Shown here one piece after another: positions 1 to 41,392 of a stretch of DNA of 41,392 nucleotides; position 1 is the first letter of the stretch; the number at the start of each line of letters is the position of its first letter. Source of the DNA: Perkinsus chesapeaki ATCC PRA-425. Its lineage: Eukaryota; Protista; Perkinsozoa. The DNA lies in assembly GCA_013115145.1 (NCBI GenBank), contig JAAPAO010000305.1, forward strand, positions 1-41,392, written 5' to 3'. The position numbers and the translations under genes are program-made. The notes under the pieces were generated by a model, which was given only the letters and a program-made list of their open reading frames with translations, had not been told where the DNA came from and made no database searches.

Positions 1-90
1 TATCTTAATAGTATCCAACAACCCCTAGTAGAGTAGCCTAGTCATCACTTAACCCTTATTCCCTATCTTAATACTATCCAACAACCCCTA
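1..90. repeat. 27-bp direct repeat, 63-bp period
   Basis: tatcttaata(g/c)tatccaacaaccccta at 1-27 and 64-90, one mismatch. Confidence 0.8.
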
Positions 91-1630
91 TTCCTTACCT
101 CAATGCTCACTGGCATCAAGTCCACCGCAGTCGTCTCCGGTGTATCAATCGATAACTCTTTCAACTTTGGCGTCGTGACCTAACCAAAATCTCCGAATAT
201 GATTAGTTACTACCTTCGGGACTATCTCATCTTAAATTACCATTATACATCCTCCAGACTGGAGGCAGTATAATGTAAGTTTCGGCGGGCTCGAGCACGC
301 CAAAACTTCATTGGCTCGATTTCATTAAGATACGCTATGACGTTTCAAATTCACTCCGCTATATATTTCACATCTTGACCGATCACATGACATCTAAATT
401 CCTTATTTTCGCACGCATTGCCTTTCTTCATCTCCCCTGCCCTACAACACTGACCTTCCTCATTCGTCCCGAAAACTCGTCATCTTCGGCATCTCTCAAC
501 GAAGCTGGTCCAAAGCAGCCACAGAGATGGAGACGTCTTTTCATATTCACAAATAACAATATATTCTAAGCTTCCTTAAGTGAAAATACGTTATAAAGAG
601 ATATGACGTCAAATGATGGTAATACGAAATGGGCATAATTCGATTTTTTCGATCCCACCACCGCCACCGAAGTATCTCTTCACACGTCACGTTTCGAGAT
701 CCCTTAACGTTACATTAGCCACCTTCTTCCAACTATTGAAGAGCATCCATTGAAGGACAGCTGAAACGATCACTCTGACGGGCAGTACCTCTTCAATTTG
801 TTACATAATGGCTCACTCGCTAAATCGTCGTATCCCAGCATTCATAAAAATCCTTCAACCCAGCATGGAGCTAAGATTCTCCATAACCTGCACTGTTTCG
901 GTACATCCGAAATGAAAGGCTCTCGAATTGAAAGTAGCTATAAGGTATGTTAGTCTGGAGCAATTCTCTGCGCCACAAATACGTAAGAGATCTTCTCCCA
1001 ATACTTCCGGACTCAAGTCACAGTCGTTGACAAATGCCGTATTAAACAGAGAGAGTAGCAGAGATAACAGAGTGATCATCAGATACAATGAGCAACGGCG
1101 TGACGCCCTGCCTGACAAGGTAGCAATTTTCAGTAACCACTTCCAGGATTTGGCAATCAAAAGCCATCCTGGAGTTCCCTTTGCCTATCTTCGCAACCAA
1201 ATATGCTGCGACACAATCGAGCTGTCCCATTCTGTATAGAATTGCTTTTCCGACGTCCAAGACTGAATGCTCCTAGAGAGACGTACGACGTCGCGTCATG
1301 AAAATGCACTTCGTGAATCGCTTCGCTCCGCTAAAATCACATCTCGCTCGCCTCAGTGCGCACAATGTCTGGGCGATGAGCAACACACTAATGGCCGGAC
1401 GGTCCGTTTTCCCAATCCCCACAAGAGCTCCTTAGAAATTTGCCATTTTCCCAAGATGTGGTCGTAGTCTCATGAGCGCGGCCCACCAAAATATTGTGGT
1501 GAGTTCCGTGAGTTGAAAAATGTAGCTTATGTCTATAAGAAGCTCTACAGGCGACCGTAACTCCGGCAGATCCACAAGTACCTTCATCTTTTGCTGGCGT
1601 CCCCGACCTCGCAGTTAACGTTCCAGTATT

Positions 1631-3409
1631 ATGACGTCATACACCCGCGACCCCATCAGCAAGGCCGAGAGACACAGTCACTCCCTAGAGTGGTCTGACC
1701 TATCATTTGAAGTAAACCGCAAAACCCTACTCGGCAAGAGTCTCGGTATAAAGAAGATTCTCAAGAATGTGACCGGCTCCGCAGCACCCGGCGAAGTTGT
1801 GGCCATCATGGGACCTTCTGGCTCCGGCAAGACCTCCCTCTTGGACATCCTCGCGGACCGCGTCTCCTCCGGCAAAATCACAGGAGAGATTTGCCTCAAT
1901 AAAGTCACGCGTACGCCAATATCGTTTCGCGCGGTATCGGCCTACGTCGCCCAGGAGGACAGTCTCATGGGCTCATTTACTGTTCTCGAGACTCTACGCC
2001 AGAGCGCTCGCCTGGCGCTACCTAAGCGTGTGAGTCATGAAGAGAGAGAACGTCGGGTTCAACACGGTATCGATATTATGGGCCTTCGGTCCTGTGAACA
2101 CACCCTTATCGGTGACGTATTTCGTAAGGGCATCTCAGGCGGTCAAAAGCGCCGCGTGAGTGTCGCTATAGAGCTTCTCAAGATCCCTTCGGTCCTGCTC
2201 CTCGACGAACCGACATCTGGTCTGGACTCTGCCTCGGCCTTCAACATTATGGAGTATCTTAAGAAGCTCGCTCAAGAAGACCAATGCACTATCATCGTCA
2301 CCATTCACCAACCGAGCAGTGACATCTGGCAATCGCTCTCGAAAGTGTGTTTCCTGGTCGAGGGTAATGTGGTCTATTTCGGCCCTCCTGATAGAGTCCC
2401 CGAGTACTTCGCCGCTGCAGGCTACCCGGTACCGACTTTCACAAACCCAGCGGAGCACGTGATGAACCTGGTCAATACAGATTTCCCTGGTCACGGTGAT
2501 GTTCAAGGTCTCGTTGAACGCTACAGGAAAATCGAGAGCGAGCAAGCTGCGGCAAACATTAATGTTGATGAAGTACAACCATCACGAACTTTCACCGACA
2601 AGGAGATCTGGACCGCAGTGAGGCCGAGCAAACTACAGCAATTCTTCGCCTTATTGATAAGAAATTTCCAAAATAATGTCAGGAACCCCGGCATCTATTG
2701 GGTTCGTCTGGTCATGTACCTCATCCTGTCGTTCATGATAGGCACCATGTACATCCGCACCAACGACTCCCTCACACAAATGGACCAAGTACCGATGCTC
2801 TTCTATGTCCAGGCATTTCTAGTCTTCATGGCCGTCGCAGTTCTGCCCTTCTTTGACGAGATCCGGTCCGTATTCGCTCGAGAGCGTTCCAATTCCAACG
2901 TAAATGTCGCTGTCTTCGTCGCCGCCAACTTCCTGGCCTGTGTACCCGGTATCGCGCTCATCGCGTTGGTCTCTACCGCTATGGTCGTCGGCATCGCCGG
3001 ACTCCACTCGTTCGGCTGGTTCTATCTCAACCTATTCCTATCGATGGTTGTCTCCGAATCTCTGATGATGCTTCTAGGGGCAGCTACTCCCCACTACATC
3101 ATCGGGATCGCCTTAGGTGCTGGAATTTACGGAATGTTCATGTTGGTCTGCGGGTTCATGGTCCCGAGCGACCGCATTCCGCCTGGCTGGAAGTGGGTGC
3201 ACTACCTAGCCTTCCACACCTACGCATTTGGTGCCTTCATGTTTGCCGAGTTCGATGGTGAGCCCCCTCTCGGCGATGCCATTCTGGCCCAGTACAACCT
3301 CGAGGACACTGACCTCGGTCTCAACATGGTCGTCTTGGTCATTTGGACCGTCATTCTACAGATATCATTTTTCATCGCACTTTATTATCTTCATACTGGC
3401 CGGAGATAG
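1631..3409 (+). CDS. ABCG-family half transporter (NBD-TMD), intronless, 592 aa
   Basis: Walker A GPSGSGKT, Q-loop YVAQED, signature ISGGQKRRV, Walker B LLLDEPTSGLD, H-loop TIHQP, then a C-terminal multi-pass hydrophobic domain: ABCG/White topology. Confidence 0.95.
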   Translation: MTSYTRDPISKAERHSHSLEWSDLSFEVNRKTLLGKSLGIKKILKNVTGSAAPGEVVAIMGPSGSGKTSLLDILADRVSSGKITGEICLNKVTRTPISFRAVSAYVAQEDSLMGSFTVLETLRQSARLALPKRVSHEERERRVQHGIDIMGLRSCEHTLIGDVFRKGISGGQKRRVSVAIELLKIPSVLLLDEPTSGLDSASAFNIMEYLKKLAQEDQCTIIVTIHQPSSDIWQSLSKVCFLVEGNVVYFGPPDRVPEYFAAAGYPVPTFTNPAEHVMNLVNTDFPGHGDVQGLVERYRKIESEQAAANINVDEVQPSRTFTDKEIWTAVRPSKLQQFFALLIRNFQNNVRNPGIYWVRLVMYLILSFMIGTMYIRTNDSLTQMDQVPMLFYVQAFLVFMAVAVLPFFDEIRSVFARERSNSNVNVAVFVAANFLACVPGIALIALVSTAMVVGIAGLHSFGWFYLNLFLSMVVSESLMMLLGAATPHYIIGIALGAGIYGMFMLVCGFMVPSDRIPPGWKWVHYLAFHTYAFGAFMFAEFDGEPPLGDAILAQYNLEDTDLGLNMVVLVIWTVILQISFFIALYYLHTGRR

Positions 3410-3649
3410 ATTCCCACCGTAGCGGGAACTTAGCCGCTTTCCTGCTATGTGTCGCTCGGTGCTCTCAATGAAGCTTGTTGTTGGCTAGCACCTTCATTTG
3501 TTGTGTTGCAGCAGTTGAGCCATCGGACCAGTCACAGAGGGGACCGGTTTTACGAAGCTTTTCTCTATCAGATTTGGCGTGACATAACGCTACATCATTG
3601 ACGCTTTCGAGCCTTCAAAACACACCTTTGCCAGTCATTCTAATTGCCA

Positions 3650-5026
3650 ATGGCCTTCAATCCCTGGAAGGATCCATCTCAGTTCCCAGTACCCGCCAAA
3701 GCCATTGTCACCATCCTCGCAGGAGGTCTGGCCTCTGCTGTAGCTCTGAGGCTCGGCTACCACGTCTGCACCCGCTGGCTCTTCTATGATCGTCGTGCCA
3801 CTGCACTAGTTGATGGGTTTGCCAAACGACATCAAGAGCATATAAAACTTGTCGAGATAAGGCCGGGCCGTCGCATAGCTGTTTACGAGAACAAGTCGGC
3901 TGCGACGGGCGCGCCTGCATTGATCTTCATTCATGGTAGCTGCGCGCGAATGCAGCAATTCGAGGGTCAGATAGACTTCTTTGCCTCTCGTGGCTATCGA
4001 GTTCTCGCTCTGGACCTCTACGGTTGCGGTGCCAGTGACAAGCCGGATGACGCGAGCGCCTACCACACCGCACAACTCAAAAGCGACGTCGTGGCTTTCC
4101 TGGAGAAATTCTCAACACCAGGGAGCGTCGTCATTGGCCATTCCTATGGGGCCGCCATGGTCCTCGGCTTGTCCACGGATGAGTATCTGGTCAGCTGCCT
4201 CAGGCTCGCAGGCTTCGTTTGCATCTCGGTGCCCAACGCAAAGACTCTGGCGACTCGTGGCACTGTGTACCTTCGTGAGAAGTTCAACAAGCCTCGCTGG
4301 TGGCTGTGGCTCATTCGTCCGTGGGTGGGTCGCCAATTCAGAGCGATGTTGCTTGGTCCAACTGCAAGCGCTGATCTCTACCGGCAGGAGAAGGAGGCCA
4401 GCGCGAGGAACCCTGTTTATATGTACAAGGCATTCTACACCCAGTGGGATGCTGGGGCGCTGATCCCTAAGAATCACCAAGGAAGCCAGATTGATGGACT
4501 CTTCATTGTCGGCGAACTCGATAAGGTCGGCCTTGGACCAAAGATACTCTCGAATTCGCGTTGGCGGCCAGCGGAGATTCCGACTTACGTCCGCTGTACA
4601 ACACTTTTGCGTTTGCTGCCGATTTTGGCTCCATGCAGTTTTTCATGTTCAGGTCACCCCAGTCGAGTTCACGACAGCTTCAGTGGAAGAGGCCTCTAAG
4701 GGTCAACCAAACCGATCCTTCCAGGTAGAAGTTGTGAAGGACGCCGGGCACCAAGTAGGCGCCTCGTAGGGGCGGTGGTCGAGTTCTTAAACTCCATCGC
4801 GGACGCGCTACAGGATCACATTCATAGCAGAAAAAGTACCTCAAAAAGGGTAGACATGCTACCGGAACAAAACTTGCCGACCGACTGTCAACATATATCG
4901 TTCGTATCGTTGACGTGTTCCTGTATTGTTGGTTGTTCTACTTTCAAGGTCATGCAAGAGTTCCCGGCTACCGTCAACTCGAAGATATCTGACTTCTTAA
5001 AAGCGATCAACTTCACTCCTTTTTGA
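3650..5026 (+). CDS. Alpha/beta-fold hydrolase with N-terminal hydrophobic segment; exons 3650-4525, 4653-4754, 4949-5026
   Basis: IFIHGS oxyanion motif, ALDLYGCGASDKP, nucleophile GHSYG. Two phase-0 GT-AG introns join GELDK|VTPVE (catalytic Asp) and DAGHQ|VMQEFPATVNSKISDFL (catalytic His and final helix). Confidence 0.9.
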
Positions 5027-5473
5027 TTTAATAATATTCTCATGCTCAATACGACGCTGTTGTGTTTCCTAGTTGGATGCCTTGGCCTCGGGCAGCACCC
5101 ACAGGCCTCTTGCTATGTCGTATGGCAAAAATGCGCCCAATGAACATCGAAGGATCTGCCGTGCGCGACCGCTATGTCGGTGTTGTTTTGCACTTGCGCC
5201 CGTGAGGCTGTCGGTGACGCTTCGTCGATTCCACAACCGATGAGAGATTCTTCTCTTCATCGATGTTCACCTCAAGTACGCGACCCTCGAGTTTGTGCTG
5301 AGGGCAAGAACTGATCTTACTTAATCAACTCGAAACATAATTCAAAGAAAAGTTGCAGTTGCTAGAAGCAAAGGTACTATTTCACATGATATAGGGAGAG
5401 CAAGTCATCGATCCCGACTAGTGAGAGATACTGGGTACCGAGGGCATCGACGAGCGAGGTGATCGGATGGAGT

Positions 5474-6112
5474 TCAAGCCTGGGAAGAACTGAAGTTGTA
5501 ATTCTTCAAGGCGTTGAATATTCTTTCCAAAGCAGTTGGATGCTTAATCATACCCATGTTTACGATCCACGTTGGGAGTAGCCCTCTCGGATCGATTTGG
5601 TTGTAAAATGATATCATCTTTTCACCATCAACATCACGGATGATATAACCAGCATTATCGATGAAGCCTCTGCAATGAGATGCCAAGAACTTGTGCTCGG
5701 GATAGTCGTCTCGGTTCACCGACCGCAAAGCGATTACTCCAAGCGTGGGGGACAACATCTCAGTGAGGACGGCGTAGACGAAGTCGCGGCCTGACATTCC
5801 TACTTGCATTTTGTAAGCTGACCAGCAAAGCTTGAAATCCTGTGTGTCAGTCTTGAAGAAAGACTCGAGAACCTTCCCGTTCAGGAACTTTGCTTCCCAA
5901 GTCTCTTTGACCGACAAGTCGGTGATGAACTGCATTATCTGTTGAATGGTGTAGTCCTTACCAAAGCTCATCTTGCCGCACACCACTTGCCTCTCTGTGG
6001 AGGTTTGTGGTCTTACGAACAGCTCCACATTACCCGACCGGCCCTTCGACTTGAATCCCGGGTCCTTCTCAAAGGCCAGTAAGACCTTCTGGGCGTCTTT
6101 GATATCTTCCAT
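5474..6112 (-). CDS. Single START-domain lipid-transfer protein (copy 1), 212 aa
   Basis: START/SRPBCC hallmarks: ETW..KF, GRDFVY, RSV...YPE, RG.I...GYII, QIDPRGLLPTWIVN, C-terminal helix. Confidence 0.88.
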   Translation of the reverse strand: MEDIKDAQKVLLAFEKDPGFKSKGRSGNVELFVRPQTSTERQVVCGKMSFGKDYTIQQIMQFITDLSVKETWEAKFLNGKVLESFFKTDTQDFKLCWSAYKMQVGMSGRDFVYAVLTEMLSPTLGVIALRSVNRDDYPEHKFLASHCRGFIDNAGYIIRDVDGEKMISFYNQIDPRGLLPTWIVNMGMIKHPTALERIFNALKNYNFSSSQA

Positions 6113-6610
6113 TATGAATAAAATATCAAGGGATGCTGAACCAAAGACAATAGCTTGATCAAATGCAAACCTATCATAAGAGAATCAATCTCGACCGATA
6201 TACTAATACACTGTACTAATTCACGATGAACAACCCGGGATCCTCTCGCGAGTGCATCCTGTACGGAAAAATGTGTGCCACACACTGCGTGTCAGCAGGA
6301 TCAAAATGATAATCATTGAACCCTGTGGATTATCAGAATCCGATTTGACATTCATTCTGCTGTTGATGTCTCTACCCAGAGTTTGCTATATTGTATGTGA
6401 AATATATACATATCCCCATAACATGTATATATATTCCGCTCGGCCACGTGTAGCTGCGAGTCTTGCCTCACTCTACTTACGGCGCGCCGTGACCGTCACG
6501 GGCGTGGCGATTCTCTTGTCAAGTGCGCACGCGTTCGGTGAGTTATTCTCAGGACATTCGTTTTTGGTAAACCCTACAGTGACAATAACAGTATAGGTAT
6601 TAAACTCTCG

Positions 6611-6679
6611 CTCTGAAGCTGCACACGGAATGGATAGTCTAACTAAGCCAATTTTCGGCGTTGGACTATAAGCTCACAC
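6611..6679 (+). repeat. Left arm of a ~68-bp inverted repeat pair (partner 8995-9062)
   Basis: ctctgaagctgcacacggaatggatagtctaactaagccaattttcggcgttggactataagctcacac aligns to the reverse complement of 8995-9062 with about 7 differences. Confidence 0.85.
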
Positions 6680-6692
6680 ACACACACACACA
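6675..6692. repeat. (CA)9 microsatellite at the end of the left repeat arm
   Basis: cacacacacacacacaca seen directly. Confidence 0.9.
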
Positions 6693-7539
6693 TTCTCAGG
6701 AGCAGATTCGCTGGAGTCTTGTATCTTCGCTGTTGGTGAGACTTTGGCTTCACCCAAGTTACGCACCCCGTCTCCGAGGTGTCGAGCTATTGCACCTCTG
6801 AACTGTATTGCTTGCCCGCTAAGAACTACTTCGTATACCCCTAGGGGACTGTGTTACCAGAACCCGCCATCGTCGATCGGAGTATCGATCACGACTCGGC
6901 TCACATCGTCTGGTGGAGGCTCTCCGTCAGGTATGGGTACTGGTGCGATGGCAATTGGCTCAGGCTCTACTGCAAGCATTAAGGCCGAGGAGTTTTTTCC
7001 TCGACACCGGCCGAAAGGGCTTTGAGTGTGTGAGAGAAATGTCAGCATAAGACTGTCAGGAGAGAGCTATGCGCCCGGGCGCGAGCAACGGCACGGTGGG
7101 CTTCTCGAAGAGTCTTCGACGAAGACACAATCATGTCATTAATGGCAGAGCAAGTCCGACTAGGGGCAGGTCGCCGTTCCCTTACTCTAGAGCTTAGTGA
7201 CAGGGCCAGTTTCGTGCCGAGTCGGTGACAGCTGTGCAGTTTTCAAATTCAATGTCGTCATACATTCTAAGTTATTTCGGGGAGTAGTGGTACTGATTCT
7301 CTAGCGTGAGGGGTCGTAGAGGGGAGAGAACACATTTTGTGCGAGATGTTCTTCGTTTGACGAACGTTGAAAAACACTCGAAGAACTCAAAGCATCATTT
7401 CTGAAAAATTCCCTGCGGCTGAAAGCAATCAGCAATGACAGTTCGAAGCGGCAGACAGATAGTTACATCCGGCGTTCCCGAACAGCGAGAAATAATGGAG
7501 ATGCTAATGCCATCAGCTATCGAGTAGATTGGATGGACA

Positions 7540-8178
7540 TTAAGCCTGGGAAGAGCTGAAGTTGTACTTCTTCAAGGCGTTGAAGGTGTTCTCCATACTA
7601 GTTGGCTGCTTAATCTGAACCTTGTTAACGATCCACGTTGGGACTAGTCCACCGATGTCCAACTGATTATAATACGATAACATCTTTTCACCATCAACAT
7701 CACGGATGATATAACCAGCATTATCGATGAAGCCTCTGCAATGAGATGGCAAAAACTTGTGCTCGGGATAGTCGTCTCTGTTCACAGATCGAGTTACAAT
7801 CACTCCAAGGGTAGGGGACAACATCTCAGTGAGGACGGCATAGACGAAATCGCGGCCAGCAATTCCTAATTGCTTTTTGTAAGCTGCCCAGCAAAGCTTG
7901 AACTCCTGTGTGTCAGTCTTGGAGAAAGTCTCGAGCTCCTTGCCCACTTGGAATTGACTATCCCAAGTTTCCTTCACCGACAAGTCATTGATGAACTGCA
8001 TTATCTGTTGAATGGTGTAGTCCTTACCAAAGCTCATCTTGCCACACACCACTTGCCTCTCCGTGGAGGTTTGCGGTCTTACAGATAACTGTACGCTTCC
8101 AGACGAGCCCTTCGAAACGAAGGCTGGATCCTCCTCGAAGGCCAGTAAGACCTTTTGAGCGTCCTTGATATCTTCCAT
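7540..8178 (-). CDS. Single START-domain lipid-transfer protein (copy 2), 212 aa
   Basis: ATG at 8178 (MEDIKDAQKVLL). Same length, same start and same end (FSSSQA) as 5474-6112, with the same START motifs. Confidence 0.88.
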   Translation of the reverse strand: MEDIKDAQKVLLAFEEDPAFVSKGSSGSVQLSVRPQTSTERQVVCGKMSFGKDYTIQQIMQFINDLSVKETWDSQFQVGKELETFSKTDTQEFKLCWAAYKKQLGIAGRDFVYAVLTEMLSPTLGVIVTRSVNRDDYPEHKFLPSHCRGFIDNAGYIIRDVDGEKMLSYYNQLDIGGLVPTWIVNKVQIKQPTSMENTFNALKKYNFSSSQA

Positions 8179-8994
8179 TTTGAAAAATGCTAACAAATGC
8201 TATCAACAAACCAAGGCTGCGTTATGTTCCATAAAAAAGCGGTCTGCTTGTATAACGCAAATGCGGTAGGCGATCAAACAACAAACTTGCCCTTTAAGAA
8301 TTGCGCTATAGCAATCGAGTAGGAACGATACTGAGAACTGTTCTGACAGAACAGAGTAGTGTACACGCACTGGGGATATGAAGGTTTCATCATGAAACAA
8401 TTACTGTGGTTTCCACAGTGCGGATAGCTCTTACAGGCGCACTGAGAGCTAGCTCCGAGCAGCAACTTCCCATAAGCATAATATACGACCACTCCCTAGT
8501 CATAATACGACATACGATCATATGACACGCAACAAAACGGAGCAATTAATGGCACGCGTGATCATAGCACCGTCACCGGGCGGGCGAGATTCGAATATAG
8601 CAGCTCTGCAGCCTGTGGGACGCAGCCCAGTCCAAATATCATCGTTTCCAAAGGCCACGGAGTCCGAAAACAACGAAAGATACTGGGCCTCGAAAAAGAG
8701 CGACCGCGTAACGCTCATTTAAAATTCACCCGCCGATTTTGGGCGACGTGTGACGCGCATGGGGCGGCATGCGTGCCGCGCGCACATGTTTCCAATGCAT
8801 CGTCCCGTATTGTGCCCAGCGAATACGCACTGACATGATGATATGCTGTGGATTTGAAGGATGTGTATGGGTCCTACGCTGTGGGTCTAAATGACCAACC
8901 ATCACAGTTTGTGATTCACAAAATATTGACATCATTGAATGTTGTCAATATCATAACGCGAGCTGAATTGTGATTCATGAGTTCGTACGAGTAC

Positions 8995-9062
8995 GTGTGA
9001 GTTTATAGTCCAACGCCGCAATTGGTTTAGTTAGACTATCCATTCTATGTGCAGCTTCCGAG
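8995..9062 (-). repeat. Right arm of the ~68-bp inverted repeat pair
   Basis: gtgtgagtttatagtccaacgccgcaattggtttagttagactatccattctatgtgcagcttccgag is the reverse complement of 6611-6679, with a few differences. Confidence 0.85.
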
Positions 9063-10639
9063 TTCAGACGAGATTGAGGCTGAATCCTCAGTGTCACCGA
9101 CTTAGTGACTCGTTGACAGTGACCAGTGGTTGTTGTAGGATTCTGCGCAGTCTATGTGCATGCGTGCTAGAATAATCTATAGCTAAGAGGCCGGCGCGGT
9201 TGGTTATCGCCTGCCCTTGGTGTGTTCTTGGTTATCACTACTATCTCTAGCGTAAGATAACTATCCCTCAAGGTCCCTCCTGTTGTGTTAACGCATCTGA
9301 GCCTGTAGTCCTACATCAACTAACTACTTAACCGAACCCGATAACATGGTCACTGACCACTATTCAACTCCTCTGGCTTGAATATTCCATAAATGCTATG
9401 AACGTCACGGTTCACACTAGAAACAACTTGTATCATACAAGCTCCACCGGCGATAGTACATGACCTATAGAATAGGGCCTATACTGTACCATTGACTTCT
9501 AACAGACACAATCTGTCTCGATTTCCAACAGTTTGACAAGCTCCAACAGTGTTGGAGGTACCGGTCGTCGCAGTAATACTGTGACAGCACAAATATGAAA
9601 ATAACGAAGTCATCAGTTCTTCAGGGCTATTGTTTGAGTCTCAAACTTTGAGGACTTGAAGCTCTAAGGGTCGAACAAGATACACTGCGTAGTCCACGCG
9701 GCGTAGAGGATCAAACCGATGAGAGGTAATATTTGCCTGGCAATCGCTTACCCTATATGCAAGACGAGATACACGGATTGATGGAGTTTGGGTCATTTGG
9801 ATGCACGAATGAACATATCGGCCATAAACTATTGCGTGTGCAGATTAAGACGGGGGTGAACACAACACTCAACTTCAAGGTAAATAACCTGAAAAGAAAG
9901 CATTGCTTTCAAAGCAATTCAATGCAGCCGCATATTGCAGAGTCTGCAATGCAGACCGAGTGAAGAGTCGAAATGCCGAAGTGACGGGGATTATGGCCGG
10001 CCGCTAACTACCACGCGGGCAGGGCATGACGCACAAGGAATCCGGAAATGTCCACCGAGTCGGCGGGGGCGCCGACGAGCGGGAGCCGAAGGTATGATCA
10101 AAGCCATTGATACAGAGATGCAAACTCCGAGAGCTATCTGAACTTCAGATAATCGATAAAGATGAGTTTAACTTGACCTGCTCAAGTCACAGCCCCGCGC
10201 TGAATTTGATAACCCGCATGAATGCACAAGTATCTGAAGGCATGAATTCCGCAAGCCTCGGGCGCATGCCATCATCTGAATGGGCGAGCTCGACCGGGTC
10301 GAGTCGACCTGAAGGCGATTAATAGCTTGGTGGACAATCGTAATGTCCAGAGGATTATCCACTTCCACAGCGTTGCGTCTGATCACGTAAGCAGGCTCCC
10401 ACGGAGCCGAACGTCTATGTGAATGAGGATTTCAAAAGAATCATCATACTGCAACGCAACAAAATCGCCGTTGCTGGGAGACGTTCAGAACACGAGCCTT
10501 GCTCTGAAACTAATGTAAACAGTTCTCTCAGGAAAACAATAGAACAGCTGAACAAGAGATTGATACAAACTCCTTTAGAAGGACAAACATGCTGCAAAAG
10601 CTAATCCGGTTCGTTGACAATCCGCCGGTCGGGAAGGCA

Positions 10640-13600
10640 CTAATCCTGAGAGAAAAACGAGTATAGCTTGTTCCAGTTTCTCAAAAGACCCACCTCGACC
10701 GGATCGCTCGATGTTGGAGGCCAGAACTTGTACTTCTTCATGGCCTTGAAGGTCGCCTCCAAGCTGGCAGGCTGCTTCATCTGCGCCGCATTGACAATCC
10801 AAGTAGGTACAGATCCACCGACATCGACTTGGTTGTAAAATGATACCATCTTCTCACCGTCAACATCTCGGATAACATAGCCTGCATTATCGATGAAACC
10901 TCTGCAGTGATTGACTAGGAACTTGTGCTCCGGATAGTCGTTCCTGTCCACAGATCGAGTAGCGATCACTCCAAGTGTGGGGGACGGCATCTCGGTGAGG
11001 ACGGCGTAGACGAAATCGCGGCCGGCTACTCCCATTTGCTTCTCGTATGCAGCCCATGTGAGCACGAGAGATCTGCTAGGCGTCTTGAAGTAAGTCTCAA
11101 GATCTCTGCCGCTCTGGAATTGACTATCCCAAGTTTCCTTCACCGACAAGTCATTGATGAACTGCATTATCTGTTGAATGGTGTAGTCCTTACCAAAGCT
11201 CATCTTGCCGCACACCACTTGCCTCTCCGTGGAGGTTTGCGGTCTTACGAACAGCTCCACGTTACCCGACCGACCCTTCGACTTGAATGCCGGGTCCTTC
11301 TCAAAGGCCAATAATGCCTTTTGTGCCGCTAGCCCAGCGTCCATAGCCGCTTTCTCTTGTGGGGATTCTAGCTCTTGAGCTGATTCAACCTTGCCCGGCG
11401 CTGGGGTGGCTGCAAAGGGCGCCTGCGGAGCACTCGCGGATTTATCAGCGGGAGTATCCTGAAAATTAAGCTTGCGTTATGGTTAGTTGGCGGACATCTC
11501 ACCTTTTTCACTTCGGCTTTAGGAGCCTCGGCCGGTTTAGCGGTCGCTGTTGCCTTTGTTGCCGGTGGCACTGCAGGGACCGGAGTGGGCTTGAATTTGT
11601 AGTTCTTAATGGCAGCAAATGCCGATACCAAAGTCATAGGTTGTTTCATAGTAGCTTTATTAACTATCCATGTTGGAACTGAACCACGTACATCAACTTG
11701 ATTATAAAATGATACCATCAAATCGCCATTGTGAACCTTTTCGATAATATAACCAGCATTTTGAATGAATCCTCGACAAGCATCATTCGAGAATTTATGT
11801 TCGGGGTACTTTGGTAAATCAATCGATCGGCATGGCATAACAGCTTTATCTTCTGATATCTTCTCATTAACAGCAGCATAGATAAAGTCACGACCAGCAA
11901 CACCCATCTCTCCTTTATAAGATGTCCAACTTAAAGTAACTTCTTTCTTATCATCTTTTAAATAGTTTTCCAAAACTTTACCTTCAATAAGTTGATCATC
12001 CCAATTAACTTTATATGTCAAATCACCAAGGAATTCCATAACTTGTGATATAGTATATTCATGACCCCAATTCATCTTACCACATACAACTTGCATTTCG
12101 CTACCATTCTGTGGTCTAATCGATAACTCTACTGGACCGGACTTTCCTTTACTCTTAAATGATTTGTCAGTTTCAAATGCCAATAATGCCTTCTGCGCAT
12201 CAAGGCCAATCTTCATCATACGCTTCCCTTCATCACTCAAAACTGGCTCGGTCGGCGCTGCGGTGGTCTCCGCTGACTTAGCCTCAACTTCTTCAGCCGC
12301 CTGACAAACAAAGCCGCCATGAATTTTTTGCCTCTAATTTTCTTGGTCAAGTTTCGGAACTTCCCTATCAGAAGAACCTCGGTAATCAATGTTGGAAAAA
12401 CTCAGCGAAAATTTCGTCTCGCTACCATGTTCAGGTGAACCGGTGAATTTGGAACTAGCACTGTTATAACGATTATCAACCAGGAATCCTCCAGCTTCAT
12501 GAAAATATCTCCTCGGAGCTCTTACAGCATTCTCGCTGCGAGTATTAAAATAGAAGCTTGGATAGAAGATAGTTTTCCCCGTAAAAGAAGTATCCATCAA
12601 ATGCAGTCCCATTGGGAACATCTGATGTCCCTCAATACATTCTTCGAAACCGAACGAATGTATATTTCTTCTATATAAGACGCCAAAGAGATCCGAAGAT
12701 TATTAATATGACCTTGGTAAATGCAACGAAGTAATAACAAAATTTATAATAATATTATTTCTTCAAACTAGAGCAGATTTCACAACACAGCGCAAAGATT
12801 GTTGCAAAGTCTCCAACGACATGCAAGGAATTCAAACATCCGATGCAGACCTGGAAATTCCGAAACCCCCGAGACAGTATTACCTTTTTCACTTCGGCTT
12901 TAGGAGCCTCAGCCGGTTTAGCGGTCACTGTTGCCTTTGTTGCTGGTGACACTGCAGGGACCGGAGTGGGCTTGAATTTGTAGTTCTTAATGGCAGCAAA
13001 TGCCGATACCAAAGTCATAGGTTGTTTCATAGTAGCTTTATTAACTATCCATGTTGGAACTGAACCACGTACATCAACTTGATTATAAAATGATACCATC
13101 AGATCGCCATTGTGAGCCTTTTCGATAATATAACCAGCATTTTGAATGAATCCTCGACAAGCATCATTCGAGAATTTATGTTCGGGGTACTTTGGTAAAT
13201 CAATCGATCGGCATGGCATAACAGCTTTATCTTCTGATACCTTCTCATTAACAGCAGCATAGATAAAGTCACGACCAGCAACACCCATCTCTCCTTTATA
13301 AGATGTCCAACTTAAAGTAACTTCTTTCTTATCATCTTTTAAATAGTTTTCCAAAACTTTACCTTCAATAAGTTGATCATCCCAATTAACTTTATATGTC
13401 AAATCACCAAGGAATTCCATAACTTGTGATATAGTATATTCATGACCCCAATTCATCTTACCACATACAACTTGCATTTCGCTACCATTCTGTGGTCTAA
13501 TCGATAACTCTACTGGACCAGACTTTCCTTTACTCTTAAATGATTTATCAGTTTCAAATGCCAATAATGCCTTCTGCGCATCAAGGCCAATCTTCATCAT

Positions 13601-14705
13601 ACGCTTCCCTTCATCACTCAAAACTGGCGCGGTCGACTGCTCGACAACAGACTCCTGCTTCGAGGCCGGCTCTGCATTAGGCGCCTAAATACACTCGGAT
13701 GAGGTGAAAAAGATATTTCCGAAAGCCCTCACCTCCTCAACCTTCACAGGTTTCTCCACGGCGGGCTTTGATGGTTTATAAGCAGCCAATGCGTCCTGCA
13801 ACTTGGCCAACTTCGAGGGCAAAGCAGCCAGGGCCCGCTCAGCTATGAAAGAGGGGATGCTTCCGCCAAGATCAACTTGCTCAAAAAGCGATACAAAAAC
13901 GACGCCGTCGAGGGACTCGACGATGTAACCGGAATTCACAATTGTGCCGCGGACCAGAGACAAATCGTACTTGCCCTCGGGGTAGTCCACCAAGTCAAGC
14001 GAGCGACAGGAAATAACCGCTCTACTGGAGGAAAGCTTCTCAGCCATAACCGCAAACACGAAATCTCGGCCTTCCAAAACGGAGCCGAGATTGCGGGCTG
14101 CGGCCCAACAGATCGACACTGGCGGGTTGGCTTCGTTGAATTCCTCGATGACTTTCCAACCCTTGAAGCTAGAGTCCCATTTAGGGCGTGCATTGACGTC
14201 CATAAGGTACTCTACAACCTGGTCAACACTGTAGCCGAGGCCGACAGGCAACGCCGTCTTGCCAGCGATCACAGGAACACATCCGTTCGAAGATGGACGA
14301 ACAGAAATAGTGACCCCATCAACCACACCGGTCTTATGGAAAGAACTGTCTTCTTGAAAGCCGAGAAGGACCTTCTGAGAATCCTTGGCGACATCCCTCG
14401 CCGTCTGGGATAGTGGCTCACTGTAGACACGCGACGACTGTGTGGGGAGCGTCGGTACTGTGGTAGCGGGGCTCGGCGGGTGACCCACAGCAGTTGAATG
14501 GTGAGCAGTAGTAATCTGAACAACAAGTAACTGCCTAATCGACTCGGTTTAGTATTCTCCTCACCTCTTTGGGCTTTTGCTCCTTCCGAGCAGTTCCAGC
14601 TTCGGTTGGCGCTGTCGAACGAGCCGTGTGTTTCTGTCCGCTCGCTGCCGACTGGTGATTGGGCTCCGCGGTGAGCTTATCTTGCTTGGATGAAGTGCAT
14701 CCCAT
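10640..14705 (-). CDS. Putative N-acylated protein with four tandem START domains (~1,097-1,113 aa); exons 14705-14565, 14515-13733, 13684-12884, 12300-11503, 11458-10640 (optional intron 10693-10646)
   Basis: Four START ORFs joined by phase-0 GT-AG introns of 49, 48, 583 and 44 nt, with no stops across the junctions. Exon 1 starts MGCTSSKQ. Linkers are P/A/E/K-rich. The 583-nt junction is the least certain. Confidence 0.8.
11503..13630 (-). repeat. Internal duplication: START domain 2 (~12884-13630) and domain 3 (~11503-12250)
   Basis: About 750 nt near-identical, roughly ten visible substitutions and four amino-acid changes; both copies end at the same KAEVKK|GT donor. Confidence 0.92.
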
Positions 14706-15979
14706 AGTTAAAACAAATATGCAACTGCTCGAAGTCACTTTGCAAACTCGAGCTAGACACCGCACACCGACTGGGGCGCAAGATAAACCAGCGAACGCCT
14801 CGTCTGAGACAGTTAATTCGGCATCAAAAAGGAAGGCCCAAGAGCGATAATAGTAATATGGAAGTATGAAGCAACATAGCGCAATAAACACTATCTTTAG
14901 TTTCATGCTTCAACCCGACTCCCCAGCAGCAGACTACCATCCTTGTGGCGCACGCGTATTTTTGTGGCGCGCGGTCCGTCAAACTCGTGCCGGTGTGTTT
15001 TTAAGGGGCTCGAGGGACGGAAGAGAATACGGCCCATTACCCGTACCCGAACCAGTATCCCATACGAGATATATTTTATGTCTAGAAGGCTTCCTGGACT
15101 TGCGTCTCCGAGACATGCATTGCATTAGCACTATTTCACTAAGAACCTAGTAGCTTCTTAGTTAATAGGTTCAACATATAAGCACAACACAACATCCGCC
15201 GTGATTATGGTCTGTCGCAGAAGTAATACTGCAAGCCAGGCTCTACTGTATACTGGGACTTCCTGCACAGTGCAGAGTGCCAGTGCAGTGGTAAACATTT
15301 CGAGAAAATCTTACCTGTGAAGTGTTTAACGATACAACAGTATCAGGAGAGTGTGTACACAAACTTTGCGGACCATATGTAGTCTGGCTAAGCGCCGGTG
15401 ACACCAAACGCCCACTTTAGATTGCGTGTACTGTACGCATTTCCACTCCACAGCGGGCAAAATATTTATAGCACGCAACTGAGAAGACGATGGGGGACTT
15501 TCCTCGGTTACTCGCGACACGTACACTCGTAATCATAGTAAAAAGATATATTATTCATATTAATAATTATAACCGTCTAATTATTATACCAGGGTTCAGT
15601 TGCATTGATGAGTAGCATACTGTGCTAGACTTATCGAGTTATCCAAGTTGATAACTTATCTTGAGGACATCGGTTTGATTAGCTAGAGCGACGGAACTCG
15701 GTCCCAGAAGGATACTATCCCGGGAGCCAGGAACGAGACCTTAGACAACATTCTGCCATTATGAGAGTCATCAAACAGCACTACTAACACAGCTCCTTAT
15801 TTAGTATTCGAGGATAGCTTAGTGTAGAACGTGAGGAGGATAAATGCAACGATAGGCTAGCAACAACTGCAAGAGATTCGGAATTCTAAGCAATAAGGCA
15901 AAAATCTCAAGCAGATGTGGCAACTGCTGGCAGTCCGCAGCCGAATCATAAAAATAAAGCTTCCTCGAGTCAAAGTGAA

Positions 15980-16589
15980 TCAATGAAGCTTAGGCCCCCA
16001 CGTCAATGGATCGATGCATGTAGAAACATCGCCAAAGCGCAAACCCACGGGGCATGCCAGAGGACTTGGGCAACCAAGATCAGCCTGAGAGTGGGAAGAT
16101 AGTATTAAGCGCCGAAGCACTCCGTGGTTTCACCTACATCCTTGCAGTCAAGTTCGCAAAAACCGTCATGGCAGAGCGGTATAGCAGTTCCTCCTTTGGG
16201 AGGAGGACAATCGGAGTCCTTTTCACAGGATACGGTGCATACATAACCCCAGAAATCGTTGAAGGTATTCCAGCCGTAATCTGTGGGGTAGGAATGGATA
16301 GCCAGTTGCAGCCCTGGTGGGCACCGTAAATCCGGGTTTGAGGGGGCCTTGTAAGGATCTGAGAAGGATTTTCAAGATCGCGGTAGACACGTCAACTACA
16401 TAAAGACTCTGGAATCGTCGGCGTAGTTGTGCGAGGCTCCACGGTAATCATCGGCGTAGTAGTGCGAGGCTTCACGCTAGTCGTCGCAGTCGCGACCGGC
16501 TTCAATCTAGTCCTATCCTCGCTGCTTACCGGACTCAGGGAGTCGGCAAGCCACAAAAAACCCAGTATCACTTCGATGAGGAAAAGCAT
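15980..16589 (-). CDS. Secreted cysteine-rich protein A (171 aa, 10 Cys, Thr-rich stalk); exons 16589-16400, 16358-16138, 16084-15980
   Basis: Signal-like MLFLIEVILGFLWLADS; introns of 41 nt (phase 1) and 53 nt (phase 0); mature YPYKAPSNPDLRCPPG...VCTVSCEKDSDCPPPKGGTAIPLCHDGFCELDCKD|ADLGCPSPLACP...STCIDPLTWGPKLH. Exon structure is shared with paralog B. Confidence 0.85.
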
Positions 16590-18667
16590 GATAAATAATA
16601 ACAAACTACAGAGACGCGGGTGGCAAGCGGGATGTCACGCAACTGCGCCATTTCGCTCCACGGGGTTGGTGCCACCGATCCCAAGGGGCGGAGCGCGGCG
16701 AGTCCAGCAGGGTGCTGGAGGACCGTGATGATCCTGGCACAGATCCTTCCAGCACGAACGGAAAGCTTGCTCCTTCCTCTTAGCTTGAACTCATGACTCG
16801 TCGGGCGATCGTCTCGAGCCTCGTCCACAGCCCCTACTCTATAGTGCTTAAGCGCTCTTTAGACCCACTGGAATCCTTCCTGGCGAGATCTGAGATTTCT
16901 TAAAGTGCCTCTACCTTGCTGTGGTTTGACAACCTGTCGAAGTTGCTACAGTATGCTATGGCAAATATACCATCCGTCAGGTCTCAGCACTTTCTTTCTG
17001 GTGTCTGTGCAATCGGGTGCTCATAAGCCGATGCCCGTGAGGGATGAACAACCAAATTGGTTAAACCAATGGCAACGGAACAGCAGCCTCTCCATGTGAT
17101 ATTATGTCGTACTCTGGTTTTATGACTATAAAGCTTATATAACTGATCATATTCTTCCACTCGCCGTACGCGCTCGAAGCAGCGATGCAAGTTGTGGTCA
17201 GCAACTTGTCAAGGATATATCCAGCACGTCGTATTACGAGCTTTGAGCCATTTGTGGAGGCAATTGTGTGTTATTGCTTGTGATCCCCATCACTTTATCG
17301 ACAAGCCAACTTGACCTCCTGTACGGAGCTAGACGGACTCCGTCCGACGGAGCATTTTTTTGGGCGGTTAAAACCGCGAACCGCTCGGGAGTTCGGGAGA
17401 GGTGATGTGTGTTTGTGCCTAACACCACAAACACCAATCACGAGGCTGGGTGCTCTACACCGGAGCATCTGCAAAGAGCCGGAAAGGCACACGGACACCT
17501 CTTTACGAGAAAGTGGCCGCGAGCAGAGTCGGTAAGCCTACCTGCTTAGCGTCAACTGGTGTGAGAATCCAGGCTCCTCCCAGGGCGGAAGTGAGTGGGT
17601 TAAGCGAAATGGGAAGTTGTGGGGCGCAAATCAACAATGCTGACAACTGTGATCGACATGCGACGCATCTATCCAAAAACTGAAATCCCAAAAGGCACGG
17701 GAGTGTGGGTAGGGCGCACTGTACAGGCATAGCCTCTGCAGCGTGCTAGTGCCTCATCAACCACTTGGAGGGTATCGACCTGATGCCTACAGGCCGATGA
17801 CTCAAGTGATTGGTGGGGCACCTCCGTACCTAGGGTATTGATTTAGAGAAAAAAATTTGTTACTGTACTTCTTGGTTAATGGCTGACTCGTTCCTCTCCG
17901 AGAGCACTGCAGCTTAGCGGAGACAATAATCGTGTGCGTTGTGTTATTGGGACACAGGAATGGCTGGGAACACTCCCTTCGTCTATGTCATGTCACCTAC
18001 ACTCGCAGAGGTCTGCTACGTTAACACAACTACCGTCGCACTGTACAGATTCGTACGCACAATTTGTGTGATTGAACAACCTTGCGGCGTGCACACCACA
18101 TGAAGACTCCTTCGCCGTTTGCTATTTTACATTGCGCGCAACATGTTGCCCTTCACATTTCGTGAAGTGGTAAGCGGAAGTCGGTTACCGCTAGCGGTTA
18201 CCATACCACGGGTGCATCATCGATGAATCTCAAGCACATTATCACTGTTGTCGATGCCAATGTAGGGCTAGTCTTGTACTTACGAATACACTAGTAGCCA
18301 CACAACTCGACAATTACTGTTCCCGAAAAGCTGAATGGTAAAAAACGAGGTGAGCCATTGCCAAAGACCCTAGGCTATGCCGACATATATGATTTATATA
18401 CCACCATTATATGCCACCGTTAACCGTATAATAAGTAACCAAACAGATATCATAACGCAGATAAAGTATGCGCTAGTATGGTATCTACATACTCGTTTAA
18501 GTCGTAGGGTATCTAGAAACCCTTCGGAGAGGTTCTACATTCGGCGCTGGCGATAAAAAATCCCGAGGAGCTCAATTACAACTGGAAAGTACCTAGCTTT
18601 CGAAGGCAAGTTATAAAAACTGGACGTCATCATCGAATTTAATAACATTGCGAAGGCGACGGAGAAA

Positions 18668-19172
18668 TCAATGCTTCTTTGAGCCCCATGTCAACGGGTC
18701 AATGCATGTGGAAACCTCTGCCGTGCGAGAACGCAGGGGGCATGCTAAATCGTCCGGGCAAGCAAGAACACCCTGAGGAATTACAGCTGAACGGCTCAGT
18801 ATGTGGTTATTGGCTTACATTCTTGCAGTCGAGTTCGCAAAGGCCATCGAGACACAGCGGTGAAGCATTCCCTTCTTTGGGCGGGGAACAATCCGCTGCA
18901 TGTTTGCACGATTTGGTGCATGAATAACCCCAATGAACATTCCAGCCATAACGTGTTGAGGGACGGACCGCCAGCTCAAGACCTGGTGGGCAGCGCAAAT
19001 CCGGGTTAGAAGGGGCCCTATAAGGGTCTGAGGAAAGGTTTCAGAATGCTAGGTGGAGAGGTAGACTACCAATGGACGGCATTGATGTATCAGATGCAGG
19101 CTCGTTGTGCACAGGATTAATCGAGTTGGCGAGCCACAAGGAACTCATGAGCAATTCGGCGAAGAATAGCAT
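18668..19172 (-). CDS. Secreted cysteine-rich protein B (138 aa, 10 Cys); exons 19172-19070, 19027-18819, 18772-18668
   Basis: Signal-like MLFFAELLMSSLWLANS; introns of 42 and 46 nt at the same positions and phases as in paralog A; DPYRAPSNPDLRCPPG...SCTKSCKHAADCSPPKEGNASPLCLDGLCELDCKN|GVLACPDDLACP...STCIDPLTWGSKKH. Confidence 0.85.
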
Positions 19173-19619
19173 GCCGAGTTACAACCTGGTGAGGAGGCGC
19201 GGATAAGTAATGAAATACCCCGCGGGCCGCGGCGTGTCACAGGCGACGCGCCATTTGGGATCGCAGGGACGGAGCGCGGCGAGCTTCTTATGTTCCTTTA
19301 CGCACGCCAAGTCCTTGCCGACGGACCATCATACCGATTCTATGACACGCAACTGCGCCACCAGGCGGTCGAATTCTAAGCTGCCGGCTGAGCACGGCGA
19401 GTCGGCGTTTCCATGCGTGATGCTACTGTGATGCTCATCAAGTTAGAGGGAGTTTGTACTTGACTCTGATGCGACTCGCATCATGCGAGTCAACAGCACC
19501 AAGCCTCGCTATATTTGATGATCAATTCTCGCGGTTTATTATCGCGTATGTATGGAGCGGAAATAAGAGCATCATTTTTATCTTCTTTTAGTACCGCGGA
19601 ATAGAAACACTGTCAATTC

Positions 19620-20551
19620 TTCACGCGAAATATAGCAGGGTAGTAGGAATAGTATTAGGATACAGAATAAGCATACGGATAGAGATAGCACCATACATGA
19701 TGTATGATACATCAGCTACCAAAACTGAACAGGATATTGTTATATCATTCTGGGAGCGACGTCACCTTATACTTAGCATCGCCTTCTTCTGGTGGAGGGC
19801 ATTCACAGCCATGCTTTCGTTCGATGGACCATGTACGCCCGTTATCGCCCAATATAGTAACATTCCCATGATGAAAAGATCAAGATTGGTGCTCCTTGGT
19901 GCTTGGTATGGAAGTAGAAAATTTTTGTAAAAATAAGTTTGGTGATTTGCTGACAGAGCTTCACCATTTGCAACCATCAACCCTATGAAATGGCTAACGG
20001 TGATAACGAGTTTCACCGGCGGGAACAATATCACAGCTTAATGTTCACGATCAGCAGTATCATTGTCACTGATACAATAGGGAACGCGTCATGTCCCATA
20101 GAGTTTTCTCACGCAATTTCCAACCCGAGCATCGCTCTCCTATTCAGAGACTACCACTAGGAAGGCGTCATTATAGTTTGCCTTTTGACCTCCCCAAAGG
20201 TCATATGGTACGAAGCTTGAATATTGCCAATATCATGTATGTGCGACGAATGCGGGGAGCGGTCTTAACCAGGACGACATGACGTATATTTGAAATTGGG
20301 TCGCCGCATGAATCGCATCGTTTCACCGTGGCCCTCACGCGGTTTAGGGCAGCCCGAGTTGCGCTTGCAGTAAAGATCACACCTATCGTACTGAAGAAAA
20401 TGGCGTTTGGCAGAGCTCCGAAGGTATTGCCGCATCGACAGCCTTTTTCCTGCTCTGGAGTTGTTATTAACAGCTCTATCAGAACTCTACACGTATACCG
20501 CTGAAAGCCAAGCGATGTAACACGCCAAGCTGGCCAGAACAATAGCGGCAT
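19620..20551 (-). other. Possible fragmented or spliced membrane-protein gene, unresolved
   Basis: Successive hydrophobic peptide fragments on - (ORFs 20201-20551 and 19762-20034, plus shorter pieces). I could not build a consistent splice path. Confidence 0.2.
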
Positions 20552-20776
20552 ATTGTACTCACTTGCCGTGAGCTCGTGGCTGCTGAAGCAGCATGTGAAC
20601 CAAAAGATTTATGGAAAACTCATCAAATGGATCATGGGACGCCTTTTGTAAGTAATGGTTAATACCGTTAATGTCCAATGGCGTTCAGAGGAGGTCGGTT
20701 TTATCAAAAAACAAACCTGTGGGCTCCAGGGTTGGTGCAAAATTGAATAGATTATAATATCACCGCATTGATGGTA

Positions 20777-22435
20777 TCAAAATGTAATAGGTCCTACGGA
20801 CACTAGTCGATGTCTGATACTCCACGAAGGTCTCCAGCATACCAGAGTTATCCAAGCGTGTAGGGTTACTCCAGAAGAGAACTCCCATCTGTTGAGAAGA
20901 TTATCGGCAGTGGCGATGGTCATGTCGAAAGCGATACTCGCACCAGCAATCAAAGTAGAATGGCTCACTCCGATTTTACCATAAACAGTCACAACGTTCT
21001 TGGGGGCAATAGTCAGTCCGATCTCGGCACTGAGGGTGAAGTCAATAATGCTGCCAATAATTTGTGCCCTGACACTGAATGATACGGAAGCTCCGACAGA
21101 TGCAGCCAGGGCCCCGGTGCCGCTCGAGTATTGTCCACTACCAGAAGCTGTCAGACACAGAGTAATGCGTAAGAATATACCCTCACCCATTTGCCACACT
21201 ATAGCACACCCTGCAGCTGTGACAGATAAGCCAAGATGTAGATCCTTGTTGTCGGGACTCAAAGAGTACCTTGCAGCCAGTGAGAATTCTAGCATCCGCT
21301 CCGGTTGGACCACATCGGGAAATCTAATGCCCACGCTGAGGCTCAAGGACGCCTGTAAACCGCTTCCATCACAATTGGCGAAAATACATATCTCATCCTT
21401 GCTGCCTCTGTCTTCACATGATAAAGGGAGTTGGAAATCAAAAAGAGTCATGAGCTTTCGCGGGCGGTTGCCGAGCTTGCCGAAATAACGAGCCGCAGCT
21501 GTTCCTTCCTCGATAGTGAAGTACGGTATAATTTCAGAGGACCGAAGACGCCGATGAGGCATCCAGTCTGCTGCATCCGGTGGGTGGCTGAAGTCGGTCG
21601 GTGTATAGCCGGAGAGAAGCTCGCCGCGCCAGTTCGAAAAGCCGTCGTCGAGGTCTTCGCGTTTCGGGTCGTCTGTTGCTTTGAGGACATTCTTGATACC
21701 GTACATCTCGTTCAACCGGTGGCGAGCATCTTCGGCAGATAACTGACCACTTTTCCTCTCGAAATTTGAGAACTTCATCTCTTGATGAACCACGTGATCA
21801 TGTCCACCATTCGTGGCTATAAGGTATACTGGCTTCTCATTGCGCTCATCCATATAGAGAGTCCAAGTGTCCGGTGCTAAGTTAGCCAAATATATACCAG
21901 AGAGGTTCGCACCAGTGGCGTTATCAACACCTTGGAAGCTTTCCTTGACCCATTCGTTAACCATCGCACCATCCTTCTTGACCGAGCCCCGAAAAAGCCA
22001 TCCATCATTCACAAGTGACGTAAAACCAGAGAGAGCAGGCGGGGCTGTACGGAAACGAGAAGCTGTCTGGCCAACGAGGTGGGACTCGCCATTCAAGATA
22101 TGTTCCACTATGAAAGAGTCAGCCGTCATAGTGTTGATGAAATACTGGTAGGGGTAGCTGGGGTGTGCTTCGACTTTGACCTCCGACCCATCACTTGCTA
22201 TAATCACGTGAGACCTTGTGGTGAGGGTACCATCCTCCATACCGGGTAGAGTGAGTCCAGCAGTCTCGAAGGCAATTGAACGGCTGCATGAAGCGGGATT
22301 CCCTTTGGCATCTTGAAGGCCGTCGATGCAGTGTCGCTTAGTCTCAACTTGGAACTCGTAATTATAATCGGCCACATTAGCGGCAATAATGACAGAAATG
22401 AAATAATGAGGGATCAAGAAGGTAGCTCTGGACAT
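20777..22435 (-). CDS. Secreted 552-aa protein: possible ependymin/LolA-like N-domain, basic processing-like sites, beta-strand-rich C-domain
   Basis: Long intronless ORF with a signal-like N-terminus; NEW...TWTLYMD...PVYL...FSNF pattern; HRRLR and RPRKL; alternating small/hydrophobic strands in the last ~190 aa. Fold calls are inference. Confidence 0.8.
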   Translation of the reverse strand: MSRATFLIPHYFISVIIAANVADYNYEFQVETKRHCIDGLQDAKGNPASCSRSIAFETAGLTLPGMEDGTLTTRSHVIIASDGSEVKVEAHPSYPYQYFINTMTADSFIVEHILNGESHLVGQTASRFRTAPPALSGFTSLVNDGWLFRGSVKKDGAMVNEWVKESFQGVDNATGANLSGIYLANLAPDTWTLYMDERNEKPVYLIATNGGHDHVVHQEMKFSNFERKSGQLSAEDARHRLNEMYGIKNVLKATDDPKREDLDDGFSNWRGELLSGYTPTDFSHPPDAADWMPHRRLRSSEIIPYFTIEEGTAAARYFGKLGNRPRKLMTLFDFQLPLSCEDRGSKDEICIFANCDGSGLQASLSLSVGIRFPDVVQPERMLEFSLAARYSLSPDNKDLHLGLSVTAAGCAIVWQMGEGIFLRITLCLTASGSGQYSSGTGALAASVGASVSFSVRAQIIGSIIDFTLSAEIGLTIAPKNVVTVYGKIGVSHSTLIAGASIAFDMTIATADNLLNRWEFSSGVTLHAWITLVCWRPSWSIRHRLVSVGPITF

Positions 22436-23939
22436 TCAACGCTCTTGTTTGAAGCAGAACCTTGAATGAACTAACGTCAATTAGGATACGTCGAAATTAT
22501 GCCACAGGGCTACATGGAGTACTCAAACTACAAGGCTTGCGCCTCATAATTGGAGAAGCGAAGAACTCGAGTTTTTCGCTTTGTTTCAAGCATTCGGCGG
22601 CTAAGCGACCGCATGCGTGCAGCTGCGAAATTATTTCCCGGGCAATACTGATACGATGAGAGCGGGAATGCGCAACCTCATCAACGATATGAAGCGATAA
22701 CAGTGTAACGGATAACTGCTCGGAGGGTCCTTGTCTTTGCGAACGTTCACGCTGTCGAAATCATCCTCCGTCACTCGCTGGTGACAGTGGCCACGGCCGT
22801 CACCACTGGTGACACACCAACTTGGTAAACCAGTCTGGCTTTCAAGGGTGAAAGCTTTCGGCTTTCTTGAATTCAAAGTGAACTCAAGACGATCGAAGGA
22901 TGCCCGCTCAGATCTGAGCAGTATATTCGCTGGGGCTTCGAGGCAACTTCTAGGGGGTTCTTCAAAGTTCGCAAACGGTGCTTACGCTGACCACGATCAC
23001 CACCTGACCGGTCGTCGGTGATATCAAGTCGGTAGTCACAACTAGCGCACTGCAATAGCTGCAAAGCTTATCACCTCGCGGGCTTCGGTGAGTAAATACT
23101 TAGGGTTCTCAGCCTATTGGGTCCCCCCAAAGGGACTAAAGAACCGAATTGGTCAGTAGCGTGAGGACGGTCCTCCGCACGGCTTGAACCTCCACGGAGC
23201 CCTCAGCACGCTGAACGCATACCACCATTGCAATTCAATGATCGCCAACAAGCAATTCGAAGTGCTCTAGTGGGAACATCAGCGATTTGACTGTTGAATT
23301 GTGATGTTACATCGCAGTCCACTGCCTTTCAAGGCAGACATCAATGACAGATCGATCACCAAACGCTGGTGACTAACGCATCTTCGATCTTCGTATCCAA
23401 TACTAGCAAACAGTGCCGAGTCAAGTCAATGTGATCGGAAGTTCCGATCTCATTGGTATTGCTCGAGGCCCCCATAACGCGCCGGTCACTAGTGAAACTT
23501 CACCAGTTGCGTGAGTTATACCCTCCTAGCCTGGCCTAAAGCCGGGTCCCATCGCCGAGGCCTCAGAGTAGCTGGCTTTGCATTCCGATATGTACTTAAT
23601 GGCCAATCTATGGCCGAATTCAATTCAATACTCCTGCCCGTATTGACGTAAGATACATCGTTTTGAGCGCGAATTAGTCTCGCGGCTACTACTGAGTGCT
23701 ACGGCGACATCCATATCCAACAATTAACAGGAACTCTACCGACATCGCTCCACGTTCCGCCGTGAAGCTCGTGGAGCTCGTCTTGCATCCAGCTTTTGAT
23801 CATCAATTCGACTATCTTCCTTCAGAACGTCCCCTGGGTTAGATATTCTCATCAACGGTGTCTCTTATTGTGTGATGTGTGGATATTAAAGGTCAATCAA
23901 TGCTAATAATAAAACGCTTCGACGCATATTGAGAATTAT

Positions 23940-26830
23940 ACGTCTCTCGTTGCAGTAGTGACAAGGTGTAGACTACTGAGTACGAATATTCCAAATAAGC
24001 TTGAATGATGATGGGGAGAAGAGGACGGATGAGAATATAGACGTCGACGTGGCCTTATAGTCTGGGGTTCAGAATCTCCACGCCAAAGTACACGATGGAT
24101 TCGAAATTTCATAGCCGTGCTTCTACAGGTGCTTCTGTAAGCGAGTTGCTTAGCAAATAACATATGCTCTAGACCTCCTGACGAAGCTACCGATGGTATC
24201 CGGTGAAGCGACTTGAGCTCCACCGTATCATGGGCAGCTAGTTTGTGGAACCGAGAGTCATGTCAAGGTCGGTCACAGTTCCCATATCGGCAGAAAATGT
24301 CCAAGTGTAGAGCTGCCTAGCCACGATTGGAAGCGCTGGGAGGTGCGAAGCAATATCACAGAGAATCGAAAAGATATCAACTCAACGAGTCGAAAGAACT
24401 GAAGAGTACTGCAGCTGAGTAGCACCACAGTGGCATGGTATCTCCTCGTCTAGCGAACTCTGACAAACGTCAGCTCGCCAGCTCAAGTTCTCACTGGAGC
24501 AGCTGACGTTGTTCACAGGTCCCGCAGTGGGTCAGAGTAAGCCAGTGTGATTCTGAGCTGTAGAAGTGGACCTACAGTGCGAAAGGTTAGCGGTTGGCAA
24601 CGGTTGAAGCCAAATATGTACGAAAGATGTCCGCAGCATGCAAGACAACTCACCCGATCAGGACCTGCAAGTCTGGCAATTCGTCGGGCATTTGATCAGC
24701 ACAGCCTCCGAACTGCCTCTCCGTCAGCATCTTAGTGAGGCTCTCGAGAAAGCTAGGCAATCCTTTTTTGTGTAGTCTTTGAGCACGCAAGACAAGTTCG
24801 CTGAGTTCCGCACTGCTCAACCGCGGAGCTCTCTCGCAGCGTGCTGTGTAGTCGCTAACGCTTAAGCGGTCCTTGTACCGATCACAGTGCTTCCTCGCAA
24901 GAGCTGGCATGTTATTAGGACCCTGAGGAGGATACCAGATACCTTCCCTATATCCATACAGATGATCATGCAGAGATACGAGGCTGCTCTCCGGCGAGGC
25001 CAACGACCTACATTCAGTGGCTTATCAGGCAGAGGCAAGCAAGCCGATCCGACAAGAGCCGAACGGTCTTGAGCATCTCGCATAATGTTACCAGCTACCC
25101 ATACAGGGTACTCTTGCCTCGGTGGCAATCCAGACCACACGCGCTGTAGTGGAAATACACCTTGGAGCATCGTTGGATCTCGAACAAGTCTAAGTTACAC
25201 AGAGATCTTGGCACGACCGCGGGGCAGATATCAAGTCCAGCATTCGAAGTGCACGACCTCTGGCTCATTAGTATACTTTTTACTTCAGTTCCACAGCTCC
25301 ACAGTTTTTATCAGCTTCAGCATCGCAATATTCCTTAATCAGACAGCTCTTCCCGCCGGACAAGTGTTTCCACGGCTGAGTCAAACCGTACTCCTTCTGT
25401 CCTTTCCAGCAAAGCACCCAACAGTGCCTGATACGAGCCTTGTAGATGGCCGATGTCATCCCAAATTCGAATAACATTCGCAAAAAGATTTCGGTGAAGA
25501 GCAATTTTCGTGCAAGGCCCTGTCGGTCGCAGCTCTGCGAGTGGGTGACTTTGGGGAAGCCGGATGGCGGCTACTCACACAGTTTTCCCGGAGAACTTTT
25601 TGTCGTTGCAGCTGAACCGTCCTCCGCTATGCTGGAGATGATCTAGTAGGTGCCGCATGGTTAACCCTGACTTCCGACTCTGACTGGCATTCCGGAGCAA
25701 AGTACCGGTGCTCTTGGCCTTGGGAAGTACTATGTTGATGTCCAAGTCAGAGTCTACCAAATCCCATTTCCCACTGGGCATACGACCAAAGAACGCTCCA
25801 TGGCGAAGGATAGATATAGCGTTCCCTTGAGTGACCCAATACCTATCGAGCTGGAGATGCCTGGCCGAGGTGCTAATTTAGAGTTCACCTTAAACCACAT
25901 CCAATGTGCTCCAGCACGTGTAGAGCGAATCTGTATCTGGTCATAAGGATGGGCTCCGATTCCGCGCAGAGAACTATCGGAAACTCAAACGCGAGCAGCC
26001 CATTCCACAAATGCACGCGAATCTCTCTAATGTACACTTGGGCTCCCCTGTAGAGATCTCAGGTGGAGACTTTGAGAAGCCCCAGATTCTGAGGTGAATT
26101 GATTCTGAGAAGAGAATGTGTTTCTGGGGCCCAGAACCATATTGCCTAGCCGGAGTCGCGCTGGTCCCCCAAACTCTACATGGGAAAAGGATCACATCAA
26201 CTCATCACTGTTGAGTTTACGCCCAGCTGGACTCTCACAGCGGCTGCTATACACCTGTGCGTCGTGACCACGTTTGCCACATTGTCGCGTGAGCACTTGG
26301 ATGTGTCAGACAGTATGCTTCCAAATCGACTCTAAGGCCAGCCACACTGGCTGTCTACCTGTCACTTTGGTACTCCATGAACGGAGTGTACTCGTCGTTC
26401 TCGAAGTCAGGGGCGTCCGATGGGATATCTCGACTCTTCACCATGCGGAAGGATTCCTCAAGGCATCTTGCTGGAATGGGCTCGAGATTGCAAAACGTAT
26501 CCGGGTCTGCTGGTAAATAAATTCCAGCTTCTTCATTCGGTTCCGGAAAGCCTCCGCAGAGAGTGTTGTCCTCCACGGTGCCTTTCACCACATCCTCAAA
26601 TGAGCACGTGAAATTGGGCTTGGTCGAGGCGAAGCGGAACTCCGGAAAGAATCTGGCGCATCCAGTGCTGATGGCCTCGATGTCAACCTCGTTCTCCAAG
26701 GAAGCCATCGGGTTGTTGGTCCGGAGTAGCAGTTGCCAGGCGCCAGGTCGCAGCAGTAGGGAGGCTGAAATCGGAAGCTTGCCTTCGTCATGACCGCGAT
26801 TCCGTGTCAACGCAGCTGCTCCCATTTACT
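23940..26830 (-). mobile_element. Probable decayed retroelement pol-like remnant
   Basis: About 3 kb of stop-riddled coding-like sequence. Weak RT-like DLYRGAQVYIREIRVHLWNGLLAFEFPIV (~25960-26060) lies upstream of an H..CxxC-like segment (RLHKKG...SCLAC, ~24640-24780). No LTRs or intact motifs found. Confidence 0.25.
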
Positions 26831-28389
26831 TGTTCCAGCCAGAACAGTTGCAAGTAATATCAGCCGCCCCACTCTAACGAGCCTAGCTTTCCAAGTGAGC
26901 TCGGTTATTGCCGTTGCTGTTGCCATGTATTGCGATACGTCCAATGAGTCAACTGAGCTTGGTTGATTCGTTGGCAGTGCCCAACTCAACCACTGCCAAC
27001 TTGGCAGGTGGCCTTCAACAGTGACCGTGTCGCGGCAAGCTCAAGATTGGCGCGTCGAGTAGAAGTCTTGCCGTTATTAACAAAAAAACACAACACCGTT
27101 TTGTGAACAAGTGAGAAAAGCTACACAGCAAAGGAAAACTTACTACACCCTGCGTCTCGCTTGGCACTTCGAAGTGGCGAGAGACAATCAATTGTACCAG
27201 GCTTTCGCGGTGAAGTATCGGAGCTTTCTCAGCAGAACTCGCAAGCATGCAGGGTTTACGTGGACCCATTCACATAATAAGCTCTGGTCACCCCACCCGA
27301 TCCGCAAGAGTTCTAGAATCGGATATCGGCAATCCGGGAAATAGTAAGGCTCTGGTAACACACGTATATCTGCTCTTCTTCCTGGCCTTGAGTCGCGGAT
27401 CTGCTTGTATTGAGTTCGCAGCTCGACTACGAGCAAGCCTGGCAGTGCGGAAAGGCGATAATTAATAGTCAATTGACTTGTGCAACGATTGCCCAACGTC
27501 GGCTATTCTGAGTCAGCTATTGCCGAAACCGGCACCCAAAAGCCGCTCGACCAGCCACGAGCAACTCATACTAGAGCCGATGAGGTGGACTCAGTCCACT
27601 GGACTGCAAAGTCTCGCTATTGGTAGGTATGATCTCTTGGACATTGTGCCAGTTGTACACAACAGAGACGAGGAACCAAGGCCAATGATAATTACATGTT
27701 CTATACGATGTCGAGAAGCGGCAAGGGCAAACAAAGTGGAGTGTTTATCAACGTCTTGAAGTTCAGAGTCCGCTAGTGCCTACGGGGTCATCGGAAAAGT
27801 GGTCACGTTAAGTGCGACTTCATGTGGGTCTCAAGTTCAGCGGTTATTGATGAGAAACTCAACAATTTGTGAAATATAAGCAAGTGCGGCAAACAACCAT
27901 AGAATTCTTACGGTTACAAACTGCGACTCCGACCTCCTCAAGATGGACCTGTCAGACCATTTACGATTGCAGCAAGCATGCTAGTTCCTGAAACGCGCAA
28001 AGTTTCCCGTTTTTTGGACATGTTGTTATGAGCATGACGTGCACTTGGGAAGCACAGCTTCATTGCTCTGACCTTGTAAGACCCACAAGCTAATCACAAA
28101 GCAGCCATAACGAATCAAATCTCACGGAAATACTGTCATGGAGTACCCAAGGAGACTCTTCCCACAGGTCCTACAGAAAGATTTTATATGCCCTACGGCA
28201 TATGGTATCCTCACTATTATACCGATTTTCGCCAAAATATCTCGAAACGGCTAGAAACGTCCTTATGACGATCACCATTCATTATCTATAGTAAAACGAT
28301 GAGTTTTCAAAGCTAGGAGATGATCTGATCGAGCTTCGAAGTTCGGATACATTCGGGCCGATATGTGATCGAAACTCACCGTGGTAACT

Positions 28390-29351
28390 TCACAGGGGGC
28401 TTCCCGCCTCGGTGACTATCTTCAAAACGGCACCATTGGTTTCGACAAGTCTAATTACGGGCGGCGCACAGCACGCGCAGATGGGTGGCGCTCTGAAAAC
28501 AGAGAGCATGAATTGACTTGGATTCGGAGAGCGCTTACGTTCCCGGCAAGGTGACGAAATGCCCACTTGCGCCGGCCGCTTCGGCCAACTGCCTGTAGTG
28601 AGCGAGCCAGATATTGTGGCAGGTTTTATGATAACTGCATCACACTCCATGGAGGTCCTCCTTCAAGCGAGCTCACATTCGTTGATCACATCCGCTGCAC
28701 GCCAGAAGAGAGGGTCCCCGTATGCCAGGCTTGAAACACACAGGGCACTGATGTGACCGTGACGCGGCTTGGTCGCTCTCAATACGCTCGAATAGCTTTG
28801 GTCTCCTCAGCGCTTCGGCCACAGCCTGCCTTGCTGTTGGCAGTCTCAGAACTTGCACGTACACGAACAGTATGTGCCTGGGACACAGCAAGCTGCGTTT
28901 CGAATGAGGATTGGGAACGTCCATGAGAGCGCTAGACAATTCGCGGTGGTGCACGATCTTCTGGCTTCAGGCTATCGCCGTGGCGTCACATAGCACAGCA
29001 ATTGCTCATCTTGAATCTGTCTCAAACGTGGATCAACCTCTGAGGCCTGTTTCAGTAGACGATTTCCCCGGCTTACTCGCAGCAGAAGTCCGGCGCGCTG
29101 ACAAACGCTGGACAGTCGCAAGACGGCGTGGAGGAGGACGAAATGTTTACAGTGAACTGCTCACTGCTATCGTTGACAATGCGGAACTGATGAGCGATCG
29201 CCGGTCGTTCTTCCTGATAGGAATCATCTACGGCCCTCTCCGATGCACCCGAGAAATCTTGGACGACCCGCGCCAGTTTTACAGTTCCTTTGTCTCGAAA
29301 AGTTCGAGATTTTTTTTGTCGTAACTTGTAGAGTACACAGTTCACGAGCAT
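28390..29351 (-). CDS. SWIM zinc finger plus RING-variant (C4HC3) protein, ZSWIM2/MEKK1-N-like architecture; exons ...-29077, 28877-28677, 28634-28539, 28492-28390; 5' end uncertain (possible first ATG 29756)
   Basis: Three phase-2 introns (199, 42, 46 nt) assemble SCDCPAF...CCE|HILFVYVQVL (SWIM) and CPVC...LLACSGCDQRI|YHKTCHNIW...T|APPICACC (RING-variant with H-x2-C-x3-W). Confidence 0.8.
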
Positions 29352-30164
29352 GACGATCGTTCAACGACTGGGAGACGATCATTATAATCGTTAGTCCAAA
29401 GAGTCGCTAATAGTTCAACGATTATCGTTCTATCCCTTTCTCTCTCGAATCCCCCATAATCGAGTTAGAAGCAGCGCTCATCGGACATTATGGAGATTCT
29501 TTCTTCATCGGTCAGAACGATTGCTACTTCGAAGAATTGCGGGAAAGCTCAGGAAAAATATAGCTTCCAAGGGTCTAAACTAGCACGAAGAAGTTTGATT
29601 CGCTCATTCGCTCTGCCGCCTTTTCCGTATACATGGGACTACCCACCTCAGCGGAGTAAAAGAAGCTTACCTCCCCAGGGGCTGCGAAGCCAACTGAGTC
29701 TCTTCCAAGCAACCGAAGGGTACTGCTGCTTGCCGAGCTCTCCGCGCAGGGCTCATTCGCGCCTAATAGAGAGATCCACCAGCACACGAGATTAGTGCGA
29801 GTGCAAAGCAACTGCAAAACACCTTTTGCGCCGATTTATAACCAGCGGAATTTAGTCTCGGGAAAACCGAGGAGTCTTCCAAACCAACTTGACCCATATT
29901 AATATTTTGCTCTTTGCCTTTCAGGAATCTATTTCGCGAGTGAGGAAATCAATTCCGGGCTGTACTTTTAACTACACAGACAATCTGAATGCTAGAAATT
30001 GCACAATGTGCGAGGGCGCCTCACTGAAGCCTGGCGCAACTCTGCATCTAACTTCCACAAACGACGTGAATGGGTTATTGCAGCTACTGGGTATGCCTTG
30101 AATCCTTTGTCATATAAACATACATTATAACGTGCAAAGACATATGGTATGTCACACATCAACA

Positions 30165-31697
30165 TCACAATTGAATAGCCGTCCGCGCCAAGGCTGCAGC
30201 TTCGTAGAATGTCGCGCAGTTGTTGACGAAGTTAAGGACCTTTTCATGGAAGGTTTTTGAATATTTTTTTGTGCGGTTAAAAGTACGGCACGAAAATGAT
30301 TTCCTTAATTGCGAAATTGGTGGCCTTAAGCGCGAAGTAGATTTGTGAACGGTATAGATTTCACAGGTGTGATTTGGTCGAGCCGAAGTAAAGAAGAACG
30401 CCACGAGAAGAAGCCCGTGTCTGTCGGCGGTCTGTCGAACCAGCAACCCGCCTGGGTTGCTACTGTGCGGTTTGGCGGCAATGCCTACGCTATCAAACGA
30501 AAGAGTGATCATTACGAATAATGATACCGACGAAATAATATTCACAATTTCTATTAACTTGCAACCCTTGCGAGAAGACTTGTGTACGCGTAAGTGAGCC
30601 CGACGTTTCAGGTGAGCCTACCGCGCAGTTCTCGACCGGACAGCGGGTGCAGCAAGTTCCGCGGAAGGTTTACTCCGCCACCACAACTGCTGCTCGTGGA
30701 CGGACTGGAAGGTGAACGCGCGGCAGACGGGGAGCCGGGCGAGGACGTCGATGAGTTGATGGACTCTCCAAGCTCACTGTGCGCCAGGGAGAGAGCTGCA
30801 ACAAGTACCTGAGCACGTGCACATGCCCATGAGACGGCCTGAGGAAATGAGGAGACTATCAATTATACTGTCCTGCCAATGTGAGGAATTGCTCAGTTGT
30901 GTTAGCAGAGGCAAAAACTAATAATGAGCACGATGAATAGAAATCCACGCAGAGCCTCCAATACCGGAAGGACGGCACAACTACCCCCAGAAGGTCGATC
31001 AGAAAAGTTCCCTCAAGAGCCATTCATGGGACCGAAGGCAACCTTCCCTGATAGCTGCAGCTCGTCCGCTTAATCACAACTAGGAGATACCATCCCTCAC
31101 TCTTTGCCGCAATGCCTCCGGTCTGCTCCTCAATAACGGTAATAAGACAGCCGATATTTGAGCATCGGTGAACTTGCTGAATATCGTGTTGACCACCTGA
31201 TCGATACGAAGTTGGTGTTGATGATCACAGCTGGATTACATACACTTTTTAGCCATGTTAATAAGGAATAAGATTTCCGAAAATCGATTCGGCGCTCGTA
31301 ATTCAAGCCTTAAGATACATTTGTTGAGTAGATTTGATTAAAATCCGAGGAAGGCTAAATAGGTCTCCTCGAAGCAAGGAAAAATTCCTAATTCTTTTCC
31401 TTCCAAATTTCAGTTTTACATATTAGTCTTCATGCGTTCAGCTCGCAGTTGATAAGTATTTAAAGCGCAGTGTATACAAGCGGTCCTCGCAGGCAGATCT
31501 TGGTAACCAAATTTCGGTAGACCTTTGACACACTAGCACGGGAGTGTCTGCCAGTAGATACCAGAAACCCACTCCGGCCTCACGGAACTCACCCGCCAAT
31601 GCTCGGTGCTGCCCTGTGTCACCGATGACAGTCTCACGGGGGACCCTTGAGCTGGAGGTGGCCCCTCTGCTGGATAAGGCAAACGGATGTCGGACAT
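30165..31697 (-). CDS. Probable multi-exon hypothetical protein (Ser/Pro-rich segment)
   Basis: Exon 1 MSDIRLPYP...EHWR|GTGAGT (31697-31593); phase-compatible exons VVNTIFSKF...ALRQR, AVSWACARAQ...GRELR and GIAAKPHSS...AIQL*. One internal junction is unresolved. Confidence 0.45.
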
Positions 31698-32067
31698 TTT
31701 CTGGTTTTGTAAGCTATAAGTAATGGGGAACGAGACCAAGGGTCCGCCGGGGCAGCTTGGGCAAGTGCACTCTCAAGAGGGGAATGGCAGAGTAATTCCT
31801 ACCACTTCGATACAAGAGAGAATTGGACCGACTAGTGAGATGGACACAAAATAATTTCTTGAGCGGAAGAAATTCAATCGCCGAATGCGGGCCCTTGGGT
31901 GACACGGTGGTTGTATGAGCTCCCGAACGGCCTTCACAGCCTTAAGATTCCCGCCCCGTCCCGAAATGACGTCACGAAGACGGCGGGAGTGCGGACATTA
32001 TTATCATAACAAACATCTATTGATCTCATAATGAGAATAAATTCAAAATATTGAAGGTAAATGTAAG

Positions 32068-33791
32068 TCATAGTTCGTCACTCTCATCACTGCTCGTCAT
32101 ACCCGCCGGCTTCACCAACGGTACGTACTGGACCCCCATCAAGGGCGTCTTCGTCACCGCACCAGTCTCGTCCTTGTCCACTTGATAGAAGGTCTGAACA
32201 TCACATTACGAAGTCGCCACTTCCGAGCTCACCTGGAATCCACCGTAAGGGCCAACAGGAATCACCATTCTGCCGCCCCGCTTCATTTGCTCCACCAGGG
32301 CCTTCGGTACGCTCTCCGCTGCCGCTCCGACATGTATCGCATCATAGGGAGCTTTCGGCTCGTATCCGGCCCACCTGCACAGATTCGCCAGAATCAAAAT
32401 GCTCCATGGAAAACCTACACCAGTATGGGAAACGAAGGACCACAAACCGTCATTTCGCCGTACTGAAACGCACTGCATGTTAACACTCAGCGCTCGAGAT
32501 CTCAAGGGAGCCAGCAGCACTCACCCGTCGCTTTGGAGCAGCTTTAATCGTCCTGATTCCAACAGATCAGAATCCTTCTTTTTCACGTTGTCCAACGAGA
32601 AGTCGACCAGTGGACCGATGTAACTGAGCCACAACCGCCGCAATTGTCGCCCTGGTCGAGGCGGGACCTACTCGATGCCGATGACTCTGCTGGTCTCGCC
32701 GCCCATCCGCGCCATACACACTGCGAGGTACCCACTGCCGCTGCCGACGTCGAGGATTCTGAGCCAAAAGATTCTTTCGCGCCGTTGAGCGACAAGCACT
32801 CATAAGTTCATCGGAGTTACTGGAACGCAATCTGCTGCTTCGTTGACGACATTCGAACGACAACGAATTCGTTCCAGAATTTCTCGCGCGCCACTAATTT
32901 CCTAGATTCACCCTGATGATGCCCATCCAAGACTAGTATAAGATCGCCAGACTCTCCCCACCATGAGGATGTCAACCGAGTAGTTCACCTTCTTCCACCA
33001 CCGACGATAAACGGCTCCAGCAGCTCCAAAGCGTGCGCGTGCATGTGCGGAGCGCTGATTGTCGCACTGTGGCCGATGTACTGTGGCGAGTCCTCGTAGG
33101 CTCTCGATTTATCATTAACGTAGTTGCCTCGATCAACAGATTTCTGAAAAACGTTATGTGGTCTCAAGCCATGCGCACGCGTGCATGATGCTTTCGTGTA
33201 CAACTGGGCACGCTCAGCCAAGGGCCTTCCCAATTTTTCTCAGTGCATTCTGCACGCAGGTTGTCAGCAAAGATTCTAAACCGCGCAAAATTGCAAAAAT
33301 TCTTCACAGTGCGGTCCGGTTGAAGGTGGTAGAATTTTATCATCTTTTGGAGATAGTCTAGTAGGCCCCTCAGCCATCGTATCAAGTTTTCAACGCCTTG
33401 TGCAGTATGGCAATTTGCACAGTTTAGATGCAGCATACATTCGCTGCTCGCATCAACTAAAGCACATCCATCTCAGCGAACTGCCCCATCCCAAGATCTA
33501 ATTAATACGAGCCAAAAACAAACAACTAATTCGTTACGGTCTCGGCTTTTACAGATCTTGAAGTGCTGTACTGGAGATAGATACTAGAAGGCTCAAGAGG
33601 GAATAGGCTCCCGAGGAAGAAGGAAATGAGCATGCGTTTGAGCTGGGAGAATTAGATCTCCTCCTGCGCAACTCTGGCAGCAGGCACCCACCCACCATGG
33701 CCTGGAAGACAGCAGATGACGTTATAACACCGTTCCTTTGGAGATTTTCAATGAGACCATTATTCGACGTTGACGACGAACGCCAGGCCAT
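32068..33791 (-). CDS. PCMT1: Protein-L-isoaspartate O-methyltransferase (PIMT), 234 aa; exons 33791-33696, 33143-32989, 32758-32672, 32623-32525, 32374-32233, 32193-32068
   Basis: MAWRSS...[29 protein letters not shown] motif [40 protein letters not shown]. All five GT-AG introns are phase-consistent. Confidence 0.95.
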
Positions 33792-33994
33792 CACCGCCGA
33801 TATAAACGAGGCCCACACTAGGCCGGTTACTGTACAACACAATTGAGCTATTTTAACACAACAACAGCTAGGGGTGTCAGAAATGCCACGAGATCAATGG
33901 CACTCTACTTAAAAATGGTATTAGGGAATCATGCGGGCGCTTCGAGCGGTAAGCTACATTATTCACACTGGTAGGAAGTTGCTCCGCAGCCGGA

Positions 33995-36900
33995 TCAATT
34001 CCGCAGGTCGTCGTCGGCTCGCCTACGCTTACTCGCCCTCGGCTGTTCTGTAGGGTAGTCGAGAACAGAGTTCTGAGTGGCCGCTTCGCTCCGCCTTTTT
34101 CGTCTCTGTCTCCGAGGTGAGTCGATCATTTCGAAGGCGAGGCTGGAACCGAGAGGGATCTCCACCGTGGGCGCACCACCGGCAACAGAGCTCTCAGGCG
34201 AGCTTGCCGGAGCTGCTGTGGCATCCTAGCAAGAGAGAGATATCAGATATGACAGCTACCATCGTGATACATGTTCGGCTGGGGAGTCTTCTGGAACGGG
34301 CGGGAGCGGGCTTTGGAGGACCTGAACATGCAGCTCGAAAGAAGATCGTAAGATTCCAAACAGGTTGCCTGGAAGCAGCGTACCGGATGAGCGATGAGGA
34401 GGAATTACTAGAACAAAGGGAACCTCAGACAGCCAACTAGATGGTAGAGTTTCGCCACCGTGGAGAAGGAACAAGCAGCTGACCGTCAGAGTCGAAAAGT
34501 CCTACGGCAGAGAGCACAGGTCATCTATCGCAGCTGACGGTTGATACAAAGTCACTAACATTGGAAACACATACACGTGATGACATTCCGTCCAGTAGAG
34601 CGATCTCAAAACCGGCACTTCTGCGCAATGACCCACCTTCGCAGCCAAGTTCATCGGCTCAGGCTCATCCATCTCCCTGGCACTGCGCTTAACCGCTGAC
34701 CGACTCCTCATCAGAGATCGCTTGCCCCTCGTACCCGGCGAAGGGGTGGTCATGTCGAAGGATGCCATCGTGGCTGCTAGGGGCAACGCGGGCAGTTGGG
34801 GCAAGTCAGCCGGGGTGAGCATGCTTCGGGTACGTGACTGACACTGGGGAGCTGGCGTCCGAAACAGGAGGGCCATGGACTCACAGACGCAATTGGCGTG
34901 AAGAGGCGCCGACTTTGCTCGGTCGGAGTGGTGGCCTGAAGGGAACAAGTCGACAGTGGACGGACAGAAGGATGCTGCAAATTATAGAAACCGAAACATT
35001 CTCCGAACTACATGCCAATCTGGTATCCCGTTTTCTTGAGTTAGCTGGTGCGCAACGGCTCGACGGTTGACCTACCCTGTTGAAATCTCCAAGGGCCTGC
35101 CATGCCCGATTGCCGGCCATCTCCCCACGTCTTCGTTCGATCGTCAAAGGTGTCGCCGGCACCAGCACTCTAGCTCGACGAACTGGTGACACTCTGCGAG
35201 GCAGGTCGGCTGGTGGAACGGGAAGCAGCGCCCCGTTGCCGTTCGCAGGGGAGATTAATGAGGATCCAAACGCAACTGTCACAGACGTCATCGACGCCAT
35301 CACGTCCGGCTCGGAGGCTCACTCTGTGGGTGGTCAAAGGCATCAGTGCTGAGTCGAATGCCCCTGGTCATCGGGGACAGAGAATCGTCATCATCGAAGT
35401 AGTCATCTGAAACGCTGTAGTGCCGATGGGCCAACAACGGGCCAGACCACCAAATATGCCAGAAGGGATGAATTGTTATAGGGACGGCTTTCTTATTAAA
35501 ATCCCTATTTTCACAGTAGTCGCAATTTTCAATCCTCGAGGAGCACATGCCAGGCTGGATCGGTCTCTAGCTCACATTCATCGGTGTGGCCTCCTCCGGG
35601 AATATGCTGGTAAATCTCAATATTGGCCACCTTCGGCTTATTATTGTACCTGGTGTATACTGTAGTGGGAGAACAGCATCGAGTCGAGATGACCGAGATT
35701 CCAGAATTGCCGTATCCAACACAACTTCGATGCTGGCTTGGCTTACCGTAGCATATGTCTCCCCCTCTCGCCCGGCGCCTTCTCCACCAGACTTGTCGCT
35801 TTCGCAACATCGCCTTCAGTCGATGACTTTCGTTTCCTGCACCGATTCATCTGAGCCGATACAAGATTAAAACGATAGAGAACGCATCCGGTAACATACC
35901 TCTTCAATAGCCGCTTCTTCCATGGACTTCCTGGACTTCTTCACTGGGCCAAGATCGACGATCTCAGGCTCCAGTTCCATCTCCTCAGTAGGGTCCTCCA
36001 TCACTATGCTGTTCTCGGCTCTCTTCCTCGCGACATCTCGGCGATCCTCGCGCTGAAGGATCGAAATACAAGTACACTCCAAGAGTGATATTTGGTGATT
36101 GATAAAAGAACATTATCCTACCATAGATACAGCTCTAAAGTAGACTGGGATCACCGAACTTGGGATGCAAAAGATTCCTCCACACAACTATTCCTGGTGC
36201 GAAGACAACCTCGATTTCACCTTTTCTAGATTCGCCTACATAACTTGCGCACCCTGTAGAAAGGTCGATGAGCCACATGCTTCACAACAGAAACGAACCT
36301 CTCTGGTCCGGCCAGGAGCTCCGCACCCACCCTCACAACTCACATGCCTGTCCGGATTGTTGCCAGCCTGTGCCCATATCTTTTCCAGGACCTCATCGTC
36401 CAAGTCGTAATCGAGATGCTGTAGACAGCGCTCCTGCAGCTCGACGAATGGTATTTGCCAGAGGCAATATGGCAGGACAAATCGCTCTAGGAAGTCGCAA
36501 GCGGTTGGCGGAATGTCCGGGCTGAGATCTCGCCACCCGAAGTCTTCCTGTATCTGCAGATAAAGCATCGCCTGCACTAGGTAATAAATTAGTGACACAT
36601 GTCACCCCTCCGATGTAGTCTAGCTGGTTAGGATTCGTGGCTCTCACCCACGCGACCGGGGTTCGAGTCCCCGCATCGGAACTTTTCTCACATTTTTTCC
36701 ATCCTTATTTTTCTCCATCAGCACTTTATCATGCAGATCCTCCATGTAAACCGCGACTTTATTATAAAGCTCTCCCGCGGCCTCCCACTCCCTCTCGCAT
36801 TCTTCTGCCAACGTTGGGTCATCGCGAGACTTCAACATATAAAGTATGCGGCAAATGTCGAGGTGAGCACAAAACAAATTCAACGCCATAGACACCTGAA

Positions 36901-37744
36901 AGGGAATAGCGCAACCGGACTTCTTCACAGTGGAACCTACCGATTTCAATTTCCTCTTATCTCCTTTCGAGAGACCCTTCTGGATTTGCGTCATAAACCG
37001 GCTGCCCGCGTAACTCCTCTCAACTGTGAGTTTGCACAGCGATTGTAGCACAGCCTCCACGTTGCCCTCGTCGATGGTTCCACTGGCGTGCTTGAGGAAC
37101 TCCGAAACCACTGTGTTGCTGAAAGACGAGTATTGTCCACACACATCCCCCGAGCTATGGCAGAGCTCATCGAATTGGCTTGATACGAAGTCATCAAGCT
37201 GAGCCTGACAGCAACGACTCCACGACCGAAGATGACCCAGTCTAACCTGGGAAAGGCATTCTGCCTTCACTGCCAGTACAGGTTGCTCTCTCGAGACCGG
37301 CTCAGCTTCCTGCGTCGCTCCAGCCTGACCCTCTGCTGTATGCTCGTCAGAGACTCTCTGCGTACTGCTGATCGTCTCATTCCAGCGCGGAGGCAGCGGG
37401 CCCTGAGAATCCCTCACGAATCGTGCGTCACGATCACCCTTCTTCATTTGAGCCCTATTTTTTCGTCACCAAATAAATTTCTCCTTGCTCGTCAAAATCC
37501 GGTCCGGAATCTCCTCAAAGATTCTCTCGCCCGCATATTCCAACACAAATCACCATCCAAGACATCCCATGGCCCCTACCGGCTCTGGACTGTTGCCCTT
37601 CACAACGGCCACCATCCTTCCATTCACTCGCTTCCATATTATCCTATCGGCAGCACCAGGCTTTATAGCCCCTTCCTCTCGCACTACGATCGCCGTGGAG
37701 CCTCCAGGGCAGCTTCGCCGGCTTGCTCGGACAGGAGACTGCAT
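33995..37744 (-). CDS. Large multi-exon protein of unknown function, probably nuclear (helical N-half, disordered SP/TP-rich C-half with basic clusters)
   Basis: Phase-compatible exons link ORFs 37447-36692, 36571-~36350, REDRRD...AIEE, MNRCRKRKSS..., 35303 frame, 34980 frame, 34948 frame and a last exon DATAAP...RRQRRKRR...SKRRRADDDLRN* (TGA 33997-33995). The 5' end and some junctions are uncertain. Confidence 0.6.
36609..36681 (+). tRNA. trnE-CTC: tRNA-Glu (anticodon CTC)
   Basis: Acceptor stem TCCGATG/CATCGGA, D-arm GTCTAGCTGGTTAGGAT, anticodon arm CGTGG-CTCTCAC-CCACG, T-arm CGGGG-TTCGAGT-CCCCG. Confidence 0.95.
36683..36698 (+). terminator. Pol III oligo-T terminator of tRNA-Glu
   Basis: TTTT at 36683-36686 and TTTTTT at 36693-36698, just downstream of the tRNA. 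Confidence 0.65.
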
Positions 37745-37980
37745 GTACGTCTGAGCTGGAGGATTGCGCTATACCTCCTTCACTGGCAACATTACAGCAT
37801 CAGCTCCTAATTTGCTCCCCTTTTGCAGTTGGTGGCGAGCCAGCAGAAGCTCCTTTTCGAGAGATGCATTCCGAGAGCGCAGCTCTTTCAACTCCTCCTG
37901 GGTTTCAATCTACATGAAGCAAAATGTGAGCTCGACAGAAAGCCCATCTTGGCATCAACAAAAGTTTTCCAAATCGCAGT

Positions 37981-38075
37981 ACAGCAACTTTCGAAACCGA
38001 CCACAGCAACTTTCGAAACCGACAACAGCAACTTTCGAAATCGATCACAGTAACTTTCGGAACCGATCACAGCAA
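37981..38075. repeat. 22-bp minisatellite, ~4.3 copies
   Basis: Unit acagcaactttcgaaaccga(cc/ca/tc) at 37981, 38003, 38025, 38047 and a partial copy at 38069; no spacers. Confidence 0.9.
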
Positions 38076-39402
38076 ACTGGCAAAAAAGCTGCAGGAGCCT
38101 GGCTCGAGTCGAGATATTCGGCCCGCTTCATATGCGGCCACAGGTGTCAGGCTAGTGCGAACCTCGGGAATAATAGATTAGTCCTAATGTGCATGTAAAA
38201 TAGACGCCACAGGCGTCACGCCTGTGACACGATTCCTCCTTGGAATAATATCGAATCTTCTTCTACGGCGCAAACGGCAGTTCCTATTGGACATGTATTT
38301 CGGTAAAGCGTCTCAGATCGCGTAGTTTTTCAATGTCAGGTCATTCACAGACAGCTCCTACGTACCAGTTCCATCCGAAGCGCTGCTATCTCCGTTATCA
38401 AATAGGAGTCCTCCTTTTCCTTATCAACTGTACTTTGTGAAGGCATTCAGACAAGACATGCAACTATAGAGGCACAAAAATTACAACACGACGACCAGCG
38501 ATCCAAATGTGTTCCTCGAGGAAAATATTTCTCGGATTCCTCTAGATAATTTGGTAGCAAATACGTGCCCAGGCCCAACGAAAAGATCCGTCGGATCCCT
38601 TCTGATTCGCCTCCATCATTCCTCGAAGAGGGTCGACGGCCGGGGAAAATCAGCGTGACACCTCAACACAGCAGACCGCCTCACAGCGATCATAGCCGAT
38701 CGAGCTACATGAGAAGGAACAGCGGCTGAGAATCAGAGAGCAACAATGCTTCTCAGCTCGCCAGTCCAATACGGACAACAGCGTGCAATCGTTGAGGAAT
38801 CGATAACGCAAATGAACATGACATGGGGTGACTTCACTAAAGTAAATATTCTCTCCCAAATACATCATATCCGAATTATTACTCATTTCAAATCGATTCA
38901 GATACTAATAAACAAAGGAAAAATAAGTATAACTTATGAACTAAATAGCAAATACGAACTTACTATTGCCCACAAAAAATAATCAATGTTTATCGTATAA
39001 ATAAATAAATATAATATAATAATATTTTAATATTATTTATAGTGTATAAATGTCTATGTTGTATGAACGTATTATTAAAATCGATATCCAATACAGATTT
39101 GAAAATTCGATGTCAGTCCCCATCAAATAAGCATACCTTCGATGCTATTTGCAACTACATACGATTATGATCGTCATGAAAATCGAGTTATCTTCCACCG
39201 CAGAGCGGCGGATGAAGCCAATGAATCAGCATAACAAATTCGAGCACCTAGCACACATTATAAACTAACCCGTAAACAGTCGATTGAACACTTATAAGAA
39301 CTTCTCGACCCCACTCGATTCCTCCACTTCCCAGTTCATACATTACAAACACAACACCACACTTTGCCCGACACTAACACTTCCTTATTCCTCATGGAGA
39401 CA

Positions 39403-39591
39403 TTAGCCACATTCCCGCTGTCCCCTACCACCGCGACTCCTCATCAAGTCCTTCAGTTCGTCCTGCAAGTCATCCAGCAGCTGCTCGTACTTCGCCAAAC
39501 GACGTCTCTCGACAGTCGCCTCCACAGCAGGGATCTGACCCACCGACCGCGCTCGACTGGGAGGCCTATCAGCCTGGGGTGCACGCGGCAA
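39403..39591 (-). CDS. Probable first exon of a hypothetical coiled-coil protein
   Basis: ATG start, coding-like GC content, heptad-like RRRLAKYEQLLDDLQDELKDLM; downstream exons not resolved. Confidence 0.35.
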   Translation of the reverse strand: MPRAPQADRPPSRARSVGQIPAVEATVERRRLAKYEQLLDDLQDELKDLMRSRGGRGQRECG

Positions 39592-40302
39592 GCTAAGAAA
39601 CCCTCACCTAGCGTTCTTTGGAGTCAACCGTTCAACCTCTAATTTGAGATGCTGATTTTCGGTTTTTAGCCGACGGAGCGAAGCTCTCATCTGATCCATG
39701 CAACTGGGTACTCGTTCCCCTTGCCTACTAGAAGCGTGCGTCGAACTGCCGACTGAAAAACCAGGGTAATGAACTGCTAGAACACATATAAGTTATCCTG
39801 TACGTAAAAGCTGATAGACTTAATCATCGCCAATGTGTCGGCAATACAGAGTTATTGAAACTCTACTGGTGTCCGTAAAAGCCCACTTCGCCGCTCAGCT
39901 GTTGGCATCCAGAGACGAAGCTGATGGTTGGGCTAACTATCACACCACTTAACGTCGAGTCCATCCAGGCAGCCTACCAACTTCCCAAAATTGTACGACT
40001 TCATGGAGAAGAGCTTGCTAATTAATAGAAGTATCTTCAATCACTCTCTAATATGAATACAGCCGACACCATACAATAATTGCTATTTTTCCCACGCAAC
40101 ATTGAGTGTTGTTGAGTAAAATTTTAAAGGTCGGGGGGCTGTAAGTACCGTCTCTATCACTCCACCCACCGAACCCCATCTACATTTCTTTCCCCTTTTC
40201 TGCATCGTCAATGTCATGACAGCTCTCTCCAATCCCTTCATCGCAGCCGGCAATGACGTGTTCTCATTCCACTTTGAGCCCCTAACTGACCCGTCCTACT
40301 AC

Positions 40303-41190
40303 CCCTCGACTGCCCCGCCAAATGCCTCACTGCCAGCCAGGGCGTTCAAGCTCCTCGTAAGTATCCTGATATCACACGCCGCTTCGTCCACCTCTTTTTT
40401 AAGGTGTTGCTGATCCACAATCACCTAAGAAGTGCGCCCAATTCACAGACAAAAGAGCTTATTCCTGATGCTTCTCCCCAGCATCGGATGCCCGAAAATA
40501 CACCGTAAAAGACTGGCTAAGAGTCATAGAGGGGCACCACATGCTCCTTCTCCTAGTAGCACTCTATGAAGATCTTAGTCATATCTGCTCATGATAAACC
40601 CTTCTGGATGCCGTAGTATCACGTTTCTGTGAGACTACATCACGCACCATTTGCCATACACTACCACTAACGATCCCCTGACAAAGTCAATCCGGCGACT
40701 GCTCGAGAAAGCTGCGAGGGTCACTGTCGACATAATAGGAGATTCAGGGATGCATGAGGGCCCACTATAATACTTTTACCTTCAATAAATCTTCTTCCTC
40801 ACTCCTATCTCCCACCGATCGGCTGCCTTCGCCTCTGCCCTTGCGAAGGTTCCTAGAGTCAGTAGATCTCTGAACAGTACAACGACAGTGTTGGGATATT
40901 TGTTTGCGCTCTCGTACACGTTGGTGAGTGAAGCCAGCATCGCGAATTTCACCGAGTCAAACAAATGCCTTGCAATTTACGAACTAACAAAGATACTTCA
41001 GTGGAGAACAAATTCAGGACAAGCTAGGATACTCATCGTGGAAGATGGCGAAAGTTCGGTACTCGACGCTTCCCCTTTTAGGGCCAGTAATCCCATTCAT
41101 CACATCTTTCCGGGCTGCCACGACCCCATCAATCAGCTCCATCGCGCTCGCACTCTCCCGCATTAGATCCTCAAATCTTGCCGAATTCAT
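40303..41190 (-). CDS. Probable multi-exon hypothetical protein (partial model)
   Basis: MNSARFEDLM...FHDE|HLFDSVKFAML...RWEIG joins in phase 2; further exon VIVDQQHLKKEVDE...GGAVE at 40424-40303. Confidence 0.4.
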
Positions 41191-41319
41191 GGTAAAACAA
41201 GCTGCCCCCAAACCACCAACTGGTAGAAAGTCATAATGACAGTCAAGTTCTGAACTCCGTCAAACGGGAATAAAAACATCCACAAAGATCACTACTCATG
41301 AAATGGCCCGTTACCCTCT

Positions 41320-41339
41320 GGGGGGGGGGGGGGGGGGGG

Positions 41340-41392
<53 letters not shown>
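41320..41392. other. Terminal poly-G run, most likely a sequencing/assembly artefact
   Basis: 73 nt of G with a single C at 41340, at the window end; typical of no-signal calls in two-colour sequencing. Confidence 0.8.

Follow-up and report, generated by a model that had tools for sequence, protein, structure and literature searches.

Relationship to described START proteins

Mammalian START proteins such as STARD10, StAR (STARD1), STARD4, STARD5, STARD6 and CERT belong to Pfam family PF01852. Each carries one START domain, and their targeting relies on a PH domain, a mitochondrial presequence or the MENTAL transmembrane domain rather than on N-terminal acylation. We analysed a 41,392-nucleotide stretch of DNA (the window) from Perkinsus chesapeaki, in which the gene FOL47_005538 encodes a protein with the same family assignment and fold but with four START domains (D1–D4). 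Specifically, a profile of this protein matches STARD10 (6ser; 1.7e-10) and also STARD6, and the conserved arginine of the RDF motif is retained; sequence identity is 13–20%.

A similar logic, in which a tether is combined with several lipid cups, is found in the yeast Lam2/Lam4 (Ltc) and metazoan Aster/GRAMD1 proteins, which are membrane-anchored transporters at contact sites. Lam2/4 have a tandem pair of StART-type domains (PMC12705765). However, Lam/Aster proteins combine one or two domains of the VASt/StART-like type with GRAM and a transmembrane anchor at the C-terminus, whereas the Perkinsus protein has four canonical START domains and lacks GRAM, VASt and a transmembrane helix. Membership in the Lam/Ltc/Aster group was considered and rejected, as PF01852 is the only family found, GRAM and VASt are absent and hydropathy does not reach transmembrane level.

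Chytrids, oomycetes, Lapot, Diphylleia and Chromera also have proteins in which two to five START domains of the same sub-family are connected by long linkers in a single chain. These include Phlyctochytrium KAJ3111437, Achlya OQS00790, Aphanomyces KAH9154009 and transcripts of Lapot and Diphylleia; Chromera Cvel_9658, with a PH domain and two START domains, is a two-domain case. At least three START domains are present in 35 of the 157 proteins counted (mostly nearest cluster representatives), with chytrids, oomycetes, Lapot and Diphylleia represented. The first-pass annotation had not recognised this architecture, but chains of three to five START domains are frequent among the nearest relatives in those four groups, and the multi-START kind is fairly common in other microbes. 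These relatives are not orthologues, given that the best match outside Perkinsus has an E-value of about 1e-44 compared with 0 within the genus. They also differ in targeting, which involves PH, FYVE, Pex24p-like or C-terminal hydrophobic regions, and none of those examined begins with MGC.

That N-terminus does occur in two P. chesapeaki paralogues, FOL47_010236 and FOL47_010237, in which MGC[TL]SSK and a polar tether precede START as in the four-START protein. Unlike it, they are short (347 and 365 amino acids), carry one START domain and are located on a different contig, and in the tree that domain falls outside the D2 and D4 clades.

Gene structure and transcript evidence

FOL47_005538 occupies positions 14705–10640 of the minus strand. 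Its five exons, each of a length divisible by 3, are joined in phase 0 by GT-AG introns of 49, 48, 583 and 44 nt, and their translation yields 1,113 amino acids that begin with MGCTSSK and end at a single terminal stop. The features, numbered by position in the window, are as follows.

14725–14726, minus strand: spliced-leader acceptor AG; contigs of RNA runs X2 and X4 terminate at 14726
14565–14705, minus strand: exon 1; ATG at 14705, 47 codons, MGCTSSKQ...; candidate myristoyl-Gly2/palmitoyl-Cys3 anchor and polar tether
14516–14564, minus strand: intron 1; 49 nt, GT-AG, exactly skipped in RNA contigs of X2 and X4
13733–14515, minus strand: exon 2; remaining N-terminal tether, START domain 1, beginning of linker 1
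13685–13732, minus strand: intron 2; 48 nt, GT-AG, skipped in an RNA contig of X1
12884–13684, minus strand: exon 3; linker 1, START domain 2, first part of linker 2
12301–12883, minus strand: intron 3; 583 nt, predicted, GT-AG, GC 0.39, the single long intron
11503–12300, minus strand: exon 4; second part of linker 2, START domain 3, first part of linker 3
11459–11502, minus strand: intron 4; 44 nt, predicted, GT-AG, present in the public model
10640–11458, minus strand: exon 5; linker 3, START domain 4, stop TAG at 10642–10640

The first-pass annotation had proposed four START open reading frames (ORFs) spliced in phase 0 through canonical introns to an MGCTSSK first exon, and both its coordinates and its splice sites check out. 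Its estimate of about 1,100 amino acids is likewise borne out by our model (1,113) and by the public one (1,097). The protein had also been described as hidden, which is true only relative to a prokaryote-style ORF list: the gene is already annotated, and its product is public as KAF4663829.1 / A0A7J6LX04 (P0001), a ‘hypothetical protein’ in both GenBank and UniProt. The sole discrepancy between the two models is that the annotation also splices out a 48-nt terminal intron (10693–10646) that is in frame and free of stops, owing to which KAF4663829.1 ends in ...PVED.

Two further observations concern the surroundings of the gene. The model of the neighbouring annotated gene P0002 joins two single-START ORFs, each complete in itself, across an intron of 1.4 kb, and this model is probably wrong. 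Free-standing single-START genes lie just downstream at 8177–7540 and 6112–5474, with a layout nearly identical to that of D4.

Perkinsus employs spliced-leader trans-splicing (PMC3101222). The reverse complement of the loose contig end at 14726 is GGCCGTAGCCATTTTGGCTCA, and this sequence matches a spliced leader of the dinoflagellate type. The body of the mRNA starts at about 14724, leaving a 5′ untranslated region of 19 nt that contains no upstream ATG. Because the spliced-leader-like tag sits 19 nt ahead of the ATG at 14705, the MGC codon series begins at the first AUG of the message; the tag itself may be primer-derived, since the RNA libraries are listed as RT-PCR.

Removal of intron 1 is seen in two RNA runs and that of intron 2 in one. 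RNA depth is zero across intron 3, and the interval 12225–12995 is without any RNA contig. Support for the 3′ half of the gene is thin, with 6–7% of sampled words from the D4 stretch present in 454 RNA runs. Searches of the 583-nt intron for tRNAs and Rfam families found none, and the window holds no second copy of its sequence.

Four START domains and the fold of domain 2

The exon ORFs score 54.1, 51.9, 54.0 and 29.9 bits against PF01852 for D1 to D4 (E-values of 1.8e-14, 8.2e-14, 1.9e-14 and 4.4e-07), so that all four assignments made in the first-pass annotation exceed the gathering cut-off of 22 bits. The whole protein yields four START stretches with a combined 178.5 bits. D2, the one domain modelled, folds as START with a pLDDT of 96.8, in keeping with that annotation. 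The model shows the helix-grip elements (a helix at residues 3–23, nine strands and a helix at residues 190–211), and Foldseek aligns it to STARD10, StAR, STARD5 and STARD6 with TM scores of 0.74–0.84. Furthermore, R117 and R156 are invariant in an alignment of 50 sequences, D1, D2 and D4 among them. D1 is the divergent domain, at 35% identity to D2.

The top solved relatives depend on the method, being STARD10 by sequence and StAR, STARD5 and STARD6 by structure. Because identity to the closest solved structures is only 13–20%, no ligand class can be transferred from them. A features search of the ESM Atlas returned generic START clusters only, and Pfam identified no enzymatic or signalling partner domain in the protein.

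A middle domain that varies in copy number

Domain 3 is a near-copy of domain 2. The two belong to a 745-nt direct repeat whose copies, A and B, differ by 10 mismatches (98.7% identity).

12882–13626, minus strand: repeat copy A; D2 core and linker, through the donor GT inclusive
11501–12245, minus strand: repeat copy B; D3 core and linker, through the donor GT inclusive

The repeat copy number could be mis-assembled. A related explanation, that the repeats are two alleles placed in tandem, was rejected: the copies have unlike flanks, each keeps the reading frame, and two or three copies occur independently in P. olseni.

Indeed, the orthologue in P. olseni has 1,117 amino acids and four START domains, with five in another, partial model, and that of P. 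marinus has 811 amino acids and three START domains. Domain order is identical in both species, and the middle domain type is present in one to three copies among Perkinsus species and isolates. The P. chesapeaki gene also contains a 2.1-kb AT-rich island with a GC3 of 0.33, the value measured for exon 3; elsewhere in the gene, as in its orthologues, GC3 is about 0.6.

A candidate N-terminal acyl anchor and polar linkers

N-myristoyltransferase substrates follow the PROSITE pattern G-{EDRKHPFYW}-x(2)-[STAGCN]-{P}. This pattern, with Cys adjoining the Gly, is present in P0001, P0158, P0157, P0159, P0008 and P0062, and thus in all orthologues as well as in the paralogues FOL47_010236 and FOL47_010237. 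M1, G2, C3, S6, K7 and Q8 are invariant across four orthologous models, and M-G-C-x-x-S-K-Q is kept in three Perkinsus species. The MG-C N-terminus, noted in the first-pass annotation as an acylation signal, is shared by these three species and both single-START paralogues. Given the tagged mRNA start 19 nt upstream and the lack of any earlier ATG, Gly2 appears to follow the true initiator Met directly and is a candidate, together with Cys3, for dual acylation. Neither a transmembrane helix nor a signal peptide was found in P0001; the former is judged absent because the maximum 19-residue hydropathy is 1.34. Their absence leaves N-terminal acylation as the sole candidate for an anchor.

The linkers between START domains span 33–59 residues and consist to 71–88% of P, A, E, K, S, T and Q, which confirms the flexible P/A/E/K composition described earlier. 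This composition is shared between species, but the sequence is not, and no linker motif is conserved across species. A full-length structure prediction from a four-row alignment reached a pLDDT of 28 and is uninformative about how the domains pack, so the picture of independent beads is drawn from linker composition.

Proposed function and alternative explanations

We consider it probable, if by no means assured, that a single nuclear gene encodes a cytosolic, acyl-anchored lipid-transfer protein of about 1,100 amino acids with multiple START domains, of which the middle one varies in copy number. Gly2 would be myristoylated during translation and Cys3 then palmitoylated at a membrane, which would pin the N-terminus to the cytosolic membrane face. 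By analogy with MGC-start proteins of other alveolates, this membrane would most plausibly be the plasma membrane or the alveolar (pellicle) membranes. The anchor would be followed by some 70 disordered residues and then by four START ‘cups’ on flexible linkers, each presumably holding one lipid. Such an array could raise the capacity for lipid extraction and delivery at the anchored membrane, and the linkers may allow the cups to reach an apposed membrane. The first-pass annotation had likewise suggested that the protein could relay or store lipids, at the plasma membrane or at a contact site. Domain 1, divergent and probably old, may bind another ligand. Because the copy number of the middle domain varies, a role in capacity or dosage would fit better than a fixed four-step relay. 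Sterol and phospholipid are both candidate ligands. Perkinsus may require external sterols; a literature search on sterol auxotrophy returned nothing on Perkinsus, and none of the papers searched pairs ‘Perkinsus’ with ‘START domain’.

The join between exons 3 and 4 (12884 to 12300) is predicted from gene prediction and comparison. A protein search for transcript-derived fragments over the junction (P0001:500-650) returned only P. olseni genome models, and an exact search of metagenome contigs for the spliced junction gave no match. The locus might instead hold two transcription units, with MGC-D1-D2 ending within or just after exon 3, the 583-nt stretch serving as a spacer, and a D3-D4 mRNA trans-spliced at the AG at 12302–12301. 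This gap is about 12 times as long as the other four introns and coincides with the interval that lacks RNA support; the spliced-leader mechanism used by Perkinsus (PMC3101222) can resolve closely spaced cistrons; and the 1.4-kb merging intron of P0002 renders the long introns of this annotation suspect. The start of the single-START genes, MEDIKDAQK, also aligns with MMKIGLDAQK within exon 4. However, the donor that closes exon 3, AAG/GTAAT, fits the consensus; it belongs to the repeat, and exon 4 uses it as well. Linker-like coding sequence begins exactly at the exon 4 acceptor, with the same frame closed by a stop 11 codons further upstream, and the 20 codons from the acceptor to the repeat are in frame and linker-like in composition, whereas the first ATG after 12300 lies in another frame and starts an ORF of 5 codons. 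In P. olseni, D2 and D3 are merely 201 nt apart (a 61-nt intron, an in-frame 87-nt linker micro-exon and a 53-nt intron), a spacing that makes a single gene more probable, and introns of 289 and 172 nt occur in relatives’ copies of the gene. We therefore regard two units as quite improbable.

Even if the chain is made from one mRNA, it might be a polyprotein precursor that is cut in the linkers into single START proteins, yielding many copies per message. Dinoflagellates, the neighbouring lineage, do make polyproteins, the adjacent genes at 8177–7540 and 6112–5474 show that the single-domain form works alone, and a variable number of middle domains is what dosage would predict. A recurring cleavage-site motif was not seen in the linkers, although its absence does not prove that cleavage is absent. 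Moreover, only D1 would retain the acyl anchor after cleavage, yet anchor and array order are conserved in three species, and the multi-START proteins of other phyla bear one targeting module per array, which fits intact chains; processing of this kind thus seems rather unlikely. An intact, anchored chain need not be a transporter either. Some START domains regulate rather than transfer, as in HD-ZIP transcription factors and RhoGAP/DLC proteins, and those in Perkinsus could sense or buffer lipids at the pellicle, or dock proteins there. The fold matches, which point to STARD10 by sequence and to StAR, STARD5 and STARD6 by structure, do not identify a ligand class and so leave room for such a role. 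Given that no enzymatic or signalling domain accompanies START in the protein and that its nearest solved relatives are all lipid carriers, we view this role as doubtful.

Returning to the anchored lipid-transfer protein, a speculative extension, to which we give only a small chance, is that the array is a fast-evolving, copy-number-variable lipid-scavenging device of the parasite. Intragenic duplication or gene conversion would have produced one, two or three copies of the middle domain and left the AT-rich island behind, and the acyl-anchored, multi-cup shuttle would run between the plasma membrane and the alveolar or ER membranes beneath it and take up host lipids.

Implications

What is known of START domains themselves is unchanged by this locus. 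Its lesson for annotation is that one automated gene model can be correct while the one beside it is probably wrong. Multi-START chains are common in databases (chytrids, oomycetes and other protists), and the literature searched holds no experimental description of one. Lipid-transfer proteins have been studied mainly in single-domain form, and the effects of copy number and tethering on flux are of practical interest. Three, four or five START domains behind one conserved acyl anchor form a natural series in a culturable shellfish parasite, and this series would permit capacity and relay models to be compared.

Gene structure and public identity

The multi-START gene FOL47_005538, on the minus strand at 14705-10640, is real, and it is already annotated, without study so far. 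A scripted join of its five exons yields a product of 1113 amino acids that begins MGCTSSK and carries a single stop, at its end. All exon lengths are divisible by three, and all four introns (49, 48, 583 and 44 nt) are bounded by GT..AG, which confirms the coordinates and phase-0 joins proposed in the first-pass annotation from sequence. The START assignment of the four underlying ORFs is likewise upheld, as all exceed the Pfam PF01852 cut-off of 22 bits.

START-containing ORFs and exons (scripted join) of the multi-START gene
13685-14488, minus strand: ORF with START 1 (PF01852, 54.1 bits)
12755-13621, minus strand: ORF with START 2 (PF01852, 51.9 bits)
11368-12240, minus strand: ORF with START 3 (PF01852, 54.0 bits)
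10640-11344, minus strand: ORF with START 4 (PF01852, 29.9 bits)
14705-14565, minus strand: exon 1
14515-13733, minus strand: exon 2
13684-12884, minus strand: exon 3
12300-11503, minus strand: exon 4
11458-10640, minus strand: exon 5

With a profile built from the four START cores, 1.84 billion cluster representatives were searched. One match (1567 bits, four stretches matched) is the public model of this gene, P0001, a Perkinsus chesapeaki protein of 1097 amino acids that equals the scripted model letter for letter except that a 48-nt intron, 10693-10646, is removed (end ...PVED). It is recorded for 10640-14705 of the 41,392-nt contig JAAPAO010000305.1 (assembly GCA_013115145.1), the window itself, as KAF4663829.1, 'hypothetical protein', in GenBank and as A0A7J6LX04, 'START domain-containing protein', in UniProt. 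The earlier description of the protein as hidden holds for a bacterial-style ORF list and fails for public databases. The terminal intron (minus strand) is in frame and stop-free, and the protein is complete whether it is removed or kept (...PVEVGLLRNWNKLYSFFSQD).

RNA evidence and the 5′ end

Parts of the gene are present in four small RNA runs. Intron 1 (14564-14516) is skipped exactly in two 454 metatranscriptome runs, and intron 2 (13732-13685) in one further RNA run. RNA contigs are absent from 12225-12995, the stretch that includes the 583-nt intron. DNA runs from this organism contain 95-97% of the D4 stretch (START domains are named D1 to D4 from the N terminus), compared with only 6-7% of its sampled words in the 454 RNA runs.

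Two 454 contigs stop matching at 14726 and then run on; the reverse complement of the extra letters is GGCCGTAGCCATTTTGGCTCA, which we take to match the 22-nt dinoflagellate spliced leader. Trans-splicing of Perkinsus mRNAs uses closely related leaders (PMC3101222). The libraries carry an RT-PCR label, so the tag may come from a leader primer, but it still marks cDNA that bears the leader. The body of the mRNA then begins about 19 nt 5′ of the ATG at 14705 and no ATG precedes it, so the MGC... start is the first AUG.

START fold

An AlphaFold2 model of D2, from a 50-sequence alignment of D2 and relatives, has a mean pLDDT of 96.8 and its elements in helix-grip order. Foldseek places STARD10 (6ser), ACOT11, StAR, STARD5 and STARD4 first in the PDB (TM 0.74-0.79), and StAR, STARD6 and STARD5 at TM 0.80-0.84 among Swiss-Prot models. 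Sequence profiles match only STARD10 (1.7e-10) and STARD6. With identities of 13-20%, these matches do not point to a ligand class. R117 and R156 are invariant throughout the alignment, including D1, D2 and D4.

Orthologues and evolution of the array

A length-matched search recovered orthologues, and the available models contain one, two or three copies of the middle domain. P. olseni P0158 (1117 amino acids) has four START domains, P. olseni P0157 is an incomplete model that includes D1, three copies of the D2 type and the beginning of D4, and P. marinus P0159 (811 amino acids) has D1, one D2-type copy and D4. In P. chesapeaki, D2 and D3 form a direct repeat, 745 nt long and mismatched at 10 positions, that ends exactly at the donor GT. 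D1 shares only 35% identity with D2, and D4 shares 56%. A domain tree resolves three clades: D1, D4 with neighbouring single-START genes, and D2/D3. In it, D2 and D3 of P. chesapeaki group as sisters (support 98/93) and P. olseni D2 and D3 fall in groups of their own, so the middle domain has either undergone separate duplication or been homogenized by gene conversion.

An AT-rich island at about 11503-13626 takes in D2, D3 and their intervening intron (GC3 0.33, intron GC 0.39). This richness is absent from D1 and D4 (rest of the gene about 0.6), from other ORFs in the window (GC3 0.51-0.65) and from the orthologous P. olseni and P. marinus exons (GC3 0.52-0.58).

Genomic neighbourhood

Two single-START ORFs, 8177-7540 and 6112-5474 (minus strand), are complete and D4-like, starting MEDIKDAQK and ending ...SSSQA-stop. 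KAF4663828.1 (435 amino acids, FOL47_005537) joins them across an intron some 1.4 kb long and looks like two genes merged. The two ORFs resemble D4 in a mosaic fashion (88% identity over 245 nt and 66% over a further 300 nt), a hint of gene conversion.

Part of the gene order is shared by all three Perkinsus species: after the multi-START gene come one or more single-START genes and, in convergent orientation, a gene for an ABCG-type transporter and/or an alpha/beta hydrolase (1631-5026, plus strand, in the window; 16315-17338 and 14625-16400 in L001 and L002, loci of other Perkinsus species). Transporter and hydrolase are fused in a 906-amino-acid P. chesapeaki model; P. marinus has the transporter only, and P. 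olseni has the hydrolase at a contig end. The arrangement could reflect a neighbourhood of lipid-handling genes or else a fusion made by the annotation. Other features of the window are listed below; the tRNA overlaps the 5′ end of a minus-strand ORF, 36644-37447.

Other features of the window
20777-22435, minus strand: 552-amino-acid ORF, annotated with Pfam DUF6740
36609-36682, plus strand: tRNA-Glu (CTC) (ARAGORN; Rfam, 61 bits)

A probable single gene and its predicted function

D1-D2 and D3-D4 could belong to two transcription units separated at the 583-nt intron. The exon 3-exon 4 junction found no match in a protein-fragment search, nor did the exact spliced junction in metagenome contigs. 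P. olseni P0158, mapped on its own locus, has introns of 289, 53, 61, 53 and 60 nt, and an 87-nt linker micro-exon separates D2 and D3; their spacing of only 201 nt makes a single gene likelier there, although cistrons of trans-splicing organisms may also be separated by short spacers. In P. chesapeaki, the 20 codons from the acceptor at 12301 to the repeat are composed like a linker, and 11 codons upstream of that acceptor there is an in-frame stop. The context of the acceptor, TTTGTTTGTCAG, resembles those of verified acceptors, and the donor ending exon 3 belongs to the repeat unit and serves again at exon 4. These features, read from the sequence, point to a single gene, and we consider it highly probable that one P. 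chesapeaki gene spans the intron.

The product is most likely a multi-START protein that transfers lipids and is held by an acyl anchor at the cytosolic face of a membrane. Its N-terminus conforms to the N-myristoylation pattern and has Cys3 next to Gly2, and the four orthologous models all share M1, G2, C3, S6, K7 and Q8; we infer that it is acylated. Hydropathy reveals no transmembrane helix in P0001 (best 19-residue mean 1.34), and, its N-terminus being polar, it lacks a signal peptide. P/A/E/K/S/T/Q make up 71-88% of the first 78 residues and of the three linkers (33, 49 and 59 residues); because the full-length prediction has a pLDDT of 28 (four-row alignment), domain independence is argued from this linker composition. 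A cleaved polyprotein is a less probable reading of the chain, and a sensor or buffer role is also less likely than transfer.

Architecture in other organisms

The first-pass annotation did not recognize a four-START architecture, yet multi-START arrays are fairly common in databases, largely the outcome that it had named as a refutation. Among 157 START-profile matches, mostly nearest cluster representatives, 71 have at least two START domains, 35 at least three and 15 four or five, and Pfam confirmed three to five START stretches in those proteins checked. Sources with three or more include chytrids (Phlyctochytrium, Fimicolochytrium, Thoreauomyces, Irineochytrium and Chytridiales sp.), oomycetes (Achlya, Aphanomyces and Thraustotheca) and the transcriptomes of Lapot gusevi and Diphylleia rotans; Chromera velia has a protein with PH and two START domains. 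Yeast Lam2/4 are cited as acting at contact sites and having two StART-type domains (PMC12705765). The literature searched held no paper treating Perkinsus and START domains together.

Two P. chesapeaki single-START paralogues, FOL47_010236 (P0008) and FOL47_010237 (P0062), of 347 and 365 amino acids, start MGCTSSK and MGCLSSK, respectively; they form a tandem pair on another contig. With this shared start, the predicted acyl-anchor and START design makes up a small Perkinsus family rather than a one-off. Many of the multi-START proteins from other organisms have a single module for membrane targeting (PH, FYVE, Pex24p-like or a hydrophobic C-terminal region), whereas what is particular to Perkinsus is a predicted acyl anchor replacing such a domain-type module, together with variable copy number.
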